In this document: piece after piece, positions 1 through 64,000 of the stretch | Position numbering within the stretch: the stretch's first letter is position 1 | Layout of the letters: every line of letters begins with the position of its first letter | From: a phage | Strand: one strand, 5' to 3' | NCBI GenBank assembly: GCA_033759635.1 | Contig: GCA_033759635.1_4528.1 | Length of the DNA stretch: 64,000 nt | Notes under the pieces: model-generated | Seen by the model: only the letters and a program-made list of their open reading frames with translations | Databases searched by the model: none | What the model was told of the DNA's origin: nothing | Program-made: the position numbers and the translations under genes

Positions 1-317
1 TTTATTTCAAATGTTTCAAACTCTTCGGTGTATCTCCAATCAGACTGCTCAAATCCCTCCGCTGCTGTAGCCACACGCATCATATATGTTGTTAATGAAT
101 TTAAACCAGACTCAAAGAAATTGTTATCAGCGGTATATCCTAAATTAGTCCATCTATAGCTATTACGGGGAATTGCTTCCCCATTAGCTGTTTTGGTCTC
201 AGCTATTTCCACAAAATAGTAGAAATTAGCGCCAACCTCATCCCAGCGAATTTGAACTTGGTTTGCGGACAATTTAGATAATCTGAGACTCGTGACTGCT
301 GGCGCTTTTACTGTCAT
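1..317 (-). CDS. 7: baseplate wedge protein gp7, N-terminal fragment (gene runs off the left edge)
   Basis: Minus-strand reading frame open to the window edge; ATG at 315-317 overlaps the gp6 stop (ATGA); hand translation begins MTVKAPAVTSLRLSKLSANQVQIRWD; lies downstream of gene 6 as in T4. Confidence 0.6.
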   Translation of the reverse strand, partial: MTVKAPAVTSLRLSKLSANQVQIRWDEVGANFYYFVEIAETKTANGEAIPRNSYRWTNLGYTADNNFFESGLNSLTTYMMRVATAAEGFEQSDWRYTEEFETFEI

Positions 318-2284
318 TGTGAAATAGGCTCCAAATCTATGGTTAAATATTGTGGACGTAAGTCATTTTCAAATACAATTAATGACCCGTCTTTAGTAAA
401 GATAACATCATCAGCTGGGTCTGAATAGAGTTCAATAGTTTGAACTTCAAATCTATCGGAAGTTAAATCAATTTTAGCTATATTCCAATAAATTGAATCA
501 GCCGGATAATTTACTTCACCTATAGAGTAATATTTGTTTCTTCCGTCCGTAACATGAAGTTTATTAAAATCGTCACCAGTATATGGTTGAATATAAGCAT
601 TTTCTATAACGTCGCCATCTGCAAACGGGCCAATAATAACTTGTCCAATGCCACGGTCATTTCTATCTGAACCTACAATGCGAACGTCGTATTTAATAGT
701 AGCTTCCGTTTCAGGGTCAACGCGTAAACTATCAAATGAAAACACGTTAGATTCTAATGTTCTATCTTTAATCTGGTTATTGTATTTAATACCTGTTTCA
801 GGTGTTTTGTAGAAGTTCTGTACCTCGCGAACCATTTGAATAGTCGCAGACGAACCAATGATAGAAATATCTGCGTCATCGACATACGTTAGCATTTTAG
901 ATTTTGCGAATGACGAGTTAAAAATTTCCACGTCTTCAATATAATACCGGTCGATTTTATTAATAATTTGGCCTTCTAACCATTGTTCAGATTCCTGTAA
1001 TTTGTTCAATGCATACGTAACGCGAATATTCATTTTAATAAACAAATAATCAGGAGAAATAACAACAGGAGTTATCGTCCCTAAGTTATACTCATTAAGA
1101 TAATTTTTAATATCGTCTCGTTGGACGGAAGTCAAATATAACCCAGACTTAGGTTTAGCAGCAATAAATGCGTACCCAGGCTTAGATGAATCCGTAAATG
1201 TCTGAACCGCTTGAATAATAGAACCAAATCGTTCAGAGACGAATGTGTCGTAATCTGTCGCAGTCACACATCGTTGTTGAGTTTCGCGTTTAATTGTACC
1301 TAATTCACGGATACGTTCAATATCTTCAGGGTCGCCACCGCCATCCGCACCAACGAAGTCAGGGTTATTACTTGGGTTTTCATTAATTCCAATAACTGTG
1401 ATATTAGCTAATGTATCAGCATAAGAGAATCCTACTGCACCATTTGCTTCAGCACCATTAGTAGAAATATATTCAATTACGATTTTAGAACCCTGGACAG
1501 GTTTAAGGCCGCCAACGTAGTTAGATGTTAAAGCACCTTCTGATGTGTTAATAGAGATTTCACCTTCACCAAAATAAAATTCAGTGTTCCCGTCAACAGT
1601 TTCTCGCATATAATAAATGGTTGAAGTAGAACCAGCATGAACCATCGATTTGCGAGTCCAGTTAATCCATTCTGCTCCGTCAACATACAATTTAACCAAA
1701 TTACGGTCAATGTTCTTATCACGAATAATGATAGGTTTTAATTTATCAAATGTTAATTCAGTACGAACAATACGTCCCTGAGCTAACCTAAGACGTGGGA
1801 AATATTGATTATTTTTGTCTTTAACTACAATGACGTCTTCTGTGGAAACAAAGTTATATGGATTTACAGAAGTACCTTTAGCATACGCCAGGAAACGAGT
1901 ACCACGTGGAATAGTGATATAGTTTCTATTTAATGCATCCGTACATGTGAGCATAATTTCTGTTTGTGCTGCCGATTTAGATGAAGGCAGGTATCCGTTA
2001 TCTTGAGCCGCTTGTACAACAGAGCTACGCAAGTTTGCAGTGCGCATAAAGCTTTCATACACCGCACTATTACTGAACTGTTGGATATAAAGAGTATTAT
2101 ATGCTAAAAGGTCGCACAATACGTTTAAACGCGAACCTTCAAAATCATAATCAAGAAATTCATTCTGCCCATTAAGCCATTCGATAATGTTCTGTTTGAT
2201 TTCGGCAAATGTGCCCCCGATAAAAATCTCGGGAATAGCATTCGCTGTTCGGGTTAATTGATAATTTACAGGAGTGTTTGCCAT
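314..2284 (-). CDS. 6: baseplate wedge protein gp6
   Basis: ORF 314..2341; start moved to internal Met (MANTPVNYQLTRT...), giving 656 aa, T4 gp6-like size and N-terminus; synteny 53-5-5.4-6-7. Confidence 0.8.
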   Translation of the reverse strand: MANTPVNYQLTRTANAIPEIFIGGTFAEIKQNIIEWLNGQNEFLDYDFEGSRLNVLCDLLAYNTLYIQQFSNSAVYESFMRTANLRSSVVQAAQDNGYLPSSKSAAQTEIMLTCTDALNRNYITIPRGTRFLAYAKGTSVNPYNFVSTEDVIVVKDKNNQYFPRLRLAQGRIVRTELTFDKLKPIIIRDKNIDRNLVKLYVDGAEWINWTRKSMVHAGSTSTIYYMRETVDGNTEFYFGEGEISINTSEGALTSNYVGGLKPVQGSKIVIEYISTNGAEANGAVGFSYADTLANITVIGINENPSNNPDFVGADGGGDPEDIERIRELGTIKRETQQRCVTATDYDTFVSERFGSIIQAVQTFTDSSKPGYAFIAAKPKSGLYLTSVQRDDIKNYLNEYNLGTITPVVISPDYLFIKMNIRVTYALNKLQESEQWLEGQIINKIDRYYIEDVEIFNSSFAKSKMLTYVDDADISIIGSSATIQMVREVQNFYKTPETGIKYNNQIKDRTLESNVFSFDSLRVDPETEATIKYDVRIVGSDRNDRGIGQVIIGPFADGDVIENAYIQPYTGDDFNKLHVTDGRNKYYSIGEVNYPADSIYWNIAKIDLTSDRFEVQTIELYSDPADDVIFTKDGSLIVFENDLRPQYLTIDLEPISQ

Positions 2285-2292
2285 TTTAATTC

Positions 2293-2586
2293 CTATTTTA
2301 TAAAGACTTTTGACGAGGCCTGAGAAACAGTATCCCCGCATGAAATTGGGTCAGCCATTTGAACGGCCTTTTTACCGGTGACGTATACTTTAGATGTACG
2401 AGGTTCAGTAACACCTCCATGAGTCTCGTATGGTTTTTTAATTTCTGTATGAGGTGTTATTTGGTCTCCTGCTACAAGAACAGGAATACCGCCGGTGAAT
2501 ACTTTAGATTGAGAAGCATTAATTACTGTAGGAGGCCATGCTTCATGGCCTGTTGTAACGCACTGGTCGTAACTTAATCCAGACAT
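2293..2586 (-). CDS. 5.4: PAAR-repeat baseplate spike tip protein gp5.4
   Basis: ORF 2293..2640 trimmed to internal Met (MSGLSYDQC...), 97 aa; small Gly/Cys/His-rich protein directly downstream of gene 5 as in T4. Confidence 0.65.
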
Positions 2587-2588
2587 TT

Positions 2589-3104
2589 TTATGGCCTCGC
2601 ATAAACGTAGTTTCGTAATTGTTGAGCCCATTTGCTCCAATTTCCTACTATAGTTTTTGTATAAACCTTAGTAAGAGTTTTTTGTACCGGAGCTGGCGGA
2701 GGTTCTGTACTAGAGTCACTTCTTGAGCCGCCTGATGAACCTTCTTCTTGGTAGTTATAAATCATTTCAACCGTATAACTAAACACTTTACGAAGATTCT
2801 GAGGAGCTCTCCACAAATATAACTGTGCGGATTCATCTTTCGGTAAATCATCCCATGAAGATGCAGTTTTAAAATCATCATTTAATCGATATTTCAATGC
2901 ATCAGAAGAAAAGCTAAACACACTTTCATATGTTCCATATAAACGATTACCATCTACCGTAATGCCTTGTGTCGGTTCATAATCTGTTATATTTATTGAC
3001 ACTAAAGTTTCGGACGTTTCTAGCTGAGGAGTAAAAAGGACGTCAATAGACGCCCCTTCTATGTCTTCTCCTAAGTCGGTATTTAAAGGAAGTATTTGTG
3101 CCAT
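2589..3104 (-). CDS. hypothetical protein in gene 5.1 position
   Basis: 171-aa ORF between gene 5 and 5.4; no recognisable motif. Confidence 0.5.
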
Positions 3105-3107
3105 ATA

Positions 3108-4841
3108 TTACCCAATATCAATACGAGATCCGTCAACAGTATATTGTCCTGAAGCTATTGAGCTCATTGTAGTCATTGTCTCAGACCAATTGCCAGCAAC
3201 AGTCATATCAACATTACCATTGACAGTCCATTTAACATTACCATTGACAGTATAGTCATGATTCCCTTCAACTTGAGTCTTAGCATCACCTTTAACAAGA
3301 ATATCTGCATTTCCGTCAACAACTATTTTGATATTGCCCTTAACGTAAAGAGTTCCATCGCCTTCAACAGTTTTAGTTTGGTTACCACGAATAAAGATTG
3401 TGTCGCTGCCATCTATTTGATGGAGGCGGTCTGCCATGTTATAATATATTTCATTAGCACCAACGTTAACAAGTTTATCACCAGAAATCAAGAAGTTCCC
3501 ATCGCCATTAGTGATGTCAAAAAGGTCTTCTACAGTTTTACGAGTACGACGACCGGATGGAGAAACTTCCTCATATGACCCTGTCGGATGAACTAAGCGA
3601 TAACGTTCATTACCTGGAGTGTCGTCAAACTCTTGGATATGTCCGCTTTCTGTTTCCATAGCATGAACATACGGGTATTCACCACGATAACTTGATTCCG
3701 GTTCTTTAAAAAGGATACGTGAATCTAATGGAACAGGAGGACTAGCCGGATCTTCTGGATCTGTATTTCTAGTAACTAAATCGGCACCAACACCAGGCGA
3801 AGGTGGTGTTTTAACAGGAACACCGTATGATTCCATGTTACCAGTTAAAATAATTGTTGTTACGCGTGAAGCACGTCCTTTAGTCTGTTGGAACCATAAC
3901 GAATCACGCCCAGATTTGTATGCAGTTTTCCAATCGCCTGCGGCCATTGCTTTAAGCATAGTATTGAATTTTGCTACACCGCCAACACCCATTTGGAAGC
4001 ACATGTTTTCTAATGCCATTTGGCGAGACCTATTCATTTTGGCATAAACAGGACCTACTTTAGAATTAGAACGAATATCTTTCTGCATCTTAGCAAGGTC
4101 TTTCTCAAATAACGCTGTTGCTTCTTCTAATGTAATAGTCCCGGGATTTCCTGTTACTTCACGCCCTACTTGATCAGATAACAATTTATTAATTCGAGTC
4201 ATGTCTCGGGTCTTTTCCATTACGATAAGGTGTCCAATACCTACTGTAGGATACCCTAGATGGTCCCAATACACTTTATCACGAAGTCCTTCGTCACGAC
4301 GTAACATTTCTGTTATTGTAAAATTAGGGTCATCATCTTCTGGAATATTTGCTAAATCTGTATCATCCGGGTTTATACCATAATCCAAGTTGTTATCTTG
4401 AATTACGTTAGAGTTTGAATAATAACCAGCTTCACCACCTTGGTTTAATACGTTCGTATCATTACCTAAACGTCGCGGATATTGGCCAGTCGGGTCTGAA
4501 AAACCTTCAAGTCTATTAGGCTTTTCACGTACGATTCCGCCGTATGTACCAAGTACAATCCCGTTTGTTTTCCATTTGTCTAAGAAATGACCGTATACTC
4601 GAGTTCCTTCAACAGGACCTGTAACAGAACCACCAATACCTGAAATTGATGCAGACGTAATAGGTTGAATAACAGTCATCCACGGAAGTTTTTCTGTAGG
4701 AATACCTTGTACATCACCTTGTGCTCTCTGTGCTGGATGAAGACCAACGACTCGAACTCGAACTCGCCCTTGTTTTAATGGGTCCATTCTGTCCTCAACA
4801 ACACCCACGAACCAATTAAGGCTACTGCTAATCATTTCCAT
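3108..4841 (-). CDS. 5: baseplate central spike / tail lysozyme gp5
   Basis: 577 aa; central T4-lysozyme-like domain (GYPTVGIGHL...) and C-terminal repeated VxGxxxV beta-helix repeats (VKGDAKTQVEGNHDYTVNGNVKWTVNGNV); T4 gp5 is about 575 aa. Confidence 0.9.
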   Translation of the reverse strand: MEMISSSLNWFVGVVEDRMDPLKQGRVRVRVVGLHPAQRAQGDVQGIPTEKLPWMTVIQPITSASISGIGGSVTGPVEGTRVYGHFLDKWKTNGIVLGTYGGIVREKPNRLEGFSDPTGQYPRRLGNDTNVLNQGGEAGYYSNSNVIQDNNLDYGINPDDTDLANIPEDDDPNFTITEMLRRDEGLRDKVYWDHLGYPTVGIGHLIVMEKTRDMTRINKLLSDQVGREVTGNPGTITLEEATALFEKDLAKMQKDIRSNSKVGPVYAKMNRSRQMALENMCFQMGVGGVAKFNTMLKAMAAGDWKTAYKSGRDSLWFQQTKGRASRVTTIILTGNMESYGVPVKTPPSPGVGADLVTRNTDPEDPASPPVPLDSRILFKEPESSYRGEYPYVHAMETESGHIQEFDDTPGNERYRLVHPTGSYEEVSPSGRRTRKTVEDLFDITNGDGNFLISGDKLVNVGANEIYYNMADRLHQIDGSDTIFIRGNQTKTVEGDGTLYVKGNIKIVVDGNADILVKGDAKTQVEGNHDYTVNGNVKWTVNGNVDMTVAGNWSETMTTMSSIASGQYTVDGSRIDIG

Positions 4842-5416
4842 TATGCAATCTCCATCTCACGAATCAAATCAGTAATAAACGAGTTTATATCTTCTTTTGC
4901 AACAATTTTTATTTTACGAAGTTTTTCATTATCTAATATTGCCGCTTCATAAGTATCTACTGCAGCTAAAGGTCCTTTATATTGCGGATACTTACGAGCT
5001 TCATCACCTTTATCATACCACACTAAAGGCTCGTCTGGATATGAAACTAAATTGTAAAATTTCTCACGGTTATCGTTAATATGGTAAAGAATTTGGTCTC
5101 CGCCAGCATTTGCATATTTCTGAATAGACGCTTGATACGCTGCTTCCTGAGATGTAATCCAACCATAATACGGATCATAGTTATCATTACACATCAAAAG
5201 GACCCAGTATAATTGAGGGTTGCCATAAATTATGTTTGCTAGTTCTTCAGGACGTGGAGAGCCTTTAATATAATAAGAACGTAATCTATAATTGGCAGCA
5301 ACACGTTTAAAGTACTCTTTATAGTTACGAAATATGTCTGTCATAGGAATAGTAGGTGCATTCTTATTAATGGTTTTAGCACTATACCCTATTGGGTCGA
5401 AGAATGTAAATAACAA
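4841..5416 (-). CDS. 53: baseplate wedge protein gp53
   Basis: 191-aa ORF immediately upstream of gene 5 on the same strand; size and position match T4 gp53. Confidence 0.65.
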   Translation of the reverse strand: MLFTFFDPIGYSAKTINKNAPTIPMTDIFRNYKEYFKRVAANYRLRSYYIKGSPRPEELANIIYGNPQLYWVLLMCNDNYDPYYGWITSQEAAYQASIQKYANAGGDQILYHINDNREKFYNLVSYPDEPLVWYDKGDEARKYPQYKGPLAAVDTYEAAILDNEKLRKIKIVAKEDINSFITDLIREMEIA

Positions 5417-5443
5417 GATAGTCTCCTTCCAATATGAAATTGG

Positions 5444-5451
5444 TATAAATA
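5444..5451 (+). promoter_or_regulatory. T4-type late promoter (TATAAATA) for genes 4/2
   Basis: Exact TATAAATA about 27 nt upstream of the gene 4 ATG, in the divergent intergenic region. Confidence 0.5.
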
Positions 5452-5458
5452 ATAATAC

Positions 5459-5466
5459 TATTTATA
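5459..5466 (-). promoter_or_regulatory. T4-type late promoter (TATAAATA on minus strand) for genes 53-5-6-7
   Basis: tatttata on the plus strand is TATAAATA on the minus strand, upstream of gene 53. Confidence 0.45.
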
Positions 5467-5477
5467 AGGAGGACAAC

Positions 5478-5927
5478 ATGGCCTACTCTGGTAAATGGGT
5501 CCCGAAAAATTTAAAAAAATACCGTGGAGACCATACCAAAATAACGTATCGTTCAAACTGGGAAAAATTCTTTTTCGAATGGTTGGATAAAAATCCGGAA
5601 ATTATTGCATGGGGTAGTGAAACAGCCGTAATTCCATATTTTTGTAATGCTGAAGGTAAGAAACGTCGATACTATATGGACATATGGATGAAAGATGCAT
5701 CAGGTCAAGAGTTCTTTGTAGAAATAAAACCAAAGAAAGAAACTCAACCACCTATTAAGCCTGCAAATCTTACGACCGCAGCAAAGAAACGTTATATGAA
5801 TGAAATATACACCTGGTCTGTGAACTGCGACAAATGGAAAGCTGCTTCTGCTGTCGCAGAAAAGAGAAATATAAAATTTCGAGTTCTAACCGAAGACGGA
5901 CTTAGGAAACTCGGATACAAGGGGTAA
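5478..5927 (+). CDS. 4: head completion protein gp4
   Basis: ORF 5334..5927 trimmed to the Met preceded by AAGGAGG ([17 protein letters not shown]...), 149 aa; T4 gp4-like size and N-terminus. Confidence 0.75.
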
Positions 5928-5929
5928 TT

Positions 5930-6751
5930 ATGAGCATATTCCAAATTATATCTGAAGGCGTACAAGCCCCTAAGATTGCTCAGTCTATGAATGAAAGAAA
6001 ATGGATTGAGATAGGATTAGAATACAAGAAAGCTAAAGAGAAAGGAATCACTGCAAAAGCATTTGCAGAATCAAAAGGAATAAAATACTCGTCGTTTACA
6101 TCTGCAATGTCTAGATATGCATCATCTATTAAGACTGCACAGAAAATTGAAACGCTTGAATCTAAACCTAAAAATAAACTCAATAAGCAAGAACGTCAAC
6201 TTCTGATGATAAACTCGTTTCGCAGTTCAATACGAGAAAAGATTAGAAATGAAGGCGCAGCAGTAAACAACAAATCATCTAAGTGGTTTGTTGAAACAAT
6301 TAAGAAAAGTGTAAAAGGTCATAAAGTAGTCAAGCCTACGCCAGGCAAAATTTATACTTACGTGTATGATGCTAAACATAAAGATACTCTGCCGTATTGG
6401 GACAGATATCCTTTGATTATTTATTTAGGATTAGGTAAACATAATTTGATGTACGGGTTAAACTTGCACTATATCCCACCTAAAGCACGTCAACAGTTTC
6501 TTGAAGAATTGCTGAAGCAATACGCTAGCACAACTACTATTACTAATAACACAAAGTTGAAGATAGACTGGAGCAAGGTGAAAGGATTTCAAGGTGCTGA
6601 CAAAATGATTAAAGCATACCTGCCAGGCCACATTAGAGGAACAATAACAGAAATCGCTCCTAAAGACTGGGCTAACATAATCATGTTACCTACTCAGCAA
6701 TTTATGTCAAAAGGAAAACGTTTCTCTGCGAATACTGTTTGGAAATCTTAA
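5930..6751 (+). CDS. 2: DNA end protector protein gp2
   Basis: 273 aa (T4 gp2 is 274 aa); basic protein; synteny 4-2-3-1. Confidence 0.7.
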
Positions 6752-6853
6752 TTCTATTCTCTTCCGTTCTTCTGATATTCTGTTGAACCGGATTAATGGA
6801 AGAGACCTAAAACCATTATACTGTATTTTTATTAAAGCGTTTTTGAGGTGCTT

Positions 6854-7438
6854 ATGACTCGTCCAACGAGACAGATTTTTAACCAAACAAATATAACAAA
6901 CTTTGTTGTGGATATCCCAGATAGTACACGAACTTCAGGTTTTGTGCTCAATGCCCAAACGGCACCATTGCCAGGTGTGAGAATTCCTGTTGTTGAAACT
7001 GTGACAGGCACAATGGGGCTAGGGCGTGCAATGCGTGCAGGCACAACATTTGAATATGACCCTTTTATTGTACGATTTATAGTTGATGAAGACATGACGT
7101 CCTGGATGAACATGTATAAATGGATGCTCAGCACTAATAACTATATAACCGGACATAATACGGCCCATGCTGATGGTCCTGAGTTTGTTACTTTGCACAT
7201 TTTAAACAACAATAAGACTGAAGTCGTTTTGACGGCAAATTTCTATAAACCATGGATTTCCGATTTGAGCGAAATTGAATTTAGTTACACTGAAGATTCT
7301 GATCCTGCCGTTACGTGCGTAGCAACTATTCATTACGCGTATATGACGATAGAAAAAGACGGTGAAGTCATTGTATCTCAACAACCACGTCAGGCTGCCG
7401 AATCTAAATCCATTTCTAGACACCCTTCCTTGCGTTAA
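6854..7438 (+). CDS. 3: tail completion and sheath stabiliser protein gp3
   Basis: ORF 6848..7438 with ATG at 6854 after GAGGTG (MTRPTRQIF...); synteny. Confidence 0.65.
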   Translation: MTRPTRQIFNQTNITNFVVDIPDSTRTSGFVLNAQTAPLPGVRIPVVETVTGTMGLGRAMRAGTTFEYDPFIVRFIVDEDMTSWMNMYKWMLSTNNYITGHNTAHADGPEFVTLHILNNNKTEVVLTANFYKPWISDLSEIEFSYTEDSDPAVTCVATIHYAYMTIEKDGEVIVSQQPRQAAESKSISRHPSLR

Positions 7439-7492
7439 TCGCTTCTAGCTCCGTATGTTATAATCACTCATAAATTATATGAGGAAAAACCT

Positions 7493-8227
7493 ATGGAGCT
7501 AATCTTTTTAAGTGGCATCAAACGTAGTGGTAAAGACACTACTGCTGATTACATCAATTCAAACTTTAAATCCGTAAAATACCAATTAGCATATCCAATT
7601 AAAGACGCTCTAGCAATAGCCTGGGGGCGTAGACATGCCGAAAACCCTGATGTATTCACAGAGTTGAAATACGAATACTTTGAAGGCATTGGATACGACC
7701 GTGAAACACCATTAAATCTCAATAAGTTGGATGTTATTGAATTATTGGAAGAAGCGCTAATTTATTTACAAAGTCAATATTTACCAATTAATAATGTTAA
7801 AGTATTATCATCGTTAGAAGGTGGATACTCATATCTAGATATTAAACCGTACGAAGCCCTGCGTGAAGCTATAAATAATATCAACGACACATGGTCGATC
7901 CGCCGTCTTATGCAAGCCCTCGGTACGGATGTTGTCGTTAATTTATTTGACCGTATGTATTGGGTTAAGCTTTTTGCATTAAACTATATGGATTATATTG
8001 GAAGTGATTTCGATTACTATGTTGTGACCGATACACGCCAAGTCCATGAAATGGAAACCGCTAGAGCGATGGGTGCTACAGTTATTCATGTGGTTCGCTC
8101 TGGTACGGAATCCACCGATAAACATATTACAGAAGCTGGGTTGCCTATTGAAGAAGGCGACTTAGTTATTACAAACGACGGCTCGTTAGAAGAGCTTTAT
8201 TCTAAAATTGAAAAAATCTTAAGGTAA
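7493..8227 (+). CDS. 1: deoxynucleoside monophosphate kinase gp1
   Basis: 244 aa beginning MELIFLSGIKRSGKDTTADY (gp1-type phosphate-binding loop); T4 gp1 is 241 aa. Confidence 0.85.
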   Translation: MELIFLSGIKRSGKDTTADYINSNFKSVKYQLAYPIKDALAIAWGRRHAENPDVFTELKYEYFEGIGYDRETPLNLNKLDVIELLEEALIYLQSQYLPINNVKVLSSLEGGYSYLDIKPYEALREAINNINDTWSIRRLMQALGTDVVVNLFDRMYWVKLFALNYMDYIGSDFDYYVVTDTRQVHEMETARAMGATVIHVVRSGTESTDKHITEAGLPIEEGDLVITNDGSLEELYSKIEKILR

Positions 8228-8231
8228 TAAA

Positions 8232-8917
<686 letters not shown>

Positions 8918-8930
8918 TTTTCACAAAACA

Positions 8931-8965
8931 GTTTACATAAAGATGATGGTGTGTTACTATCATCC
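8931..8965 (+). promoter_or_regulatory. early promoter cassette with stem-loop (PeSL-type)
   Basis: GTTTAC (-35), 18-nt spacer, TGnTACTAT extended -10 flanked by inverted repeat gatgat/atcatc; upstream of 8995. Confidence 0.5.
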
Positions 8966-8994
8966 TATCAAATAAACAGCCTCAAGGAAATAAA

Positions 8995-9282
8995 ATGAAA
9001 ACCTATAAAGAATTTATATCACCTGTTGCTAACGTTTCTACTCTGACCGAAGCATCCCTTACTTCTGAAGTTATTAAAACAAATAAAGGACGTGAGGGTA
9101 AACCAATGATTAGTCTGGTTGACGGTGAAGAAGTAAAAGGTACTGTTTACTTAGGGGACGGATGGTCTGCTAAGAAAGATGGCGCTACTATTGTTATCTC
9201 TCCGGCTGAAGAGACTGCACTGTTTAAAGCTAAGCACATTTCTGTAGCTCAGCTTAAAATTATTGCAAAAACTCTTCTGTAA
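8995..9282 (+). CDS. internal-protein-like head protein with capsid targeting sequence
   Basis: N-terminus MKTYKEFIS resembles the T4 internal-protein targeting sequence MKTYQEFIAE; 95 aa; sits where T4 ipI lies. Confidence 0.6.
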   Translation: MKTYKEFISPVANVSTLTEASLTSEVIKTNKGREGKPMISLVDGEEVKGTVYLGDGWSAKKDGATIVISPAEETALFKAKHISVAQLKIIAKTLL

Positions 9283-9285
9283 GTA

Positions 9286-9323
9286 GTTTACATGCCGATA
9301 GGACTATGTTATAGTAGTCCTAT
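9286..9323 (+). promoter_or_regulatory. early promoter cassette with stem-loop (PeSL-type)
   Basis: GTTTAC then ATAGGACTA-tgTTATAGT-TAGTCCTAT: 9-bp inverted repeat bracketing an extended -10. Confidence 0.55.
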
Positions 9324-9353
9324 CAAAACAAAATGAGTAAATGGAGAAATAAA

Positions 9354-9539
9354 ATGAAACGCGCTGAACTGATTCGTAATGTTGCTGTAGTAATTGCTTC
9401 AATGGCTTTTAGCTTTTCGATGTTTGTAGGATTCATTTGTGGACTACTGACAACAACAGAAAATTCTATCTCATTGGTAGTAGCATTTCTAATCGGCTTA
9501 ATCGCTATCGTTATGGATAAAATTGCAAAAGGTGAGTAA
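9354..9539 (+). CDS. small membrane protein
   Basis: ORF 9333..9539; second ATG has a GGAG RBS; one long hydrophobic stretch. Confidence 0.5.
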   Translation: MKRAELIRNVAVVIASMAFSFSMFVGFICGLLTTTENSISLVVAFLIGLIAIVMDKIAKGE

Positions 9540-9902
9540 ATGAAATATCATGTATATGCAGATTTTGAAGCAAATCCTTCTAAAGACCCTGATTGTCTTT
9601 TGATACGCAGACCATTTGATTCAGCAGCTCAAGCATGGGCTTGGATTAAATCTAAATCGCCTGGTTATATGTTCTTTGAAGTAGTCGATGACAATGGTAC
9701 ACTGCATCCAGAACCTACAGAAACTATTAATTTCCTTCTGTTTGCTGGTTACGACTGTTATCCTCTTGGCGGTATTGACGATCTTGTTGCTACAGGAAAA
9801 ACTGTTGAAGCTCTTCGCGAAATTTATAAAAACGCGGAAGAAAATTTTGACTGGTATCATATTGTTGATGCTCATACCTTTGAAATGGTGGAACATTCAT
9901 GA
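9540..9902 (+). CDS. hypothetical protein
   Basis: 120-aa ORF, start overlaps previous stop; no motif recognised. Confidence 0.5.
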   Translation: MKYHVYADFEANPSKDPDCLLIRRPFDSAAQAWAWIKSKSPGYMFFEVVDDNGTLHPEPTETINFLLFAGYDCYPLGGIDDLVATGKTVEALREIYKNAEENFDWYHIVDAHTFEMVEHS

Positions 9903-10189
9903 TTCTTTATGCTAAAGTATCGTCCATTGAGAACGGATATGAAAGCGACCAACGTGCAGCTAAAGCACTAGTTGATGACTATGGTATTCTGACTAACTTT
10001 GAGGTTGAAAAGGTTTATATCGACCGTTCGTCTTCGCAAGTTAAATTACTCTGTGAAGACGATAAATTTAACACAGTTAACTTTGATTTCTTTATTGAAA
10101 CAGAAAAAGGCCCTCTTGAATATGATATTTTCAAGAATCCTTTGAAATTACGTTGCATTGAATATAATTACATTAATATGGTACGGTGA
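9899..10189 (+). CDS. hypothetical protein
   Basis: 96-aa ORF with ATGA overlap to the upstream gene. Confidence 0.5.
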   Translation: MILYAKVSSIENGYESDQRAAKALVDDYGILTNFEVEKVYIDRSSSQVKLLCEDDKFNTVNFDFFIETEKGPLEYDIFKNPLKLRCIEYNYINMVR

Positions 10190-10193
10190 GTAA

Positions 10194-10709
10194 ATGAATA
10201 TTTGTTTAGGCAGTACAATCCCTAAAGGTTACGTAATTGATGTCACTACTTCGGAAAATGACGGCGACAACTATAAAACCAAAACATTATTTGGTGTAGA
10301 AGAGCATGAGCTCCAACAGTTTAAATATCTCTTGAAGAAATTTAAGAGTCGTCATTCTAGCACTAAAGCTGAACGTTACTGTGGTAATACACCATTCAGT
10401 GATTGCTCGCTTATTATCTACGAATATCTGGTTGAAGGACTGTTCTCAGACCATCTTTATCCAGAATTCATTAAAAAGGTCTTTGATATTGAAGTTGACC
10501 TCGGTAATAAATCTGAAGAAGACGAATCACGTGTATTTGACCTGTTCCGTGAGAATGGATATTTAGTATCAGAAGGTCTCATTGATATTCTTGGCCATGC
10601 TTCCGAATATTATGATTATGATTTCTTGCGTGTAGTTGAATGTGTTGAATTTGCTTATATTGAAGAAGAAATCGTTTTGCCGACTGTTAAAATGATTGAT
10701 TTGCTTTAA
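10194..10709 (+). CDS. hypothetical protein
   Basis: 171-aa acidic ORF; no motif recognised. Confidence 0.5.
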   Translation: MNICLGSTIPKGYVIDVTTSENDGDNYKTKTLFGVEEHELQQFKYLLKKFKSRHSSTKAERYCGNTPFSDCSLIIYEYLVEGLFSDHLYPEFIKKVFDIEVDLGNKSEEDESRVFDLFRENGYLVSEGLIDILGHASEYYDYDFLRVVECVEFAYIEEEIVLPTVKMIDLL

Positions 10710-10788
10710 GAATTATGTGTTATTATTAATTCATACCCTCTATTACCAAAGGTGCTCTAAAGTGCCTTTCATAATAGAAAGTTATTTA

Positions 10789-10862
10789 GGCCCTGTAGCT
10801 CAACGGTTAGCAGCAGTCCCCTCATAAGGGAAAGGTTACCAGTTCGAATCTGGTCTGGGTCA
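10789..10862 (+). tRNA. tRNA with CAU anticodon (Met, or Ile if lysidine-modified)
   Basis: Hand-folded cloverleaf: acceptor GGCCCUG/CUGGGUC (one U-U mismatch), anticodon stem UCCC/GGGA with loop CUCAUAA, T-arm ACCAG-UUCGAAU-CUGGU; CCA not encoded. Confidence 0.65.
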
Positions 10863-10868
10863 TATATT

Positions 10869-10945
<77 letters not shown>

Positions 10946-10963
10946 ACTTTAAGTGAGGAAAAT

Positions 10964-11308
10964 ATGAAAGGCAATGTTTATCTGGTAGTTCATGATTTAA
11001 CGTTTTATTTTAACGAATATGATACAGTTATTTCTCATCGATTGATTAATTCGCTGTATCAGCATGCCGATTACATCTATGTTCAAAATGAATTTGGTCA
11101 TTGGAAGTTCATTAAAAACCGTTCCGGGTTAACTAGTTTTGAATACTTTGACCGTAAAGACCTTTTAAACGAAATCCCATTGCAACATCGGTTTCAGAAA
11201 CGCGAATCATTATATTATTGCCGTCATATACCAAACGCCGAATGTGTTGATGAAGCAATTAATCTATGGCGTAGACGTAGAGAACAAATTGATGATATGC
11301 CAAAATAA
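10964..11308 (+). CDS. hypothetical protein
   Basis: ORF 10916..11308 overlaps tRNA-Arg; trimmed to the Met with GAGGAA RBS (MKGNVYLVVHDL...). Confidence 0.5.
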   Translation: MKGNVYLVVHDLTFYFNEYDTVISHRLINSLYQHADYIYVQNEFGHWKFIKNRSGLTSFEYFDRKDLLNEIPLQHRFQKRESLYYCRHIPNAECVDEAINLWRRRREQIDDMPK

Positions 11309-11309
11309 G

Positions 11310-11618
11310 AAGCCGGGTCGCTACCGGCAAGTCGTCGGACTGATGTTCCCTGAGTAAGGACTGGTCTTAATAAATCTTTATGATTCGTTAATATCCCCTT
11401 ACATCACAGCAGAAACGGCGCACAGAATTATCGATTCGAGGAAATATCTTTGCCGTAAGCCGAGTAGCGTTTTTGACGGAACGTTCGGATATGGTCGAGA
11501 TATGGCCTTTTAAAAATATTGAGTAGCGTCAACTGCTTAATAACCGGGTTCGAATCCCGGCGTTTCGTACAAACACTTGCCTTAGCAGGTGGAACCCCGA
11601 CAAGGTTACCGCAAGGCT
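11310..11618 (+). ncRNA. ORF-free structured region downstream of the tRNAs; candidate small stable RNA(s)
   Basis: About 300 nt with no plausible plus-strand ORF; contains a perfect T-arm-like element CCGGG-TTCGAAT-CCCGG and a 7-bp acceptor-like pairing (CGGAACG/CGTTTCG), but no clean anticodon arm could be folded; ends in a strong terminator. Confidence 0.3.
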
Positions 11619-11619
11619 T

Positions 11620-11648
11620 AGCCCCTTCCGAAAGGTTGGGGCTTTTTT
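11620..11648 (+). terminator. rho-independent terminator (repeated cassette, copy 1)
   Basis: AGCCCC-ttccgaaaggtt-GGGGCT followed by TTTTTT. Confidence 0.7.
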
Positions 11649-11692
11649 GCATAATAATAAATAGATAAGTTAATTAACTTAGGAAAAGTAAC

Positions 11693-12157
11693 ATGAAATC
11701 ATATGCAGAATTTTTGACTGAACAATCTAGTTCAGATGTAAAAGCCGCTGCGATTGCAGCAATTCAAGCAGGTAAATATTCTTACAAAGACGCCTCTGAT
11801 GAAGAACGTTTCCGTTTTATTAGAGATTTTAAAGCCGAAGGTTTTACTAATGCTAATACTGTTAGCCGAGTTTTTAAAAGCCTAGCTGCATCAGGTGAAT
11901 TGTTCCAGAAAGCTACAGGTAAAGCACCAGCACCAAAAGCGGACCCTAAAGCAGCTCAAGAAAAAAATATCGCCAAAGGAATTATTTCTAAGTATGAAGC
12001 AATTCTTAAAGAACTTTTGGTAATCAAAACTGAAGGTCAGAAACTAGCTCGAGCACATAGCTTCAAAGATAATCCTCACGCTCATAGCCTTGAGTATGTT
12101 GAAGATATCCAAAAACTTATTAAAGACCGTATCTGGTCTGCTAAGCAAATTAAATAG
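11693..12157 (+). CDS. internal-protein-like protein with capsid targeting sequence
   Basis: N-terminus MKSYAEFLTEQ (targeting-sequence-like); 154 aa, Ala/Lys-rich. Confidence 0.5.
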   Translation: MKSYAEFLTEQSSSDVKAAAIAAIQAGKYSYKDASDEERFRFIRDFKAEGFTNANTVSRVFKSLAASGELFQKATGKAPAPKADPKAAQEKNIAKGIISKYEAILKELLVIKTEGQKLARAHSFKDNPHAHSLEYVEDIQKLIKDRIWSAKQIK

Positions 12158-12162
12158 TAGAA

Positions 12163-12190
12163 AGCCCCTTCCTTACGGTTGGGGCTTTTT
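12163..12190 (+). terminator. rho-independent terminator (repeated cassette, copy 2)
   Basis: AGCCCC-ttccttacggtt-GGGGC + TTTTT; near-identical to copies at 11620 and 27026. Confidence 0.7.
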
Positions 12191-12223
12191 GGCATCTAGG
12201 GCATAAAAATATTTCATAAAGAT

Positions 12224-12260
12224 GTTTACTTCTTCCCTAGATGTGTTACTATAGACCTAT
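12224..12260 (+). promoter_or_regulatory. early promoter cassette (GTTTAC ... TGTTACTAT)
   Basis: GTTTAC -35 and extended -10 TGTTACTATAG about 20 nt upstream of the 12281 start. Confidence 0.5.
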
Positions 12261-12280
12261 CAAAACATGAGGAAAATGTT

Positions 12281-12586
12281 ATGAGTCTTTACACTGAACT
12301 GAATAAAAAATCTGAAGAATCTGCTGAAACTATTTTTAAAAACGTGCAAAAGCGTATTTTAGAAAAGATGTATAACACCGCAGCTAAAGGTGAAAAATCT
12401 TGCCGGTTTCCGATGAGGTGTTCTTCAGATTTATGCGCAAACACTATTGAATGGCTGGAAAGTGAAGGTCTTACGGTAGAGAAAAACCCGGCGACTTCTA
12501 TTGATAGCGAATCATATATTAGTATTTCTTGGGATAAACCTCGTACGAATGAAGGACACTACAAGTTGTTAAGTTGGAAAAATTAA
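12281..12586 (+). CDS. hypothetical protein
   Basis: 101-aa ORF with AGGAAA RBS. Confidence 0.5.
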   Translation: MSLYTELNKKSEESAETIFKNVQKRILEKMYNTAAKGEKSCRFPMRCSSDLCANTIEWLESEGLTVEKNPATSIDSESYISISWDKPRTNEGHYKLLSWKN

Positions 12587-12655
12587 AAATAATGATGTAC
12601 AAGCACCAAGGATGGTGATACTATAGACTTATCAACTACAGTGGAGTAAACAAAA

Positions 12656-12819
12656 TGACTACTTTAATTATTTGGTTCGATGAAAATGAAGAAACATACT
12701 GTGTGAATATTGGTGAAAGCCCAATGCCTGAATTTGAATCCTCAGATAAAAACTCTGTTGTATCTTGGGCCGAAGGTTATAAAGCAGCTAAAGGTGATGT
12801 TGAAATAATTTACATCTAA
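12656..12819 (+). CDS. small hypothetical protein (54 aa)
   Basis: Hand-translated MTTLIIWFDENEETYCVNIGESPMPEF...; GGAG RBS; preceded by a promoter-like cassette; below the ORF-track size cutoff. Confidence 0.4.
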
Positions 12820-12866
12820 GTAAGTTTATGTTATAGTAATCACATCAAATCAAGAGGAGAAACAAA

Positions 12867-13094
12867 ATGGCTACAGTTAGTATTGATGTCGTTGATTATG
12901 AATACACTGAAGAAGTTATTCGCAACCGTCACCCTGAAGTTCGTATCGATTCAGTCCAAGATTCCAAGTTTTGGACAACTGAGCTTAATCTGAGTGGTCC
13001 TTATGAAGCTGTTAAGAAGTTCATGGTTGAAGAATACTGCGAAGGCATGCACCCCGAAGACGCTAAGTTTTATGTCAATTTGATTAAAAAATAA
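12867..13094 (+). CDS. hypothetical protein
   Basis: 75-aa ORF with AGGAGA RBS. Confidence 0.5.
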   Translation: MATVSIDVVDYEYTEEVIRNRHPEVRIDSVQDSKFWTTELNLSGPYEAVKKFMVEEYCEGMHPEDAKFYVNLIKK

Positions 13095-13130
13095 TTTACA
13101 AACTCTTGAGAGCAGAGTATAATGCTCTCA
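13095..13130 (+). promoter_or_regulatory. early promoter cassette with stem-loop (PeSL-type)
   Basis: TTTACA -35; inverted repeat TGAGAGCA/TGCTCTCA bracketing GAGTATAAT; near-identical copy at 42931. Confidence 0.55.
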
Positions 13131-13163
13131 TGGATAATAAACCACCAATTGAAAGGTAATAAT

Positions 13164-13757
13164 ATGAACACACTGAAGAAACTTGTTGAATTCATCCGCA
13201 CTAAACTGGGCACTGCTATGGCTAAAAATCTGACTGTAGAAGAACAGTATAACGCAGCTGCAGATAAGTTGATTACTCAAATCAAAGAACTAAAAACGGC
13301 TTCTGTTAAATCTATTAATGAAGAAAAACGTATTCGCGAACTTGTTAATGAAAAGAACAAGCAAGCCGCTTCTAAGGAACGTGAAATTCGTAAGCTCCTG
13401 GCTGAAGGACAAGATGTTACCATGCATGCTAAGCTTGGTCTTCTGTATCGTCGAACTGCCGAACAACTTAATACAAAAGCTGACGGGTACGCCGCTATGC
13501 GAATTGAAATTGCTCGTAAGGTGGTTGAACTTGATGATGCTCGTCAGAATTTGGCAATCAAACTCGAATACATCCGCGAAACTCGAGCAGCCAATGCCCT
13601 TGGTATCTCTACGGCTGATGATGTGATCGAAATTGCTGCACTGACTAAGGTTGATATCGAAGACACTCTGACTCGTGTTGAAACATTCAATGGCACTCCA
13701 GCTGGTGTCGAAACCACTTCTGCTGATGTACAAGAATATATTAACTCTTTGAAATAA
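13164..13757 (+). CDS. coiled-coil protein (possibly PspA-like)
   Basis: ORF 13122..13757 trimmed to [10 protein letters not shown]...; long heptad-rich helical sequence; the PspA resemblance is by eye only. Confidence 0.45.
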
Positions 13758-13765
13758 AATAATAT

Positions 13766-13788
13766 GGAGGACTCCGGTCCTCCTTTTG
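13766..13788 (+). terminator. rho-independent terminator
   Basis: GGAGGAC-tccg-GTCCTCC followed by TTTT. Confidence 0.6.
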
Positions 13789-13806
13789 GATAATAAAGGA
13801 GTTAAC

Positions 13807-14409
13807 ATGCGAAACCAAAATAATGATATTGACTCAATGTTCGAAGAGTTCCGAGATAAGGTAAATCCACCTACGTCTTTAGTTGATTCATTACGATATG
13901 TTTCAACCGGACGTAAATGGTACTGGTCGTCTTCTTATGAGACCACCGAGAAAACGGCTAGCCATAGCAGAAAATCTTTATTAGCCCCAGGTATTATGAT
14001 TCATGATATCGGAGCTATTGCTAAACTAGTTGCAGACCATGATATTAGATTCACTGATTTCGTTGCTCCTACGTGGTCTGTTTGTTGTTTAAACACTGAA
14101 TGGGAATATATCAGCGAACGCTCTGAAGATTATTATGGTTTTAGAGATAAGCTTCTGAGGTCTAATATGTTTTATATCGATACAGAAGTTCTAGTCGATA
14201 ATAAAAAATACTACTTTACGTTAATCGTCGATTCTGAAACTATGTATGAAGGCAAGCCTTTGCTTAAGAGAGTTGATGCTTTAAGTGCTATTGATGCGCT
14301 TTATGAAACTATGGTTGTTAGTCCTAATTTCACTAACAATTTAATCCTTGAGCAATTTATTATGGAATGTAGAGAATATGTCAAAGCCAACCCTATACAT
14401 GCCAAGTAA
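13807..14409 (+). CDS. hypothetical protein
   Basis: ORF 13786..14409 trimmed to the Met after AAGGAG (MRNQNNDIDSMF...). Confidence 0.5.
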   Translation: MRNQNNDIDSMFEEFRDKVNPPTSLVDSLRYVSTGRKWYWSSSYETTEKTASHSRKSLLAPGIMIHDIGAIAKLVADHDIRFTDFVAPTWSVCCLNTEWEYISERSEDYYGFRDKLLRSNMFYIDTEVLVDNKKYYFTLIVDSETMYEGKPLLKRVDALSAIDALYETMVVSPNFTNNLILEQFIMECREYVKANPIHAK

Positions 14410-14773
14410 GCCCTGGGCGTATGAATACAAGCGTAAATTAATCCCAAATGAAGTACTATTTGGCCCTATTTTAGCTTTAGCATTTTTAATCTTTATGATT
14501 ATAGGAGCCGTTTTAGATTTTAGTGAAGTTATATCGTCTGATGCAGCATTTTCATTAATGTTTGTCGCACCACTTATTGTACCGTTTTTATTAATGCCTA
14601 TTAACTGGATGGGATATTGGTACCAAGGACGTCATCACAGGGCCCGATTAAGAGAATGGAAAGTTCAGTGCGCAAAAGCCCAAGCTCAGTATGATGAAGC
14701 TGTTAAAAAGTATGAATATGAAGAAGCTATGGAATTCGTTAAGGAAATAAGATGCAAAAGCCTTAACTCTTAA
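14348..14773 (+). CDS. membrane protein (start uncertain)
   Basis: Two hydrophobic segments; true start probably at an internal Met (14378 or 14399) because the 5' end overlaps the previous gene. Confidence 0.45.
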   Translation: MSNLLWNVENMSKPTLYMPSKPWAYEYKRKLIPNEVLFGPILALAFLIFMIIGAVLDFSEVISSDAAFSLMFVAPLIVPFLLMPINWMGYWYQGRHHRARLREWKVQCAKAQAQYDEAVKKYEYEEAMEFVKEIRCKSLNS

Positions 14774-14814
14774 CCGTATGGCCTTCTCTTGGTGAGAACA
14801 TTCTAATTTTTATT

Positions 14815-15111
14815 ATGAGTATTGGCATGGGATTTGCCTTTGGATTAGTTGGATTTATTATTGACGGCGTTGTGTTAGGATTTATAGGGAACACTGGTGG
14901 ATTCACAGATCAATGGCAGGACTTACGGTATACCCAAGCCTTTGCATCCATCGCATCATTTTGTACTGTAGTCTATTTTTACTACAATTTTATAAACCAT
15001 AACAAGAAAAATAAAAAAGTTTACGCTTCTCAAATGATTAGTTATAATGAACTCCTAGCTAGACGTGAAAATGAAACAATCGAAAACTTTATTAAGGAAT
15101 GTAGAAAATGA
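14815..15111 (+). CDS. small membrane protein, ENFIKECR-tail family (copy 1)
   Basis: N-terminal TM segments; C-terminus ...ENFIKECRK shared with the 17257 and 18250 products. Confidence 0.55.
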   Translation: MSIGMGFAFGLVGFIIDGVVLGFIGNTGGFTDQWQDLRYTQAFASIASFCTVVYFYYNFINHNKKNKKVYASQMISYNELLARRENETIENFIKECRK

Positions 15112-15413
15112 GTAAGATTATTGAAATTAAAGTACCAGAGTTTAATGATGCCAAATCCGCTTCAGATGCAATTTATAAACTTCTGAATCAAGCTGAACGT
15201 ATCGAAGAAGAAGCTACAAAGATTGCAGACCAATATGCAGTATCGTTTTCTGTAGGTGATTATGGTAGCGGTCGTACTTATTATCCTAAGGGTGAAATCG
15301 TATCCCAGTGGATGAAAGATGAAATTGAAAATAATGGCGGCGATGTTAAGCGTGAAGGTAATGGATACGTTATTACTGAAGGTGCTTGGGTTTCATCTTC
15401 TGCGTTGTGCTAA
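15108..15413 (+). CDS. hypothetical protein, WVSSSxxC-tail family (copy 1)
   Basis: 101 aa ending GAWVSSSALC; shares a YGxGxTYY motif with the next gene. Confidence 0.5.
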   Translation: MSKIIEIKVPEFNDAKSASDAIYKLLNQAERIEEEATKIADQYAVSFSVGDYGSGRTYYPKGEIVSQWMKDEIENNGGDVKREGNGYVITEGAWVSSSALC

Positions 15414-15422
15414 GGAATCATT

Positions 15423-15695
15423 ATGTCTAAAGAACAAACCGAACTGGCTGAAGCTGTAGCAAAAATCTATGCAGCTATTGAGGCTGCCAAAGAAATTGCT
15501 GATAAACAAAACACAACATTCGACTTGTATCCAGCTTATGGTATGGGTGGAACGTATTATTCTCCTGGATTCTTGAAAAAAGAACTTGAGCATTATACCG
15601 AACAAGGCAATCCGAATTGGGCCACTGTCAACCAACACTCATATTACACCAGCCTCGAATCAGGTGGTTGGGTTGCATCTTCTATGGAATGCTAA
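15423..15695 (+). CDS. hypothetical protein, WVSSSxxC-tail family (copy 2)
   Basis: 90 aa ending GGWVASSMEC. Confidence 0.5.
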   Translation: MSKEQTELAEAVAKIYAAIEAAKEIADKQNTTFDLYPAYGMGGTYYSPGFLKKELEHYTEQGNPNWATVNQHSYYTSLESGGWVASSMEC

Positions 15696-15704
15696 GGAAA
15701 TCAT

Positions 15705-15902
15705 ATGTCTCGTGAATTAGATTGTGCTGTACGTACGGCAGTAGCTGCTCTGGAAAACCTGTTCCAAATTGCAACAGAAGAACGCGAAGAAGTTACATTA
15801 TGGATTGAAGATAACGCAGGTCTGAATCTCCAGGACGCGATCTCATTATCCCACAATAGTATCACTGTTCAAGGCTGGGTATCATCTAGTTATTCTTGCT
15901 AA
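15705..15902 (+). CDS. hypothetical protein, WVSSSxxC-tail family (copy 3)
   Basis: 65 aa ending QGWVSSSYSC. Confidence 0.5.
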   Translation: MSRELDCAVRTAVAALENLFQIATEEREEVTLWIEDNAGLNLQDAISLSHNSITVQGWVSSSYSC

Positions 15903-15906
15903 AACA

Positions 15907-15944
15907 GTTTACAACAAGATAGGGCTATGTTATAGTAGTCCTAT
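15907..15944 (+). promoter_or_regulatory. early promoter cassette with stem-loop (PeSL-type)
   Basis: GTTTAC + ATAGGGCTA-tgTTATAGT-TAGTCCTAT. Confidence 0.55.
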
Positions 15945-15952
15945 CAAATTAA

Positions 15953-16204
15953 ATGGAGACAACAATGGTTTATTACGAAAGTATCGGAACCGAAGTAGTT
16001 GCTAAAACTATTACTCGTGAAAAGTTTGCAAAGATATTCGATATGCGTTATAAAAAATCTGAACACAAAGGCATCCGATTCGAAGATGCGCACTGTACAA
16101 TTTGCCCTTATAATGAAGACATAAACGGCACAATCGTTCCATTGGTAGAGGCTTCACATGACGACCTCTGGGATGAATATAATATCGCATGTCGCGAAAT
16201 TTAA
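15953..16204 (+). CDS. hypothetical protein
   Basis: 83-aa ORF following a promoter cassette. Confidence 0.5.
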   Translation: METTMVYYESIGTEVVAKTITREKFAKIFDMRYKKSEHKGIRFEDAHCTICPYNEDINGTIVPLVEASHDDLWDEYNIACREI

Positions 16205-16229
16205 GTAATCTAAATTCGAGGAAAATATT

Positions 16230-17186
16230 ATGATGTTAGTTATTGGTTCTCGTGCACTTCACTATCACGGTCTTATTGATTCTAGCGCTATCAAAAATAG
16301 TGATTGGGACTTTATTGCGGACCAATGTTCTTGGAATGCATTCAAAAATCAAATGATGGGTGTATATGTTCACCAAGATAACCCTGGTGTCCAAGTTTTC
16401 AAATGTTTCCATAATGGACGCGAAACTCATTTTGAAGCATACATCGTTCCGGCTATCACTAACGTTCGCGAACTAGTCGGTGAACTCACTCCTGAAGATT
16501 TCACGTCTTCTTATGACCTTTTAAAATACGCCAAGAAAAATTTGACTAAAGACCGTTTGAACGGGTTTTACTGGGCAACTCCTGAGATATGTCTTGCAAT
16601 TAAGATGTCTCATCGTTTCAAGAAAAATAATCCATTCTTTTTAAAGACTATGAACCATATTCAGTATCTTCGTGGTAAAGGTGTTACACTGGACGATGAA
16701 CTTACTGAAATTATGCTGAAACGCCAGAAAGAAACCTTGAACTATGCTCACCCAGTTCTTGACACTTCTAAAAGCGCATTCTTTAAAGATGACATCTATA
16801 CGTATGACCATGATACTATTCACGAAGCCATTGCACTAACAGACCGTCCAGCGTATACATTTTATATGAAAGATGGTTCTGAAGTCATGACCTCACGCGA
16901 GAAGTTCGAATCATTACCAGAAATGGTCAAATTAGCCGGCGTATACGAAGAATCATGTGTACTAGCGTTAGAACGTTCTCAGATTCCTAATAACTTTGAA
17001 ATCCATCCACGTGATAGTTTTATGATGGCATTAGAAAAAGTCTGTACTTCAATCACGTCAGGCTGGTTCCGTGAATACGCTTGGGAAAACTACAGCAAAG
17101 TTGTAAGTATGTACCAAAGCTTAGGACATGACGATTATGTAAAACGTTTTAAACAAAATTTCCATATGGTAAAACCTTTCAAATAA
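16230..17186 (+). CDS. hypothetical protein, possible Pol-beta-type nucleotidyltransferase fold
   Basis: 318 aa; N-terminus IGSRALHYHGLIDSSAIKNSDWDF resembles the hG[GS]...DxD minimal nucleotidyltransferase motif, but spacing is longer than canonical. Confidence 0.4.
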   Translation: MMLVIGSRALHYHGLIDSSAIKNSDWDFIADQCSWNAFKNQMMGVYVHQDNPGVQVFKCFHNGRETHFEAYIVPAITNVRELVGELTPEDFTSSYDLLKYAKKNLTKDRLNGFYWATPEICLAIKMSHRFKKNNPFFLKTMNHIQYLRGKGVTLDDELTEIMLKRQKETLNYAHPVLDTSKSAFFKDDIYTYDHDTIHEAIALTDRPAYTFYMKDGSEVMTSREKFESLPEMVKLAGVYEESCVLALERSQIPNNFEIHPRDSFMMALEKVCTSITSGWFREYAWENYSKVVSMYQSLGHDDYVKRFKQNFHMVKPFK

Positions 17187-17198
17187 TTTCGCAAAACT

Positions 17199-17236
17199 GT
17201 TTACACAATTATAGGACTATGTTATAGTAGTCCTAT
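17199..17236 (+). promoter_or_regulatory. early promoter cassette with stem-loop (PeSL-type)
   Basis: GTTTAC + ATAGGACTA-tgTTATAGT-TAGTCCTAT (same cassette as at 9286). Confidence 0.55.
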
Positions 17237-17256
17237 TAAAACATGAGGAGAATATT

Positions 17257-17562
17257 ATGAAATTAGGCGAAACCAACCGAATTGGTCTTTTAACTATATT
17301 TGTATCACTTTTTTACGTAGCTCTTTCTGTTGCAGTATTACAAAAGGCTTACGATATGGATGGTGTTCCTGGTTTTGTATTCTTATCACCATTTTTATTA
17401 TTCGTCGGGGCTTTGTTATTATATGCCACGACTAGTTTTGACCATAACGTCTGGGTTAATTATAAATGTAAATTGTCTGAAGAAGAACACGCAGAAGCTC
17501 GTAAAAAAACTATTGAATCTACCAATCTAGAAAATTTCATTAAAGAATGTCGAGGAAAATAA
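17257..17562 (+). CDS. small membrane protein, ENFIKECR-tail family (copy 2)
   Basis: Two TM segments; C-terminus ...LENFIKECRGK. Confidence 0.55.
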   Translation: MKLGETNRIGLLTIFVSLFYVALSVAVLQKAYDMDGVPGFVFLSPFLLFVGALLLYATTSFDHNVWVNYKCKLSEEEHAEARKKTIESTNLENFIKECRGK

Positions 17563-17563
17563 T

Positions 17564-18250
17564 ATGAATAGTTCTAAAGTGTTTAATAGTCAAGCTCGTG
17601 CAGTAGGTGGTTTTGCTCATAACGTACAAAATGACCAAATCAAAAATGAACCAATGTTCTTTAACTGTGATTTGAGTTTTGCTTGGGATAACGGCGGTCC
17701 TATTACTCGTAGCTTTATTGCCAATCTCCCAATTGATTGGACTAATCAACATGTTGTATTTGATTCTCGGGTTCATATGCTGATGCCTGGTTGGTATCCT
17801 GCTATTCCTGGATATCACCATGACGATGTTCCTCGCCCTGATATTCCAGTCTGCCAACACTTTATTACTGCAGGACAACCTGACTATGATAACCCTCGTT
17901 ACCATTCTGAACATATTCTTGGTCTTGTTAACGCTGACGTGTGTCCTACTCATTTTGCAACAGGAACTGCAGAGTTCAGTCAGATTCCTGATGGCGAACT
18001 TATCTATCGCCAATGGCACAAAGAAGTCCTCGAAAAAATTGAAAAAGGTGAACTAGAGAAATGGGAAGCTCCAGACCGTACTCTTCTTCAGTTTGATTGG
18101 CAAACATGGCACACTGGTTCTCGTGCAATTAGTAATGGATGGCGTTGGTTCGGACGTGTATCTCGTAATACAGACCGAGTTAAAAAGATTACCAATGAAA
18201 TTCGTGTCAATGCCCAAGTTTATCTGGAATTCCCTATGGAAGGCTGGTAA
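17564..18250 (+). CDS. hypothetical protein (His/Cys-rich)
   Basis: 228-aa ORF; several HxD/HH/Cys clusters suggest metal binding, but no family recognised. Confidence 0.5.
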   Translation: MNSSKVFNSQARAVGGFAHNVQNDQIKNEPMFFNCDLSFAWDNGGPITRSFIANLPIDWTNQHVVFDSRVHMLMPGWYPAIPGYHHDDVPRPDIPVCQHFITAGQPDYDNPRYHSEHILGLVNADVCPTHFATGTAEFSQIPDGELIYRQWHKEVLEKIEKGELEKWEAPDRTLLQFDWQTWHTGSRAISNGWRWFGRVSRNTDRVKKITNEIRVNAQVYLEFPMEGW

Positions 18251-18741
18251 TGATTAACAAAACATATTGGTCTAATATTGTCGACGGCAATGAAGGTATT
18301 TCATACTATTCAGTAGATTGGACAGGATGTCCATCCTACTTAGTGAAACGTATTTGTCAAGAATTTAAAATCGACCAGCCAGCAGGTATTATCGTGAACA
18401 GATACATTAATGGATATCAACCTATCGATGAAGTAATACGAACAACTCAAGCTGATCTTGAAAAGTTTTTCAATAAGTGTCAATGGATAACAGGATGGAT
18501 TATATTTGTACCGTCGGTATGGTTTTTTAGTACTAAAGTAAGTGCCTTTGCCATACCAGATATTATCGCTATCTTATTAGCATCTACTATCGTAAGTATT
18601 ATTGGTGGTATTATTGGTGGAGGTACTATAGGCATCATTATTAATCTTGTTAAAAGTAGTTTACAGGAACGTAAAGACAAGATAAAGGCCAAGAATAATG
18701 AAGTTGAACGTTTTATTACCGAATGCAGGAATTTGAGATGA
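18250..18741 (+). CDS. membrane protein, ENFIKECR-tail family (copy 3)
   Basis: TM segments with a GG-rich helix (IIGGIIGGGTIG); C-terminus ...VERFITECRNLR. Confidence 0.5.
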   Translation: MINKTYWSNIVDGNEGISYYSVDWTGCPSYLVKRICQEFKIDQPAGIIVNRYINGYQPIDEVIRTTQADLEKFFNKCQWITGWIIFVPSVWFFSTKVSAFAIPDIIAILLASTIVSIIGGIIGGGTIGIIINLVKSSLQERKDKIKAKNNEVERFITECRNLR

Positions 18742-18974
18742 GTATAGCAATTTACATTAAATCAGAATCATGTGATAGTTATCTGTACACATATGATAAA
18801 GATGTGTCAGAAGAAAAAATCAAAGACAACCTTAATACGGACCTTGATTTGTTCCGTCCTATTGCAGATTACAAACTTGCGGTCTCTAATAGTGAAAGTC
18901 CATCTAAAGAAACGCGCATTGAAGAATTTATGTCCGAATTAATGGCCAAATCATGGGACCGAGATGATGAGTAA
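18738..18974 (+). CDS. hypothetical protein
   Basis: ORF 18723..18974 trimmed to the Met with AGGA RBS (MSIAIYIKSE...). Confidence 0.45.
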   Translation: MSIAIYIKSESCDSYLYTYDKDVSEEKIKDNLNTDLDLFRPIADYKLAVSNSESPSKETRIEEFMSELMAKSWDRDDE

Positions 18975-19422
18975 GAAAAATAAAGTGAAAGAGATATCAG
19001 CTGGTATTATCTTCATGACAAAAGATAAAGAATTATTCATGGGGCGTGTAACTGGTTCTAGTCCTAAAGGTTCTTTAGCTCATCGGTGGGATATTCCTAA
19101 AGGCCGTGTCGAACCTGGCGAATCTCCTATTGAAGCCGCTATTCGTGAATGCGAAGAAGAAACTGGGTTTACACAATATGACCCTGCCTTCCTGAAAGAC
19201 CTAGGTGAACATAATTACTCAGACAATAAGAATATTCATCTGTTCCTATATACCATCCCTGTAGAGCACGAGCAATTCAGAAACAGTGTTTGTAATTCCT
19301 ATCATACATTCCCGGACGGACGACAGATTCCTGAATTTGATGCATTCGCTTTAATTAAACCTTCTCAATGGGAATATGTAATGGGCAAATCATTATATAA
19401 GGTGCTCACTACCCTCCTATAA
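18964..19422 (+). CDS. nudE: Nudix hydrolase (NudE-like)
   Basis: Nudix box GRVEPGESPIEAAIRECEEETGF; 152 aa; next to lysozyme e as T4 nudE (e.1) is. Confidence 0.8.
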   Translation: MMSKKNKVKEISAGIIFMTKDKELFMGRVTGSSPKGSLAHRWDIPKGRVEPGESPIEAAIRECEEETGFTQYDPAFLKDLGEHNYSDNKNIHLFLYTIPVEHEQFRNSVCNSYHTFPDGRQIPEFDAFALIKPSQWEYVMGKSLYKVLTTLL

Positions 19423-19430
19423 GTAATAAA

Positions 19431-19454
19431 TACCTCCTATAAACGTGGGAGGTA
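19431..19454 (+). promoter_or_regulatory. RBS-sequestering hairpin upstream of lysozyme gene e
   Basis: TACCTCC-tataaacgtg-GGAGGTA; the right arm contains the Shine-Dalgarno GGAGG, 5 nt before the e ATG. Confidence 0.5.
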
Positions 19455-19456
19455 TT

Positions 19457-19945
19457 ATGAATATATTTGAAATGCTTCGTAATGACGAAGGTCTTAGACT
19501 GACTTTATACAAAGACACTGAAGGCTTTTGGACGATTGGCATAGGCCATTTAGTAACAAAGAACCCGTCTTTAGCCGTAGCTAAAGCTGAACTTGACAGA
19601 ATGATCGGTCGTAAATGCAACGGTACAATTACCCTTGATGAGGCTGAAAAGCTATTTAATGAAGACGTTGATAAAGCCGTTCGCGGGATCTTGGGTAATG
19701 CTAAACTTAAACCGGTATATGATTCTTTAGATGCGGTTCGTCGATGTGCATTGGTCAATATGGTCTTCCAAATGGGTGTATCAGGCGTCGCCGGTTTTAC
19801 TAATTCTCTTCGTATGCTTCAACAGAAACGTTGGGATGAAGCGGCAGTAAATTTAGCCCAATCTAAATGGTATCGTCAGACACCTAATCGCGCGAAACGC
19901 GTAATCTCAACATTTAAAACAGGAACTTGGAAAGCGTATATATGA
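19457..19945 (+). CDS. e: endolysin (T4 lysozyme, gene e)
   Basis: [32 protein letters not shown]... is colinear with T4 lysozyme including catalytic Glu11/Asp20/Thr26 context; 162 aa. Confidence 0.95.
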
Positions 19946-20223
19946 AAACATACAGTGAATTTTTATCAGAATCTATTCTTAACGAAGCTACTGACACATT
20001 TGCAACTAAGCTAGGTGCAGCTTTGGTCGAAGCCGAAAGTCTATTAGCACGTATTTCTGAACTTGCTAGTAAGATAGATACTCGCAAATTTGAGCGCACC
20101 AGTGATATCGTTAAGCTTGAAGCACTGTTGCGTATGTGCGATAAACCGGAAGAAATCGCTAAGAACGGCTCGCTGATGAAACAACGTCTTGAAAAATATA
20201 TTTCAGGCGCTTCAGAAAAATAG
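19942..20223 (+). CDS. internal-protein-like protein with capsid targeting sequence
   Basis: ORF 19927..20223 trimmed to [11 protein letters not shown]...; targeting-sequence-like N-terminus; adjacent to e as T4 ipIII is. Confidence 0.55.
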
Positions 20224-20224
20224 T

Positions 20225-20278
20225 GTTTACTTCCTCCAAGGGTTTTGATACTATACATTCATCAACTACTTGGAGGAA
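20225..20278 (+). promoter_or_regulatory. early promoter cassette with long-range inverted repeat
   Basis: GTTTAC; TTCCTCCAAG ... CTTGGAGGAA inverted repeat bracketing GATACTATA; the right arm carries the RBS of denV. Confidence 0.5.
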
Positions 20279-20281
20279 ATT

Positions 20282-20695
20282 ATGACTCGTATCAATTTAA
20301 CACTTGTTTCTGAACTGGCCGACCAACATCTTATGGCTGAGTATCGTGAATTACCTCGTGTATTCGGTGCAGTCCGTAAACATGTTCAAAACGGTAAACG
20401 TGTAAAGGATTTTAAAATCTCTCCAACATTTATCTTAGGCACGGGTCACGTAACATTCTTTTACGACAAACTCGAATTTTTACGTTTACGCCAAATCGAG
20501 CTAATCGCTGAATGTTTGAAACGTGGTTTCAAAATCAAGGACACGACTGTCCAGGATATTTCCGACATCCCTGCCGAATTTCGTAATAATTATGTCCCGT
20601 CCGAAGCGTCCATTGCGATAAGTCAAGCACGCTTAGATGAAAAAATTGCTCAACGTCCGACTTGGTACAAATACTATGGTAAATCAATTTACTAA
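20282..20695 (+). CDS. denV: endonuclease V, pyrimidine-dimer DNA glycosylase (DenV)
   Basis: [34 protein letters not shown]... colinear with T4 endonuclease V; 137 aa. Confidence 0.95.
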
Positions 20696-20701
20696 GGAAA
20701 A

Positions 20702-20962
20702 ATGAAAATGTATCAAGAATTTATCACTGAAGCAGATGCCAAAGGTCCTAAATTTAAAGTTAAAGCTTTCATTGGTGATGCCGAAGACTTTGGCTCATTA
20801 AAACGTAATGGGTATTCTTTCTTAGGTGGCGATGGTAAAGAAATCAACACCTATGCAAAACGTAGTGAAATTGCTTATGTTGTAGTAAATCCTAAAGTAG
20901 ATGTTGACGATATTGGATACGATTTTAACAACTTCGGAATTATTTCTGGCGGTAAAGCTTAA
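20702..20962 (+). CDS. internal-protein-like protein with capsid targeting sequence
   Basis: N-terminus MKMYQEFITEA; 86 aa. Confidence 0.55.
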   Translation: MKMYQEFITEADAKGPKFKVKAFIGDAEDFGSLKRNGYSFLGGDGKEINTYAKRSEIAYVVVNPKVDVDDIGYDFNNFGIISGGKA

Positions 20963-21026
20963 ATTGTTTACGCTTAAGTATTAATATGGTATAATTACTC
21001 TATCAAAACAAACAAGGAAACAAAAA

Positions 21027-21329
21027 ATGAAAACATATCAAGAATTTATTACTGAAGCGCGAGTGAGTGCAGGTAAATTAGAAGCCGCTATAAATAAAAA
21101 GGCCCATTCATTTCATGATTTGTCCGATAAAGACCGTAAGAAACTTGTAAGCCTTTATATTGACAAAGAGCGTATTCTCGCTCTTCCTGGCGCTAATGAA
21201 GGTAAACAGGCCAAGCCTTTGAATGCTGTCGAAAAGAAAATTGATAACTTTGCTTCTAAATTCGGTATGTCTATGGATGACCTTCAGCAAGCGGCTATCG
21301 AAGCAGCTAAAGTAATTAAAGGTAAATAA
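21027..21329 (+). CDS. internal-protein-like protein with capsid targeting sequence
   Basis: N-terminus MKTYQEFITEA (near-consensus targeting sequence); 100 aa. Confidence 0.6.
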   Translation: MKTYQEFITEARVSAGKLEAAINKKAHSFHDLSDKDRKKLVSLYIDKERILALPGANEGKQAKPLNAVEKKIDNFASKFGMSMDDLQQAAIEAAKVIKGK

Positions 21330-21442
21330 CAGTTTACTTTCTCCTAGAATTGTGATAGTATATTCATAATTACTTAGAGGGGTAAATACAGAAATGGACA
21401 ATTCATGCGCCACGGAATGGCCCAACCTAAAAGAGAAACTAA

Positions 21443-21982
21443 ATGAGAACATTTTTAACTGGTCCTTATCTATCCCTGATGAATGCTTTTACACACCATT
21501 CTGATGCTAGAGTAGAAGAAATTTGTAAGAACGGTTATGCCCCACCATTTGAAGACGTACTCAAGCAGTACTGTACACTTCGTTTAGACGGCGGCAGACA
21601 ATCCGGTAAATCAATTGCTGTGACTAATTTTGCTGCTAATTGGTTGTATGATGGCGGAACAGTTATTGTTCTTTCTAATACTTCAGCTTACGCTAAAATT
21701 TCTGCCGGCAACATTGAAAAAGAATTTTCTCGATATTCTAGCGATGATATTCGATTCCGTTTATTTACTGATTCTGTCCGTAGTTTTATTGGTAATGAAG
21801 GACATAAATTCCGTGGATTAACGCTTTCTCGTATTCTGTACATAATTGACGAGCCTATTAAAGCTCCTGATATGGATAAGATTTACGACATCCATATTAA
21901 AACAGTCCAACACTGTTGCAAAAGCAAATATTGCATCGGTGGTATTGCTCGTCCTCAATTTTTTGTGATTGGAATGCAATGA
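21443..21982 (+). CDS. hypothetical P-loop protein
   Basis: Walker-A-like GGRQSGKS; 179 aa. Confidence 0.45.
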   Translation: MRTFLTGPYLSLMNAFTHHSDARVEEICKNGYAPPFEDVLKQYCTLRLDGGRQSGKSIAVTNFAANWLYDGGTVIVLSNTSAYAKISAGNIEKEFSRYSSDDIRFRLFTDSVRSFIGNEGHKFRGLTLSRILYIIDEPIKAPDMDKIYDIHIKTVQHCCKSKYCIGGIARPQFFVIGMQ

Positions 21983-22287
21983 TGACCACTATTGAAGTTT
22001 TTGAGCATTGTTATAACAGCCCAGTATGTAATAAAAGGGCCCTTGTAGAAAATTATGAGATTTACCATTTTAAACCTAAACGATACCGTTTGACTAAAGG
22101 TCCGTTCGCAGGGCAGCAGGTTCTTTGTACTGCTCCTAATGCACGGTTGATGACTAGTATTCCGCATTTCAAAATGGAATTTATTGATGGGCCATTTAAG
22201 GGATTAATAACTCAAAGTTTAATGGCGTTTAATTCCGATCCATTTTTGATTAAAGAAAAATCTTGGATAAATTTATTTTCTAATTGA
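21979..22287 (+). CDS. hypothetical protein
   Basis: ORF 21916..22287 trimmed to the Met overlapping the previous stop (MMTTIEVFEH...). Confidence 0.45.
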   Translation: MMTTIEVFEHCYNSPVCNKRALVENYEIYHFKPKRYRLTKGPFAGQQVLCTAPNARLMTSIPHFKMEFIDGPFKGLITQSLMAFNSDPFLIKEKSWINLFSN

Positions 22288-22293
22288 GGTTAT

Positions 22294-22656
22294 ATGAAAG
22301 CATATCAAATTCTTGAAGGTGAACATAAAGGCACTATTTATTTTGAAGACTGTACTCAAGCCCGGATTATTGTCTCTAAGACTTTTAAAGAAGACGCTAT
22401 TGTAGATCCAGAAATTTTCTACGGTTTGAATGCTCGTGAAATTGAAATTGAACATCAACCTAAAGTTAAAATTGAAGGTGGTCAACACCTGAACGTTAAC
22501 GTTCTGCGTCGCGAAACTCTGGAAGATGCAGTTAAGCATCCAGAAAAATATCCGCAGCTGACCATCCGTGTATCCGGTTATGCAGTTCGCTTTAACTCTC
22601 TGACTCCGGAACAGCAGCGCGACGTTATCGCTCGTACCTTTACCGAGAGTCTATAA
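22294..22656 (+). CDS. autonomous glycyl-radical cofactor (GrcA/YfiD-like)
   Basis: C-terminal glycyl-radical domain ...[29 protein letters not shown]; about 120 aa, the size of E. coli GrcA and T4 Y06I. Confidence 0.8.
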
Positions 22657-22880
22657 TGGCTAAATTGATTATAGAAGGGTCTGAAGATGTTTTAAAATGT
22701 TTTGCCGCCTGGTTTAGTTGCTCAGGCGAGCAATCATTCATTGAAGCATTTAGAATGGGTGATATTACTGGAAACTATCCGACAACTGATATCACTGTAC
22801 GTGGATATGGTATTAATGAGCCTATCCAATTGGTCGAATATGACCTTGCCACAGATGAGGAAATTCCTTATGTCGATTGA
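22656..22880 (+). CDS. hypothetical protein
   Basis: 74-aa ORF, ATGA-coupled to the GrcA-like gene. Confidence 0.45.
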   Translation: MAKLIIEGSEDVLKCFAAWFSCSGEQSFIEAFRMGDITGNYPTTDITVRGYGINEPIQLVEYDLATDEEIPYVD

Positions 22881-23136
22881 AGATATTAAAGGCTACAAGC
22901 CACATACCGACGATAAAATCAGTAAAGTGAACGCTATTAAAGATGCAGAAGTCCGTCTTGGATTGATGTTTGATGCTCTGATTGAAGAAGCATATATCTT
23001 AAAAGAAAATGAAACAGAGCAACAAACCAAAGAAGATATGGATGCAGTGCAGGCTCTTAAGTATGCTAAGCAACATCTAAAAGAAGCTAGTATGTGGGCT
23101 TGTCGTGCGGTATTTCAACCAGAGGAAAAATACTAA
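22870..23136 (+). CDS. hypothetical protein
   Basis: Taken from long ORF 22702..23136 at the internal Met ([12 protein letters not shown]...) to avoid overlap. Confidence 0.45.
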
Positions 23137-23435
23137 TGGCTCAAATCCTATCAGGCTTTGGAACTCATTATGAAGCATCTCGACGCATAACTGAAAGCAA
23201 TCCTTTTGGCCTTGTTCCGAAGCACAAGAAAATTCAAAGCCTTGATGACTTTGAGAATCGCCTATGGGCCCTCTTTAATGAGTACAAGGCATATCTGAAA
23301 GAAGACGCTGACGATTGTCTTGAAGAAGATGAGATTGCGTATTACGAACAACGCCTTGAACAGCTCAAGAACTTCCACCAGGTTCGTGACGAAGTATCTA
23401 AAGCAGTTAAAAAGTTAATTCCTTTCAAAGAGTAG
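23136..23435 (+). CDS. hypothetical protein
   Basis: ORF 23094..23435 trimmed to MAQILSGFG...; TAATG coupling. Confidence 0.45.
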
Positions 23436-23485
23436 TTTACTTCTCCTCTAGTTGTGTTACTATAGACCTGTCAACTAGAGGAGAA
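23435..23485 (+). promoter_or_regulatory. early promoter cassette with long-range inverted repeat
   Basis: GTTTAC; TTCTCCTCTAGTTG ... CAACTAGAGGAGAA bracketing TGTTACTATAG; right arm includes the regB RBS. Confidence 0.5.
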
Positions 23486-23491
23486 ATCAAA

Positions 23492-23950
23492 ATGACTATC
23501 AATTCAGACGTTTTTATCCGCCGTAATAAACTCCGTCGAATCTTTGAAACGGAGTTCCGCAAAATAAATGCCGGTATAAAAGATGCTGCAAAGTCTCTTG
23601 GACTACCAGGCTTTCATATCAAGTATTCTCAACATCTCTTAGATCGTGCCATCCAGAGAGAAATAGATGAGAATTACGTTTTTGAATTATTTCGTAAAGT
23701 AAAAAATCATGTTAAAGAAGTTGCAGAATTTTTATCAATGCCGGCACGTCCAGATGTTGATGAAGATTTTGTCGAAGGTGTCGAATATCGCCCAGGCCGT
23801 TTAGAAATAACTGATGGAAATCTTTGGTTAGGACTTACAGTCTGTCGCGAAAATCCAGCATTCAAAATGAAGACTCTTCAATGTAGAATGGCTATTATTA
23901 ACAGTAAACGACTACCAGGAAAAGCTTCTAAAGCAGTGATTAAAATCTAG
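23492..23950 (+). CDS. regB: RegB site-specific endoribonuclease
   Basis: MTINSDVFIRRNKLRR...KYSQHLLDRAIQREIDE...GVEYRPGRLEITDGNLWLG... matches T4 RegB as recalled from memory (not searched); 152 aa. Confidence 0.8.
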   Translation: MTINSDVFIRRNKLRRIFETEFRKINAGIKDAAKSLGLPGFHIKYSQHLLDRAIQREIDENYVFELFRKVKNHVKEVAEFLSMPARPDVDEDFVEGVEYRPGRLEITDGNLWLGLTVCRENPAFKMKTLQCRMAIINSKRLPGKASKAVIKI

Positions 23951-23958
23951 AGGTAAAC

Positions 23959-24501
23959 ATGAGAAAAGCACTACTCGCTGGTCTATTTGCTCTTTCGTTA
24001 TCAGCACATAGCTCCGAGCATACTTTTAGTAATGTCCAACTCGATAACTTGAATTATGCTTATCAGTTTGGGGAACAGTTTTCTAAGGACGGAAAATTTA
24101 AAACGCATGAAAATATGCATAAGAAAGGACTTGGATACATAATGGCCGCAATACTATGGCAAGAATCATCTGCCGGTATTAATCTTAAAGATAAGAAAGG
24201 TCACCATGCGTATGGAATGTTCCAAAATTATCTACCGACAATGAGGGCAAGAATTAACCAGCTTGGTTATAATATGTCTGATGCCCAAATTAAGAAAATG
24301 CTATCTAAGCGGTCTAATTCGGCCAGATGGGCTTATATCGAATTTTCTTATTGGTTAAATATACATAACGGGGATATAAGAAAAGCTATATCCTCATATA
24401 ATGCGGGGTGGAAGACAAGTGCTGGAAGTAAATATGCTTCTGAAGTCCTAGAAAAGGCTAATTACCTTAAATCAAATAAACTACTGGAAATAAAAGAATG
24501 A
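23959..24501 (+). CDS. exported lytic transglycosylase (SLT domain)
   Basis: N-terminal signal peptide; SLT motifs in order: ES (LWQESSAG), GLMQ-like (YGMFQ), AYNAG-like (SYNAGW). Confidence 0.65.
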   Translation: MRKALLAGLFALSLSAHSSEHTFSNVQLDNLNYAYQFGEQFSKDGKFKTHENMHKKGLGYIMAAILWQESSAGINLKDKKGHHAYGMFQNYLPTMRARINQLGYNMSDAQIKKMLSKRSNSARWAYIEFSYWLNIHNGDIRKAISSYNAGWKTSAGSKYASEVLEKANYLKSNKLLEIKE

Positions 24502-24845
24502 CCAAAATGTTAGCTTTAATAGTTGGCTTGGTTTCATTTAACGCTCTTGCTAATACTACATATACTGATGTAACGGAGTATACAAACAGAACGGCGTCTG
24601 ATTATTGTGGTAAAAGTCAAGAGTGTAAAGTAGATTTTTCACAAAAATTGTTATATGCGTATAAAGACGGAGAAAAAGATGGGGCGTCTAGTAGGTTCAA
24701 GGCGTCTACCTTAATTAAAAGATACTATAAAAAATGGCAAATATTAGAATGCTCGGTGGCGGAACCTAAAGATAAGGCAGCATGCAATTCTATGGTGGAC
24801 CGTCTAGTTGACTCTTATACTAGAGGACTTGCAGCAAGTGATTAA
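24498..24845 (+). CDS. exported Cys-containing protein
   Basis: Signal peptide (MTKMLALIVGLVSFNALA), four Cys; ATGA-coupled to the transglycosylase gene. Confidence 0.5.
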   Translation: MTKMLALIVGLVSFNALANTTYTDVTEYTNRTASDYCGKSQECKVDFSQKLLYAYKDGEKDGASSRFKASTLIKRYYKKWQILECSVAEPKDKAACNSMVDRLVDSYTRGLAASD

Positions 24846-25305
24846 AAACTATATCAAGGGCGATATTGTCGCCCTGTTTTCTAAAGGTAATAATATTGCT
24901 CATGGGTGCAATTGTTTTCATACAATGGGTGCCGGTGTAGCAGGTCAATTGGCAAAGGCTTATCCAAAAATTTTAGAAGCCGATAAACTTCAAACCGAAT
25001 TCGGAGACGAGTCTAAACTCGGGACTTATTCGGTTTATGAAAAATATTTTAAGACCCATAAAGCTTATTGCTTTAATCTTTATACACAGTTTGAGCCGGG
25101 ACCTAATTTTGAGTACTCTGCTTTAATGAATTGTATAATAGAATTAAATGAATTCGGAAAAAATAAGATAACAAAGCCTGTAATTTATATGCCAAGAATT
25201 GGTGCAGGTATTGGTGGTGGAAACTGGGATGTCATCGAAGAGATTTTAGATACGTATTCCACTAAACTAGAAATTGTGATTGTTGATTGGGAACCATTGT
25301 TATGA
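24808..25305 (+). CDS. macro domain protein (putative ADP-ribose binding/hydrolase)
   Basis: Macro-domain signature N-x-A-x(5)-G-x-G-V-x-G (NIAHGCNCFHTMGAGVAGQLAKAYP); track start is TTG at 24808, GTG at 24838 is an alternative. Confidence 0.6.
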   Translation: MTLILEDLQQVIKNYIKGDIVALFSKGNNIAHGCNCFHTMGAGVAGQLAKAYPKILEADKLQTEFGDESKLGTYSVYEKYFKTHKAYCFNLYTQFEPGPNFEYSALMNCIIELNEFGKNKITKPVIYMPRIGAGIGGGNWDVIEEILDTYSTKLEIVIVDWEPLL

Positions 25306-25514
25306 ATGTGCATTATCCTCACCCGTATGACCCAAAGAATAAAGCAGTTATTATTCGTGAATGGGAAGAAATTCGTCAGACTAAGTGTCCTATTAATAGT
25401 CCACATGATGTCGATAAAGACTACATTGGAACATTCGTTGAATATACCTTTATTGATAAGAAAGGTCGTAAACAGCATGTAGAAGAATACTGCTTAAAGG
25501 TGACATGGTTATGA
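25302..25514 (+). CDS. hypothetical protein
   Basis: ORF 25287..25514 trimmed to MNVHYPHPYD... Confidence 0.45.
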   Translation: MNVHYPHPYDPKNKAVIIREWEEIRQTKCPINSPHDVDKDYIGTFVEYTFIDKKGRKQHVEEYCLKVTWL

Positions 25515-25696
25515 GTTTAAGTAAAGAACAAAAAGACAAACTCTTTTCTCTTATCCATGAAGTTATGGATAAAAATAGCGAATTGGAAAAAGTTTGTAAT
25601 GAATGTGGTCCTTTTAATACTGACGAATACGAAGAACTGTGTAAAGATTTTGACGATAAAGAGCAAGAACTTATTGATTATATAAATTCATTATGA
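25505..25696 (+). CDS. small acidic hypothetical protein
   Basis: 63 aa; similar in size and composition to the next ORF. Confidence 0.45.
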   Translation: MVMSLSKEQKDKLFSLIHEVMDKNSELEKVCNECGPFNTDEYEELCKDFDDKEQELIDYINSL

Positions 25697-25890
25697 TTAC
25701 TCGCGAACAAAAGAACGAAATATTATTTTTAGTTGGTGAAATTATTAGTTTAGAAAAGGATTTGTCTTTTGAAATATCTTCTGAATATGGAGATGCCGAA
25801 ACATATTACGAATTAGTAAAATCTATCAATAAAGCTGAAAATGATTTAGAAACATATTTAGAAAATTTAACTAAGGACTCTTATGGCTAG
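25693..25890 (+). CDS. small acidic hypothetical protein
   Basis: 65 aa, ATGA-coupled. Confidence 0.45.
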   Translation: MITREQKNEILFLVGEIISLEKDLSFEISSEYGDAETYYELVKSINKAENDLETYLENLTKDSYG

Positions 25891-26464
25891 TTTAATTTTT
25901 ACCTATGCCGCTATGAACGCTGGTAAGTCTGCTTCATTACTTACTGCCGCACATAACTATAAAGAACGTGGCATGGGTGTATTAGTTCTTAAACCTGCTA
26001 TTGATACTCGAGATTCAAAAGGTGAAATAGTCTCTCGTATTGGTATTCGTCAGGATGCCAATATAATTACAAAAGACATGGACATCTTTGAATTCTATAA
26101 ATGGGCTGCAGCACAAAAGGATATTCATTGTGTATTTGTTGACGAAGCTCAGTTCTTAACTACTGAAAAGGTGTATCAACTTAGTCGTATTGTTGACGTA
26201 TACAATGTGCCAGTAATGGCATATGGACTACGAACAGATTTTAAAGGTAATCTATTTGAAGGTTCTCAAGCATTAATGGCTATTGCCGATAAGCTTGTTG
26301 AACTTAAAGGTGTCTGTCATTGCGGTAAAAAGGCCACAATGGTAGCTAGAGTCACGGAAGATGGACTTCCAATTACAGATGGTGGACAAATTGAAATTGG
26401 TGATACCGATAGATACGTGTCATTATGCCGGAAGCATTGGAATGATTTGACAGGGATGTTATAA
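25883..26464 (+). CDS. tk: thymidine kinase
   Basis: P-loop YAAMNAGKS, VDEAQF, C-terminal Zn-ribbon CHCGKKA...CRKH; 193 aa as T4 Tk. Confidence 0.9.
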   Translation: MASLIFTYAAMNAGKSASLLTAAHNYKERGMGVLVLKPAIDTRDSKGEIVSRIGIRQDANIITKDMDIFEFYKWAAAQKDIHCVFVDEAQFLTTEKVYQLSRIVDVYNVPVMAYGLRTDFKGNLFEGSQALMAIADKLVELKGVCHCGKKATMVARVTEDGLPITDGGQIEIGDTDRYVSLCRKHWNDLTGML

Positions 26465-26491
26465 ATACTAATATCTAACCAAGAGGTATAT

Positions 26492-26704
26492 ATGCAGCAA
26501 TTAAACGAAAGACAACTTCGTAATCTTACTGTAACCCAATTGGATGAAATCCGAAGAGAATTAGGACATTCTATTTCTCATTTAAATGAGGATATCCGTC
26601 AAACTGGTTCTAAAGCTGATTATACACGCAAGCGCAAGCTGGAAAAATACCTCACAGATGTTAAGGCCGTCCAAAGGCGAAAAATAAATACTGGCCAAAA
26701 TTAA
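26492..26704 (+). CDS. hypothetical protein
   Basis: 70-aa basic ORF between tk and rI. Confidence 0.45.
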
Positions 26705-26716
26705 CAGGAGGCCTAT

Positions 26717-27019
26717 ATGGCCTTAAGAGCGATAGCTGTCATAGCGATGCTGGGGTTTTTTGCAGCAACAACTCCTATCGTTGGTACTGCACATATTGAC
26801 CCATATTTTGATAACTTTATGGAATCAGGGATTAAAAACGTATATACTTTGTTTGAAATTCAAAATGTCGAGAATTCTGAAAAATTCTATAAGTATATGG
26901 CAAAGCATTACAAAAATAGCCCCTGTGATGATGCATTTGAATGTCATGAACAAGGCATAAAAACTGCCAGACAATTTGCTGAGTTCATGAAAATAAAATT
27001 AGAGCCTACATCTATCTAA
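26717..27019 (+). CDS. rI: RI lysis-inhibition antiholin
   Basis: N-terminal signal-anchor-like segment then DPYFDNFMESGIKNVYTLFE...SPCDDAFEC..., colinear with T4 RI as recalled from memory; 100 aa; next to tk as in T4. Confidence 0.8.
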   Translation: MALRAIAVIAMLGFFAATTPIVGTAHIDPYFDNFMESGIKNVYTLFEIQNVENSEKFYKYMAKHYKNSPCDDAFECHEQGIKTARQFAEFMKIKLEPTSI

Positions 27020-27025
27020 TTTACT

Positions 27026-27053
27026 AGCCCCTTCCTTATGGTTGGGGCTTTTT
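27026..27053 (+). terminator. rho-independent terminator (repeated cassette, copy 3)
   Basis: AGCCCC-ttccttatggtt-GGGGCT + TTTT, followed by ggcatcta as in copy 2. Confidence 0.7.
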
Positions 27054-27064
27054 GGCATCTATCA

Positions 27065-27116
27065 GTTTACTTCTCCTCAGGTTGTGTTATAGTAGTCCTT
27101 ACTTACTAGAGGAGAA
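27065..27116 (+). promoter_or_regulatory. early promoter cassette with long-range inverted repeat
   Basis: GTTTAC; TTCTCCTC ... GAGGAGAA bracketing TGTTATAGT. Confidence 0.5.
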
Positions 27117-27120
27117 CGTT

Positions 27121-27300
27121 ATGACACGTAAAGAAAAGATTTCTAAGTTGATGTTTTTGATTGAAGAGTACGCTAATGCGGTATCTGATTGGGAAAATGC
27201 TCATGGTTGCGAAGATGGAGACATCGACATTAACAGAGCTATGAAAAAGATGGCCGACGCCCACACTGAATTGCAAATGTATGTTAACGAGATTATGTGA
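27121..27300 (+). CDS. hypothetical protein
   Basis: ORF 27052..27300 trimmed to MTRKEKISKL... downstream of the promoter. Confidence 0.45.
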   Translation: MTRKEKISKLMFLIEEYANAVSDWENAHGCEDGDIDINRAMKKMADAHTELQMYVNEIM

Positions 27301-27307
27301 GGATATT

Positions 27308-27514
27308 ATGCTTTACGATTATACTGGAAAATCTGAAGACGGTGTGCTTGAACTTTTACCTGAAAGCGCTGAAGATGATGATATGGTGGCAATGTTTTGT
27401 AAAAATGGTCCTGGGGATAAGGGATGGATTTATCTTCGCCAAGAAAATGACCTAATTGTTTTAGACCCAAAACAAGTTGAAGAACTTTATCAACATTTAA
27501 AACACAATCGGTAG
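27308..27514 (+). CDS. hypothetical protein
   Basis: ORF 27281..27514 trimmed to MLYDYTGKSE... with GAGGA RBS. Confidence 0.45.
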   Translation: MLYDYTGKSEDGVLELLPESAEDDDMVAMFCKNGPGDKGWIYLRQENDLIVLDPKQVEELYQHLKHNR

Positions 27515-27551
27515 TTTACATCTTGGTAGGACTATGTTATAGTAGTCCTAC
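27514..27551 (+). promoter_or_regulatory. early promoter cassette with stem-loop (PeSL-type)
   Basis: GTTTAC + GGTAGGACTA-tgTTATAG-TAGTCCTACC (10-bp arms). Confidence 0.55.
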
Positions 27552-27572
27552 CAAAACAAACGGAGAACAAAA

Positions 27573-27683
27573 TGAAACTTTTGCTTATCGCTTATGTTGT
27601 AGTACAATACAATTATCCGATGTTTACTTATAACATGGTAAACGGCATAGTGAATCTTATTGAAACGAGTATGGTAAAATGAC
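27573..27683 (+). CDS. very small hydrophobic ORF (36 aa)
   Basis: MKLLLIAYVVVQYNYPMF...; GGAG RBS directly after the promoter cassette; below track cutoff. Confidence 0.3.
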
Positions 27684-27858
27684 CCGTGAACAAGCTAATA
27701 AATTGATGGACCTTATCCGTGACCTACGTGAAGCCGATTCAGATTTGAATGATGTAGCTTATCACGCGGTAAATGATAACGGAGACTTTTATGAAAATCA
27801 GGTTGATGCGTGCCAGAATGCTTTGGTGAATTTTGTTGAAACTTTAATTGGTGAATAA
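27679..27858 (+). CDS. small hypothetical protein (59 aa)
   Basis: MTREQANKLMDLIRDLREADSDL...; ATGA-coupled; below track cutoff. Confidence 0.4.
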   Translation: MTREQANKLMDLIRDLREADSDLNDVAYHAVNDNGDFYENQVDACQNALVNFVETLIGE

Positions 27859-27859
27859 T

Positions 27860-28390
27860 ATGAAAATTGTAATTGAAACAACCGAGTTGTTTGGTGATTT
27901 ATGTATCGAAAAACGTGGTTATGTGTATGTTCTGACACAAGAAGATGATTCTGTTACTATTCTTCCTATGGAACTGGACAAGATTTTGAAACTCAATCCG
28001 CCAGGCCATGCATCTGTAATTAACATCGATGAAGACCTTCAAGTTCGTTTTTATCACGGTCTTTATAGTGGGGTTAATATCGAAACAGAAGATGAATGCC
28101 TTTCTATTAATAATTGGAAAACATTCGTCACTAAGGTGAAAGAATTAATGGAATCTGAAACAGCCAAAAAGGCCAAACTTCAATGGGCTAAATGCCGTAA
28201 TGCTTTTATTACAAATCAGGACCGCCCTGACTATACAACGGTCCTAGGCGTTAATCCTTCTTATGAAGATGGCGATGTTGTAGTTATTCGCCAAATTGAT
28301 GACCTTCGTCAACATATCGTTACATTAGACAAAGATGAAGCAGTTGCTCTTAAAGCTTATCTCGATTCTATTATCCCAACTTTGAAATAA
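27860..28390 (+). CDS. hypothetical protein
   Basis: ORF 27848..28390 trimmed to MKIVIETTEL... Confidence 0.5.
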   Translation: MKIVIETTELFGDLCIEKRGYVYVLTQEDDSVTILPMELDKILKLNPPGHASVINIDEDLQVRFYHGLYSGVNIETEDECLSINNWKTFVTKVKELMESETAKKAKLQWAKCRNAFITNQDRPDYTTVLGVNPSYEDGDVVVIRQIDDLRQHIVTLDKDEAVALKAYLDSIIPTLK

Positions 28391-28399
28391 GGAATTATT

Positions 28400-28873
28400 A
28401 TGATTATCAATGAAAACTCTTGGCACTTTAAAATTTATGCCGCGTTTAATAGTACATGGAATCGTCCGAAAACGTTGTGTGCTTATTTTTGGAAAACGTT
28501 TCTCCCGGTATTGTTTGTTTCGATTATTGGATTTGCGATTTTAGCAGCGGCCACAATCGTTGGCCATGAAATTTTAACTAAATTCTTTGTCTTTAGTAGT
28601 TTATGGTCATTGGTTCCGGCCTCAATTGGTGTAGGTGTTTTATTCATTGCATTATGTGTTGGTATTTCTATAGTTTTAGTATTAGGCATACCGTGGCTAA
28701 TCGACTTATATAGAGAGCGGAAGTATTATAAAGAAATTGAGCTCATTGCGCAAAACCAAGAACGAATTAAAAATGGACTTGAGCCTATTGAACGTAAGAA
28801 ATCATTAATAGGTGAATACCTTAAAGCTCGTAAAGAAAAAGTCTGTCCTACTCTTGAATATAAGGCTAAATAA
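28400..28873 (+). CDS. membrane protein
   Basis: Three predicted TM segments, charged C-terminal tail. Confidence 0.5.
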   Translation: MIINENSWHFKIYAAFNSTWNRPKTLCAYFWKTFLPVLFVSIIGFAILAAATIVGHEILTKFFVFSSLWSLVPASIGVGVLFIALCVGISIVLVLGIPWLIDLYRERKYYKEIELIAQNQERIKNGLEPIERKKSLIGEYLKARKEKVCPTLEYKAK

Positions 28874-29859
28874 TGAAAACGATTGTTAAGGCTTACTTTG
28901 GTAGCCACCTTTATGGAACGTCTACTCCTGAATCTGACGTTGATTTTAAAGAAATTTATGTCCCTCATGCTCGTGATATTTTGACCGGTAACGTTAAAGA
29001 ACATATGAGCAAGAACACGAATAACACATCTTCTAAGAACACAAAAGACGACGTAGACCATGAGTTGTATAGTCTCAAATATTTCTTTAAACTAGCTGCA
29101 GATGGTGAAACCGTCGCATTAGATATGCTTCACACTCCACCGAGTCTAGTAGTTAAATCTGATTTGCCTGATGTATGGAAGTATATTCAAGATAACAGAT
29201 CTCGTTTCTATACCACTAACATGAAATCTTATTTAGGGTATGTCCGTAAGCAAGCTTCTAAATATGGCGTCAAGGGTTCTCGTCTGGCTGTTCTCCGCCA
29301 AGCCCTTAAACGTTCTAATGAATGGGGACAATACTTTGACAACGGTGCAGTAATTCGTTTATCACATATGAAGAATGTTCTGCCTATAGGTGAATTTGCT
29401 TCGTGGATTGAAACCGAAAACGAGAAAACAGGTAAGCAAACATTCTATAATCTGTTAGACCGTAAATTCCAAGACACGTTAACCAATAAAGAGTTCAATG
29501 CCATCCTGGTTAAACTGGAAGAGAACTATGGTGAACGTGCTCGTAAGGCAGAAGCTAACGAAGGTATTGATTGGAAAGCATTGAGTCATGCATGCCGTGG
29601 TGGACTTCAGCTCTTAGAAATTTACAAAACCGGCGACCTGGTTTACCCGCTTCAGGATGCTCCATTTATTCTCGATGTTAAGCTTGGTAAACATACGTTT
29701 AAAACCGTACAGGAATTCTTAGAAGATATCGTTGACCAAGTTGAACATGCCGCAGAACAAGCCGCTAAGAACGGTATGCAGCAAAAAGTAGATATGAGTT
29801 TCTGGGATGACTTCCTTGAGCAAGTCTACTTAGAAAACCACAATTCATACTATAAATGA
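28873..29859 (+). CDS. Pol-beta-superfamily nucleotidyltransferase-fold protein
   Basis: N-terminal FGSHLYGTSTPESDVDF (G-S...D-x-D) with a downstream acidic strand (GETVALDML); 328 aa with a helical C-terminal half. Confidence 0.5.
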   Translation: MKTIVKAYFGSHLYGTSTPESDVDFKEIYVPHARDILTGNVKEHMSKNTNNTSSKNTKDDVDHELYSLKYFFKLAADGETVALDMLHTPPSLVVKSDLPDVWKYIQDNRSRFYTTNMKSYLGYVRKQASKYGVKGSRLAVLRQALKRSNEWGQYFDNGAVIRLSHMKNVLPIGEFASWIETENEKTGKQTFYNLLDRKFQDTLTNKEFNAILVKLEENYGERARKAEANEGIDWKALSHACRGGLQLLEIYKTGDLVYPLQDAPFILDVKLGKHTFKTVQEFLEDIVDQVEHAAEQAAKNGMQQKVDMSFWDDFLEQVYLENHNSYYK

Positions 29860-29860
29860 T

Positions 29861-29878
29861 AAGGGCCTTCGGGCCCTT
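29861..29878 (+). terminator. GC hairpin with UUCG tetraloop (terminator-like)
   Basis: AAGGGCC-ttcg-GGCCCTT immediately after the stop; weak T-tract. Confidence 0.4.
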
Positions 29879-29966
29879 TAGGGGGTCAAAATATTTTTAA
29901 AAAGTAGTGTACATGCTTTTAGGATATGTTATTATAGGACCTATCAAAACAAGAGGAGAAAACAAA

Positions 29967-30185
29967 ATGAAAACCAAAATGTTAGAAATGATTCGTGAAG
30001 CTGGTGATAAAGGTCTTATGGTTAACACTCGTAATGCAGACCAACGTCAAGCATTCGGTGAACTGAAATCTAAAGGTCTGGTTAAAGCATCCTTGGGAAT
30101 CGGTAATGCATTACGAGTCACTTTGACTCCTGCCGGTAAAGCAGTGTTCTTTCAACCTCTTACCAAAAAATCTCGTCGCAAATAA
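29967..30185 (+). CDS. small basic protein
   Basis: ORF 29907..30185 trimmed to MKTKMLEMIREAGDKG... (AGAGGAGAA RBS); 72 aa. Confidence 0.45.
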   Translation: MKTKMLEMIREAGDKGLMVNTRNADQRQAFGELKSKGLVKASLGIGNALRVTLTPAGKAVFFQPLTKKSRRK

Positions 30186-30255
30186 TTGTTTACTTTTGCT
30201 TTAAACATGTTATTATAGACCTATCGAAACGAAATGAGTAAATTTGGAGAATAAA

Positions 30256-31236
30256 ATGTTCAACGTTCAGATCAAAAAAGGTATCTATCGTAATAACGAA
30301 ATCTCTGGTTCTTATGTTGCCACAAAGACATGGTTCCCGGCAAAGCTTAATCCTGAATGTTCCCACTTAGGTGACGGTAAAATTTTCGTTATGATTGATG
30401 GTTCTGAACGTGGAGTATGGGTCTTCAAATCAGACATCGTAATGGAAGGAGTTGAGACATCACCAGTTGCAGTTGTTGAAAGCACTGAAGATATGAAAAC
30501 TCGTATCAACAAACGCTTTAAAGTAATGAACATGATGACGAATGGCATTATTGATGGCAAAATTCGTTCACTCATTATTTCAGGTGCAGCTGGTATTGGT
30601 AAGACGTATTCTCTGGATAAAGCACTTAATAATGCTAATGATAACGGTTTCATCAAATACAAAAGCATTAATGGTAAAATCTCTGGTATTGGCCTTTACG
30701 AACAACTTTGGCTCAACCGTGATGAAGACAGCGTTCTCTTAATCGATGACGTTGACGTATTCTCAGATATGGACATCCTGAACCTTCTTAAAGCAGCATT
30801 AGATACCGGAGATAAACGCAAAGTTTGTTGGAGCACTGCGTCATCTTATCTCGAGGATAAGGGTATTGATAAAGAATTTGAGTTTGAAGGTACTATCGTT
30901 TTCATTACAAACGTTGATATCGATAAAGAGTTAGAACGGGGTTCGAAACTTGCTCCACACCTTCAAGCTTTAGTATCTCGTTCAGTGTATCTCGACCTTG
31001 GAGTACACTCTAATGAAGAGATTATGGTTCGAGTTGAAGATGTAATATTATCTACTGACATGATGCAGAAACGTGGTCTGACGGATGCAGAAACGTATAA
31101 AGCATTGTCCTGGATGAAGGCTAACGTATCTCGTCTTCGCAATGTATCATTACGTACGGCTCTTTATGTAGCAGATTTTATTTCAACTGATAAAGATGGT
31201 TGGGAAGAAATCTCGGAAGTTACTTTACTGAAATAA
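30256..31236 (+). CDS. P-loop ATPase (AAA-like)
   Basis: Walker A GAAGIGKT and Walker B LLIDDVD; 326 aa. Confidence 0.55.
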   Translation: MFNVQIKKGIYRNNEISGSYVATKTWFPAKLNPECSHLGDGKIFVMIDGSERGVWVFKSDIVMEGVETSPVAVVESTEDMKTRINKRFKVMNMMTNGIIDGKIRSLIISGAAGIGKTYSLDKALNNANDNGFIKYKSINGKISGIGLYEQLWLNRDEDSVLLIDDVDVFSDMDILNLLKAALDTGDKRKVCWSTASSYLEDKGIDKEFEFEGTIVFITNVDIDKELERGSKLAPHLQALVSRSVYLDLGVHSNEEIMVRVEDVILSTDMMQKRGLTDAETYKALSWMKANVSRLRNVSLRTALYVADFISTDKDGWEEISEVTLLK

Positions 31237-31374
31237 GCTTATAGGAAGTTCTGAGGTAACAAAAGCCATAAAGATGAATAATCATATGGCTTACCTCAAA
31301 GAAGGACACCAGGAACCTACTGAGGGCATAGAAATATTTAAAAATAATGATGTACAAATCAAAGAGGATATGTT

Positions 31375-31662
31375 ATGGATTTTATGCAAAAAATTAAAGC
31401 CGCAGTCGAACTCTATGCACATCGTATGGTTAGTTCTACGATGAAATATAGCGAGGAAGTTCGCCAGGACTCTTCCTTGAAAGGAAAAACTAAAGCCTTA
31501 ATTACCTTAGATCGTTTGCAAAAGAATGCCATAGAGATGCTCCAGTACGACAAGAGTGTATATAAGAAAGAACAGGAAGAGAAACTTAAATCTGAAAAAT
31601 TACAAAAAATCCCGAAGTCTGTTTGGTTCAGTGGAAAAAATACTGAAAAAAGTTTCTTTTAG
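31375..31662 (+). CDS. hypothetical protein
   Basis: 95-aa Lys/Glu-rich ORF. Confidence 0.45.
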   Translation: MDFMQKIKAAVELYAHRMVSSTMKYSEEVRQDSSLKGKTKALITLDRLQKNAIEMLQYDKSVYKKEQEEKLKSEKLQKIPKSVWFSGKNTEKSFF

Positions 31663-31664
31663 TT

Positions 31665-31699
31665 GTTTACAAGGTCTATGGTTATGTTATTATAGACCT
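31665..31699 (+). promoter_or_regulatory. early promoter cassette with stem-loop (PeSL-type)
   Basis: GTTTAC + AGGTCTAT-ggttatgTTATTAT-ATAGACCT. Confidence 0.5.
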
Positions 31700-31720
31700 A
31701 TCAACTACTGGAGGTAAAAC

Positions 31721-32248
31721 ATGAACGCTAAAGATATTTTCAACCTGGTAAATTATAACGACGGTAAATTTAAATCTGAAGCACAAAGCAAGTTCTTTAA
31801 TGACGTTGCTTATGATAACGAGATTACCGTGGACGGAGGTCAGATTTTCAAATCTCGCTGGAATTGGATTGTTATCATCGATTCAGTTGGAATTGTGGAA
31901 GTCTACAAAAACACTAACAAAAAACGTACATTATTCTGGTCTCGTGAAACTAACGAGCAGTACAAAAAGGATAAAGCGTCTCGTTTATCCAAAGTAACCC
32001 AGGAAGATATCGAGTTTATCAAGAAAGATATCGAGATGTACGAAAATTTAATCGCTGAAGACCAGGCAGTACTCGACAAGTTTGATGAAATTAAAGCTTC
32101 TCGTGAAATCCCTGACTTCATGAAAGAAACAGTAAACGAACGATACGCTCTCACTTCAGAACGTATTGCAAACTATACAAAACAGAAAGCAGAACGTATT
32201 AGTACTCTTCGGAAATTTGAAGAACGTTTAAAGACGGTTCACGCATAA
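31721..32248 (+). CDS. hypothetical protein
   Basis: 175-aa ORF after the promoter cassette. Confidence 0.5.
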   Translation: MNAKDIFNLVNYNDGKFKSEAQSKFFNDVAYDNEITVDGGQIFKSRWNWIVIIDSVGIVEVYKNTNKKRTLFWSRETNEQYKKDKASRLSKVTQEDIEFIKKDIEMYENLIAEDQAVLDKFDEIKASREIPDFMKETVNERYALTSERIANYTKQKAERISTLRKFEERLKTVHA

Positions 32249-32310
32249 ACGCTTTACCCAAGGACGGGTTATAATGGTTTTGAGTTCCAATTCAATCTGA
32301 GGAAATAGTT

Positions 32311-33306
32311 ATGAGCATTACATCTGATGCGGTAAAACATGAAATTAACGGTTTATGTGCTTCACAGATTAAAGTGTGGTTTAAAGACCATAACGATCGC
32401 AGAGCACTTAATTATGAGCAAATTGCTATCCAAGTTCATCAATTACTGACTAGTAAATTTGATTTTCATATGCCGCCTGAAATCTATACTAATCTGCCGC
32501 GAGCACTTATTAAAGCGTGTAAAGGTTATGGAAAATCAATGGCTGATGGAATCTTCAGCGCGCTGAATAAACTTAACGTTCTGTCGATGATTAACTCTAA
32601 CAATATCCTGCGTAATCTAGGACGTACTGATTTGTTCGGTCGTGAACAGTGTAAAATGCCTTTGAAATGGATTGTTGCTCATCTTAACGAGAACCAAACA
32701 CGTTTTATGGCCGTAACAGCACGTTTACAAATGGGCCTAGATCGTCAGATGAACTTTAAAACTCATCCACGTTATTCAGGTTCAACAGACTTTTATAAAT
32801 GCGAGCTTCAAAAGGTCGCTGGCAAAACTGTCTTAGTAGTTCGTGTAACGTTTGAAGGACGACGTCAAGGATATTTTGACCTAATCGGCTCTGGTCTTAA
32901 ACATTGTGGATTTATCGACGAAGTTGATATCAAGCGAGACGGCATTGGATACCGTATTGGGTATGTTTGTACTCTTAAAGAAGAGATTTCAGGACCAGCT
33001 CCAGGACTAAAAGACGTTAGATATAAAGACGAGCTCGTTGAAGAAATAAAAGAAGTTGAATATGATATCAACCAAGAAGATGCTCTTAAAGACCTTATTG
33101 ATGAACTGAACCAAGATGTTATTCCTGTTCAGAAATTTGAATCAAAACATGCTGAGCAAATCAAATACTTTGAAGCTTTGATTAACGAACTTAATGTAAC
33201 TATTCAACAGACTGACGATGAAATCTCACGATTAGCAGGCTTAAATGGTAAAAATAAAACAGAACGAGCTAATCTTATTCAAGTAGTAAAACTTCTTAAG
33301 GAATGA
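32311..33306 (+). CDS. hypothetical protein with C-terminal coiled coil (331 aa)
   Basis: Globular N-terminal region plus about 70-aa heptad-rich C-terminus. Confidence 0.5.
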   Translation: MSITSDAVKHEINGLCASQIKVWFKDHNDRRALNYEQIAIQVHQLLTSKFDFHMPPEIYTNLPRALIKACKGYGKSMADGIFSALNKLNVLSMINSNNILRNLGRTDLFGREQCKMPLKWIVAHLNENQTRFMAVTARLQMGLDRQMNFKTHPRYSGSTDFYKCELQKVAGKTVLVVRVTFEGRRQGYFDLIGSGLKHCGFIDEVDIKRDGIGYRIGYVCTLKEEISGPAPGLKDVRYKDELVEEIKEVEYDINQEDALKDLIDELNQDVIPVQKFESKHAEQIKYFEALINELNVTIQQTDDEISRLAGLNGKNKTERANLIQVVKLLKE

Positions 33307-33335
33307 TGTACAACCAAGGATGGTTGGAGTATAAT
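33307..33335 (+). promoter_or_regulatory. early promoter cassette with stem-loop (PeSL-type)
   Basis: TGTACA + CAACCA-agga-TGGTTG hairpin + GAGTATAAT; near-identical copy at 34326. Confidence 0.55.
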
Positions 33336-33361
33336 AAATTTTTCAACATGAGGAATATAAA

Positions 33362-34321
33362 ATGGCTTTTATTACACGTAGAGAACTTATCAAAGAATTT
33401 ACCTCGAACGCATATACTCCAGGACCTAATCCTATCCGTATGCCTGTAAAAACTCCTGAAGAGATTGAGGAAGTCTGTTCGTATTATGGGATTACTTCTC
33501 GTATGTTTACTCAATTTGAATGTGTTACTAACACGCCCGTTAAAGAGTTCATTAAAAATGGTGAGTTCAGCCGTTTACTAGCCAAACAGAAACTTCGTAA
33601 TTTTTGTATTGGCGGTGAAGGACAATATTTCGCTAAGCAGTTCCGGAATAACCTTAACAATCTGATGGCCATTGCTTCTCGTATTCGTCCTCAAGCAATT
33701 AACATGAAACATTTGAAATATACTTACGATAAGTTGGAAATCATGGTTATCAGTGAGAACGAGTTCACTCTCACGTATAAACCTAAGAACGATAACGTTG
33801 CTCGTGTATTCCACCAAGCGTTAGAAGTTTTAGGTGATAATATCCACCAGATTAAAGCAATTTATTCTCGTGAGCTTAATATTATCGACCCTATCAAGAA
33901 TAAGGGCCATATCGCTATCCAGGCTCGTGTATCTATTGGTAAAAAGGTTCCTGCGCCATGGTGGCACAAAGACTCTGAATACTATCAAAATCTTAAAAAG
34001 GAAAATGCAACGTTCGAAGGCAATATCACAGCAACACCAGTCGGTAATGCAGAGGTTCTAAGCGCATATTCTCCGACACAACCCGGTATGTTTAAAGGTT
34101 TGCCAAATGTGTGCAAACTGTCGGCAGTAAAACTAAATGTTTCTAATGACCTTCTTCCGGCCGAAGATTATCATTACAACCAAATCAAGGCTACTGTAGA
34201 CCAACTGTCCGTTGAACTTGACAAAGCACAAGCTAAGCTTCGTGATGCTCAAAGTGTTGTAACGAATCTCCAGTTGCAGTACTCTAAACTTTTTAACGCA
34301 ATGAATGCGTTAAAATCATAA
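33362..34321 (+). CDS. hypothetical protein with C-terminal coiled coil (319 aa)
   Basis: Same architecture as neighbours; C-terminus ATVDQLSVELDKAQAKLRDAQSVVTNLQLQY. Confidence 0.5.
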   Translation: MAFITRRELIKEFTSNAYTPGPNPIRMPVKTPEEIEEVCSYYGITSRMFTQFECVTNTPVKEFIKNGEFSRLLAKQKLRNFCIGGEGQYFAKQFRNNLNNLMAIASRIRPQAINMKHLKYTYDKLEIMVISENEFTLTYKPKNDNVARVFHQALEVLGDNIHQIKAIYSRELNIIDPIKNKGHIAIQARVSIGKKVPAPWWHKDSEYYQNLKKENATFEGNITATPVGNAEVLSAYSPTQPGMFKGLPNVCKLSAVKLNVSNDLLPAEDYHYNQIKATVDQLSVELDKAQAKLRDAQSVVTNLQLQYSKLFNAMNALKS

Positions 34322-34325
34322 AACG

Positions 34326-34355
34326 GTTTACAACCAAGGATGGTTGGAGTATAAT
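34326..34355 (+). promoter_or_regulatory. early promoter cassette with stem-loop (PeSL-type)
   Basis: GTTTAC + CAACCA-agga-TGGTTG + GAGTATAAT. Confidence 0.55.
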
Positions 34356-34383
34356 GAATCTATCTTAACGAGAGGAAAATATT

Positions 34384-35334
34384 ATGACACGTTCACATTA
34401 CATTGAATACTTTGCCGGTCTTATCGCTAACGTTCATGCCCAGCGTGCTGTTGGTGCACTAGGATTTGATGTTCCACACCGAGATGTAGTAAGTGGTATT
34501 CTTCGCGATTTTGGTACATACACAGGTCAAGAAAATCATATCTGTAAAGATACTCAGAATGCGTATTCTCATTCATTAGGGACACTGCTTCAATGGTTCA
34601 AACGTTCTCGTTTATTATCTTCTACTGTAGCTCGCGATAACATTAAAAACTTTATGAAACCGAGCTTTATTAAATCTGTGACATCTAAAACTGATTTGGT
34701 TGAATTCACTATTATTAATGATGTTAAAAAGACTCATTTGGCTGATTGGTTATCTACCATTCCTGAAACTAAATTCGCTGATAAATTTGCTTGTGAATTC
34801 AATAACCAAGTGAATATGCTTTTTAAACATTCTCGTAAATTATTCACGGGCGGTGATGGTCGTACAAATAAAGTTCATGTTAAAGATTGGGTTACTGCAG
34901 TATTCAAACCGACCGGTAATGGTAACGCATCATTATCAATTGATATCCAGGTTCCTTATTACTACTCACGTAATCTCGGTACCATGAAAGCTGAAGAAAT
35001 TAATAAGCATAACAAAACCGTTCGTTCATTGTCTTATAAACTTATTACATTGTTAGAGACTATGGATGTTGTTGAAACGTTCGACGAATCCGAAGATAAC
35101 GGTTCAATGTTATACAGTTCTCGCACCCGAATTAAGCTGAAGAACCCTAACGAGTATAAACTTAAGACTATTAAAGAACCTAAAGTAGAAAAAGTTGACA
35201 ACTTGAGCGAAGAACGTGAATATCTCAAATCTCGTCTGAAAGAAGTCGAAGCCCAGATTAAAGAACAGACTAAATCGTTAAAAGCTCTGAATGCGAAAGC
35301 GGACGGTTTACGAAATGCCATTGAGGTGTTATAA
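34384..35334 (+). CDS. hypothetical protein with C-terminal coiled coil (316 aa)
   Basis: C-terminus EEREYLKSRLKEVEAQIKEQTKSLKALNAKADGLRNAIEVL. Confidence 0.5.
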   Translation: MTRSHYIEYFAGLIANVHAQRAVGALGFDVPHRDVVSGILRDFGTYTGQENHICKDTQNAYSHSLGTLLQWFKRSRLLSSTVARDNIKNFMKPSFIKSVTSKTDLVEFTIINDVKKTHLADWLSTIPETKFADKFACEFNNQVNMLFKHSRKLFTGGDGRTNKVHVKDWVTAVFKPTGNGNASLSIDIQVPYYYSRNLGTMKAEEINKHNKTVRSLSYKLITLLETMDVVETFDESEDNGSMLYSSRTRIKLKNPNEYKLKTIKEPKVEKVDNLSEEREYLKSRLKEVEAQIKEQTKSLKALNAKADGLRNAIEVL

Positions 35335-35639
35335 TGAAACTACGTCTTTTAGAGGATATTGATATGAGCACTAATCATGGCTTGGTTAAGTTTATTGACG
35401 ATAGTTCAAAGATTGAATTTGTTCAGCGAGATAAAATCCACGGTGAAGAAGAGTTCGTTCCTCCAGCATGGAACGAAATAATGAAAATGGTTGAACGACG
35501 TGAAAATGCTGCCAAATCAGCAGCAAAACATCCATGCCCGAAATGTGGAACTATCCAAGTCCAACTGGTTAACTGGACCACTGATAACTTGAAATTGAAA
35601 TGCCGTAAATGCTTCCACAAATTTGAGAGAATATTATAA
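35334..35639 (+). CDS. zinc-ribbon protein
   Basis: CPKCG...CRKC C-terminal Cys4 pair; 101 aa. Confidence 0.5.
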   Translation: MKLRLLEDIDMSTNHGLVKFIDDSSKIEFVQRDKIHGEEEFVPPAWNEIMKMVERRENAAKSAAKHPCPKCGTIQVQLVNWTTDNLKLKCRKCFHKFERIL

Positions 35640-36052
35640 TGAGATATAGCCTTCGTTGTTTTATCGCAGCTTTAGTTTTTGCCATTATTCCATTCATTTG
35701 GAACAGTCAGAATACTTACATGGAAACTAAAGTAATTCCTGTGGAGGTAGTGGAATTAATCTCAGGCCAATCTACAGGAAAATATTCTAAATTAGAATTT
35801 ATTGCAGTCTATAAAGATGAGCAAGGACGAGTTTTTGACAGGCGTGTATCACCGTCGTTTTATACGCTTCTGAATAAAGGTGATACGATAGCTATAGAAA
35901 TTCGTGAGATGGATATCAAACAAACTACTAAAGATAACTTGATTTGGTTCTTTGGTACAGTGTTGTTGGTTTCTATCTGTATCACAGGTTTTATTACATG
36001 TATTGTATTTGGCATTGCATATTTAATCGATGAAAGGAAAAATAATGTTTAA
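35639..36052 (+). CDS. membrane protein
   Basis: N- and C-terminal TM segments; 137 aa. Confidence 0.5.
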   Translation: MRYSLRCFIAALVFAIIPFIWNSQNTYMETKVIPVEVVELISGQSTGKYSKLEFIAVYKDEQGRVFDRRVSPSFYTLLNKGDTIAIEIREMDIKQTTKDNLIWFFGTVLLVSICITGFITCIVFGIAYLIDERKNNV

Positions 36053-36308
36053 AGTGTACGGGTATGACTCTACTATTCATAAATGCATTTATTGTGATAA
36101 TGCGAAACGATTGCTGACTGTTAAGAAACAGCCATTCGAATTCATTAATGTTATGCCAGAAAAAGGTGTTTTTGATGATGAGAAAATTGCTGAGCTTCTG
36201 GTTAAGCTTGGACGTGAATCACAAGTTGGATTGACTATGCCTCAAGTATTTGCTCCTGATGGAAGTCATATTGGTGGATTTGACCAACTACGAGAATATT
36301 TTAAATGA
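36045..36308 (+). CDS. nrdC: glutaredoxin/thioredoxin NrdC
   Basis: ORF 36030..36308 trimmed to MFKVYGYDSTIHKCIYCDNAKRLL... (CxxC active site); 87 aa, colinear with T4 NrdC. Confidence 0.9.
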   Translation: MFKVYGYDSTIHKCIYCDNAKRLLTVKKQPFEFINVMPEKGVFDDEKIAELLVKLGRESQVGLTMPQVFAPDGSHIGGFDQLREYFK

Positions 36309-36601
36309 GTATTGATTTAACTTTCCCGGGCCCTTATGATCAGGGCGAATTAGAAGCTTTGTTATATCAAGAAATGCGTTCTCGTGCTAAGAACGATATC
36401 CAATATGCTATCGATAATCCATGGGGTGAATTTCATATATTAATGGGTAATCGAATCATCGGTGTCCAATGGCGATTCGTTGGCCTTGAGGCTGAGGACT
36501 ATGAAGAAAACGAGCACGGTGTCTGGATTCCTGTTGGTGAATACCACTGGGAATACGGTGGTCCTGACTTCGAAGTTTCCTGTGCATGGGTAGAACAATA
36601 A
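36305..36601 (+). CDS. hypothetical protein
   Basis: 98-aa ORF, ATGA-coupled. Confidence 0.45.
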   Translation: MSIDLTFPGPYDQGELEALLYQEMRSRAKNDIQYAIDNPWGEFHILMGNRIIGVQWRFVGLEAEDYEENEHGVWIPVGEYHWEYGGPDFEVSCAWVEQ

Positions 36602-36619
36602 ACTGCGAGAATATTTTAA

Positions 36620-36955
36620 ATGAACGATATTGATTTCGCCAAAGCATATAAATTTGTAGCAACTCTTCTCGGACCTGACGCTCCTACTAAGCTTGAAGTT
36701 TTAAATTCTATTCCGACTTCATTGGTTCGAGATGCTGAAATATGGACATGGGACGACTCGGCTGTTTGTGAAGATCTGTACATTCTGATGAATGACATGA
36801 TGGTTAAAAAGCCTGAAACAATGGTTACTATTACTGTTGAAGAATATAATCGCCTGCAAGCCATTGAAGAGCTTCTGTGGAACATTGAATGTGACCTGCC
36901 GTCAGGGCTAGAATCCTGGATTGATTATGAAGAGCTCAATAAACTCCGGGGTTAA
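36620..36955 (+). CDS. hypothetical protein
   Basis: 111-aa acidic ORF. Confidence 0.45.
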   Translation: MNDIDFAKAYKFVATLLGPDAPTKLEVLNSIPTSLVRDAEIWTWDDSAVCEDLYILMNDMMVKKPETMVTITVEEYNRLQAIEELLWNIECDLPSGLESWIDYEELNKLRG

Positions 36956-37083
36956 ACCGTGGTATTCTGCTCGATGGGAGACTGTCGAGCCAGACGTCGA
37001 AACGGTTTACAACGACGAAGAACCATGTTATGATGAACCTTCAATAAATGAATTAATTGATATGGAAATGGGAAGAGATTATT

Positions 37084-37254
37084 ATGCAAGTTAAATTATT
37101 GTACCGTTTATTAAAAAATGGCAAGCATGATTGGTATTTGCTTATTAAAACCGATCCGAATTTTTTCTCTGGACAACCATTTACAGTTCGTCCTACTAAA
37201 CGTCAGCTTCGCAAAGCTAAACGTTCTCATCGTAACTTTTATAGAGAATATTGA
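37084..37254 (+). CDS. small basic hypothetical protein
   Basis: ORF 37057..37254 trimmed to MQVKLLYRLLKNG... Confidence 0.4.
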   Translation: MQVKLLYRLLKNGKHDWYLLIKTDPNFFSGQPFTVRPTKRQLRKAKRSHRNFYREY

Positions 37255-37255
37255 T

Positions 37256-37669
37256 ATGAATATTTCTGAAACTCGCGGTAAATGGTTCAAGATTGTTAAA
37301 GAAGACGAAGAACTACAAGACAAGTTTCCTGAATTAAAGAAAGGAACAATCATCAAGGTAATTGGTACTACTACCGAAGATGGTTATGGCGACCATGGCA
37401 TTATCGAAGTGATGTTGAACACAGGTGAGAAACTTTGCATCTATGACCGTGATACTTCTCTTTGGTGCTTCTGGGAATCCCATTCAATAGATGAACTCGA
37501 AGAAATTGACCAAGTAGTTTGTGATGGTGGACTTGTTGAATTCGAAGGTGAACGTATTTCTTATGCTTTAGCTAAATTAGCTGGTCAAGAAAATAATGAC
37601 GGTTATGAAGGTAATCTGATGCAAGCCGCAGCGGAATACATTGAATATTTAGAAAGACGTTTAAGTTAA
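37256..37669 (+). CDS. hypothetical protein
   Basis: Internal Met of ORF 37118..37669 (MNISETRGKWFKIV...); 137 aa. Confidence 0.45.
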   Translation: MNISETRGKWFKIVKEDEELQDKFPELKKGTIIKVIGTTTEDGYGDHGIIEVMLNTGEKLCIYDRDTSLWCFWESHSIDELEEIDQVVCDGGLVEFEGERISYALAKLAGQENNDGYEGNLMQAAAEYIEYLERRLS

Positions 37670-37704
37670 TAAATACCCTTATCTATTTAAGGTAAGGGTT
37701 TATT

Positions 37705-38178
37705 ATGTTATTATCTGGCAAATTATACAAAGAAGAAAAACAAAAATTTTATGATGCACAGAACGGTAAGTGTCCTATTTGCCACCGTGAATTAGACCCT
37801 GATGTTCAAGGTAACCATCTTGACCACGACCACGAGTTAAACGGGCCAAAAGCCGGTAGAGTTCGTGGATTACTCTGTAATCTGTGCAACGCAGCAGAAG
37901 GCCAAATGAAGCATAAGTTCAACCGTTCTGGTCTTAAAGGTCAAAACGTTGATTACCTCGAATGGCTTGAAGCTCTTCTTGCTTATTTGAAACAAGATTA
38001 TTCTGATAATAATATCCATCCTAATTTTGTTCCAGACAAAACTAAAGAGTTCTCAAGACTAGGTAAAGAGGAAATGATGGCTGAGATGCTTCAAAGAGGA
38101 TTTGAATATAATGAATCTGATACTAAAACACAATTAATAGCTTCATTCAAAAAGCAGCTTAGAAAGAGTTTAAAATGA
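37705..38178 (+). CDS. 49: endonuclease VII (Holliday junction resolvase, gp49)
   Basis: MLLSGKLYKEEKQKFYDAQNGKCPICHREL...HLDHDHELNGPKAGRVRGLLCNLCNAAEG... colinear with T4 EndoVII; 157 aa. Confidence 0.95.
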   Translation: MLLSGKLYKEEKQKFYDAQNGKCPICHRELDPDVQGNHLDHDHELNGPKAGRVRGLLCNLCNAAEGQMKHKFNRSGLKGQNVDYLEWLEALLAYLKQDYSDNNIHPNFVPDKTKEFSRLGKEEMMAEMLQRGFEYNESDTKTQLIASFKKQLRKSLK

Positions 38179-39992
38179 AAATTGAAAAAGAAATTGAAGG
38201 ATTAATTCATAAAACTAATAAAGATCTTTTAAACGAGAATGCTAATAAAGATTCTCGTGTTTTTCCAACTCAACGGGACCTTATGGCTGGTATTGTGTCT
38301 AAGCACATTGCCAAAAATATGGTCCCGTCTTTTATTATGAATGCGCATGAAAGCGGAATCATTCACATGCATGATATTGATTATTCTCCTGCTCTTCCGT
38401 TTACTAATTGTTGTTTAGTCGATTTAAAGGGGATGCTTGAGAATGGATTTAAATTAGGCAATGCTCAAATTGAAACGCCTAAATCGATTGGTGTTGCTAC
38501 TGCAATTATGGCACAAATTACTGCACAAGTTGCTTCCCATCAGTATGGCGGAACTACATTTGCGAATGTCGATAAAGTTCTTTCTCCTTATGTTAAACGT
38601 ACATACGCTAAACATGTTGAAGATGCAGAAAAATGGCAAATACCAGACATTCTGAATTATGCTCAATCTAAAACAGAAAAAGACGTATACGATGCATTCC
38701 AAGCTTATGAATATGAGGTAAATACTCTTTTTAGTTCAAACGGTCAAACTCCTTTTGTTACCATAACATTTGGAACAGGAACTGATTGGACTGAACGAAT
38801 GATTCAGAAGGCAATTCTTAAAAACCGCATTAAAGGTCTTGGTCGTGATGGAATAACTCCTATTTTTCCTAAACTTGTTATGTTTGTTGAAGAAGGTGTT
38901 AATCTTTATAAAGATGATCCGAACTATGATATTAAACAACTTGCGTTAGAATGTGCAAGCAAAAGAATGTATCCTGACATTATTTCGGTTAAGAATAATA
39001 AAGCTATTACTGGTTCTTCAGTTCCGGTTTCTCCAATGGGCTGCCGTAGTTTCTTGAGTGTATGGAAAGATTCGACTGGTAATGAAATTCTTGATGGACG
39101 CAATAATCTTGGTGTTGTAACATTGAATCTTCCTCGCATCGCGTTAGATTCTTATATTGGAACACAGTTCAATGAACAGAAATTTGTTGAGCTATTTAAT
39201 GAACGAATGGATCTGTGCTTTGAAGCCTTGATGTGTAGAATTAGTTCCTTAAAAGGAGTTAAAGCGACTGTTGCTCCTATTCTTTACCAAGAAGGTGCAT
39301 TCGGGGTTCGTCTTAAACCTGATGACGACATAATTGAGTTATTTAAAAACGGTAGAAGTTCAGTGTCTTTAGGATACATTGGTATTCACGAATTGAATAT
39401 TCTTGTCGGACGTGATATTGGACAAGAAATTTTAACTAAAATGAATGCTCATCTTAAACAGTGGACCGAAAGAACTGGATTTGCTTTTAGTTTGTATTCT
39501 ACTCCTGCTGAAAACTTGTGTTATCGTTTCTGTAAACTCGACACAGAAAAATATGGAAGTGTAAAGGATGTTACTGATAAAGGCTGGTATACTAATAGTT
39601 TCCATGTTTCAGTAGAAGAAAATATTACTCCGTTTGAAAAGATTTCTCGTGAAGCGCCATATCATTTCATTGCGACAGGTGGTCACATTTCTTATGTTGA
39701 ACTTCCTGATATGAAAAATAACCTAAAAGGTCTTGAGGCTGTATGGGATTATGCTGCACAACATTTAGATTATTTTGGTGTTAATATGCCAGTAGATAAG
39801 TGTTTTACATGTGGAAGTACCCATGAAATGACTCCTACTGAAAACGGATTTGTTTGTTCAGTTTGTGGAGAAACTGATCCTAAAAAGATGAACACAATAA
39901 GAAGAACATGCGGCTATCTGGGAAATCCGAACGAACGCGGATTTAATCTCGGTAAAAATAAAGAAATAATGCATAGGGTTAAACACCAATGA
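38175..39992 (+). CDS. nrdD: anaerobic ribonucleoside-triphosphate reductase NrdD (uninterrupted)
   Basis: 605 aa; C-terminal glycyl-radical motif RRTCGYLG and Zn-ribbon Cys (CFTCGS...CSVCG). Confidence 0.9.
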   Translation: MKIEKEIEGLIHKTNKDLLNENANKDSRVFPTQRDLMAGIVSKHIAKNMVPSFIMNAHESGIIHMHDIDYSPALPFTNCCLVDLKGMLENGFKLGNAQIETPKSIGVATAIMAQITAQVASHQYGGTTFANVDKVLSPYVKRTYAKHVEDAEKWQIPDILNYAQSKTEKDVYDAFQAYEYEVNTLFSSNGQTPFVTITFGTGTDWTERMIQKAILKNRIKGLGRDGITPIFPKLVMFVEEGVNLYKDDPNYDIKQLALECASKRMYPDIISVKNNKAITGSSVPVSPMGCRSFLSVWKDSTGNEILDGRNNLGVVTLNLPRIALDSYIGTQFNEQKFVELFNERMDLCFEALMCRISSLKGVKATVAPILYQEGAFGVRLKPDDDIIELFKNGRSSVSLGYIGIHELNILVGRDIGQEILTKMNAHLKQWTERTGFAFSLYSTPAENLCYRFCKLDTEKYGSVKDVTDKGWYTNSFHVSVEENITPFEKISREAPYHFIATGGHISYVELPDMKNNLKGLEAVWDYAAQHLDYFGVNMPVDKCFTCGSTHEMTPTENGFVCSVCGETDPKKMNTIRRTCGYLGNPNERGFNLGKNKEIMHRVKHQ

Positions 39993-40459
39993 ATTATGAT
40001 AGATTTTATCCTTGCGATTTTGTGAATGGCCCTGGTTGCAGGGTCGTTCTTTTCGTTACAGGTTGTTTGCATAAATGCGAAGGGTGTTATAATAAATCAA
40101 CATGGAATGCTAGAAATGGTATTCCATTCACTGGTGAAACACTAGAACAATTAATTGAATGTTTGAATAATGATTATATAGAAGGATTAACTATAACCGG
40201 AGGAGACCCTCTCTATCCTGATAACCGAGATGTTATTCACTCTGTAGTTCAAACTATTAAAAATCTTTATCCCAATAAAAGCATTTGGTTGTGGACAGGA
40301 TATACGTTTGAAGATATTAAACAACTAGAAATGCTTAAATATGTTGATGTTATTATTGATGGGAAGTATGAGAAAAATCTTCCGACCAAAAAACTGTGGC
40401 GAGGATCAGATAATCAGCGACTTTGGTCAAATACCGATGGGGTGTGGAAACATGATTAA
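39989..40459 (+). CDS. nrdG: anaerobic RNR activating protein NrdG (radical SAM)
   Basis: CxxxCxxC (CLHKCEGCYN) radical-SAM cluster motif; 156 aa; ATGA-coupled to nrdD. Confidence 0.85.
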   Translation: MNYDRFYPCDFVNGPGCRVVLFVTGCLHKCEGCYNKSTWNARNGIPFTGETLEQLIECLNNDYIEGLTITGGDPLYPDNRDVIHSVVQTIKNLYPNKSIWLWTGYTFEDIKQLEMLKYVDVIIDGKYEKNLPTKKLWRGSDNQRLWSNTDGVWKHD

Positions 40460-40573
40460 ATTGAATTACATTATGGACACTATAAATGATATGATTTTTC
40501 ATTTTGGCCCAGAATTTTATTCGCAATATAGTTTAGTGCTTATCAATGCTTGGTTAATTAATTAAGGGTAAAT

Positions 40574-40789
40574 ATGTATAAATTTCGTAAAGGTTTAGCT
40601 GATTTTCTTACAACTGTAACGTTCTTTTTGTTTATGGCAGTTGGAGCTATTTTTCTTATTCCTTTTACTGGTGTATTTTTCGTGATTAGTTTAATTTCTC
40701 CAGAAAAGGGCTTATCTTCTAATGAGTTCAATGAGCGTCTGGATAAAATTACTAACAAACTGAATTCTGTTCTTGATAAAAAGGCTTAA
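40574..40789 (+). CDS. small membrane protein
   Basis: 71 aa, two hydrophobic segments. Confidence 0.45.
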   Translation: MYKFRKGLADFLTTVTFFLFMAVGAIFLIPFTGVFFVISLISPEKGLSSNEFNERLDKITNKLNSVLDKKA

Positions 40790-40791
40790 TT

Positions 40792-41109
40792 ATGATTAGT
40801 TTTGAGCGGTATGTAGTAGAGAGTTGGAATGGGTTTGATATGTTCGGTAATGACTATTATTTTTACGAATGTAATCTAAATCCTAGTTTTTGGGCTGGAC
40901 GTGAACGAGATCTCGAAGAAATTAATGCTCGCGCCGAATTGTTAGGTGAACTGCCTACAGTTTATTTTACATTTGATGAATCCGGCTTCGTTATCCAGGT
41001 TTATTTTCCTGAAGAAAACTCTGGTGAGGATTCGGTTAATCCTCCTTATTGGGCTTACCAAGGAATTATTTCTCGTGGAACAAAACTCGAACTTAAAGAA
41101 CAAGATTGA
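40792..41109 (+). CDS. hypothetical protein
   Basis: 105-aa aromatic-rich ORF; its stop overlaps the start region of the glutaredoxin-like frame. Confidence 0.5.
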   Translation: MISFERYVVESWNGFDMFGNDYYFYECNLNPSFWAGRERDLEEINARAELLGELPTVYFTFDESGFVIQVYFPEENSGEDSVNPPYWAYQGIISRGTKLELKEQD

Positions 41110-41398
41110 AATTTATGGCATCCCTGAAGAAGTTGGACGTTGTCCAGGATGTTATACTGTTACAAAACTTTTAAAGGAGCTCAATGCTCCTTATACATTT
41201 TATAAAGTCCTCACTAATAATGGTAAGATTGAATATGACCGTCCTTTAATCGTATCTCTTGCTAAACGTGCAGGATTCACTTCACTTAATATTCGTTATC
41301 CTGTCATATTTTTAAATGATAAGAAACAAAAGAATATTGCAGAGTTTAAAAAGTCCTTGATTTCATTAGGATATGACTCTGATATCATAGAAGATTGA
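41105..41398 (+). CDS. glutaredoxin-like redoxin (NrdH-like) with no canonical start codon
   Basis: Frame encodes KIEIYGIPEEVGRCPGCYTV... (CPGC redox motif), but the first in-frame codon after the upstream stop is ATT; the only ATG/GTG starts lie 130-160 nt upstream inside the preceding gene and give an implausible N-terminus. Confidence 0.45.
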   Translation: MEIYGIPEEVGRCPGCYTVTKLLKELNAPYTFYKVLTNNGKIEYDRPLIVSLAKRAGFTSLNIRYPVIFLNDKKQKNIAEFKKSLISLGYDSDIIED

Positions 41399-41421
41399 CC
41401 AGGTGCCGCCTGGTCTTCTTT
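41397..41421 (+). terminator. rho-independent terminator
   Basis: GACCAGG-tgccg-CCTGGTC followed by a T-rich tract. Confidence 0.55.
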
Positions 41422-41563
41422 ATCTCATTTCTAATATAATCCATTGGAATCTTCACTTCACTATCTCCTTGTGCCCCTCTCAAATCAAAAATATTTTCAT
41501 AAAACAGTTTACATCCTCGATAGATATGTTAAGATTAAACCATCTGCTATAGAGGAAAACAAA

Positions 41564-41746
41564 ATGACAATTGAAGATAAAGAAATTAAGGTTGACCAGT
41601 ACTATTCTGTCAACGGTAATGCAGTACAGATAACCAGAGTTTCAAGCCTGGATGTTTGGTACCGTTCAATCAAATATCCGGAAATTGGTGAAATGCTTTG
41701 TGACCGTAGTATCTTCTGTTCAATTGCGAAGGAAATTAAGCCATGA
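41564..41746 (+). CDS. small hypothetical protein
   Basis: Internal Met of ORF 41444..41746 with GAGGAAAA RBS (MTIEDKEIKV...). Confidence 0.45.
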   Translation: MTIEDKEIKVDQYYSVNGNAVQITRVSSLDVWYRSIKYPEIGEMLCDRSIFCSIAKEIKP

Positions 41747-41991
41747 TTAGTTTAGATTCAAAGAAGGTTGTTCTAACCCTTAAAGTTAATGATGAGCATC
41801 CGGTATTCATTACCATTTCTGATTTGCATGTTGAAATTGCTAATGACGTTCGTACTTATCAAGCAAATAAAACTCAATGGGACTATATCCCAATGTTGAC
41901 GCTTACTCAGCGTTTAGAATCAATCGGACTTAAAGACCTTTCAGTAAGTGAAGTGAATTTTATCAAACGCATTGTATCAATCAACCTCTGA
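41743..41991 (+). CDS. hypothetical protein
   Basis: 82-aa ORF, ATGA-coupled. Confidence 0.45.
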   Translation: MISLDSKKVVLTLKVNDEHPVFITISDLHVEIANDVRTYQANKTQWDYIPMLTLTQRLESIGLKDLSVSEVNFIKRIVSINL

Positions 41992-41998
41992 GGTACTT

Positions 41999-42292
41999 AT
42001 GGGTAAAACATATCGTCGTAAAGATTTGAAAGTTCGCGATTACGACTATTTTGGTAAGCGTAAAGCTCCTGATGGTGTTAGCCACAAAGACATGGTTGAA
42101 AACATCTTCCGCTCAGATAAATGGAAACGTATGAAAGGCGTTGATTCTGAAGTCAAGAATGAAATGAATCGACAACTCCGCAAAGAAGTTCGTAAGTTGA
42201 AAAAAGATGTTTACAGTAAAGAAGATTATGATTATAATACTTCTCATACTGAAGCCAAACGTAAAGCTAACGAATGTTATCGTTACAGTTGA
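41999..42292 (+). CDS. basic hypothetical protein
   Basis: ORF 41972..42292 trimmed to MGKTYRRKDLK...; Lys/Arg-rich. Confidence 0.45.
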   Translation: MGKTYRRKDLKVRDYDYFGKRKAPDGVSHKDMVENIFRSDKWKRMKGVDSEVKNEMNRQLRKEVRKLKKDVYSKEDYDYNTSHTEAKRKANECYRYS

Positions 42293-42299
42293 GGAAATT

Positions 42300-42434
42300 A
42301 TGAATATCAAACGAATGCTTTTTAAGCAGGGATTATATACTTTAAATGTTAATCCAAAGGGTGATACAACTAAATGGTCTGTAAATGACTGGATTAAGTT
42401 CATCGATGAAAATGGGGCATGGAACACAAAATGA
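42300..42434 (+). CDS. small hypothetical protein (44 aa)
   Basis: Internal Met of ORF 42207..42434 (MNIKRMLFKQ...), GAGGAAA RBS. Confidence 0.35.
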   Translation: MNIKRMLFKQGLYTLNVNPKGDTTKWSVNDWIKFIDENGAWNTK

Positions 42435-42631
42435 ATCCTGAAAATATTGTGTCATGGCAACTTCGTGAAGAACGTGCAGAATTCTTTGCCAATATGAAAC
42501 TCAACGGTGTTGAGGATGAAGACTTTTTACGCTGGTTCTGGATTTACAAATACAAAGAATGCCAACATGCTGTGCTATTGACTTGCGCAATTATGTACGA
42601 AGGCTGGAAAGGCGCTAAAAAGTTCGGTTAA
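42431..42631 (+). CDS. hypothetical protein
   Basis: ORF 42419..42631 trimmed to MNPENIVSWQ... Confidence 0.4.
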   Translation: MNPENIVSWQLREERAEFFANMKLNGVEDEDFLRWFWIYKYKECQHAVLLTCAIMYEGWKGAKKFG

Positions 42632-42686
42632 TAGTTTATGATGGTAGGAAGATAACACTTCTTCCTACCAATTTGAGGAGAATATC

Positions 42687-42926
42687 ATGGAACAAGAATT
42701 AGACATTATTACATCGAAAAAACGTCTTGAAGTTGTAGTGAATGGCTCAACTATTAAGTTTGTATATGACACTTTAACTGATGCTATTACCGTTAGTTGT
42801 GGTGGAAAGGCTTTTAGTCTAGATTCTACTGAAAACAAATACCCGTTCTATAAAGGTATCTTTGATATGGGTGTTGATATCAGTGTTCGTCAAGCAAACT
42901 ATTTACATTATCTTATCACTAAATAA
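42687..42926 (+). CDS. hypothetical protein
   Basis: 79-aa ORF after an inverted-repeat cassette (GGTAGGAAG ... CTTCCTACC). Confidence 0.45.
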   Translation: MEQELDIITSKKRLEVVVNGSTIKFVYDTLTDAITVSCGGKAFSLDSTENKYPFYKGIFDMGVDISVRQANYLHYLITK

Positions 42927-42930
42927 CGCA

Positions 42931-42962
42931 CAAACTCTTGAGAGCAGAGTATAATGTTCTCA
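42931..42962 (+). promoter_or_regulatory. early promoter cassette with stem-loop (PeSL-type)
   Basis: CTTGAGAGCAGAGTATAATGTTCTCA; near-identical to the cassette at 13095. Confidence 0.5.
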
Positions 42963-42992
42963 TTGGATAATAAAATAACCGAGGAAAATAAT

Positions 42993-43325
42993 ATGTCTAC
43001 TAAAATCAAAAACGTAGTGAACTCTTTCGCTTTCGATAAAGTTGTTAGTCTTCTAGAAAAAGGTGGTATTGTTACTCCTCAAGTTCTTGACGCGTGGGAA
43101 TTCCGTCTTTATGAAATCATGCAAAAACACGACCAGAAAATTGGACGTAATTCTATTCGTGAAATTCTAGTACAATATATTCTTTCTGAATTTGACGTTG
43201 CTGCATTTGGTGTTGAATCTAAAGCTTATCAGAAACATGAAATCTCTGAAAAGACTATCCGTCGTATGAAAAATCAACGTAAGAAAAAATTCGTTGACCT
43301 GAAAATTGTTAAGGCGGTAAAATGA
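42993..43325 (+). CDS. hypothetical protein
   Basis: ORF 42954..43325 trimmed to MSTKIKNVVN... Confidence 0.45.
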   Translation: MSTKIKNVVNSFAFDKVVSLLEKGGIVTPQVLDAWEFRLYEIMQKHDQKIGRNSIREILVQYILSEFDVAAFGVESKAYQKHEISEKTIRRMKNQRKKKFVDLKIVKAVK

Positions 43326-43549
43326 GCGTATTAACAGAAACTTTGATTAATGACCTGCGTCTAGCTGGTTACGAAGTTGGTACAAATAGCCTAGGTCTTC
43401 CTCAGATTGAAGGGTCTGGATTTATCCTAGAATATGAATTCAAACAATGGTGGTTATATGCTACGGTTGACGATGCGTTGAATATCGATTTCGTTGACCA
43501 ATTTGATTCGCTGGATGCTGCCTTATTTGCAGCAAAGGAAATAGAATGA
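43322..43549 (+). CDS. hypothetical protein
   Basis: 75-aa acidic ORF, ATGA-coupled. Confidence 0.45.
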   Translation: MSVLTETLINDLRLAGYEVGTNSLGLPQIEGSGFILEYEFKQWWLYATVDDALNIDFVDQFDSLDAALFAAKEIE

Positions 43550-43638
43550 AACTATCTCGAATCGCTATAACCGAAGAAAAGTTTGGTGAATTTTAAGTCG
43601 ACAACTTTATAAAAGTTATGTATCTTTGATAGTATCTC

Positions 43639-43683
43639 GTGCTTTAAGATAGGTCTCTAAATATTATGATATAATAGACCTAT
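43639..43683 (+). promoter_or_regulatory. middle-type promoter (MotA-box-like GCTTTA) with stem-loop, upstream of gene 55
   Basis: gtGCTTTAag about 30 nt upstream of tatgatATAAT; inverted repeat ATAGGTCT/AGACCTAT brackets the -10. Confidence 0.45.
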
Positions 43684-43704
43684 GAATTGAGCCAAGAGGT
43701 ACTT

Positions 43705-44262
43705 ATGACTGAACAAAAACCTAAAAATAACTATGTGAATAATAAAGAGCTTCTCGCCGCTATAATCGAGTGGAAAAAGGAGCTCTTAAATAATAAAGAC
43801 CCAAACAAAATTATTCGTCAGAATGATACCATCGGTTTAGCAATTATGCTTATCGCCGAAGGCCTGTCTAAACGTTTCAACTTTTCAGGATATACCCAGT
43901 CTTGGAAGCAGGAGATGATTGCAGATGGGATTGAAGCCTCTATTAAGGGACTTCATAATTTCGACGAAACTAAGTACAATAACCCACATGCATACATAAC
44001 TCGAGCTTGTTTTAATGCTTTTGTCCAACGTATCAAAAAAGAACGTAAGGAAGTTGCAAAGAAATATAGTTACTTCGTTCATAATGTCTACGACAGTCAT
44101 GACGATGATATGGTAGCGTTGGTAGATGAAACGTTTATTCAAGACATCTACGATAAAATGACGCATTATGAAGAATCCGCTTATAAAGCTCCTGGGGCTG
44201 AAAAGAAGGAAGTTGTTAGCGATTCGCCTAGTTTGGATTTTTTATATGAGGATGACAATTGA
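43705..44262 (+). CDS. 55: late-transcription sigma factor gp55
   Basis: ORF 43687..44262 trimmed to [25 protein letters not shown]...; 185 aa as T4 gp55; synteny nrdD-nrdG-...-55. Confidence 0.8.
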
Positions 44263-44461
44263 TATCTCTAACTACTTAGAAGAACCTTTTGACGAAGCAA
44301 TCCCTTATTTGGTAAAACTGTTGGGTCGAGAATTTAAAATTAATTTTGACATCGACCCTTTGAACCCACATGACGTGTCATTTTCGATAAATGGGACTCC
44401 AGTTGAGTACGAGTTCTGTATTGAAGAGGATGGACGTTTTTATTTTAATTTAATGAGATAA
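44246..44461 (+). CDS. small hypothetical protein (start uncertain)
   Basis: ORF 44168..44461 largely overlaps gene 55; only the 3' part from Met 44246/44252 is plausible. Confidence 0.35.
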
Positions 44462-44462
44462 T

Positions 44463-44786
44463 ATGACTACCGAGATTATTGAAAATAAAGAAGCAGAAGA
44501 TGCAGTAGCTAAAATGCTACAAGAAATCCAAAAGAAAAATGAAGCTGAAGCACGTAAAAAATCCGAAAAGATTCTTAAAAAGAATCGTTTTGAACTAAAC
44601 CGTCTTTATGCACATGCTCAAGAAGCAGCAATTCAAAACAACTTCGAAGCTTACGAATATGCTATTAAGAAATCTCGGGATATTCTACGACAACCATACA
44701 ATGACAAGTTAATTAAAATCCAGTGGGTTACTACTCGTCAGGCTATTGAGGACATCATTAATGGCGCTAGTTCAAACAAAGTTTAA
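44463..44786 (+). CDS. hypothetical protein
   Basis: 107-aa Lys/Glu-rich helical ORF. Confidence 0.45.
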   Translation: MTTEIIENKEAEDAVAKMLQEIQKKNEAEARKKSEKILKKNRFELNRLYAHAQEAAIQNNFEAYEYAIKKSRDILRQPYNDKLIKIQWVTTRQAIEDIINGASSNKV

Positions 44787-44967
44787 ACGTCTGAAGCTGA
44801 ACGCAGGGTTCTCCCTTAAATTGGGAGGTCCTCTTTGTGTTAAAATTTCTGAAAAGGAATATCACGACGGTTCTATTACAGAAATTTGTCCGCCTATTGT
44901 AAAGGCAGACCCAAAACAACTCGTGTGGGTCGATTCATTTCAAGTTAAGAAATGGTGGAAACGATGA
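44746..44967 (+). CDS. hypothetical protein (start uncertain)
   Basis: 73-aa ORF overlapping the previous gene by about 40 nt. Confidence 0.35.
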   Translation: MRTSLMALVQTKFKRLKLNAGFSLKLGGPLCVKISEKEYHDGSITEICPPIVKADPKQLVWVDSFQVKKWWKR

Positions 44968-45006
44968 TAGAAATTGATTTAGGCATTTTCTGAGAGGTGC
45001 TTATGC

Positions 45007-45180
45007 ATGACGAACATCCCGACTTCTGAAAATTTCGATAAAATCCGTAAAGGCAAAGCAGAAAGAATGAGACGTTTTAAAGAGACTTATGATAAAGCTA
45101 AAGCCGAAGGAACTATTACGTACAAGCCAATTCGATTTAAAAGTTCAAATGAGCCTCTGTACGGTGTACTATGTGGATAG
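45007..45180 (+). CDS. small hypothetical protein (57 aa)
   Basis: MTNIPTSENFDKIRKGKAERMRRFKETYDKAKAEG...; GAGG RBS; followed directly by a terminator; below track cutoff. Confidence 0.4.
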   Translation: MTNIPTSENFDKIRKGKAERMRRFKETYDKAKAEGTITYKPIRFKSSNEPLYGVLCG

Positions 45181-45204
45181 GAACTCTTCGGAGTTCCTTT
45201 TTTG
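45179..45204 (+). terminator. rho-independent terminator
   Basis: AGGAACTC-ttcg-GAGTTCCT followed by TTTTTT. Confidence 0.7.
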
Positions 45205-45249
45205 CTTTATAAACGGATGATAGAATGAATTAACTAATGAGGAAATAAT

Positions 45250-46269
45250 ATGAAAATTTTGCACTTAGGCGACTTCCATATCGGAGTCAAACAAGACGAC
45301 CCATGGGTTCAAGATATTCAACGTGATGGTATTCGACAAGCAATTGAATACTCTAAGAAACACGGGATTAAAACTTGGATTCAGTACGGTGATTGGTTTG
45401 ATGTCCGTAAAGCAATAACACATCGTACAATGGAATTCAATCGTGAAATCGTTGATATGATTTCTAAAGCAGGCATTCACGTTCATGTCACGATAGGAAA
45501 CCATGACATGGCGTTTAAGAATACAATAACACCTAACACTGTTTCTGAATTGTTAACTCAATTTGAAAACTTTACTATTTACGAACATCCAACTACTGTA
45601 GATTTTGACGGATGTCTGATTGATATCGTTCCATGGATGTGTGAAGAAAATACAGGTGAAATCTTAGAGCACATCAAGACTTCTTCTGCTGCGTATTGTG
45701 TTGGTCACTGGGAACTGAACGGCTTTTATTTCTATAAAGGAATGAAGTCTCATGGGCTTGAACCCGATTTCTTAAAGACATATAAACAAGTCTGGTCTGG
45801 CCACTTCCACACAATCTCTGAAGCTGCTAACGTCAAATATATTGGGACACCATGGACCCTTACTGCAGGTGACGAGAACGACCCACGTGGATTCTGGGTA
45901 TTTGACACTGATGTTGAACGTATGGAATTTATTCCTAATGAAACAACATGGCATCGACGAATCACTTATCCATTTAAAGGCAAAATCAATTATTCTGATT
46001 ATACTAATCTAGCCGTACGTGTTATAGTATCAGAAATTGATTCAGAGTTGACTAAGTTTGAATCTGAACTTGAAAAAGTAGTTCACTCTCTTCGTATGGT
46101 TTCTAAAGTTGATAACAGTGTTGAATCTGATGACGACCAGGAAATCGAGATTAAATCACTTCAAGATATCATTAAAGAATATATTGACGCGATTCCAGAT
46201 ATCTCAGACGAAGACAGAGAAGCGCTGGTCAAATATTCCAACGAACTTTATATTGAGGCAACACAATGA
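45250..46269 (+). CDS. 47: recombination endonuclease subunit gp47 (Mre11/SbcD-like)
   Basis: Phosphoesterase motifs (LHLGDFH, GNHD, GHWE/GHFH); 339 aa as T4 gp47. Confidence 0.9.
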   Translation: MKILHLGDFHIGVKQDDPWVQDIQRDGIRQAIEYSKKHGIKTWIQYGDWFDVRKAITHRTMEFNREIVDMISKAGIHVHVTIGNHDMAFKNTITPNTVSELLTQFENFTIYEHPTTVDFDGCLIDIVPWMCEENTGEILEHIKTSSAAYCVGHWELNGFYFYKGMKSHGLEPDFLKTYKQVWSGHFHTISEAANVKYIGTPWTLTAGDENDPRGFWVFDTDVERMEFIPNETTWHRRITYPFKGKINYSDYTNLAVRVIVSEIDSELTKFESELEKVVHSLRMVSKVDNSVESDDDQEIEIKSLQDIIKEYIDAIPDISDEDREALVKYSNELYIEATQ

Positions 46270-46523
46270 CTTTAGATGAATTTAATAATGCTGGGCTCGG
46301 GCTTGAAGTTGAAATAGACGTTAAAGATGATGATGGATTCGAGAACACTATCAAGTATTGGATTGAGCCATTACGCGTTGAAGGCAATGAAGTTAAAGCC
46401 GTTCATGTCTGTACCGACTGGGCTATTGAATTTAGCTTTAATATAATGGACAACGATACTCCTGGCTCTATTCTTAAAATGGCTGAAGCATGTATCAAGG
46501 ATGCGTATAATGACGAAGACTGA
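46266..46523 (+). CDS. hypothetical protein
   Basis: 85-aa acidic ORF between 47 and 46. Confidence 0.45.
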   Translation: MTLDEFNNAGLGLEVEIDVKDDDGFENTIKYWIEPLRVEGNEVKAVHVCTDWAIEFSFNIMDNDTPGSILKMAEACIKDAYNDED

Positions 46524-46749
46524 TTATGAAATCCATCGTCATGAATTTAGTATTGGTGACGGTTATATTGGTATCGTTGAATGGACTGAGAATTACGAGG
46601 AGACAACTCCTCGTTTCTTTGGAACAATGTATGTTACCTGTGAGTACGCACCGGGTGTTGTTATGTATGCAGAACTAGATGAATATTTTGCTGATAGAGA
46701 TGACATGTTAAAATATGTAGAGGACTTCATTCGAAGAGAATACATATGA
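46501..46749 (+). CDS. hypothetical protein
   Basis: 82-aa ORF, coupled to gene 46. Confidence 0.45.
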   Translation: MRIMTKTDYEIHRHEFSIGDGYIGIVEWTENYEETTPRFFGTMYVTCEYAPGVVMYAELDEYFADRDDMLKYVEDFIRREYI

Positions 46750-48434
46750 AATCATTTAAATTAAATCGTGTTCGTTATCAAAACATCATGTCGGTAGGTG
46801 GGAATCCTATTGATATCCAATTAGATAAAGTCCAAAAGACATTAATCACCGGTAAAAATGGCGGTGGTAAATCTACGATGTTAGAAGCCATCACTTTCGG
46901 ACTTTTCGGTAAACCATTTCGTGATGTTAAGAAAGGACAAATCATTAATAGCACGAACAAGAAAGAGCTCTTAGTTGAGCTTTGGATGGAATTCGATGAT
47001 AAAAAATACTTCATTAAACGTGGCCAAAAGCCCAATATTTTCGAAATCTCCGTTGACGGTGTTCGTCTTGATGAATCTGCCAGCAGTCGTGACTTCCAAG
47101 AAGAATTTGAACGTAGCATCGGAATGTCATACGCGTCTTTTAAACAGATCGTTGTGCTTGGGACGGCAGGGTATACCCCTTTCATGGCTCTTAGCACCCC
47201 TGCTCGCAGAAAACTTGTCGAAGACCTTTTAGAAGTTGGCACACTCGCTGAAATGGATAAAATCAATAAGTCTCAAGTTCGAGAACTTAATTCCCAGGGA
47301 CAAGTTCTCGATGCCAAGAAAGATGGTGTTATCCAACAAATTAAGATTTATAATGAGAATATCGAACGTCAAAAGAAATTATCTGGTGATAATGTAGCGC
47401 GTCTACAGAATATGTATGACGACCTAGCCAAAGAAGCTCGTTCATTAAAATCAGAAATTGAAGAAGCTAACGAGCGTCTACTTAATATCGTTCTTGACGA
47501 AGACCCTACTGAGGCATTCAACAAGATAGGACAAGAAGCATTCTTGATTAAATCTAAAATTGACTCATATAACAAAGTTATTAAGATGTATCATGATGGC
47601 GGTACATGTCCTACTTGTGCATCACAGTTGCACCAGGGTGATCCTATTGTCTCTAAGATTACCGATAAGCTTCATGAATGTAATCACTCATTCGAGCAAC
47701 TTACCTGTCACAGAGATAATCTGAGTGTCCTAGTGGACGAATATAGAGCTAATGTTAAGACTAAGCAGGACCTTGCATCTGATATTCGTACCAAGAAACA
47801 AGCAATGATTGCCACTATTGATAAAGCTAAGAAAGTTAAAGCTGCAATAGAGCAAGCCTCGGCAGAATTTATCGACCATGCCGATGAGATAGCTTTGCTT
47901 CAAAAAGAACTTGATAAAATCATTAAAACAAAATCAGATATCGTTCTTGAAAAATACCATCGTGGTATTATCACAGATATGTTAAAAGATTCTGGTATTA
48001 AAGGTGCTATCATTAAAAAATATGTGCCTCTGTTCAACAAGCAGATTAACCATTATCTTAAAATCATGGAAGCTGATTACGTGTTTTCTATTGATGAAGA
48101 ATTCAATGAATCTATAAAATCACGTGGCCGTGAAGAGTTCAGTTATGCTTCATTTAGTCAAGGTGAAAAGGCACGTATCGATATCGCATTGTTGTTTACA
48201 TGGCGAGATATTGCTGAAAAAGTCTCTGGTGTTAGAATCAATACATTAATTATGGACGAAGTCATGGATTCCGCGACTGATTCTGAAGGTATTAAAGCTA
48301 TTTCAACAATTCTTAACTCTCTAACCGATGCAAACGTGTTTATAATTAGTCACAGAGACCATGACCCACAAGCTTATGGACAACATCTTCAAATGAGCAA
48401 AGTTGGACGATTTACTGTGATGACTGTTTCATAA
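46746..48434 (+). CDS. 46: recombination endonuclease subunit gp46 (Rad50/SbcC-like ATPase)
   Basis: Walker A GKNGGGKST, central coiled coil with CPTC zinc hook, signature SQGEKARIDIAL, Walker B LIMDEV; 562 aa. Confidence 0.9.
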   Translation: MKSFKLNRVRYQNIMSVGGNPIDIQLDKVQKTLITGKNGGGKSTMLEAITFGLFGKPFRDVKKGQIINSTNKKELLVELWMEFDDKKYFIKRGQKPNIFEISVDGVRLDESASSRDFQEEFERSIGMSYASFKQIVVLGTAGYTPFMALSTPARRKLVEDLLEVGTLAEMDKINKSQVRELNSQGQVLDAKKDGVIQQIKIYNENIERQKKLSGDNVARLQNMYDDLAKEARSLKSEIEEANERLLNIVLDEDPTEAFNKIGQEAFLIKSKIDSYNKVIKMYHDGGTCPTCASQLHQGDPIVSKITDKLHECNHSFEQLTCHRDNLSVLVDEYRANVKTKQDLASDIRTKKQAMIATIDKAKKVKAAIEQASAEFIDHADEIALLQKELDKIIKTKSDIVLEKYHRGIITDMLKDSGIKGAIIKKYVPLFNKQINHYLKIMEADYVFSIDEEFNESIKSRGREEFSYASFSQGEKARIDIALLFTWRDIAEKVSGVRINTLIMDEVMDSATDSEGIKAISTILNSLTDANVFIISHRDHDPQAYGQHLQMSKVGRFTVMTVS

Positions 48435-48469
48435 ACGCTTTAACACGATGTGGTTATAATGACCACATC
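48435..48469 (+). promoter_or_regulatory. middle-type promoter (GCTTTA box) with stem-loop
   Basis: aacGCTTTAac then GATGTGGT-TATAAT-GACCACATC. Confidence 0.45.
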
Positions 48470-48488
48470 AAATTAAATGGAGAACAAC

Positions 48489-48677
48489 ATGGAGTATTCA
48501 ACCGGACAACATCTTCTCGTTGTCCCTGAAATTAAAAAATATGTTTTGACCAATACGTTTTCAGGTGAAGAACATATTGTTACTGAACAAATGCTCAAAT
48601 CTGCTTTTAAAGATGAGTATAATAAAATAATGTCTAATCGCAATTCCGCATGGACAGTTACTGACTTCTACGAATAA
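48489..48677 (+). CDS. hypothetical protein
   Basis: ORF 48477..48677 trimmed to the Met with GGAG RBS (MEYSTGQHLL...). Confidence 0.45.
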   Translation: MEYSTGQHLLVVPEIKKYVLTNTFSGEEHIVTEQMLKSAFKDEYNKIMSNRNSAWTVTDFYE

Positions 48678-48689
48678 GAGAGAAATAAT

Positions 48690-49106
48690 ATGTTTACTAC
48701 TGCTAAAGGTTTCACTGCTGCTGATCTGAAAGTTACTTCTATCCGTACTGACGCTAACCCGCATAACCATAATCGTGTTCGTAAAGCATGGGTCCTGCAT
48801 TGTGATGACGCAAGTGCTAAAAAGCTTCAATCTTTGCCACAAGAAACTCGTTTTATGATTTATGGTTTTATTGATAACGATGTATCTGATATGTGGATTC
48901 ATCTGATGCGTAAGCACTATAAAGATTCTATTGAAGCCGGCGGGAAAATCGTTCTTGATAAAGACGGTTCTGAGCGTCTAGAAGATTTCTATTGTGTTGA
49001 TGCCGACGAACAACTAATCGCAGCCGGCGAAATTGTTGCTTCTAAAATTCCAGAATATATTGAATCACTGCCTGAAGCTATTAAAAAGCAGATGGTTGCT
49101 GCTTGA
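48690..49106 (+). CDS. hypothetical protein in rpbA position
   Basis: 138 aa; sits between gene 46 and gene 45 where T4 has rpbA; no motif checked. Confidence 0.35.
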   Translation: MFTTAKGFTAADLKVTSIRTDANPHNHNRVRKAWVLHCDDASAKKLQSLPQETRFMIYGFIDNDVSDMWIHLMRKHYKDSIEAGGKIVLDKDGSERLEDFYCVDADEQLIAAGEIVASKIPEYIESLPEAIKKQMVAA

Positions 49107-50001
49107 TAATTATGAATTTAATATATCTTATAACCTTTTATAATCGTGAGATTAAAAATGAATACCCTTGTTATTATATAGGTTCTAAAGTTTCGTGTCA
49201 TTTTAATGGAAAGGATATTATTGAAGATTCTACCGGTAAAATATATACCGGTAGTGTTAATTCCTCGTATTCTCCTTTATATAACAGATTAATAGACCAA
49301 GGCGAATATTCTGTAAAATTTTAGGCGAAACCACATTAGACCCTAGAAGAATAGAAAGACTATTCCAACTCAATGTTAAAGCCGTTTCAAATGAAAAATA
49401 TTTTAATAAGGCTTATGCTAACGAGAAGTCTAGAATATCAGCTAAAGGATATGCACCGTATAAAAATTTAAAAACAGGCAAAATAGTAAAACTTTCTAAA
49501 AACGAAATAAACGAAGATTACGTCGGTGTTAGAAAAAATTGCAAATTGTCGGAGAATCATTTAAACGCAATTAGAGAATTTCAAAAAACATATTGGACCA
49601 AAGAACGAAGAGAGAAAGTTTCTATTCGTTCTAAAAAAATGTTTAGCGATAGAGATTTTGCTTTAAAATTTAAAGATATAATGAATTCTCCTAATGTTAA
49701 AGATAAAATAAAAATATCTAAAACATTGTATTGGTCTAAACCTGAAAATAGAGCAAAGGCCTCTATCGCAGCTTCGAAAAGAAATGCAACCAAAGAATTT
49801 AAGGATAAATTCAGAAAATCTAAAGCTAGAGGTACATGGATATTTCATGAACAAAAATTAAAGGAATTGTGGATTGCTTTAGGAAAACCAAGTTATATTA
49901 CATTTAGAAAACATGCAATTCAGCATGGTTTTAATGATGAATCATACCAAGGTGCTATCCGGTCTTGGACAAATTATTATGCTAATAGGAAACCTAAATG
50001 A
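49103..50001 (+). mobile_element. free-standing GIY-YIG homing endonuclease gene (seg-like), split by a frameshift
   Basis: ORF 49103..49324 carries the GIY-YIG N-terminus (LIYLITF...YYIGS); a second frame is open from about 49285 to 50001 and carries repeated basic S/K motifs (REKVSIRSKK, RAKASIAASKR) typical of homing-endonuclease DNA-binding tails; locally AT-rich; lies between gene 46 and gene 45. Confidence 0.5.
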
Positions 50002-50684
50002 AACTTAGTCGTGAAACCGTAAATATTCTGAAAAACTTCGCTTCTATTAACTCTGGCATTCTGCTGAGTCAAGGTAAATTTATTATGACTCGTGCAGTTA
50101 ATGGCACCACTTATGCGGAAGCAAATATCTCTGATGAAATTGATTTTGACGTAGCACTTTATGATTTGAATAGCTTCTTAAGCATTTTGAGTCTAGTGTC
50201 TGACGATGCTGAAATTTCAATGCACACTGATGGTAATATTAAAATTGCAGATACACGTTCCACAGTTTATTGGCCTGCCGCTGACAAGAGCACCATTGTT
50301 TTTCCTAATAAGCCAATTCAATTCCCAGTGGCTTCTGTGATTACTGAAATTAAAGCCGAAGACCTTCAACAATTGCTTCGAGTTTCACGTGGTCTCCAAA
50401 TTGATACAATTGCTATTACAAATAAAGATGGTAAAATTGTTATCAATGGTTACAATAAAGTTGAAGATTCTGGCTTGACTCGTCCTAAGTATTCTTTGAC
50501 TCTTACCGATTATGATGGTTCTAACAACTTTAACTTCGTAATCAATATGGCTAATATGAAAATCCAGCCAGGTAACTATAAAGTAATGCTGTGGGGAGCT
50601 GGTGATAAAGTTGCAGCCAAGTTTGAAAGCTCTCAAGTAAGTTATGTTATTGCAATGGAAGCCGATTCTACTCACGACTTCTAA
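49998..50684 (+). CDS. 45: sliding clamp gp45
   Basis: 228 aa, identical in length to T4 gp45; synteny 45-44-62-regA-43. Confidence 0.9.
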   Translation: MKLSRETVNILKNFASINSGILLSQGKFIMTRAVNGTTYAEANISDEIDFDVALYDLNSFLSILSLVSDDAEISMHTDGNIKIADTRSTVYWPAADKSTIVFPNKPIQFPVASVITEIKAEDLQQLLRVSRGLQIDTIAITNKDGKIVINGYNKVEDSGLTRPKYSLTLTDYDGSNNFNFVINMANMKIQPGNYKVMLWGAGDKVAAKFESSQVSYVIAMEADSTHDF

Positions 50685-50759
50685 GTCAAAGCTTTACGTT
50701 TAATGTAGTACGATTATGGAGGAGAAATCCTCCAGATTAATGATAATGAGGAAAATTAC

Positions 50760-51722
50760 ATGATTACTATCAATTCCAAAGAACACATTCTAGAACAGAA
50801 ATATCGTCCTTCTTCCATTGACGAATGTATTCTGCCTGCGTATGACCATGAAACATTCAAGTCTTTAGTATCTAAAGGAAAACTTCCTCATATTATTTTA
50901 CACTCTCCATCTCCTGGTACAGGTAAAACAACCGTAGCAAAAGCATTATGTAATGATATCAATGCCGAAATGATGTTCGTCAACGGTTCTGATTGTAAGA
51001 TTGATTTTGTGCGTGGTCCGTTAACTGCATTCGCTCGTTCAGTCTCAATGGAAGGCAAGCCTAAAGTTATTGTTATTGATGAATTTGACCGTAGTGGCCT
51101 CGCCGAATCACAACGTCACCTTCGTACATTCATGGAAGAATTCTCTAGTAACTGCTCTATTATTATCACTGCTAACAATATTGATGGAATTATTGAACCA
51201 TTACGTAGCCGTTGTCGAGTTATCGAATTCGGACGTCCGACTGAAGAAGATAAAATCTCGATGATGAAGAAAATGATTCATCGTATGGTTGAAATCTGTA
51301 AGAACGAAAATATCGAAATCGCTGATATGAAAGTTGTTGCAGCTCTGGTTAAAAAGAATTTCCCGGACTTTCGTCGTACAATTGGCCAATTAGACCAGTA
51401 CTCGTCTAAAGGTGTTCTTGATGCAGGTATTCTGTCTATCGTAACTAATGACCGTGGCACAGTCTCTGATGTTATCGAAGCAATGAAGAACAAAAATATC
51501 AAACAGCTTCGTGCATTAGCTCCAAAATATGCTGCAGATTATTCATGGTTCATCGATAAATTAGTTTCAGAATGTTACGACCAAGTTGCACCTGGTAAAA
51601 GTATTATTTCGCTTTACGAAATTGCAGGCGAAAATAATAAGTTTCATGGACTAGCAAGTAATATTGAATTACATGTTATGTATATGCTTCTTCAACTGAC
51701 CTGTGAACTGACTTGGAAATAA
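50760..51722 (+). CDS. 44: clamp loader large subunit gp44 (AAA+)
   Basis: Walker [11 protein letters not shown], Walker B VIVIDEFD, sensor SRC; 320 aa. Confidence 0.9.
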
Positions 51723-51723
51723 T

Positions 51724-52287
51724 ATGAACTTATTCGATGATGACGTCCAGCTTAACGAGCACCAAATTGCATGGAAGTCTAATGACGCTGATGCGATTCA
51801 AAAATGTGCTGATATGTTTAAAGAAAAACCTGAGAATGAATTCTTTAAAATCATTAATGCTATTAATGAAAAGAAATCTATGTCAATTGCTCAGGTCGAC
51901 TACTCAAAATTTATGGTTGAGAACTCATTATCCCAGTTCCCAGAATGTATGCCAGCCGTTTACATGATGAACTTAGTCGGTTCTGAATTAAGTGATGAAG
52001 CGCACTTCAACTATATGATGGCGGCAATTCCACGTGGTCGTCGATTCTCTAAATGGGCTAAACTAGTCGAAGACACTTCAGAGTTACTAGTTATCAAACT
52101 GTTGATGAAACATTACACAATCAACATGAACGATGCTACCGAGTATAAGCGGCTCCTTGAAAAAAATAACAAGTTGCCAATAGTCCTTAAAGAACTGAAG
52201 GCCATGGTCACTGATGAATTTCTCAAAGAAGTTACTAAAAACGTAAAAGAACAAAAACAATTTAAAAAATTAGCATTGGAATGGTAA
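51724..52287 (+). CDS. 62: clamp loader small subunit gp62
   Basis: 187 aa immediately after gene 44, as in T4. Confidence 0.8.
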
Positions 52288-52289
52288 AA

Positions 52290-52658
52290 ATGATTGAAAT
52301 TAAATTGAAGAACCCTGAAGATTTTCTTAAAGTCAAAGAGACTTTGACCCGTATGGGCATCGCTAATAACAAAGATAAAGTCCTTTACCAGTCTTGTCAT
52401 ATCCTCCAAAAGCAAGGTAAATATTACATCGTCCACTTTAAAGAAATGCTGCGTATGGACGGGCGTCAGGTTGATATTGATGGTGAAGACTATCAGCGAC
52501 GTGATTCGATTGCTCAGTTGCTTGAAGACTGGGGATTAATTGTTATTGAAGACTCTGCTCGTGAAGATCTGTTTGGCCTGACTAATAACTTCCGTGTTAT
52601 CTCTTTTAAACAGAAAGATGACTGGACTTTGAAAGCAAAATATACAATTGGTAATTAA
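52290..52658 (+). CDS. regA: translational repressor RegA
   Basis: ORF 52281..52658 trimmed to MIEIKLKNPEDFLKVKETLTRMGIANNK...; 122 aa as T4 RegA. Confidence 0.85.
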   Translation: MIEIKLKNPEDFLKVKETLTRMGIANNKDKVLYQSCHILQKQGKYYIVHFKEMLRMDGRQVDIDGEDYQRRDSIAQLLEDWGLIVIEDSAREDLFGLTNNFRVISFKQKDDWTLKAKYTIGN

Positions 52659-52663
52659 AGCAA

Positions 52664-52683
52664 TGGGACTTCGGTCCCATTTG
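52664..52683 (+). terminator. UUCG-tetraloop hairpin (terminator-like) overlapping the gene 43 promoter region
   Basis: TGGGAC-ttcg-GTCCCA followed by TTT and GGAGTATAAT. Confidence 0.4.
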
Positions 52684-52739
52684 GAGTATAATAATTTCAT
52701 CAACAAACAAAAGACAATAACTCGTCTAAAGGAAATTAA

Positions 52740-55451
52740 ATGAAAGAATTTTACTTAACGGTTGAACAGATTGGTGATTCAATTTTTGAACGTTACATCG
52801 ATTCTAATGGCCGTGAACGTACTCGTGAAGTAGAATATAAACCATCACTGTTTGCTCATTGTCCAGAAAGTCAGGCTACGAAATATTTCGATATCTACGG
52901 TAAGCCGTGTACTCGTAAGTTGTTCGCTAATATGCGTGATGCCTCCCAATGGATTAAACGCATGGAAGATATAGGACTTGAAGCACTTGGCATGGACGAT
53001 TTCAAATTGGCGTATTTGTCTGACACTTATAACTATGAAATCAAATACGACCATACAAAAATTCGTGTGGCTAACTTCGACATCGAAGTAACATCTCCGG
53101 ATGGGTTCCCTGAGCCGTCACAAGCAAAACATCCGATTGATGCTATCACCCATTATGACTCAATTGACGACAGGTTCTACGTATTTGATCTATTGAATTC
53201 TCCGTATGGTAATGTAGAAGAATGGTCTATCGAAATTGCGGCTAAGCTTCAAGAACAAGGTGGTGATGAAGTTCCATCCGAAATTATCGATAAAATCATT
53301 TATATGCCGTTCGATAACGAAAAAGAATTGTTGATGGAATATCTCAACTTCTGGCAACAGAAAACTCCTGTCATTTTGACTGGATGGAACGTTGAGTCAT
53401 TTGATATTCCATATGTGTATAACCGAATCAAGAATATTTTTGGCGAATCTACTGCGAAACGTTTATCACCACATCGTAAAACTCGTGTTAAAGTTATCGA
53501 AAACATGTATGGTTCTCGTGAAATCATTACATTGTTCGGTATCTCTGTTCTTGATTACATTGACCTTTACAAAAAATTCTCTTTTACCAATCAACCGTCG
53601 TATTCTCTGGATTACATTTCAGAATTTGAATTGAACGTTGGTAAACTGAAATATGACGGCCCTATTTCTAAGCTTCGTGAAAGCAATCACCAACGATATA
53701 TTTCTTATAACATTATCGACGTGTATCGTGTATTGCAAATTGATGCTAAGCGTCAGTTCATCAACTTGAGTTTGGACATGGGTTATTATGCTAAGATACA
53801 GATTCAATCTGTGTTTAGCCCAATTAAAACATGGGATGCTATTATTTTTAATAGCCTTAAAGAGCAGAACAAGGTGATTCCACAAGGTCGTTCTCACCCG
53901 GTTCAACCTTATCCTGGCGCTTTTGTTAAGGAACCTATTCCAAATCGATACAAATATGTAATGAGTTTCGACCTTACATCTCTGTATCCAAGTATTATTC
54001 GCCAAGTGAATATTAGCCCGGAAACAATAGCAGGAACGTTTAAAGTAGCTCCATTGCATGATTATATTAACGCAATCGCTGAACGTCCTTCAGATGTGTA
54101 CAGCTGCTCTCCTAATGGCATGATGTATTATAAAGACCGTGATGGTGTAGTTCCAACTGAAATCACTAAGGTCTTTAATCAACGTAAAGAACATAAAGGT
54201 TATATGCTTGCGGCTCAACGTAATGGTGAAATAATTAAAGAGGCATTGCATAATCCTAATCTTTCTGTTGACGAACCATTAGATGTTGATTATCGTTTCG
54301 ACTTCAGTGATGAGATTAAAGAAAAGATTAAAAAGTTGTCTGCTAAATCTCTTAATGAAATGTTGTTTAGAGCTCAACGTACTGAAGTTGCAGGTATGAC
54401 TGCACAGATTAACCGTAAATTGCTCATCAACTCGCTTTATGGTGCACTTGGAAACGTTTGGTTCCGTTATTATGATTTGCGTAATGCTACTGCAATCACA
54501 ACATTCGGGCAAATGGCTTTACAGTGGATTGAACGTAAAGTTAATGAATATCTGAATGAAGTTTGTGGTACAGAAGGTGAAGCTTTCGTTCTTTATGGTG
54601 ATACAGACTCTATTTACGTATCTGCTGATAAAATTATCGATAAGGTTGGTGAATCTAAATTCCGTGATACCAACCATTGGGTAGACTTCTTAGATAAGTT
54701 CGCACGTGAACGTATGGAACCGGCTATTGATAGAGGTTTCCGTGAAATGTGTGAATACATGAATAATAAGCAACATTTGATGTTCATGGACCGAGAAGCT
54801 ATCGCTGGTCCTCCGCTCGGTTCTAAAGGTATTGGTGGATTCTGGACTGGTAAGAAACGTTATGCATTAAACGTGTGGGATATGGAAGGAACCAGATACG
54901 CTGAGCCTAAACTTAAAATCATGGGTCTAGAGACTCAGAAATCTTCGACCCCTAAAGCAGTACAGAAAGCTCTTAAAGAATGTATTCGTCGTATGCTTCA
55001 AGAAGGTGAAGAATCATTACAAGAATATTTTAAAGAGTTTGAAAAAGAATTCCGTCAATTGAATTATATTAGCATCGCGTCGGTATCTTCTGCGAATAAC
55101 ATTGCTAAATATGATGTAGGTGGATTCCCTGGTCCCAAATGCCCGTTCCATATTCGTGGAATTCTGACATATAACCGAGCTATCAAAGGTAATATTGATG
55201 CTCCACAAGTTGTAGAAGGTGAAAAAGTATACGTTCTGCCTTTACGTGATGGAAACCCGTTCGGTGATAAATGTATCGCATGGCCTTCTGGTACGGAAAT
55301 CACCGATTTAATCAAAGATGATGTACTTCATTGGATGGACTATACTGTTCTCCTTGAGAAGACATTTATTAAACCACTTGAAGGATTCACAACAGCAGCT
55401 AAACTCGATTACGAGAAGAAAGCATCTCTGTTCGATATGTTTGATTTTTGA
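52740..55451 (+). CDS. 43: DNA polymerase gp43 (family B)
   Basis: 903 aa; exonuclease motifs (FDIEV), polymerase motifs (DxxSLYPS, KxxxNSxYG, YGDTDS). Confidence 0.95.
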   Translation: MKEFYLTVEQIGDSIFERYIDSNGRERTREVEYKPSLFAHCPESQATKYFDIYGKPCTRKLFANMRDASQWIKRMEDIGLEALGMDDFKLAYLSDTYNYEIKYDHTKIRVANFDIEVTSPDGFPEPSQAKHPIDAITHYDSIDDRFYVFDLLNSPYGNVEEWSIEIAAKLQEQGGDEVPSEIIDKIIYMPFDNEKELLMEYLNFWQQKTPVILTGWNVESFDIPYVYNRIKNIFGESTAKRLSPHRKTRVKVIENMYGSREIITLFGISVLDYIDLYKKFSFTNQPSYSLDYISEFELNVGKLKYDGPISKLRESNHQRYISYNIIDVYRVLQIDAKRQFINLSLDMGYYAKIQIQSVFSPIKTWDAIIFNSLKEQNKVIPQGRSHPVQPYPGAFVKEPIPNRYKYVMSFDLTSLYPSIIRQVNISPETIAGTFKVAPLHDYINAIAERPSDVYSCSPNGMMYYKDRDGVVPTEITKVFNQRKEHKGYMLAAQRNGEIIKEALHNPNLSVDEPLDVDYRFDFSDEIKEKIKKLSAKSLNEMLFRAQRTEVAGMTAQINRKLLINSLYGALGNVWFRYYDLRNATAITTFGQMALQWIERKVNEYLNEVCGTEGEAFVLYGDTDSIYVSADKIIDKVGESKFRDTNHWVDFLDKFARERMEPAIDRGFREMCEYMNNKQHLMFMDREAIAGPPLGSKGIGGFWTGKKRYALNVWDMEGTRYAEPKLKIMGLETQKSSTPKAVQKALKECIRRMLQEGEESLQEYFKEFEKEFRQLNYISIASVSSANNIAKYDVGGFPGPKCPFHIRGILTYNRAIKGNIDAPQVVEGEKVYVLPLRDGNPFGDKCIAWPSGTEITDLIKDDVLHWMDYTVLLEKTFIKPLEGFTTAAKLDYEKKASLFDMFDF

Positions 55452-55491
55452 TATAATGCCAAGGACGGCCAACTAATTAAATGAGAGAAAT

Positions 55492-56127
55492 ATGAAAACT
55501 ACTCCTATTACTATCGCTATTGACGCAATCATAAAACAAGCTTCTTCTTTGGCCGCTATGGCCAAAGTAATTAGTCAAAACCCTGCTCGTTATAATGCTA
55601 TTCTAGAAACTCTTCGACGCCCAGGACTGAGTAATTATGAAAGTCGTGTAATTATTACAGGTGTCGGTAAGAATGCTAATATCGCAACTAAAGCTTCCGA
55701 GACTTTTGCTTCATTGGGTATTCCTAGCATGTATTTGAACACCGGGCATTATTCTCATGGTGACGCAGGATTTATTGCACCTAATGATGTATTAGTTCAC
55801 ATCAGTCGTTCTGGTAAGACTGAAGAAATGATAGGTGTTGCTAAACATCTTCGTATGATTCGTCCTCAGGTTAAACAGATTCTGTTACATTGTAACCCTG
55901 ACATTCCACAAGAATACGAAGCTCTTTTTGATTATACGTTCTGTACCGGTATCGCGGTAGAAGTTGACGAGAACTCTTTAGCTCCGACAATGTCCACTAC
56001 ATTGTTGTTAGCGCTTATCGATACGTTCGCTATCAACCTTTCGTCTGAACGTGGATTTACCTCTAATGATTTCCTTAAGTTCCATCCAGGCGGTGCACTA
56101 GGTGCCATGTTACGAGGCGAGCAATGA
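55492..56127 (+). CDS. SIS-domain sugar-phosphate isomerase (KdsD/KpsF-like arabinose-5-phosphate isomerase core, no CBS domains)
   Basis: VIITGVGKNANIATKASETFASLGIPSMYLNTGHYSHGDAGFIAPNDVLVHISRSGKTEEM and C-terminal LAPTMSTT...FHPGGALGAMLRG align by eye with the KdsD SIS domain. Confidence 0.7.
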   Translation: MKTTPITIAIDAIIKQASSLAAMAKVISQNPARYNAILETLRRPGLSNYESRVIITGVGKNANIATKASETFASLGIPSMYLNTGHYSHGDAGFIAPNDVLVHISRSGKTEEMIGVAKHLRMIRPQVKQILLHCNPDIPQEYEALFDYTFCTGIAVEVDENSLAPTMSTTLLLALIDTFAINLSSERGFTSNDFLKFHPGGALGAMLRGEQ

Positions 56128-56267
56128 AAGCAATAACAATAGGACTTTTACTATTGATGCTTGTCATGACTATCTACTGGAGCTTAACGGCTCCAGTAAT
56201 GATTCCGACTCTTATAATCGGATGGATTATGATTGGACTACAAGCAAAGTATGAATGCTTTAACTAG
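56124..56267 (+). CDS. small hydrophobic membrane protein (47 aa; possibly Imm-like)
   Basis: MKAITIGLLLLMLVMTIYWSLTAPVMIPTLIIGWIMIGL...; ATGA-coupled to the SIS gene; sits where T4 imm lies. Confidence 0.35.
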   Translation: MKAITIGLLLLMLVMTIYWSLTAPVMIPTLIIGWIMIGLQAKYECFN

Positions 56268-56308
56268 AATAGTGTACAATACTCCTACTTACCAATGAGG
56301 ACCACAAC

Positions 56309-57997
56309 ATGAAAAAAGCTGTTATTCTTGGTGCTGGATTAGCAACTCGTTTATATCCAATTACTCACCATATTCCTAAGGTGCTTGTTAACTATAAACA
56401 AGACACTATTCTGAGCAATTTGTATACAATTTATTCTGACCTTGGCGCAGATGAAATTATTGTAGTAGTTCATTCAAAATTTGCTGAAACTGTTCGAGCT
56501 TATTGTGAGCAAGAAGGGTTCAATGTGACTATTCGTACAGTTGATGAAGCGTATGGTTCTGCTTATGCTCTTGCTAAATTACACAAAGATTTAGACGGCC
56601 ATAACGTAATTGTTAACTGGTGTGATATTATTCCTGATTTTGGTTCATGGTCTTGGAATGTTAACGCAATCTATGTTAAGGGTGATGAATGTCGATATAA
56701 TTTCGATGGTGAAAATATCACTAACGTAGGTTCAACTGGTGGTAATGTTGTAGGAATTTATCAGTTCAAAGACTGGGAATTCTATATGGGTTCTACTGAT
56801 GAGGAAATTCATGAATACTGCAAAGGACGTGATTTCGTAGAATTCCTTTACAGCGGCGCATTCAATAAATCAGAGCTTATGAATATCATCGACCTTGGTG
56901 ATATGCCTAAACTTGAAAAAGCTCATGAAGTTCGTGAACTTAATCGTAGTTTTAATGCAGTTGAAATTGGTGAAGAAACGGTAACAAAGATTGCTTTAAC
57001 AGAACAGGGCGTTGCACTTCAAAAAGATGAAGTCAATTGGTATAAGAAAGTTAAATCAGATTCAGTTCCACGGATTGTAAGTTATCATCCTGGCGGCCAC
57101 TTTATTATGGAACGCATTAAAGGTAAGCCGGCATTTGAATATATTAAATCCAAATCAAGTCTTGCTCGTCCACAAATTGTTGATGCAATTTTAGATGCAC
57201 TGAAATTCAGCACAGACATGTATTTTGTAAGTCCTGAAACTGTTCGTCGTGATTTCACTAAAGAATTCTATACGAAAGTTATTGATCGTTGTGAAAGTAT
57301 TCAACCATTGATTGATTCATTTGGTAAAATCACACATGTGAACTACACTAAGATTGGACGTCTGAAGCCAATGCTGAAGCAAGCTTTAGAACATCTTATT
57401 CGTTATCATACCCGTTCTCAGGGACAGTACTCTGTTATTCATGGTGACCCGAACTTCAGTAATACTATGATTACTGATAACGGCGAAGTCAAGTTTATCG
57501 ACCCTCGTGGATATTTTGGCGAAACCAAGATTTACGGGCCAAAATTGTACGATGAAGCTAAAGTGCTTTATGCTGTTTCAGGTTATGATGAATTCAATGC
57601 TAATCCGACCTGGGGACAGTTTACTATTGATGAAACAACTTGTAATGTGACTATTAACATCAATCCATTAATTTACAAATATGGAAAGATGAGTTCGTTT
57701 AACGAGTATCATCATTTGGCGGTGGCAATTATCTGGATTGCATTAGGTGGTTATTTCAAGAATAATCCACTTAAAGCGGTAGCCGCATATTATAAAGGTA
57801 TGGAACTTCTGACTAAGCAATTACGCAACATGGGCCGTGTACTTCAAGACGGCTCTATTAGTTATGACGTAGCAGGACCTGTAACGGCTACTCTGATTAC
57901 AAAAAATCCTGGTAAATGGGTACTAACTGATAAAGAAACTGGTGTTTCCTATCGTCCAATCGGTGGCGATATCACTCATCAATGGGAACGAATCTAA
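56309..57997 (+). CDS. bifunctional sugar-1-phosphate nucleotidyltransferase / sugar kinase (protein-kinase-like fold)
   Basis: N-terminus ILGAGLATRLYPITHHIPKVLV matches the RmlA/GlmU-type G-x-G-x-R...K motif; C-terminal half has the Brenner motif HGDPNFSN and the IDPRG metal-binding motif of APH/choline-kinase-type kinases; 562 aa. Confidence 0.65.
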   Translation: MKKAVILGAGLATRLYPITHHIPKVLVNYKQDTILSNLYTIYSDLGADEIIVVVHSKFAETVRAYCEQEGFNVTIRTVDEAYGSAYALAKLHKDLDGHNVIVNWCDIIPDFGSWSWNVNAIYVKGDECRYNFDGENITNVGSTGGNVVGIYQFKDWEFYMGSTDEEIHEYCKGRDFVEFLYSGAFNKSELMNIIDLGDMPKLEKAHEVRELNRSFNAVEIGEETVTKIALTEQGVALQKDEVNWYKKVKSDSVPRIVSYHPGGHFIMERIKGKPAFEYIKSKSSLARPQIVDAILDALKFSTDMYFVSPETVRRDFTKEFYTKVIDRCESIQPLIDSFGKITHVNYTKIGRLKPMLKQALEHLIRYHTRSQGQYSVIHGDPNFSNTMITDNGEVKFIDPRGYFGETKIYGPKLYDEAKVLYAVSGYDEFNANPTWGQFTIDETTCNVTININPLIYKYGKMSSFNEYHHLAVAIIWIALGGYFKNNPLKAVAAYYKGMELLTKQLRNMGRVLQDGSISYDVAGPVTATLITKNPGKWVLTDKETGVSYRPIGGDITHQWERI

Positions 57998-58383
57998 TGC
58001 ACCGTGTAGAAAACATGCTTAATCTTTGTTTTGATGTCGATGATTGTATAACAGAGTGGAATAACAATCGTGATTACGTGAACTTCAAACCAGACGTCGA
58101 AATGGTGTCTGCCATTAATGCCCTGTATGATGCAGGGCATACCATAACGCTTTACACTGCTCGTGGTATGAAGTCAGTAGGTCCTGGTCGTATAGCAATT
58201 GACATTCTCCCAAGTCTGATTCAGAACTTGGCAAACATTGGCTTGAAGTACCATAATTTGCTAACACATAAACCAGTATATGATTGGATTATCGACGACA
58301 AAGCTATGCGTCCTGACGAATTCAAAGCTCTTATGAATAAAGGCGAATTCGAAACATTTAAATCATATAAACCGAATCTATAA
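57997..58383 (+). CDS. HAD-superfamily phosphatase
   Basis: ORF 57982..58383 trimmed to the TAATG-coupled Met; HAD motif I FDVDDCIT, motif II LYTARG, motif IV IIDDKA. Confidence 0.6.
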   Translation: MHRVENMLNLCFDVDDCITEWNNNRDYVNFKPDVEMVSAINALYDAGHTITLYTARGMKSVGPGRIAIDILPSLIQNLANIGLKYHNLLTHKPVYDWIIDDKAMRPDEFKALMNKGEFETFKSYKPNL

Positions 58384-58437
58384 TAATTTAAGTAAGACCT
58401 GCAAAAACCATCGCATCAATTAACGCGAGATGCAAAA

Positions 58438-59598
58438 ATGAATACTTTTAAAATCGGAACGAATTTTGATTTAGCTCTTCTTGATAAAATCGTAGAGCTC
58501 AATAAAACTTATCCTAATAGCTTGATAAACGAAGTATACGGCTCTACAAGAGAAATGGCTTTTGTAGCAGCCAGACCTGATTTTAGGCTTCCTGACGTTG
58601 ACAAAAAGATGTTAGAAGATTACGTTAAACGTTGTAACGAATTAGGTATTTGCTTTAACTATACACTCAACACGATAAATCCTGGTTCAAAAAGAGAACT
58701 AGTCGAGTGGAAGAAGAAAGCTATTCAGGATTATGTTCAGTATCTTTGGTCAATAGGCGTATGGCGTATTACTATCGCTAACCCTGTTGTTATGGAAATT
58801 GTTCGTGAAGTCAATAAAGACATTGAGATTGAAGTTTCAACAATTCTACATGTCGATGCTGTAACTCAAATAAAATACTTACATGACCAATACAATATCA
58901 AAAAGGTCTGCTGTGGAATTCATAAGAACCGTTCAGTTTCTTTCCTGAAGCGTGCAGCAGAGTTTTGCAATAAGAACAATATAATATTTGAAGTTCTTGT
59001 AAATGAGTTCTGTTCTAATGCTGGTAAAGGGTATACAACACATTGTAGTTATCGTGACTCTTGCTATATTTTCCATAGTACTGATGTTACAGCTGATGAT
59101 GCTAAATCCTTAAATGGATATCCAATGCAACACTGCATTAAAGCTCGTGATACAGACCCATTTAACTGGTTGAGAACTCGTTTTGTTCGTCCTCAAGATT
59201 TGAAACTTTATAATGATATTGGTATCACTCAATTCAAAGTTTCAGGACGTACAGGTAGCACAGACTACATTTTGAAAGTTCTTGAAGCATACGCTTCTGA
59301 AAAGTTTGAAGGTAATTTGTTAGAACTGTGGAAGCCTTTAGAGACTATTTTCACTCTTGAAAATGAAACTGAGTTTTCACATACAGTAAATATTGAAACC
59401 TCTTTGTTAGATGGCTTTTTAGAAAAAAGGTGGTTCAGACATCCAGATTTTGATTGTGCTAATGAAATCTGTGGATCAACGTGTACATATTGTGAAAGAT
59501 ATTATAAACGTCAATTATCTAAAAACGGGTTAGCAGAAAACTCTATATCTATTATTGATATAACTAACTCTGATGACGCTCTGAGGTACCCGGAATGA
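58438..59598 (+). CDS. Cys-rich protein, possibly peptidase-U32-family-like Fe-S enzyme
   Basis: 386 aa; clusters EFCSNAGKGYTTHCSYRDSCY and CANEICGSTCTYCERYY; the U32 resemblance is by eye only. Confidence 0.3.
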   Translation: MNTFKIGTNFDLALLDKIVELNKTYPNSLINEVYGSTREMAFVAARPDFRLPDVDKKMLEDYVKRCNELGICFNYTLNTINPGSKRELVEWKKKAIQDYVQYLWSIGVWRITIANPVVMEIVREVNKDIEIEVSTILHVDAVTQIKYLHDQYNIKKVCCGIHKNRSVSFLKRAAEFCNKNNIIFEVLVNEFCSNAGKGYTTHCSYRDSCYIFHSTDVTADDAKSLNGYPMQHCIKARDTDPFNWLRTRFVRPQDLKLYNDIGITQFKVSGRTGSTDYILKVLEAYASEKFEGNLLELWKPLETIFTLENETEFSHTVNIETSLLDGFLEKRWFRHPDFDCANEICGSTCTYCERYYKRQLSKNGLAENSISIIDITNSDDALRYPE

Positions 59599-59834
59599 TT
59601 TCTAGAAAAACTTTTAATCACCAACTTAATGAAGAGATTTTGACTATTAAACTGAACACTAACGAACAAATTCTTAAAAAGGCCCTTATGGGCCTGTTTG
59701 AAACTAAAGCGGCTAAAGCGATTAAAGAACCTGTTCAACTAGAATACTATGCCGACGCATTCCTTCATAGTGTCCTTGGAAGTATTGATGCCGAAGCTCT
59801 ACGTTATATCAACATCGCTAAGAAATTCAAATAA
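59595..59834 (+). CDS. hypothetical protein
   Basis: 79-aa ORF, ATGA-coupled. Confidence 0.45.
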   Translation: MISRKTFNHQLNEEILTIKLNTNEQILKKALMGLFETKAAKAIKEPVQLEYYADAFLHSVLGSIDAEALRYINIAKKFK

Positions 59835-59875
59835 GCTTTATGAATTGAGTATATAATAACTGTATTGAGGTAAAC

Positions 59876-60592
59876 ATGGGAAAACATAACACAATGAAAT
59901 ATATTAAAGCCGCAGATTTTCAATCCGCATTTAAAGCTGTCAATCGTGAAATTTTAGAAAACCCGGAATTCGTAACTGATTCTCGTATTGGACGTTGTAA
60001 TGAAATTGGGTCTATGACAGTAGTTGTTGACACTCCATCATCATTCAAAATGACCGACCCACGTATTAATCGCATCTCTTATGAATATGCTGAAGATTTC
60101 TGGAAGTTTATGATTTCTGGTGGTACTGATGCAGAAGAAGCATTTAAGGCATATCCTAATGTCGCTAAATTTATTTCTAAACCAAAATCAGATGTTTTGC
60201 CTGCAAACTTCAACACTTTCTACGGTCCTCGCATTGCGGCCCAATTACCAGCTCTTCTAAAAGAACTTAAAGAGAAACCTAACTCTCGAAGAGTTGTGTT
60301 CCAAATTCTAGAAAGTTCTGATCAGGCTTTGCTTGATTCGGACGAAACACTTGAATATCCATGTACTGACTCGGTAACTTATTATATTCGTGATGGTAAG
60401 CTTTATACTCACTGTCATATGCGTTCCCAGAACTGTGCTGTTGTTATGCAGTTGGATTTTTATCTCCAAGGAAAATTACTTCATTATATCGCTAACGAAT
60501 GTGGTGTAGAAGTTGGTGATTATACTCATACCATGGTAAGTGCCCATGTGTTTGAACGTGATTTTGATTATGTTAAAGGATTCCTTGACTAA
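59876..60592 (+). CDS. 42: thymidylate-synthase-fold pyrimidine hydroxymethylase (gene 42-like dCMP hydroxymethylase)
   Basis: 238 aa; RRVVFQIL and EYPCTDSVTYY...HCHMRSQN resemble the TS/dCMP-hydroxymethylase active-site region; sits between 43 and uvsX like T4 gene 42; lacks the TS-specific GPVYG motif. Confidence 0.55.
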   Translation: MGKHNTMKYIKAADFQSAFKAVNREILENPEFVTDSRIGRCNEIGSMTVVVDTPSSFKMTDPRINRISYEYAEDFWKFMISGGTDAEEAFKAYPNVAKFISKPKSDVLPANFNTFYGPRIAAQLPALLKELKEKPNSRRVVFQILESSDQALLDSDETLEYPCTDSVTYYIRDGKLYTHCHMRSQNCAVVMQLDFYLQGKLLHYIANECGVEVGDYTHTMVSAHVFERDFDYVKGFLD

Positions 60593-61491
60593 TGGCTATT
60601 TTCCGCGTACCAATCTTGAGTATGCGGTCTTATGAAACTGGACAGTATGCTATCCTTAAGGATGGCAACTTCCAACTTCATTTGCACCGTGCTAATCCAG
60701 GCGATGTGATTACATATCCACGTAATGCATCTGATATTAAAGAATGTGAACGTCTTTTCCCAGAATTTAAGTTTGTTCCATTATGGTATAAAGATAACGC
60801 GTATAACACTCGTAAATATTTCTGGTCTGAAAATGAATTTGTGGTTGATTCATTAATTGCTTATTATGATTGTGATTTTCTAATCACAGATATCACTGGA
60901 TATGATGGCGCTTTTGACGTAGAATTCAATTTCAATATCACTGCAGACCCTAATAAACCACGTTTTTATATTGATGAATTCTTAAAAACCGACATGTTGT
61001 CTGTTAATCGTTCACTTCAAACTACTGTGTTGAATGAACGTCAAAAAGAAGTGCTGGTTAACGCAGGTGCAGATGGTAATAAGATTATCGTAACGCAGAA
61101 AGTTATACGTCCTTCCGTCATGCAGCGTCTTGTAGGTGATTTGGCTCCTATTCATCTAGATGGTATTTTTCATCCATTTCGAATTAGTGACCCATGCTAT
61201 CGTTTTGAACAAGTTGTTGAATGCGCAATTCAATTAGGTCAACCGCTTTATATAACTGATCCAAATAATAGCTTCGACAGAAATAAGTATCCTGAAGAAG
61301 CGCTGATTCGAATTTTTAATCCAACTAAAACTGAGTACTATCAAATTCTTAAAGGACGTCCGAAGATTCAATATTTCGAAAATCCTGAAGAAGTATTCCA
61401 TCCAGGTCTTGGTGAGTTCATCTACTTTAATGCTTTAATTTCTTCGCCGTATAATATACCTAAATACGAAGATGTCGTAATCGAGGAATAA
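60592..61491 (+). CDS. hypothetical protein in the beta-glucosyltransferase position (candidate DNA glycosyltransferase)
   Basis: 299 aa, ATGA-coupled to the gene-42-like ORF; occupies the slot T4 beta-gt holds; no similarity to T4 beta-gt noticed. Confidence 0.3.
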   Translation: MAIFRVPILSMRSYETGQYAILKDGNFQLHLHRANPGDVITYPRNASDIKECERLFPEFKFVPLWYKDNAYNTRKYFWSENEFVVDSLIAYYDCDFLITDITGYDGAFDVEFNFNITADPNKPRFYIDEFLKTDMLSVNRSLQTTVLNERQKEVLVNAGADGNKIIVTQKVIRPSVMQRLVGDLAPIHLDGIFHPFRISDPCYRFEQVVECAIQLGQPLYITDPNNSFDRNKYPEEALIRIFNPTKTEYYQILKGRPKIQYFENPEEVFHPGLGEFIYFNALISSPYNIPKYEDVVIEE

Positions 61492-61492
61492 A

Positions 61493-62041
61493 ATGGCTAA
61501 AATTATTTTAGTAGATGGCCCGGATAATGCCGGTAAAACAACTTTCATTAATGACATAATGGAAATTAGTGAAAGATATGTAAAGATTGATTTCCCTAAA
61601 CGAACAGTTGATGGACGTTTCGATGTTAAGTCTCGAAATGAAGTTGGTTGTTTCGAAACGATGTTGAATTATTTAGACCCTACTAAGATTTATCTGTTAG
61701 ACCGTGGATATATTAGTAACTGGGTTTATGGACGTATTCGACAAGATGCGGACTCGGTTCTTGACGTTTATGAACAGGACTATGTTCGTCTTTGCCAAAA
61801 CCATGATGTGTTCACAATTATTTTAACACGTAACGAAATGACTGAAAGTTTTGAAGACGACCTTATTACTTTGTCTTCATTCGGTTTTAATACAGTCATT
61901 TCACATTTTGAAGAGTTTGCAATTCATAACAAAATCCAAACATATCAATTACTTAATCATGATGGTGCTAACAAAGTTATAGGATTTAATGCAAGCGAAC
62001 GTAATGGTTTGATTACAGAAATCATCAAATGGGCTCGTTAA
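61493..62041 (+). CDS. thymidylate-kinase-like P-loop nucleotide kinase
   Basis: P-loop VDGPDNAGKTT and DRGY lid-like motif; 182 aa. Confidence 0.5.
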   Translation: MAKIILVDGPDNAGKTTFINDIMEISERYVKIDFPKRTVDGRFDVKSRNEVGCFETMLNYLDPTKIYLLDRGYISNWVYGRIRQDADSVLDVYEQDYVRLCQNHDVFTIILTRNEMTESFEDDLITLSSFGFNTVISHFEEFAIHNKIQTYQLLNHDGANKVIGFNASERNGLITEIIKWAR

Positions 62042-62139
62042 GAGCCATTTAAAGTTTTAAATGCTGTATAACCCTTAGTATATAATCATCTTATCTTTTA
62101 AACATGAGTAAAATATAATGATGCCTATGGAAAAATACA

Positions 62140-63312
62140 ATGTCTGATTTAAAATCTCGTCTGATTAAAGCTTCTACTTCTAAAATGACTGCAGACTTGA
62201 CTAAGTCTAAGCTGTTTAATAATCGTGATGAAGTCCCTACTCGTATTCCGATGTTGAATATTGCACTAGGTGGTGCTCTGAATGCAGGATTGCAATCAGG
62301 CTTGACTATTTTTGCTGCACCTTCTAAACATTTTAAAACATTGTTTGGACTAACTATGGTTGCAGCTTATATGAAGAAATATAAAGATGCAATCTGTTTG
62401 TTCTATGACTCAGAATTCGGTGCTTCAGAATCTTATTTTCGTTCAATGGGTGTCGATTTAGACCGTGTAGTTCATACTCCTATTCAATCTGTCGAACAAC
62501 TTAAAGTTGATATGACTAATCAGCTTGACGCTATTGAACGCGGTGATAAAGTTATTATCTTTATCGATTCAATCGGTAATACTGCATCTAAGAAAGAAAC
62601 CGAAGATGCATTGAACGAGAAAGTCGTAGGTGATATGTCTCGTGCTAAGGCACTTAAATCTCTTTTCCGTATTGTAACTCCTTATCTGACTATTAAAGAT
62701 ATTCCATGTGTTGCAATCAACCATACAGCAATGGAAATCGGCGGATTGTATCCTAAAGAGATTATGGGCGGTGGTACAGGTATTCTTTATTCTGCCAACA
62801 CGGTATTTTTTATCTCTAAACGTCAGGTTAAAGAAGGTACAGAATTGACCGGTTATGACTTCACGTTGAAAGCGGAAAAATCTCGTACAGTTAAAGAGAA
62901 ATCTACTTTCCCGATCACGGTTAATTTTGATGGCGGTATTGACCCATTCAGTGGCTTGTTAGAAATGGCAACTGAAATTGGTTTTGTAGTTAAGCCTAAA
63001 GCCGGGTGGTATGCTCGTGAATTCCTTGACGAAGAAACAGGCGAAATGATTCGTGAAGAGAAATCATGGCGTGCTAAAGCTACTGATTGTGTAGAATTCT
63101 GGGGACCTTTGTTTAAACATAAGCCTTTCCGAGATGCAATTGAAACTAAATATAAACTAGGTGCTATCTCTTCTATTAAAGAAGTTGATGACGCTGTTAA
63201 CGACCTTATTAATTGCAAAGCAACAACTAAAGTTCCTGTTAAAGCTTCTGATGCTCCGTCTGCAGCAGATATTGAAAACGACCTTGACGAAATGGAAGAT
63301 TTCGATGAATAA
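62140..63312 (+). CDS. uvsX: UvsX recombinase (RecA-like)
   Basis: MSDLKSRLIKASTSK..., Walker A PSKHFKT, Walker B IIFIDSIG; 390 aa as T4 UvsX. Confidence 0.95.
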   Translation: MSDLKSRLIKASTSKMTADLTKSKLFNNRDEVPTRIPMLNIALGGALNAGLQSGLTIFAAPSKHFKTLFGLTMVAAYMKKYKDAICLFYDSEFGASESYFRSMGVDLDRVVHTPIQSVEQLKVDMTNQLDAIERGDKVIIFIDSIGNTASKKETEDALNEKVVGDMSRAKALKSLFRIVTPYLTIKDIPCVAINHTAMEIGGLYPKEIMGGGTGILYSANTVFFISKRQVKEGTELTGYDFTLKAEKSRTVKEKSTFPITVNFDGGIDPFSGLLEMATEIGFVVKPKAGWYAREFLDEETGEMIREEKSWRAKATDCVEFWGPLFKHKPFRDAIETKYKLGAISSIKEVDDAVNDLINCKATTKVPVKASDAPSAADIENDLDEMEDFDE

Positions 63313-63646
63313 TCTCGATGATTTAAATCTAGAAATCGTTGATGAATCCCCTTCTTCGGAAGGGGAAGACATTCGCAAAGAACGAGTGTTTAATGAATCT
63401 CTTAAAATTATCCGTTCAGCAATGGAAAATGTCATTCAAGAGATTCTGATTACACTTGAAGACGGTTCTCATCATATAGTCTATATTACAAAACTAGACT
63501 GGGTTGATGGTAAAATCGTAATGGACTTTGCAGTTCTTGACCAGGACAGAAAAGCAGAACTTGCACCACATGTTGAAAAATGTGTTACAATGCAGGTACA
63601 ACAAGCTTTTAATGAACGAACCAAGAAAAAATTTAAATTCTTTTAA
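63305..63646 (+). CDS. 40: head vertex assembly chaperone gp40
   Basis: Internal Met of ORF 63161..63646 overlapping the uvsX stop (MNNLDDLNLEIVDESP...); 113 aa; T4 order uvsX-40-41. Confidence 0.7.
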   Translation: MNNLDDLNLEIVDESPSSEGEDIRKERVFNESLKIIRSAMENVIQEILITLEDGSHHIVYITKLDWVDGKIVMDFAVLDQDRKAELAPHVEKCVTMQVQQAFNERTKKKFKFF

Positions 63647-63655
63647 GGAGTTATC

Positions 63656-64000
63656 GTGGTAGAAATTATTTTGTCTCATCTCGTATATGACCAGGCTTAT
63701 TTTTCTAAGGTCTGGCCTTATATGGATTCTGATTACTTTGAGCGTGGACCGGCAAAAAATGTCTTTAAAATTATAAAGAACCACGTTAACGAATATAACG
63801 CAATGCCATCCATTAATGCATTAAAGGTGGCTTTAGATAACAGTTCTTTAACTGAAGCCGAATATAAAGGAACTTCAGACTTAATTGAAAAATTGGCTGA
63901 TACTCCTGAAGACCACGAATGGTTGGTTAAAGAAACTGAGAAATATGTCCAGCAAAAAGCGATGTATAATGCTACATCCAAAATCATTGAGATTCAGTCT
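63656..64000 (+). CDS. 41: replicative DNA helicase gp41, N-terminal fragment (runs off the right edge)
   Basis: GTG start after GGAG; translation VVEIILSHLVYDQAYFSKVWPYMDSDYFERGPAKN... matches the T4 gp41 N-terminus as recalled. Confidence 0.8.
   Translation, partial: MVEIILSHLVYDQAYFSKVWPYMDSDYFERGPAKNVFKIIKNHVNEYNAMPSINALKVALDNSSLTEAEYKGTSDLIEKLADTPEDHEWLVKETEKYVQQKAMYNATSKIIEIQS

What the first reader, a model, noticed from the sequence alone, without database searches (positions are those of the whole stretch)
56309..57997. Single polypeptide fusing an RmlA-type nucleotidyltransferase to an APH/choline-kinase-type kinase
The N-terminal about 230 aa carry the GxGxR(L)YPIT sugar-1-P nucleotidyltransferase signature; the C-terminal about 330 aa carry HGDxxxxN and IDxxG motifs of protein-kinase-like small-molecule kinases (the fold of anomeric sugar kinases such as NahK/AmgK). 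A kinase-NTase fusion would channel a sugar directly to its NDP-activated form; this domain order in a phage is unusual.
Basis: partly seen in the sequence, partly recalled or inferred. Interest (0 to 1): 0.75.

Follow-up and report, generated by a model that had tools for sequence, protein, structure and literature searches.

The report
Known phage arabinose-activating bifunctional enzyme (AfhE)
The gene is real and does fuse a sugar-nucleotide-forming domain to a small-molecule kinase, but it is the already published enzyme that RB69-like phages use to make the activated arabinose they attach to their DNA, so it is correct but not new.

Summary
Window 56309-57997 (+) is one 562-aa ORF with an N-terminal sugar-1-phosphate nucleotidyltransferase (about residues 1-205) and a C-terminal choline-kinase/APH-fold kinase (about 210-510), plus a 52-aa tail found only in the phage clade. 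The catalytic residues of both domains are invariant in 48 homologues down to 25% identity. AlphaFold models are confident (pLDDT 93).

The window is an RB69-like T-even phage. The gene is RB69 ORF53_52c / gp52:53. It is 98.6% identical (554/562) to the single homologue in phage HY126. [quoted passage not shown]

The reported pathway runs from ribulose-5-P through the SIS isomerase, this kinase domain, the downstream HAD phosphatase and this NTase domain to UDP-arabinofuranose, the donor for arabinosyl-5-hydroxycytosine DNA.

Handover is not direct, because a separate phosphatase acts between the two domains. The architecture is not unusual in phages, because 364 phage records hold a near-full-length match.

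Novelty: already known; interest is low. Side leads are four-domain single-chain versions in giant-virus-like contigs and the neighbouring U32 protein.

The parts
56309..57997 (+). The gene: 562-aa bifunctional NTase-kinase. It is the orthologue of RB69 ORF53_52c / gp52:53 and, by inference, of HY126 AfhE (XAN60479.1).
   Evidence: ORF. It is 554/562 identical to the only homologue in HY126. PHROG 4098 matches end to end, E 6e-293. The full-length model has pLDDT 93.3 and pTM 0.89.
56309..56923 (+). N-terminal sugar-1-phosphate nucleotidyltransferase domain (residues 1 to about 205). Signature G8-A-G10-L-A-T-R14 (56330-56350); K24 and D106 are invariant.
   Evidence: Pfam PF00483 at 9.7e-10, above cut-off. 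PDB sequence hit to LicC 1jyk at 1.9e-5. Foldseek matches to MurU 4y7v (TM 0.73 on target), LicC 1jyl (0.68), RmlA and HddC over about 220-250 columns. Invariant G10, R14, K24, W104, D106.
56936..57838 (+). C-terminal choline-kinase/APH-fold (eukaryotic-like) small-molecule kinase domain (residues about 210-510). Includes K227, E241, the catalytic loop H378-G-D380-x4-N385 (57440-57463) and the Mg-binding I397-D398-P-R-G (57497-57511).
57839..57994 (+). C-terminal 52-residue tail (residues 511-562) with short beta-strands and lower confidence. Present only in the phage clade of homologues. Function unknown.
   Evidence: pLDDT 77-87. Covered in 26 of the 48 aligned sequences and absent from the 22 more distant, shorter sequences in the alignment (about 490-560 aa).
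56256..56280 (+). T4 middle-promoter-like motif (MotA box TGCTTTA, 12 nt, then TACAAT), ending 29 nt before the ATG.
   Evidence: The pattern TGCTTYA-N11-13-TANNNT occurs 13 times in the window against 1.8 expected, and 11 of the 13 are on the + strand. It is a consensus match only. The sigma-70 scan was not above chance.
56297..56301 (+). Shine-Dalgarno GAGGA, 7 nt upstream of the start codon.
   Evidence: Read directly from the sequence.
55492..56127 (+). Pathway partner 1: short SIS-domain sugar-phosphate isomerase (orthologue of RB69 gp55). Predicted reaction: ribulose-5-P to D-arabinose-5-P.
   Evidence: Pfam SIS at 9.6e-10. NCBIfam KpsF/GutQ at 9e-32 and KdsD at 4e-30, both below their full-length cut-offs because the CBS domains are missing. 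PHROG 5670. 208/211 identical to HY126. Role as proposed in PMC13326640.
56124..56267 (+). Small hydrophobic 47-aa ORF between the isomerase and the target. Its ATG overlaps the isomerase stop (ATGA). Function unknown.
   Evidence: Sequence. Annotated in HY126 as XAN60480.1; translation from the HY126 locus.
57997..58383 (+). Pathway partner 2: 128-aa minimal HAD phosphatase (orthologue of RB69 gp51 and HY126 AfhF). Its start overlaps the target's stop codon (TAATG), so the two are probably translationally coupled. Reported reaction: arabinofuranose-1,5-bisphosphate to arabinofuranose-1-phosphate.
   Evidence: Overlap seen in the sequence. NCBIfam TIGR01689 'capsule biosynthesis phosphatase' at 4e-13, below cut-off. 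128/128 identical to HY126. Role from PMC13326640 citing He et al..
59876..60592 (+). Thymidylate-synthase homologue (orthologue of RB69 gp48), reported to be a 5-hydroxy-dCMP synthase. It makes the acceptor base.
   Evidence: Pfam Thymidylat_synt at 2.4e-15. RB69 gp48 activity reported in PMC13326640.
60592..61491 (+). 299-aa protein (orthologue of RB69 gp46:47), proposed first DNA arabinosyltransferase and so the user of the UDP-arabinose made by the target.
   Evidence: No Pfam or NCBIfam hit. PHROG 3891. Assignment from PMC13326640.

Best explanation
The gene encodes the AfhE-type bifunctional enzyme of the arabinosyl-5-hydroxycytosine DNA-modification pathway of RB69-like (Mosigvirus) phages.

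Proposed pathway:
1. The upstream SIS isomerase converts host ribulose-5-phosphate to D-arabinose-5-phosphate.
2. The C-terminal choline-kinase/APH-fold domain of this protein uses ATP to phosphorylate the anomeric C1-OH, giving arabinofuranose-1,5-bisphosphate.
3. The downstream, translationally coupled mini-HAD phosphatase removes the 5-phosphate, giving arabinofuranose-1-phosphate.
4. The N-terminal RmlA/MurU-type domain condenses that product with UTP to give UDP-D-arabinofuranose plus pyrophosphate.
5. Phage glycosyltransferases then transfer arabinose onto 5-hydroxycytosine in DNA, which protects the DNA from host nucleases.

Shown here: the two-domain architecture, the folds, the conserved catalytic residues, 98.6% identity to the HY126 protein, the synteny, and the recurrent SIS/HAD partnership.
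Taken from the literature, and only at second hand: the actual substrates and the order of steps.
Inferred: that HY126 XAN60479.1 is the protein named AfhE.
For: - Identity with the characterised system: 554/562 identical to the single homologue in phage HY126. The whole cluster is collinear and 98-100% identical: SIS, 47-aa ORF, target, HAD, U32, ThyA-like, GT, TMK-like.
[quoted passage not shown] It also states that AfhF is the Mg-dependent phosphatase acting on Araf-1,5-P2, and that RB69 gp52:53 shares the architecture.
- RB69: the region was shown to be one 561-aa protein giving one band of about 64 kDa.
- Thanatos: loss of the 55%-identical TH1_060 nearly abolishes propagation of phage Thanatos.
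- UDP-Araf is used by the DLP3 arabinosyltransferases in vitro.
- Rosetta-stone support found here: proteins of about 900 aa with HAD, SIS, NTase and kinase in one chain. SIS next to NTase-kinase next to a mini-HAD in an archaeal-like contig. HAD_2 adjacent to the homologue in another contig.
- Several of the closer kinase fold matches phosphorylate a sugar at C1: maltokinase, 5-methylthioribose kinase and NahK.
Against: - The primary biochemical paper (He et al., Nat Chem Biol 2026) is not in the held library. The substrates and step order therefore rest on one secondary description. Table 1 of that same paper still lists the alternative order, with the phosphatase acting first and the kinase acting on free arabinose.
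- The mapping of the name AfhE to XAN60479.1 is my inference from its being the only homologue in HY126.
- The kinase domain fails every curated sequence threshold, and fold similarity cannot identify the substrate.
- Purified Thanatos TH1_060 made no NDP-xylose from xylose-1-P with any NTP. That is uninformative about arabinofuranose-1-P but is not positive evidence.
- Nothing was assayed for this particular allele, which has 8 substitutions relative to HY126.
Confidence: 0.86

Rival explanations
1. Same enzyme and same end product, but a salvage-type order as the first reader imagined (AmgK/MurU-like). The HAD phosphatase first makes free D-arabinose from arabinose-5-P. The kinase domain then phosphorylates free arabinose at C1, and its product passes directly to the NTase domain of the same chain.
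For: Table 1 of PMC13326640 lists exactly this: 'dephosphorylates Araf5p to Ara' and 'Phosphorylates Ara to Araf1p'. Known anomeric kinases of this fold (NahK, maltokinase, MTR kinase) act on unphosphorylated sugars. A fusion would make most sense for consecutive steps.
Against: The text of the same paper, updated with He et al.'s biochemistry, says that AfhE phosphorylates Araf5P to Araf1,5P and that AfhF then dephosphorylates the bisphosphate. The well-established ADP-heptose pathway uses the same isomerase, kinase, phosphatase, NTase order, with a bifunctional kinase/NTase that skips a step (GmhA/HldE/GmhB; established knowledge).
Confidence: 0.08
2. A LicC-LicA-type fusion that phosphorylates choline, ethanolamine or another small alcohol and makes the CDP-alcohol, unrelated to DNA arabinosylation.
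Against: Identities are only 10-20%, at fold level. The gene sits between an arabinose-5-P-type isomerase and a sugar-phosphate-type HAD phosphatase, inside the hydroxycytosine/arabinosyltransferase cluster. SIS and HAD domains are fused to homologues. The reported activity is on arabinose phosphates.
Confidence: 0.01
3. The protein is itself the glycosyltransferase that puts the pentose on cytosine. This follows the original GT-A CDD hit and the suggestion made for Thanatos TH1_060.
For: CDD assigned the N-terminus to the GT-A superfamily. The Thanatos authors still call TH1_060 'a good candidate as a glycosyltransferase', and it is essential.
Against: NTases and GT-A enzymes share a Rossmann-like fold, but the G-x-G-x-x-x-R...K signature and all top structural matches are sugar-1-P nucleotidyltransferases. 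TH1_060 did not transfer xylose to DNA or nucleotides. Separate GT-B arabinosyltransferases are encoded nearby, and DLP3 homologues were shown to act on DNA with UDP-Araf.
Confidence: 0.02

Closest known systems
AfhE of Escherichia phage HY126 (He et al., Nat Chem Biol 2026, as described in PMC13326640); RB69 ORF53_52c / gp52:53; DLP3 gp82; Thanatos TH1_060
   Same: Same protein family and, for HY126 and RB69, essentially the same protein (98.6% identity to HY126). Same NTase-then-kinase order, the same flanking SIS isomerase and HAD phosphatase, and the same arabosyl-modification cluster between DNA polymerase and UvsX (arabinosyl-5-hydroxycytosine).
   Different: Eight amino-acid substitutions relative to HY126 (S182G, G183S, M304T, T368N, G392C, T448S, I455V, G523E, written window residue then HY126 residue). 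None is at an invariant position.
ADP-heptose pathway: GmhA (SIS isomerase), HldE (bifunctional kinase/adenylyltransferase), GmhB (HAD phosphatase)
   Same: Identical pathway logic: ketose-phosphate isomerase, then anomeric kinase giving a 1,n-bisphosphate, then a HAD phosphatase removing the distal phosphate, then an NTase. The kinase and NTase are fused in one protein although they catalyse non-consecutive steps.
   Different: HldE's domains are not homologous to those here: a PfkB/ribokinase-type kinase and a cytidylyltransferase-type adenylyltransferase, in kinase-then-NTase order. The sugar is a heptose, not a pentofuranose. No PfkB or HldE model matched. The resemblance is convergent.
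AmgK / MurU (MurNAc salvage) and NahK
   Different: They are separate proteins, act on free amino sugars, and their steps are consecutive with no phosphatase in between. The NCBIfam MurU equivalog scores 25 bits against a cut-off of 250, so the protein is not a member.
LicC / LicA (and LicC-LicA fusions)
   Different: The substrate is choline and the nucleotide is CTP. There are no SIS or HAD partners, and identity is under 20%.
Bifunctional L-fucokinase/GDP-fucose pyrophosphorylase (FKP) of Bacteroides (own knowledge)
   Same: One chain with an N-terminal pyrophosphorylase and a C-terminal anomeric sugar kinase.
   Different: The FKP kinase is GHMP-type, not APH/ChoK-type. It is a free-sugar salvage enzyme with consecutive steps.
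5-Methylthioribose kinase (MtnK)
   Different: Stand-alone enzyme of methionine salvage. The 5-substituent is methylthio, not phosphate, and the sugar is ribose, not arabinose.

Membership tests
AfhE-type bifunctional arabinose-5-P kinase / UDP-arabinose pyrophosphorylase (phage arabinosyl-5-hydroxycytosine pathway) | Single chain with an N-terminal sugar-1-P NTase and a C-terminal ChoK/APH-fold kinase | tested here: met
AfhE-type bifunctional arabinose-5-P kinase / UDP-arabinose pyrophosphorylase (phage arabinosyl-5-hydroxycytosine pathway) | Close sequence relationship to the characterised HY126 protein and to RB69 gp52:53 | tested here: met
   554/562 identical to the only HY126 homologue. 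96% identical to the 230-member cluster P0001. That this HY126 gene is the one named AfhE is my inference.
AfhE-type bifunctional arabinose-5-P kinase / UDP-arabinose pyrophosphorylase (phage arabinosyl-5-hydroxycytosine pathway) | Genomic association with a SIS arabinose-5-P isomerase, a HAD phosphatase, a ThyA-like 5-hydroxy-dCMP synthase and a glycosyltransferase | tested here: met
AfhE-type bifunctional arabinose-5-P kinase / UDP-arabinose pyrophosphorylase (phage arabinosyl-5-hydroxycytosine pathway) | Enzymatic activities: Ara5P plus ATP gives Ara-1,5-P2; Ara1P plus UTP gives UDP-Araf | not testable with these tools
   Known only through the secondary description in PMC13326640. The primary paper is not held.
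Sugar-1-phosphate nucleotidyltransferase (Pfam PF00483, RmlA/GalU/MurU/LicC superfamily) | Profile match above the curated cut-off | tested here: met
   38.9 bits against 21.2, but only residues 3-99 align by sequence
Sugar-1-phosphate nucleotidyltransferase (Pfam PF00483, RmlA/GalU/MurU/LicC superfamily) | N-terminal G-x-G-x-(x-x)-R ... K nucleotide-binding signature and a conserved acidic residue in the sugar/metal site | tested here: met
   G10, R14, K24 and D106 are invariant in 48 sequences. The second Gly of the canonical GxGxR is Ala12 here.
Sugar-1-phosphate nucleotidyltransferase (Pfam PF00483, RmlA/GalU/MurU/LicC superfamily) | Complete NTase fold | tested here: met
   220-250 aligned columns, TM 0.67-0.73 on target length to MurU and LicC
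Specific equivalogs RmlA, MurU, GalU, GlmU, HddC (NCBIfam) | Score above the equivalog cut-off | tested here: not met
   All are far below cut-off, for example MurU 25 against 250, rmlA_long 26 against 320, HddC 22 against 300
APH / choline-kinase family (Pfam PF01636 and relatives) | Profile match above the curated cut-off | tested here: not met
   APH 16.8 against 23.2; Fructosamin_kin 16.8 against 22.4. No kinase hit in the PDB sequence search.
APH / choline-kinase family (Pfam PF01636 and relatives) | Bilobal kinase fold, closer to small-molecule kinases than to protein kinases | tested here: met
APH / choline-kinase family (Pfam PF01636 and relatives) | Catalytic residues: beta3 Lys, alphaC Glu, HGDxxxxN catalytic loop, (I/D)DxxG metal-binding Asp | tested here: met
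   K227, E241, H378-G-D380...N385 and D398 are invariant. Assigning each residue to its structural role is by analogy and was not checked on coordinates.
HldE (bifunctional heptose kinase/adenylyltransferase) | PfkB-type kinase domain plus cytidylyltransferase-type domain | tested here: not met
   No such family among the Pfam or NCBIfam hits. The protein works like HldE but is not a member.

The most novel reading that the evidence does not exclude
The NTase-kinase module, with its SIS isomerase and HAD phosphatase partners, may not be a phage DNA-modification speciality. It may be a widely distributed route from ribulose-5-P to an NDP-pentofuranose.

The evidence does not exclude this:
- All four activities are fused in single polypeptides of about 900-955 aa (order HAD, SIS, NTase, kinase). 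These lie on AT-rich, ORFan-dense contigs carrying XRN, a Ulp1/I7-type protease and an SNF2 helicase (giant-virus-like), and one is in a Ceratiomyxa slime-mould transcriptome.
- A SIS, NTase-kinase, mini-HAD operon lies on an archaeal-like contig.

If these proteins make NDP-D-arabinofuranose, nucleotide-activated D-Araf would feed glycans of eukaryotic viruses, protists or archaea. The four-domain proteins would also be ready-made one-enzyme catalysts for making UDP-Araf. I could not check whether He et al. or Mahler et al. already report this.
Probability: 0.35. Interest if true: 0.5.

Novelty: already known. Interest (0 to 1): 0.15.

Why it matters
The enzyme supplies the activated sugar for arabosyl-type hypermodification: arabinosyl-5-hydroxycytosine, a DNA modification that lets RB69-like phages escape restriction enzymes and some other defences while exposing them to others. 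These phages are common in phage-therapy collections.

That significance is already established in the literature, and the first-stage reader rediscovered it from sequence alone.
- an independent structural and conservation check on a new allele;
- a clear statement that the pathway logic is a convergent copy of the HldE/GmhA/GmhB heptose pathway;
- the observation that the four activities are fused into one chain outside phages;
- a side hypothesis about the neighbouring U32 protein.

Tried and rejected
- Sequence-only identification of the kinase half failed. Pfam, NCBIfam and the PDB sequence search gave only sub-threshold hits, so I went to structure prediction.
- Foldseek with the full-length model returned only NTase matches in the top 50. 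The kinase had to be modelled separately.
- No solved AfhE structure turned up in the PDB copy, by sequence or by fold.
- The primary papers (He et al. 2026; Mahler et al. 2025) are not held. Searches for AfhE/HY126 and for citing papers found only secondary mentions.
- The sigma-70 promoter and terminator scans of the cluster were not above chance: 22 promoter-like sites found against 26.9 expected. I rejected them as evidence. The T4 middle-promoter pattern is enriched instead.
- BLASTP between the phage HAD and the archaeal-like 127-aa neighbour was not significant, and neither was the phage 299-aa GT against the 312-aa neighbour. Only motif-level resemblance supports the HAD call.
- I rejected the glycosyltransferase and LicC/LicA readings; see the rival explanations.
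- I could not inspect model coordinates. Whether the two active sites face each other, and which residues bind the 5-phosphate, remain untested.
Full report
**1. The observation**

Window 56309-57997 (+) is a single 562-aa ORF with an ATG start. A GAGGA ribosome-binding site lies 7 nt upstream. The ORF ends in TAA, and that stop overlaps the ATG of the next gene (TAATG).

- G8-A-G-L-A-T-R14-LYPIT near the N-terminus. This is a variant of GxGxR in which the second Gly is Ala.
- HGDPNFSN at residues 378-385.
- IDPRG at residues 397-401.

The ORF behaves as a coding gene. Against its closest characterised relative, 33 of 43 nucleotide differences fall at third codon positions, and 32 differing codons are synonymous against 8 non-synonymous.

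**2. The two domains**

The N-terminal domain passes the Pfam NTP_transferase cut-off (38.9 bits against 21.2), although only residues 3-99 align by sequence. Its best PDB sequence hit is LicC (1jyk, E 1.9e-5). NCBIfam gives only sub-threshold matches to archaeal GlmU-type, AglF, RmlA, MurU and HddC models.

The kinase half does not reach any curated sequence threshold (APH 16.8 against 23.2). I therefore built a 48-sequence alignment from 150 homologues and predicted structures. The full-length model has pLDDT 93.3 and pTM 0.89. The model of residues 208-562 alone has pLDDT 93.4 and pTM 0.90.

Fold comparisons:
- The N-terminal domain aligns over about 220-250 columns with MurU, LicC, RmlA and HddC, with TM up to 0.73 on target length.
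- True protein kinases score no higher than 10.1. Foldseek agrees, at E about 1e-6.

Residues expected for catalysis in both domains are invariant down to 25% identity: G10, R14, K24, D106, K227, E241, H378, G379, D380, N385, D398.

A 52-residue C-terminal tail (511-562) is present in 26 of the 48 aligned sequences, the closer phage-type relatives, and absent from the shorter, more distant ones.

**3. Where the window comes from, and what is already published**

The flanking genes are the T4-type sliding clamp, clamp loader, RegA, DNA polymerase and UvsX. The 6.7-kb cluster is 97% identical to many Mosigvirus (RB69-like) phages, and 152 records cover at least 80% of it.

Thomas et al. 2018 showed that RB69 ORF053c and ORF052c are one gene, split in GenBank by a sequencing error. 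It encodes a 561-aa, 63.9-kDa protein. They proposed that it acts with the SIS protein ORF055c in UDP-arabinose synthesis.

The 2026 NAR paper on DLP3 and RB69 (PMC13326640) makes these points:
- The modification is arabinosylated 5-hydroxycytosine.
- The N-terminal domain of gp52:53 is assigned as an NDP-sugar pyrophosphorylase and the C-terminal domain as a kinase.
- Citing He et al. [quoted passage not shown]
- AfhF is the Mg-dependent HAD phosphatase that converts Araf-1,5-P2 to Araf-1-P.

HY126 is in the phage collection. Its only homologue (XAN60479.1) is 554/562 identical to the window protein. The whole cluster is collinear and 98-100% identical at protein level.

The 55%-identical Thanatos TH1_060 is essential for phage propagation.

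The finding is therefore a correct rediscovery of a known, characterised enzyme.

**4. Mechanism**

The most likely pathway has four steps:
1. Ribulose-5-P is converted to D-arabinose-5-P by the SIS isomerase (55492-56127).
2. The kinase domain uses ATP to make arabinofuranose-1,5-bisphosphate.
3. The 128-aa HAD phosphatase (57997-58383) makes arabinofuranose-1-P.
4. The NTase domain uses UTP to make UDP-Araf, the donor for the arabinosyltransferases.

What I showed here is the architecture, the folds, the conserved catalytic residues, orthology and synteny. The substrates and the order of steps come from the literature at second hand, because the primary paper is not held.

The two fused domains catalyse non-consecutive steps.

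The logic duplicates the ADP-heptose pathway, in which GmhA is the isomerase, HldE the bifunctional kinase/NTase and GmhB the HAD phosphatase. The domains are unrelated, so this is a convergent solution (established knowledge; no HldE-type families matched).

The alternative order, with the phosphatase first and the kinase acting on free arabinose, still appears in Table 1 of the NAR paper. I keep it as the main rival explanation.

**5. Independent support for the four-enzyme unit**

- Homologues exist as single chains of about 900-955 aa with HAD, SIS, NTase and kinase in that order (P0081, P0083, P0090, P0094). P0086 (892 aa) is similar, but Pfam found no SIS domain in it.
- Other fusions occur: SIS-NTase-kinase (P0091, 761 aa, annotated as GutQ like the Butyrivibrio fusion noted by Thomas et al., which had the SIS domain at its C-terminus), and NTase-kinase-cupin (P0104).
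- On an archaeal-like contig, a 33%-identical short SIS gene precedes a 509-aa NTase-kinase. A 127-aa protein with mini-HAD motifs follows.
- On another contig, a HAD_2 gene is adjacent to the homologue.

**6. Prevalence in phages**

tblastn finds the protein in 374 phage records, 364 of them with at least 80% coverage. Hosts include Escherichia, Acinetobacter, Klebsiella, Vibrio, Shigella, Serratia, Yersinia, Pseudomonas and others. The architecture is therefore common in T4-like phages, not unusual.

PHROGs still labels the family (phrog_4098) 'unknown function'. Most GenBank records call it hypothetical, or wrongly 'GlmU'.

**7. Expression signals**

A T4 middle-promoter-like motif (TGCTTTA, 12 nt, TACAAT) ends 29 nt before the start codon. 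The pattern occurs 13 times in the window against 1.8 expected. Sigma-70 and terminator scans were at chance level.

**8. Verdict**

- Observation: confirmed.
- Interpretation: largely right, but not novel, and wrong on direct channelling and on rarity.
- Novelty: already known.
- Interest: 0.15.

The leads worth passing on are the four-domain fusions in giant-virus-like or protist sequences, and the very highly conserved U32-family neighbour. These are listed under the things noticed in passing.

Noticed in passing
window 58438-59598 (+): A U32 'peptidase'-family protein (386 aa; Pfam PF01136 at 7e-11; weak UbiU hit; C-terminal CxxxxCxxxCxxC) lies between the HAD phosphatase and the 5-hydroxy-dCMP synthase. 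From my own knowledge, U32 proteins include RlhA (5-hydroxycytidine in 23S rRNA), TrhP (5-hydroxyuridine in tRNA) and UbiU/UbiV, all O2-independent hydroxylases, whereas the phage ThyA-type hydroxylase uses O2. My hypothesis is that this protein is an anaerobic route to 5-hydroxycytosine. It occurs in 222 phage records. Every host genus listed is a facultative anaerobe (Enterobacterales, Shewanella); 12 records in 7 unlisted genera could not be checked. All copies are at least 82% identical, which is much more conserved than AfhE in the same genomes (Klebsiella 86% against 44%). It is not seen in the Acinetobacter phages that carry AfhE. Against the idea: about 40 Escherichia phages have AfhE but no U32, and the pattern is confounded by clade. 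PMC13326640 only calls it a 'sugar or heterocycle reductase' and does not mention U32, RlhA or TrhP.
   Followed up: partly
L003 8001-10760; L005 5545-8283; L002 1574-4282; proteins P0081, P0083, P0086, P0087, P0090, P0094, P0095: Single polypeptides of about 900-955 aa carry HAD, SIS, NTase and kinase in one chain, so all four steps of the phage pathway are fused. Their contigs are AT-rich (L003 21% GC, L002 23% GC) and ORFan-dense. They carry an XRN exonuclease, NFACT-R, a Ulp1/poxvirus-I7-like protease and an SNF2 helicase, which looks like giant viruses. P0083 comes from a Ceratiomyxa fruticulosa (slime mould) transcriptome.
   Followed up: partly
L007 7397-10835: An archaeal-like contig (diphthamide synthase, ribosomal L16/L10e, translin) carries the same gene order as the phage. 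The order is a short SIS isomerase (33% identical, E 9e-31), a 509-aa NTase-kinase, a 127-aa protein with mini-HAD motifs (IDVDGV / IIITAR / NDKKP), and a 312-aa protein of unknown function.
   Followed up: partly
window 56124-56267 (+): A 47-aa strongly hydrophobic ORF (MKAITIGLLLLMLVMTIYWSLTAPVMIPTLIIGWIMIGLQAKYECFN) is wedged between the isomerase and the NTase-kinase. Its start overlaps the isomerase stop (ATGA). It is annotated in HY126 as a hypothetical protein. A small membrane protein inside a cytosolic sugar-nucleotide cluster is unexplained.
   Followed up: no
window 56256-56280 and 12 other sites: T4 MotA-box-type middle-promoter motifs (TGCTTYA, 11-13 nt, TANNNT) are enriched: 13 found against 1.8 expected, and 11 of the 13 are on the + strand. 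One lies directly upstream of the target gene and one upstream of UvsX-proximal genes (61431).
   Followed up: partly
window 57839-57994 (residues 511-562 of the target): The C-terminal 52-residue tail, with short beta-strands, is present only in the T4-like-phage clade of homologues and absent from the more distant, shorter sequences in the alignment. Its pLDDT is lower (77-87). It might dock a partner such as the phosphatase, but this was not tested.
   Followed up: no
window 59876-60592, 61493-62041 and public annotations of the cluster: Public records mis-annotate much of this cluster. The 5-hydroxy-dCMP synthase is labelled 'dCMP hydroxymethylase' or 'thymidylate synthase'. The target is labelled 'GlmU', 'bifunctional protein' or 'hypothetical'. 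The HAD phosphatase falls in a PHROG named 'phosphoheptose isomerase'. The U32 protein is labelled 'collagenase-like protease'.
   Followed up: no
window 59595-59834 (+): A conserved 79-aa ORF (phrog_8601, unknown function) overlaps the end of the U32 gene by 4 nt. In HY126 only a shorter 40-aa version is annotated at the equivalent place (locus L001 8287-8409).
   Followed up: no

Follow-up and report, generated by a model that had tools for sequence, protein, structure and literature searches.

A U32-family protein with two conserved cysteine clusters in the 5-hydroxycytosine locus of an RB69-like phage: a candidate oxygen-independent pyrimidine hydroxylase

As work of 2025-2026 established, the DNA of RB69-type phages contains arabinosyl-5-hydroxycytosine in place of cytosine, and a ThyA homolog, RB69 gp48, has been found by 18O2 labelling to form 5-hydroxy-dCMP with flavin and O2 (PMC13326640). 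The flavin of this 5hodCMP synthase is loosely bound and needs reduction, and the ThyA-type enzyme alone is enough for the formation of 5-hydroxycytosine (5hoC) in E. coli in the presence of O2 (PMC13326640). Such an O2-dependent route leaves open how phages of the gut synthesize their DNA in the anoxic intestine. The window analysed here, a stretch of 64,000 nucleotides of phage DNA, belongs to an RB69-like Mosigvirus, and a gene for a Cys-rich protein of the peptidase U32 family lies inside its arabinosyl-5-hydroxycytosine cluster. What this protein may do there is the question that the locus raises. The features of the cluster and its surroundings are as follows:

55492..56127, + strand: SIS-domain arabinose-5-phosphate isomerase (RB69 gp55 ortholog)
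56309..57997, + strand: bifunctional nucleotidyltransferase/kinase (AfhE-like; RB69 gp52:53 ortholog), here a single intact ORF of 562 aa
57982..58383, + strand: HAD-type phosphatase (AfhF-like; RB69 gp51 ortholog)
58357..58384, + strand: sigma-70-like promoter match TTTAAA-16-TATAAT, 10/12, just 5' of the U32 gene (consensus match only)
58438..59598, + strand: U32 gene, an ATG-start ORF of 386 aa (RB69 gp50 ortholog)
59595..59834, + strand: 79-aa ORF (RB69 ORF049c ortholog), with a start codon overlapping the stop codon of U32 (ATGA)
59876..60592, + strand: ThyA-homolog 5-hydroxy-dCMP synthase (RB69 gp48 ortholog; PF00303; function of RB69 gp48 by experiment, PMC13326640)
60592..61491, + strand: first DNA arabinosyltransferase (RB69 gp46:47 ortholog, 'GT1'; PMC13326640, Table 1)
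61493..62041, + strand: thymidylate-kinase-like nucleotide kinase (RB69 gp45 ortholog)

The Cys-rich 386-aa ORF is exactly as described in the original prediction, and both of the Cys strings quoted there are present in the translation, EFCSNAGKGYTTHCSYRDSCY at residues 190-210 and CANEICGSTCTYCERYY at residues 340-356. The protein shares 99.2% identity with its RB69 ortholog in NC_004928.1, and strong purifying selection on the gene is evident from dN/dS values of 0.012 (within Mosigvirus) and 0.04-0.09 (between genera). Its earlier placement within a sugar module was accurate as to position, the gene being flanked by the HAD phosphatase (57982-58383) and the ThyA-type synthase (59876-60592) genes, but by context it goes with the base-hydroxylation step and not with sugar activation. 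Promoter and terminator scans of the region gave counts that were not above chance. The 79-aa ORF immediately downstream is homologous to a small ORF found between the U32 and chorismate mutase genes in Yersinia and Pectobacterium phages. It was considered as a cryptic AroQ chorismate mutase (PF01817) and rejected, with no Pfam match at E<=10 and an hhalign probability of 0.08% against the alignment of phage chorismate mutases; its AlphaFold2 model is of low confidence (pLDDT 62).

The family assignment, which had been regarded as weak, proved to be firm. The Pfam search and the structure prediction for a TIM barrel that had been proposed as checks were both favourable: the protein matched PF01136 over residues 94-286 with a score of 42.2 bits (E=7.3e-11), above the gathering score of 22.4, and the AlphaFold2 model (pLDDT 93.6, pTM 0.91) has alternating beta/alpha elements in a TIM-barrel-like fold. 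A precomputed PF01136 match was present in 117 of the 120 homologs listed. Searching the PDB by sequence gave no meaningful matches; a Foldseek search of the PDB with the model gave as top match the U32 protein Mk0906 (5d88), to our knowledge the only solved structure of the family, and most of the other matches listed are TIM-barrel enzymes. Mk0906, which has 247 aa and consists of the barrel only, shares 11% identity with the phage protein and is uninformative about the Cys sites. Three features were located within the gene:

58717..59295, + strand: Peptidase_U32 (PF01136) domain, residues 94-286, in a TIM-barrel-like alternating beta/alpha fold (Pfam, AlphaFold2, Foldseek)
59011..59136, + strand: predicted canonical U32 Cys site (C192, C209 and C233, plus C203), by alignment to UbiU, TrhP and RlhA
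59455..59493, + strand: second invariant Cys cluster, C340-x4-C345-x3-C349-x2-C352

The Cys residues of the protein are located at positions 66, 72, 158, 159, 177, 192, 203, 209, 233, 340, 345, 349 and 352. In 121 homologs, C158, C192, C203, C209, C233, C340, C345, C349 and C352 were 100% conserved and C177 was 98% conserved, a pattern that exceeds chance; C66, C72 and C159 showed no conservation. The likeness of the Cys clusters to the U32 family, noted earlier from the letters alone, was borne out, in that, of the four positions that canonically bind the [4Fe-4S] cluster in UbiU, TrhP and RlhA (ligand identities from PMC6747719), three align with invariant Cys residues, C192, C209 and C233 corresponding to C169, C176 and C193 of UbiU, C170, C177 and C193 of TrhP, and C169, C176 and C192 of RlhA. 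The spacing in the phage protein, C192-x16-C209-x23-C233, is altered by a family-specific insertion of 11 residues containing the invariant C203 and departs from CX6CX15CX3/4C (UbiU variant CX6CX16CX38C), and Arg stands in place of the canonical fourth Cys, a substitution shared with UbiU. Judged from the alignment, C203 is a probable candidate for the fourth ligand, with the proximity of the Cys residues in three dimensions and the metal content being inferred only. The alignment likewise identifies the first cluster as the putative canonical U32 site and the C-terminal CX4CX3CX2C as an additional conserved site, which may possibly be a second Fe-S or metal site, its metal content again being an inference. 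RlhA also requires C-terminal Cys residues (PMC5727448). The K-[IV]-x-G-R motif of a late barrel strand is present as well (FKVSGRTGS in the phage protein; VKIEGRQRS in UbiU, LKIEGRTKS in TrhP and FKIEGRYKD in RlhA), and its K267, G270 and R271 are invariant in the homologs. Membership in the U32 family, the fold and the conservation of the Cys sites are thereby demonstrated.

An NCBIfam scan of the protein returned a sole match, to the UbiU model, at 18.5 bits against a cut-off of 440, and none to the TrhP or RlhA models; conversely, a profile of the target family scored the E. coli paralogs TrhP, RlhA, UbiU and UbiV at 15.5, 9.5, 5.9 and -1.5 bits (hmmsearch). On these profile scores, the phage U32 proteins constitute a distinct, mostly viral subfamily and not orthologs of UbiU, TrhP or RlhA. 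In the U32 family, 12 subfamilies have been described. A profile search retrieved only 1,721 proteins among 1.84 billion representatives, in keeping with a separate subfamily. With 497 clusters (50% identity, E<=1e-30) the family is a large one, and both this size and the strong purifying selection on the gene speak for the function proposed below.

Several characterised relatives can be compared with the phage protein. RlhA (YdcP), which belongs to the same Pfam family and shares the three aligned Cys ligand positions, is needed for the C5 hydroxylation of cytosine that gives 5-hydroxycytidine at C2501 of E. coli 23S rRNA, the chemistry also proposed here, and requires Fe-S biogenesis and prephenate (PMC5727448). 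It differs in being 653 aa long, in acting on rRNA in 50S precursors and in having the canonical CX6CX15CX3C motif, whereas the phage protein has the 11-residue insertion with its extra invariant Cys, the C-terminal CX4CX3CX2C cluster and a DNA-modification locus. UbiU and UbiV are [4Fe-4S] U32 proteins that provide an anaerobic alternative to the flavin/O2 monooxygenases UbiI, UbiH and UbiF (PMC6747719, PMC10990095), a logic that matches our proposal for gp50, and the phage protein resembles UbiU in having C-x3-R, not C-x3-C, at the third ligand. However, UbiU and UbiV form a heterodimer with one cluster each, need the lipid-binding UbiT and act on a prenylated phenol, whereas in the phage protein both conserved Cys sites are on one polypeptide. 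Of the E. coli paralogs, TrhP (YegQ) has the highest profile score; it is a U32 enzyme of O2-independent RNA hydroxylation that differs in its tRNA substrate, its length of 453 aa and its canonical Cys motif. It acts in the prephenate-dependent C5 hydroxylation of uridine-34 and is paired with the O2-dependent TrhO. Prephenate has been proven to be the oxygen donor for UbiU/UbiV, and the same dependence has been proposed for other U32 proteins; RlhA, needed for 5-hydroxycytidine, requires prephenate, and TrhP has been linked to RNA hydroxylation (PMC10990095, PMC5727448).

Because the modification is a glycosylated 5-hydroxycytosine, a C5 hydroxylase is exactly the chemistry that the cluster requires, and the suggestion in the original prediction of chemistry beyond simple glycosyl transfer fits what is now known. 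We propose that gp50 probably, though by no means certainly, hydroxylates C5 of a pyrimidine in a prephenate-dependent, O2-independent manner, as an anaerobic counterpart to the ThyA-type enzyme; this rests on comparative genomics without experiment, and the Fe-S cluster, the use of prephenate, the O2 independence, the substrate and the product are all inferred. Prephenate would be the oxygen donor for the C5 hydroxylation of the pyrimidine, the substrate in Mosigvirus would most likely be dCMP and less likely cytosine already in DNA, and the product, 5-hydroxycytosine, would then be arabinosylated, such that gp50 could supply 5-hydroxycytosine in the absence of oxygen, as in the gut. The ThyA-type 5-hydroxy-dCMP synthase (RB69 gp48, DLP3 gp80 and the HY126 homolog) would be its functional analog, with a product feeding the same glycosyltransferases, although its fold, of the thymidylate synthase superfamily, is unrelated to that of U32. 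In E. coli, UbiI/H/F and UbiU/V, and likewise TrhO and TrhP, would be comparable pairs.

Chorismate mutase (CM) produces prephenate. Comparative genomics demonstrates that U32 genes are linked to genes for CM or DAHP synthase (DAHPS), to 5hoC-type glycosyltransferase genes and to sugar-activation genes. Eight other T4-like lineages encode a chorismate mutase matching Pfam CM_2 (32.8-46.8 bits; cut-off 27) directly 3' of U32 or one small ORF away, an adjacency that is kept in Shewanella phage Thanatos-2 despite its rearranged cluster; Serratia phage LC53 is one of the CM-bearing relatives. For each of the 51 phage records holding this CM, a ThyA homolog, U32 or the two together are listed at the match or next to it. 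No CM was found with an HMM of phage CMs in the 64-kb window, the genome outside the window not being covered, and the CM argument thus rests on orthologs. We suppose that CM has been lost in Mosigvirus, in which case prephenate would need to come from host PheA/TyrA.

The association extends to a distant U32 clade (44-55% identity) of phage-like relatives from anaerobe-associated lineages. Stand-alone CM genes are found 3' of U32 in jumbo-phage contigs and Romboutsia MAGs, and genes for DAHPS or DAHPS-CM fusions lie no more than two genes from U32 in loci L004, L035, L047, L049, L060, L080 and L098. With CM or DAHPS-CM genes adjoining U32 in at least nine distant loci, the link recurs in this clade independently of the T4-like lineages. 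DAHPS is rare among phages (13 of 50,697 records). In the reciprocal comparison, starting from viral DAHPS(-CM) loci, U32 was present within 10 kb in 6 of 24 and in none of the remaining 18, indicating that the shikimate genes have other roles too.

The distant loci also retain other members of the pathway. Homologs of the glycosyltransferase of the window, detected by phmmer, are located beside U32 in 16 distant loci, often at position -1, with AfhE-like genes in 15 loci and SIS genes in 8; thymidylate-kinase-like, dCMP deaminase, dUTPase and TAGT genes are found as well, and UDG is among the DNA-modification genes clustered with U32 across phages. Within 10 kb of U32 in the distant loci, no ThyA-type gene was found except for one weak match (L037), and U32 therefore appears to fill the hydroxylase slot there. 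The sugar toolkits near U32 differ, being for UDP-xylose in Thanatos, TAGT plus GLF in L007 and L043, an epimerase in L004 and arabinose genes in the window. The U32 genes of L007 and L043 are directly followed by one for a TAGT-family glycosyltransferase (33.9 bits; cut-off 27.5), which places U32 in the usual position of TET; in phage TET/JBP dioxygenase plus TAGT systems, as in the U32 loci, a base-oxidising enzyme is followed by a DNA glycosyltransferase. The TET enzymes belong to the Fe(II)/2-oxoglutarate dioxygenases; they depend on O2, their substrate is 5-methylcytosine in DNA, and they have no sequence or fold relationship to U32.

The distributions of the two presumptive hydroxylases were compared. 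The ThyA-type enzyme is found in 374 phage records, including 57 of Acinetobacter and 20 of Rhizobium phages, and U32 in 222, for which all named or listed hosts are Enterobacterales or Shewanella. U32 is absent from the Acinetobacter, Rhizobium and Pseudomonas phages that have the ThyA-type enzyme, and was not found in Maestro or PspYZU05; the ThyA-type enzyme occurs in phages of strict aerobes, in which U32 is lacking. Cellular and MAG loci with the U32 clade are named mostly for obligately anaerobic lineages. This aerobe/anaerobe split is, however, confounded by phage phylogeny, and a few gain or loss events could have produced it. Some enteric phages (the JS98 group) have the 5hoC pathway without U32, and U32 is therefore accessory. 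For the clade as a whole, U32 may represent a widespread, unrecognised viral O2-free route to hydroxylated pyrimidines in DNA, being the only base hydroxylase in phages of obligate anaerobes, where it would feed 5hoC-type glycosyltransferases and phage CM/DAHPS genes would raise the host prephenate supply, and being the anaerobic twin of the flavin/O2 enzyme in enteric T4-like phages. We advance this broader proposal tentatively, judging it slightly more apt to be wrong than right.

Other functions can be envisaged for gp50. It lies between the sugar-activation and base-modification genes, is listed in Table 1 of Lee et al. (PMC13326640) only as a putative 'sugar or heterocycle reductase', and has a TIM barrel, a common fold of sugar enzymes, with many glycosidases and aldolases among the weaker Foldseek matches, and may accordingly act on the sugar branch (e.g. 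on arabinose-phosphate or UDP-arabinose) or be a generic reductase. This is improbable, since the path from Ru5P to UDP-Araf is already covered by three known sugar enzymes, U32 co-occurs with different sugar toolkits across loci, and the coupling to CM and DAHPS would be left unexplained. Furthermore, we know of no characterised U32 enzyme that acts on a sugar. It is equally doubtful that gp50 is a phage RNA hydroxylase similar to TrhP or RlhA, forming ho5U34 in tRNA or ho5C in rRNA and tuning translation during infection without relation to DNA modification. Although RNA is the substrate of all characterised U32 enzymes that hydroxylate pyrimidines, the CYIFH of the target resembles the CYISH of RlhA and the phage encodes tRNAs, the tRNA genes of the window are about 48 kb from U32, the protein (386 aa) is without the long C-terminal extensions of TrhP (453 aa) and RlhA (653 aa), U32 is absent from aerobe phages with the same DNA pathway, and across very different phages it lies within DNA-modification clusters containing glycosyltransferase, dNMP-kinase-like, dCMP deaminase, dUTPase and UDG genes.

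That gp50 is not a hydroxylase but an Fe-S redox partner of the ThyA-type flavoenzyme, delivering electrons, for example, to the loosely bound FMN, seems very unlikely: U32 of the distant clade occurs without a ThyA-type gene within 10 kb (apart from the weak match in L037), the flavoenzyme of aerobe phages runs without U32, and the coupling to chorismate mutase would remain unexplained. Such a partner would suit the need of the synthase for flavin reduction, the location of gp50 one small ORF 5' of the ThyA-type gene on the same strand, and the two conserved Cys clusters, which are suitable for electron transfer. Scarcely tenable is a role as a collagenase-type U32 peptidase (PrtC-like), as implied by the database labels 'peptidase', 'collagenase-like protease' and 'peptidase family U32' and by PHROG 5757 ('peptidase'); these labels derive from the name of the family, Cys clusters and not a protease catalytic set make up the invariant residues, and the genomic context is one of nucleotide and DNA modification throughout. 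For the collagenase-type U32 protease family, we are aware of no defined catalytic residues. The characterised Fe-S members of U32 are hydroxylation factors (PMC5727448, PMC10990095, PMC6747719). Hydroxylation of a pyrimidine at C5 with prephenate remains our preferred function for gp50.

The NAR 2026 paper cites the RlhA and TrhP pathways only as ones that do not use ThyA-type homologs. A full-text literature search for U32, prephenate or chorismate mutase together with phage 5hoC or arabinosyl modification yielded no paper making the link, although comment in the pathway literature beyond this search is not excluded.

T4-like phages carry an anaerobic ribonucleotide reductase, and U32, together with the CM of the sister lineages, provides an explanation, specific and open to test, for DNA synthesis by gut phages in the anoxic intestine. 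If the proposal for gp50 is true, gp50 would be without precedent among U32 hydroxylases in having a DNA precursor as substrate, prephenate-dependent hydroxylation would reach DNA precursors in addition to RNA and quinones, and the presence of shikimate-pathway genes in some phages would be explained. No U32 hydroxylase has so far been reconstituted in vitro (PMC10990095); dCMP, unlike ubiquinone intermediates and ribosome precursors, is soluble, and could therefore allow the first such reconstitution of U32 chemistry. The approximately 500 clusters of uncharacterised enzymes associated with viruses or anaerobes mark candidates for new DNA hypermodifications. Finally, in practice, the DNA of phage-therapy candidates from this group may be modified differently in aerobic production culture and in the anaerobic gut, and their evasion of restriction may therefore differ as well.

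The window comes from an RB69-group T4-like phage (Mosigvirus), and its positions 55400-62100 share ~97% identity with numerous Mosigvirus genomes from Escherichia and Shigella. The 386-aa U32 protein is 99.2% identical to its RB69 ortholog in NC_004928.1 (RB69p050, gp50 in Lee et al., NAR 2026, PMC13326640), and its gene lies among those of the 5-hydroxycytosine (5hoC) cluster, listed here with their RB69 names:

DNA polymerase, gp43, first of the neighbours
SIS arabinose-5-phosphate isomerase, gp55
56309-57997, nucleotidyltransferase/kinase, gp52:53
HAD phosphatase, gp51
58438-59598, (+), U32 protein, gp50
59595-59834, 79-aa ORF, gp49
ThyA homolog, gp48
60592-61491, first glycosyltransferase, gp46:47
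thymidylate-kinase-like kinase, gp45
UvsX, last of the neighbours listed

The nucleotidyltransferase/kinase and glycosyltransferase genes are each one intact ORF in the window (562 and 299 aa, respectively), which fits the view of Lee et al. that the splitting of ORFs 52/53 and 46/47 in the RB69 reference stems from sequencing errors (PMC13326640). Elsewhere, tRNA-Met(CAT) and tRNA-Arg(TCT) are adjacent at 10789-10945, ~48 kb from the U32 gene.

Two Cys-rich strings, from which the original prediction had guessed with a weak family call at a U32-like Fe-S enzyme, were both found in the gp50 translation, and the guess was strengthened by a match to Pfam PF01136 (E=7.3e-11, 42.2 bits vs a gathering score of 22.4), making the assignment firm rather than weak. 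As for the TIM barrel envisaged with it, AlphaFold2, given 103 homologs, produced a confident model (pLDDT 93.6, pTM 0.91) with alternating strands and helices, and its best solved structural match was the U32 protein Mk0906 (5d88); the other matches listed are mostly what we take to be TIM-barrel enzymes. Ten Cys residues are conserved among 121 homologs of the gp50 family, nine of them invariant and C177 retained in 98%: C158, C177, C192, C203, C209, C233 and a C-terminal C340-x4-C345-x3-C349-x2-C352. When E. coli UbiU, UbiV, TrhP and RlhA were aligned with the family, C192, C209 and C233 occupied ligand positions 1-3, matching C169/C176/C193 of UbiU, C170/C177/C193 of TrhP and C169/C176/C192 of RlhA; the UbiU residues have been shown to bind a [4Fe-4S] cluster (PMC6747719). 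The KxxGR motif is kept, ligand 3 is followed, as in UbiU, by C-x3-R and not C-x3-C, and an 11-residue insertion with the invariant C203 separates ligands 1 and 2. By profile comparison, gp50 is orthologous to no characterised U32 member. Run against 1.84 billion representatives, the gp50-family profile recovered a mere 1,721 proteins, of which 497 reach E<=1e-30; the family is therefore a distinct and sizeable U32 subfamily.

By tblastn, 222 phage records matched U32. In 2 of these 222, a small gene that overlaps the stop codon of U32 is annotated as chorismate mutase (CM), the enzyme that makes prephenate; testing of syntenic ORFs revealed a Pfam CM_2 protein, scoring 32.8-46.8 bits (cut-off 27), that immediately follows U32 or is separated from it by one small ORF in phages of Enterobacter, Edwardsiella, Serratia, Klebsiella, Pectobacterium, Proteus, Yersinia and Shewanella. 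In Thanatos-2 the gene order is rearranged, but U32 and CM are still adjacent. The residues invariant in the phage CMs (R8, R25, K36, E49, S71 and Q75) presumably correspond to the catalytic set in the E. coli CM structure. One such CM matched 51 phage records by tblastn, and for each of them a ThyA homolog, U32 or both are listed at the matched position or next to it. The 79-aa ORF of the window was considered as a CM and rejected, having no Pfam match; no CM was found elsewhere in the 64-kb window, the rest of the genome being outside the scan; and the ORF is homologous to an extra small ORF between U32 and CM in Yersinia, Pectobacterium and L036 phages. From these three observations, the Mosigvirus lineage appears to have lost CM. 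Strong purifying selection on U32 persists despite this loss, and one Klebsiella phage has lost the small ORF as well as CM.

The small ORF, of 57-79 aa, adjoins U32 in Mosigvirus, Yersinia and Pectobacterium phages, usually overlapping its stop (59595-59834 in the window, 5137-5388 in L019, 5140-5325 in L016 and 11134-11379 in L036), and lies between U32 and CM in the Yersinia and Pectobacterium phages. Its product lacks Cys, matches no Pfam family and is predicted, with low confidence, to form two long helices; by analogy with UbiT for UbiU/V, it might be a U32 accessory factor. Separately, a Seg-type homing endonuclease gene lies between the HAD phosphatase and U32 genes in Serratia, Edwardsiella and Yersinia phages (3352-3990 in each of L014, L018 and L019).

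We found ~100 metagenome homologs of gp50 (47-58% identity). The contigs of the distant clade look phage-like, with DnaE-type polymerase, SSB, SLT and Mu_F genes, and neighbours of their U32 include thymidylate-kinase-like, UDG, dCMP deaminase, dUTPase/DCD, radical-SAM and glycosyltransferase genes. Of 46 IMG/VR loci fetched, 31 were distant, dereplicated to 22, and a Pfam census of the three neighbours on either side of U32 counted Thymidylate_kin 7, DAHP_synth_1 4, SIS 4, CM_2 3, NTP_transferase 3 and dUTPase 3. Searches with the window's own proteins located gp46:47 glycosyltransferase homologs in 16 distant loci, often immediately 5' of U32 and overlapping it; 15 loci have AfhE-like genes and 8 have SIS genes, and a single weak match was all that was found of ThyA-type genes within 10 kb. 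A TET-associated glycosyltransferase (TAGT) comes directly after U32 in both L007 and L043 (TAGT/GLF region: 9098-9997 and 13073-14179 in L007, 11086-11976 in L043), and L007 has a UDP-galactopyranose mutase (GLF) nearby. By analogy with Rhizobium phage RL38J1, reportedly bearing a Galf-containing 5hoC modification, this suggests that hexofuranosyl or other sugars may be placed on a U32-made hydroxyl. On an ENA metagenome scaffold with a Dockerin-encoding neighbourhood (L002, 12160-14360), U32 is accompanied by another, more divergent U32-like gene, which at 21.7 bits falls just short of the Pfam cut-off and adjoins a nucleoside 2-deoxyribosyltransferase and a radical-SAM/SPASM gene. The first U32 has NT5C, an NMN transporter and a deoxynucleoside kinase around it, and the locus may serve modification or salvage at the nucleoside level.

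Shikimate genes recur beside U32 in the distant loci, as confirmed by Pfam. The DAHP synthase (DAHPS) is a true one (E=1.7e-49 to P. furiosus DAHPS vs ~1e-9 for KDO8P synthases), and DAHPS-CM fusions are present in L047, L049/L050, L060, L080 and L098. In the jumbo-phage contigs L053 and L055 (a cluster), as in Romboutsia MAG loci, a stand-alone CM gene comes directly after U32; in the MAG loci of Erysipelotrichales it lies ~2 kb downstream. DAHPS is rare among phages (13/50,697 records only). Starting reciprocally from viral DAHPS, U32 is at most 1 kb away in 6 of 24 loci; on one contig of 191 kb the two genes are widely separated, and no U32 was found within 10 kb in the remainder. This association is partial. 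In that contig (IMGVR_UViG_3300045988_116618, 191,456 bp; L052 and L079), a jumbo-phage U32 cluster of GT1-like, SIS, AfhE-like and U32 genes is >100 kb from a DAHPS-CM fusion, so that the lack of CM or DAHPS in a 20-kb locus does not prove absence from the genome. Many viral contigs carry DAHPS fused to a C-terminal CM, an architecture typical of Bacteroidota, without U32 within 10 kb (within L070-L092, e.g. L076, L078, L081-L083, L085, L086, L088, L090 and L091), and phage shikimate-pathway genes thus seem commoner than the U32 link alone explains.

Among phage records, 374 contain the ThyA-type enzyme, 57 of them from Acinetobacter phages and 20 from Rhizobium phages, and all named or listed hosts of the 222 U32 records are Enterobacterales or Shewanella. 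In Acinetobacter phage Maestro and Pseudomonas phage PspYZU05, the HAD gene is followed by ThyA with no U32 between, as in the published DLP3 cluster (PMC13326640). The U32 gene is accessory, since E. coli phage JS98 (L069) lacks it; JS98 has ThyA-type enzyme, glycosyltransferase, kinase and sugar genes and no CM. Klebsiella phage Biddle_MM4 (L093) has U32 without the small ORF or CM, and no SIS is annotated in the stretch shown. The 5hoC cluster is modular. GTDB genomes with the clade belong to Erysipelotrichales, Oscillospiraceae, Lachnospiraceae, Romboutsia, Clostridia, Gastranaerophilaceae, Tannerella and Phocaeicola, with more distant relatives in Ruminiclostridium, Eubacterium, Desulfobacteraceae and Cellulosilyticum; these lineages are mostly obligate anaerobes.

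RB69 DNA bears arabinosylated 5hoC, not hydroxymethylcytosine; 5-hydroxy-dCMP is made by the ThyA homolog gp48, flavin co-purifies with this enzyme, and 18O from 18O2 is incorporated (PMC13326640). Among less likely readings, gp50 could be a redox partner of gp48. It could also be a sugar-acting enzyme or generic reductase; Table 1 of the same paper gives 'Sugar or heterocycle reductase', a label resting on the 5d88 match, without discussion in the text (PMC13326640). A protease is conceivable, and the gene is already known and annotated as 'peptidase'; its function is discussed in neither the 2018 RB69 paper nor the Thanatos paper. An RNA hydroxylase is a further alternative. None of these explains the coupling to CM/DAHPS, however, and several also fail to explain loci without a ThyA-type gene.

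RlhA is required for 5-hydroxycytidine in 23S rRNA and depends on prephenate and on Fe-S biogenesis (PMC5727448). Prephenate is the proven oxygen donor in the anaerobic UbiU/V hydroxylations; its chemistry has been proposed to be common to U32 proteins, and the same authors point out that no in vitro assay exists (PMC10990095). The 5hoC cluster needs a C5-hydroxylated cytosine, whose sole known supplying enzyme requires O2 in a host living largely without it. In U32 it also has a member of the only enzyme family for which prephenate-based, O2-independent hydroxylation of pyrimidine C5 is known. The U32 gene is coupled, repeatedly and independently, to prephenate-producing enzymes and also to the glycosyltransferase that uses the hydroxyl, and among anaerobe-associated lineages it appears, on phage-like contigs and in MAGs, instead of the O2-dependent enzyme. 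We consider a prephenate-dependent U32 hydroxylase mechanism for gp50 reasonably probable, with every functional step inferred. Since dNMP-kinase-like genes are constantly present, mononucleotides are the favoured level of action; DNA remains a possible substrate, as does dUMP in loci with a neighbouring dCMP deaminase. Lee et al. cite the RlhA and TrhP papers as other pyrimidine-hydroxylation pathways without connecting gp50 to them (PMC13326640). No paper tying a phage U32 or CM to 5hoC was found in the accessible literature, relative to which the proposed function appears new. The most economical reading, which is directly testable, is that gp50 would provide an O2-independent route to 5hoC or, more generally, 5-hydroxypyrimidine.

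Follow-up and report, generated by a model that had tools for sequence, protein, structure and literature searches.

Gene organization of the locus

The window is a 64-kb stretch of phage DNA (64,000 nucleotides) which encodes a set of sugar and nucleotide genes upstream and downstream of an ORF for a 299-aa protein. The features considered here are:

44246..45177, plus strand: ORFs of the interval between genes 55 and 47, homologues of T4 a-gt.5, a-gt.4, a-gt.3 and a-gt.2 (tblastn E 1e-14 to 2e-32)
55492..56127, plus strand: arabinose-5-phosphate isomerase with a SIS domain (RB69 gp55; Pfam SIS; phrog_5670, E 2.6e-116)
56309..57997, plus strand: 562-aa bifunctional sugar-1-P nucleotidyltransferase/kinase (RB69 gp52:53, AfhE-like; Pfam NTP_transferase and a weak APH match; role from PMC13326640 and PMC6024577)
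57982..58383, plus strand: HAD phosphatase (RB69 gp51, AfhF-like) for UDP-arabinofuranose supply (phrog_1238; TIGR01689 capsule biosynthesis phosphatase; role from PMC13326640)
58438..59598, plus strand: 386-aa Cys-rich Peptidase_U32 family protein (RB69 gp50; Pfam PF01136, E 7e-11, 42.2 bits against a gathering cut-off of 22.4; phrog_5757)
59595..59834, plus strand: 79-aa ORF found only in Mosigvirus (RB69 gp49; phrog_8601), in the slot of chorismate mutase in related genera
59876..60592, plus strand: thymidylate-synthase homologue, a flavin/O2-dependent synthase converting dCMP to 5-hydroxy-dCMP (Pfam Thymidylat_synt; N169; near-identity to the HY126 enzyme; function from PMC13326640)
60592..61491, plus strand: predicted 299-aa minimal GT-B glycosyltransferase, ATG start, orthologue of RB69 ORF047c+046c ('arabinosyltransferase 1'), proposed first arabinofuranosyltransferase on 5-hydroxycytosine
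61493..62041, plus strand: 182-aa Tmk-like P-loop nucleotide kinase (RB69 gp45), obligate partner of the transferase (phrog_761, E 5.7e-45)

The 299-aa ORF is real and coupled to the ORF upstream, as the initial annotation had stated. Its ATG uses the A of the TAA stop codon of the 238-aa thymidylate-synthase-like ORF (gac TAATGgct overlap), and the ATG of the kinase begins one base after its own stop codon. A scan of 55300-62300 found no plus-strand terminator inside this three-gene unit, and 22 promoter-like sites against 27.5 expected. The base composition gives no sign of a recent foreign origin, with a GC content of 0.36 in the gene and 0.369 in the window. The protein had also been called unrecognised, which holds for the family models: it matches no Pfam family at E 0.1 or better (including Glycos_transf_1 and Glyco_trans_4), has no meaningful NCBIfam match, and belongs to phrog_3891 (E 1e-155), which is annotated as 'unknown function'.

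Comparison with the arabinosyltransferase candidates of RB69-like phages identified the gene as the orthologue of RB69 gp46:47. RB69 ORF047c+046c aligns over its full length at 97.6% nucleotide identity with one indel, and in a BFVD comparison the protein is 98% identical to both RB69 halves. An extra T splits the gene into two in the RB69 record, whereas the window phage has a single intact ORF. The orthologues of Acinetobacter phages are 46% identical to the 299-aa protein. Thanatos TH1_063 is 47.5% identical and has the same gene position; RB69 gp46:47, DLP3 gp79 and TH1_063 likewise follow the 5hodCMP synthase and precede the Tmk-like kinase.

RB69 gp46:47 and DLP3 gp79 have been proposed as arabinosyltransferase 1, the first sugar being alpha-linked (PMC13326640), and the same assignment was made in Mosigvirus NP (PMC13390438). 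The top structural matches of the window protein, 6kih and 3c4q, are also those published for this family. For the enzyme that transfers the first sugar in the DNA of RB69-like phages, the 299-aa family is already the candidate of the 2025-2026 literature. The idea that a transferase lies here was therefore essentially right, yet not new; the expectation that such an enzyme must be novel fails, since RB69 gp46:47, DLP3 gp79 and TH1_063 have been described.

Positions of the T4 glucosyltransferases

The T4 map has the orders 42 / b-gt / segA / uvsX and 47 / 47.1 / a-gt / mobB / a-gt.2-.5 / 55, in agreement with the annotated placement of b-gt after gene 42 and of a-gt between 55 and 47. Gene 55 of the window ends at 44262 and gene 47 starts at 45250. 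The interval contains only small ORFs, as had been noted, and these are the a-gt.2 to a-gt.5 homologues; a-gt, mobB and 47.1 were absent from it by tblastn with the T4 proteins. A hidden or decayed a-gt was rejected since these homologues fill the interval and no a-gt similarity occurs in any frame. Over the whole 64 kb, tblastn with T4 a-gt, T4 b-gt and RB69 ORF003c returned nothing significant (best E 0.016). The window thus has no T4-type glucosyltransferase at either T4 position and no recognisable alpha- or beta-glucosyltransferase elsewhere. The 299-aa protein itself is without homology to the T4 alpha-glucosyltransferase (GT72) or beta-glucosyltransferase (GT63).

The modified base and the sugar donor

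The product of 59876..60592 is nearly identical to PDB 9iqc/9ir2/9iqu (E 6e-162), 9iqc being the solved HY126 enzyme, but only 25% identical to T4 gp42. In E. coli ThyA numbering it has N at position 169 (the D169N signature) and D at 177. The initial annotation was correct that this ORF is coupled to the 299-aa gene, but the label 'gene-42-like' has to be replaced by HY126-type 5-hydroxy-dCMP synthase. The 5-hydroxy-dCMP synthase function was shown for RB69 gp48 (PMC13326640). Mosigvirus DNA carries arabinosyl-5-hydroxycytosine in RB69 and NP (PMC13326640, PMC13390438), and the modification is cited for Bas46/47 (PMC12923530). According to the literature, the base in RB69-like phage DNA is 5-hydroxycytosine, not hydroxymethylcytosine. 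The suggested hmC acceptor is therefore not borne out by the D169N signature and the published Mosigvirus chemistry.

The genes at 55492-58383 encode a UDP-arabinofuranose supply set according to their Pfam, PHROG and NCBIfam matches: an A5P isomerase, a kinase/uridylyltransferase and a HAD phosphatase. HY126 AfhE, a homologue of the 562-aa protein, has been reported as a UDP-arabinose pyrophosphorylase.

The Cys-rich protein at 58438..59598 was the other transferase candidate of the initial annotation, and was rejected because it is a member of the Peptidase_U32 family. It has 13 cysteines, including 192/203/209/233 and 340/345/349/352, in a spacing different from the four-cysteine Fe-S motif CX6CX15CX3/4C (PMC6747719). 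Homologues occur in 222 phage records, and Acinetobacter is not among the genera listed. RlhA, TrhP and UbiU/UbiV have a U32 domain and many cysteines in common with this protein, which matches the NCBIfam UbiU model weakly (E 9e-4). In 56 phage records the U32 gene is next to a gene for chorismate mutase, an enzyme whose product is prephenate. Prephenate is the oxygen donor of UbiU/V (PMC10990095), and RlhA is needed for 5-hydroxycytidine in 23S rRNA (PMC5727448). By analogy, the protein may be an O2-independent hydroxylase; it has been labelled a 'sugar or heterocycle reductase' (PMC13326640).

Chorismate mutase holds the slot of the 79-aa ORF in Kanagawavirus, Klebsiella phages and Thanatos. 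All homologues found for the 79-aa ORF are at least 84% identical to it, some of them truncated, and its AF2 model is a two-helix hairpin with a pLDDT of 65. There was no support for a diverged chorismate mutase, as NCBIfam gave nothing, BLASTP gave E 6.9 and hhalign, with a very shallow profile, gave a probability of 0.2%.

Predicted fold of the 299-aa protein

The predicted fold is GT-B, with two Rossmann-like alpha/beta domains and a cleft between them, and the comparison with glycosyltransferase families thus placed the protein in a transferase fold. Sequence comparisons did not provide such a link. No PDB sequence match was obtained by phmmer or with the family profile; blastp against T4 a-gt, T4 b-gt, PS2 b-gt, PS2 ba-gt and ORF003c gave nothing; and hhalign of the family profile with T4 a-gt and ORF003c gave probabilities below 1%. 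Because the sequence searches for known transferases were all empty, the basis for calling it a transferase is its predicted fold and the context. As a transferase candidate, the protein therefore has a modelled GT-B fold and published proposals (PMC13326640, PMC13390438) in its favor, but lacks a sequence link to transferase families.

A diverged b-gt, suggested by the position of the gene in the b-gt slot, was rejected because b-gt is missing from the top structural matches, where GT4-like enzymes and a-gt rank higher. The retaining GT-B enzymes of the GT4 type (MshA, BshA, PimA, sucrose-phosphate synthase and the pteridine glucosyltransferase BGluT) are 7-12% identical to the protein, which is about 60-100 residues shorter and has a five-strand C-domain. 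Unlike these enzymes, it would be expected to use a nucleobase hydroxyl as acceptor. Among residues of the C-domain that may bind the nucleotide-sugar, the invariant F193-x-P-F-R197, K246 and H270-P-G272 lie at strand C-termini or helix N-termini. The canonical GT4 EX7E motif is not visible in the protein.

Co-occurrence, synteny and fusions

The numbers of phage records are close for the transferase (349), the ThyA-like gene (346) and the kinase (344), and the three agree in their genus counts. The strict co-occurrence of transferase, hydroxylase and Tmk-like kinase (~345 phage genomes) supports the arabinosyltransferase 1 assignment. The transferase also adjoins a D169N ThyA homologue and a Tmk-like kinase in Thanatos, JS98 and DLP1. 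The module of ThyA-like gene, transferase and ~180-aa kinase recurs in three metagenomic contigs, one of them marine and T4-like and the others 122 kb and 217 kb long, and every ThyA homologue among them has N169. Fusion polypeptides of transferase and kinase exist in both domain orders (P0235, P0237, P0259 and P0231), as do fusions of a HAD phosphatase with the transferase. PHROG matches and motifs identified the additional domains of these polypeptides; blastp of the window cluster proteins against the same domains gave no matches. The synteny in distant phages, the fusions and a distribution wider than that of the second transferase support the same assignment.

Order of sugar addition

The second transferase type comprises RB69 ORF003c, the HY126 glycosyltransferase (PDB 9iqz, 9ir0) and DLP3 gp76 and gp77. 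In contrast to the 299-aa protein, with which it has no sequence similarity, it is a recognisable GT-B of 366 aa, and its gene lies between rIIA and the topoisomerase gene in relatives, outside the window. Its proposed role is the addition, on DNA, of sugars two and three, which are beta-linked. If this type instead added the first arabinose to 5hoC, the 299-aa protein could be a second-sugar enzyme, a non-catalytic partner or a UDP-sugar 2-epimerase-like protein. This order would be consistent with the presence of UDP-GlcNAc 2-epimerases among the top Foldseek matches of the 299-aa protein, with the crystallography of HY126, whose one transferase structure with UDP is of an ORF003c-type enzyme, and with DLP3 activity that required combining two transferases (PMC13326640). 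The distribution of the two families points the other way. The ORF003c type is found in 212 records as against 349 for the 299-aa family. Four of the 212 have generic or genus-level names; all the others are named Escherichia, Shigella, Enterobacteria phage or Acinetobacter. The groups which bear it are those reported to be di- or tri-arabinosylated. Thanatos, reported as mono-arabinosylated (PMC13326640), has a member of the 299-aa family and no ORF003c-type match by tblastn. Since the 299-aa family is present in a mono-arabinosylated phage and the ORF003c type occurs in groups reported as di- or tri-arabinosylated, the 299-aa protein is suggested to be the first-sugar enzyme. An ORF003c-type enzyme acting first is quite unlikely.

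Published transfer assays on the arabinosyltransferase 1 family are negative or ambiguous, and its function is predicted in the literature surveyed. Purified TH1_063 produced UDP-xylose from UTP and xylose-1-phosphate, an activity of a UDP-xylose pyrophosphorylase, and did not transfer sugar to plasmid DNA, dCMP, dCTP or cytosine (PMC12838424). None of these acceptors bore a 5-hydroxyl. Given the identity and shared position of TH1_063, the window protein could by extension be a UDP-pentose pyrophosphorylase which makes the activated sugar. However, its modelled fold is GT-B rather than a nucleotidyltransferase fold, and the neighboring 562-aa AfhE homologue already has a bona fide NTP_transferase domain. 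This function would also leave Thanatos without a candidate transferase, at least of a type detectable with ORF003c by tblastn, and its support is one assay with a non-native sugar. A pyrophosphorylase role is thus very improbable.

Proposed pathway and the level of the first transfer

The 299-aa protein is likely (roughly 70%) a compact two-domain GT-B enzyme that acts as the base-proximal arabinosyltransferase, moving arabinose from UDP-D-arabinofuranose to the 5-hydroxyl of 5-hydroxycytosine by a retaining mechanism. The translationally coupled thymidylate-synthase homologue would make 5-hydroxy-dCMP, and the isomerase, kinase-uridylyltransferase and HAD phosphatase encoded upstream would make the UDP-D-arabinofuranose donor. 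Transfer by the 299-aa enzyme with retention would give the alpha-linked first sugar. The ORF003c-type enzyme would then put a beta-linked second arabinose on DNA.

The first arabinosylation could take place at the mononucleotide or the DNA level (PMC13326640). The present evidence leans towards 5-hydroxycytosine already in DNA as the acceptor, which is somewhat probable and is favored over 5-hydroxy-dCMP, a possible acceptor. In a fully pre-replicative route, the 299-aa enzyme would arabinosylate 5-hydroxy-dCMP, the Tmk-like kinase would be specific for arabinosyl-5hodCMP and phosphorylate the product, and the polymerase would incorporate the glycosylated dNTP, so that only later sugars are added on DNA. 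The transferase gene is indeed flanked on both sides by genes for mononucleotide enzymes, whose stop and start codons overlap or abut its own, and it co-occurs strictly with both; yet T4 gene 42 and b-gt also adjoin, and b-gt acts on DNA. The transferase-kinase fusions in both orders are consistent with this route, but the HAD-transferase fusions show that fusion merely tracks operon adjacency. The family is uniformly acidic (median pI 5.2, net charge -10 as against +6 for T4 b-gt), but net charge is a weak indicator, as T4 a-gt is at -5. To our knowledge, no glycosylated dNTP is a natural polymerase substrate, which also counts against polymerization of the modified nucleotide. In favor of the route, DLP3 gp79 showed no activity in vitro with 5hoC DNA, and the paper leaves the level open (PMC13326640). 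A T4 gp1-type dNMP kinase is also present and already phosphorylates 5hodCMP (PMC13326640), so the additional Tmk-like kinase needs a reason to exist. It may, however, serve just as a 5hodCMP kinase belonging to the module, and expression of the hydroxylase with the gp1-type kinase alone suffices for 5hodC incorporation into DNA (PMC13326640). The pre-replicative route as a whole is doubtful. If true, it would have no natural precedent: the sugar-bearing nucleotide itself would be polymerized, instead of glycosylation following on the DNA. The question of a DNA or a nucleotide acceptor for the proposed arabinosyltransferase is directly testable with proteins encoded in the window.

Significance

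For annotation, 'hypothetical' is no longer adequate for the gene that follows the thymidylate-synthase homologue in these phages, the name dCMP hydroxymethylase should be avoided for the gene upstream, and hmC should not be assumed in the DNA. Attachment of the first sugar is the step which defines the modification; the assignment of its enzyme is a prediction, with one report of a conflicting activity. In RB69-like phages, Acinetobacter phages and other phages of the T4 type, arabinosyl-5-hydroxycytosine gives protection against restriction enzymes, the DNA glycosylase Brig1 and type I CRISPR-Cas (PMC13216743, citing Mahler et al. 2025). Several phages with this modification are candidates for therapy.

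Predicted arabinosyltransferase gene

The 299-aa protein is predicted, with a probability of about 0.7, to be a retaining GT-B UDP-Araf:5-hydroxycytosine alpha-arabinofuranosyltransferase which places the base-proximal sugar. The enzyme would take UDP-Araf as donor and leave alpha-arabinose on 5-hydroxycytosine (5hoC), with retention.

60592..61491, + strand, 299-aa ORF

The start ATG shares bases with the TAA stop of the 238-aa thymidylate-synthase-like (ThyA) ORF (TAATG), which bears out the initial annotation's placement of the gene in the beta-glucosyltransferase (b-gt) slot and coupled to the ORF upstream. One base beyond the stop comes the ATG start of the gene for a 182-aa P-loop kinase, and uvsX is next. 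Many Mosigvirus (RB69-like) genomes match the region 55400-62100 at 97% identity. Comparison with the arabinosyltransferase candidates of RB69-like phages, an analysis suggested earlier, identifies the ORF as RB69 ORF047c plus ORF046c (24597-25497 in NC_004928; 97.6% DNA identity, single indel). At the equivalent of window position 61135, RB69 contains a single additional T that the window and other Mosigviruses lack. This T splits the gene, which explains the annotation of two ORFs in RB69; the split is also put down to sequencing error in PMC13326640. The gene is unbroken in the window, and several sequenced Escherichia phages encode a 100% identical protein. A 47-aa hydrophobic ORF (56124-56267) lies between the isomerase gene and the gene for a 562-aa protein, and is annotated in SHSML-52-1 and HY126. 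RB69ORF054c is annotated as "similar to T4 42-imm intercistronic region".

The T4 gene orders, 42/b-gt/segA/uvsX and 47/47.1/a-gt/mobB/a-gt.2-.5/55, are as the initial annotation described them. Between the end of gene 55 (44262) and the start of gene 47 (45250) there is no a-gt (alpha-glucosyltransferase), in agreement with the earlier reading, and no mobB or 47.1; the small ORFs of this interval are clear homologues of T4 a-gt.5, a-gt.4, a-gt.3 and a-gt.2. Neither T4 a-gt, T4 b-gt nor RB69 ORF003c, a second type of GT-B transferase, gave a significant tblastn match across the 64 kb.

Family and fold

The protein matches no Pfam or NCBIfam model and no PDB sequence, whether searched as a single sequence or as a 48-sequence profile. 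It is assigned to phrog_3891 ("unknown function"), and among 1.84 billion representative proteins, searched exhaustively with a profile, no more than 227 relatives reach E 1e-3. The family is small and isolated. The AlphaFold2 model, built from a 48-sequence alignment, is confident (pLDDT 95.1, pTM 0.89), and the fold prediction proposed earlier for this protein returns a GT-B transferase fold. Foldseek against the PDB agrees, with matches including 3c4q and 6kih, and against viral models it recovers both RB69 halves at 98% identity. T4 beta-glucosyltransferase is not in the top structural matches; therefore, the common map position is not orthology, and the protein is rejected as a b-gt orthologue.

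The predicted fold is compact, and its C-terminal domain has five strands. Family-invariant residues occur in the post-strand loops of both domains (M11-R-S13, K23-D-G-N26, D128, D134, N148, Q151, F193-x-P-F-R197, D200, T222-x-P-N225, K246 and H270-P-G272). In the model, this placement appears as expected for a catalytic cleft, and the assignment of residues to the donor site is putative. The sequence contains no canonical EX7E motif.

Modified base

The initial annotation presumed hmC DNA and a gene-42-like partner. The ThyA homologue is only 25% identical to T4 gp42 and is nearly identical to the solved HY126 enzyme (PDB 9iqc, E 6e-162). An alignment with E. coli ThyA and the gp42 proteins of T4 and PS2 shows that it carries N at the equivalent of ThyA position 169 and D at that of 177. 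The same two residues occur in the ThyA homologues adjoining the transferase in Thanatos and in three metagenomic contigs. D169 is retained by the true hydroxymethylases of T4 and PS2, and D169N has been put forward as diagnostic of 5-hydroxy-dCMP (5hodCMP) synthases (PMC13326640). The partner is therefore not gene 42 and the premise of hmC DNA is wrong. Most relatives still carry the outdated annotation "dCMP hydroxymethylase" or "thymidylate synthase" for this gene.

In the 122-kb phage contig Ga0643544_0000138 (L012:4739-6004), of which the 13 kb examined are not clearly T4-like, the gene directly upstream of an N169-type ThyA homologue, transferase and kinase encodes a Flavodoxin_2 protein (NAD(P)H-dependent FMN reductase-like). 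This neighbour is consistent with a hydroxylase that depends on flavin. Within 6 kb, the contig has no sugar-activation genes. Muldoonviruses have a true D169-type gene 42 plus b-gt and ba-gt, and directly after gene 42 they encode a 308-aa protein distantly related to the 299-aa family (PS2 FF83_gp042, L003:4001-4927; Muldoon, BFVD A0A5P8PH66). Identity is 24% in the N-terminal half, with a Foldseek E of 3.5e-17 and a TMq of 0.75, and this protein may be an unrecognised transferase, the third in an hmC phage.

Co-occurrence and published pathway

Of 50,697 phage records, 349 contain the transferase, 346 the ThyA-like gene (E 1e-30 or better) and 344 the Tmk-like kinase, with near-identical genus counts (Escherichia 177, Acinetobacter 57, Klebsiella 25-26, Shigella 15 and others). 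The module is retained in JS98 (with the kinase shifted upstream), DLP1, Thanatos, a marine T4-like contig, the 122-kb contig with the Flavodoxin_2 gene and a 217-kb contig. Three homologues (P0235, P0237, P0259) have a phrog_761 kinase fused to the transferase C-terminus, and P0231 has a kinase-like domain (P-loop EGFDRIGKDT) N-terminal to it. A KdsC-like HAD phosphatase (DFDG...GDS...GDD) is fused N-terminally in P0140, P0150, P0151, P0166 and P0167 (L019:5001-6650). The co-occurrence, synteny and fusions therefore tie the 299-aa protein to the 5hoC arabinosylation pathway.

The ORF003c type is in only 212 records, all named Escherichia, Shigella, Enterobacteria phage or Acinetobacter except four with generic or genus-level names; the Acinetobacter records have two copies. 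The groups carrying it are those reported to be di- and tri-arabinosylated. The 299-aa family accompanies the hydroxylase wherever the latter is found, also in Thanatos, for which mono-arabinosylation is reported (PMC13326640). The narrower distribution of ORF003c supports the 299-aa protein as the first-sugar enzyme.

Thomas et al. 2018 detected arabinose in the DNA of RB69, saw no homologue of a-gt, b-gt or ba-gt, and put forward ORF003c as the transferase (PMC6024577). Lee et al. 2026 identified the modified base as beta-D-Araf-(1-3)-alpha-D-Araf-5-hydroxy-2'-deoxycytidine, with gp48 (the ThyA homologue) producing 5-hydroxy-dCMP by means of O2 and a flavin; they suggested that gp46:47 is "arabinosyltransferase 1" and that the second transferase is gp3 (ORF003c) (PMC13326640). 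Their structural matches for gp46:47 (3c4q, 6kih) are the same as those found here. A Durham-collection paper describes Mosigvirus NP with the same two "putative" transferases (PMC13390438), and the HY126 transferase structures 9iqz and 9ir0 in the PDB are of the ORF003c type and not of this protein. The gene, its fold-based assignment and the pathway are already described in the literature. The initial annotation made a good guess in naming the protein as a candidate DNA sugar transferase, but the modification chemistry is that of 5hoC instead of hmC and the transferase is not novel.

U32 protein

The Cys-rich protein at 58438..59598, the other transferase candidate of the initial annotation, is instead a Peptidase_U32 member (Pfam). 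The U32 proteins RlhA, TrhP and UbiU/V have roles in O2-independent hydroxylations (PMC5727448, PMC6599085, PMC10990095, PMC6747719); 5-hydroxycytidine formation in rRNA requires RlhA (PMC5727448), and the oxygen donor of UbiU/V is prephenate (PMC10990095). The phage U32 gene is in 222 records, and Acinetobacter is absent from the genera listed for it, compared to 57 Acinetobacter phage records with the transferase. Acinetobacter is a strict aerobe.

A 75-82-aa chorismate mutase gene of the small AroQ type (Pfam CM_2; PDB 1ybz, E 1e-13) adjoins the U32 and hydroxylase genes in 56 phage records, from Kanagawavirus, Klebsiella, Serratia, Yersinia, Edwardsiella and Proteus phages and Thanatos.

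L016:3614-5022, U32/chorismate mutase pairing
L004:7462-8852, U32/chorismate mutase pairing

In Thanatos the two genes are relocated together, and its U32 protein is 82% identical to that of the window, compared to only 47% for the transferase. The linkage and joint move suggest, by analogy, that 5-hydroxycytosine may also be formed by a prephenate-dependent route without O2, in addition to the O2/flavin-dependent ThyA homologue. In the window, the chorismate mutase slot (59595-59834) holds an unrelated 79-aa ORF found only in Mosigvirus (84% identity or more). Lying between the U32 and ThyA-like genes, this ORF is cut to 47-58 aa in some relatives and annotated as 40 aa in HY126, which suggests relaxed constraint or decay.

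Activity and acceptor

The Thanatos orthologue TH1_063 was chosen by fold by Brandt et al., who reported UDP-xylose pyrophosphorylase activity and no transfer to acceptors without a 5-hydroxyl (PMC12838424). A role for the family as a UDP-pentose pyrophosphorylase is hard to reconcile with the predicted fold, and it agrees poorly with the presence of a genuine nucleotidyltransferase domain in the adjoining protein.

According to Lee et al. 2026, the first transfer could occur on the mononucleotide or on DNA (PMC13326640). DNA as acceptor of the first arabinose is favored by the T4 precedent, by the entry of 5hodC into DNA when only the hydroxylase and a gp1-type kinase are expressed, and by the placement of subsequent sugars on DNA. 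Pre-replicative transfer to the mononucleotide is unlikely. In its favor are the close coupling to, and fusion with, another nucleotide kinase for which the phage seems to have no other need, the in vitro inactivity of the DLP3 transferases, taken singly, on 5hoC DNA (PMC13326640), and the uniform acidity of the family (median pI 5.2); none of these is decisive. The HAD-transferase fusions show that fusion tracks operon adjacency, and the kinase may be just the module's own 5hodCMP kinase. Both the activity and the acceptor of the predicted arabinosyltransferase are directly testable.
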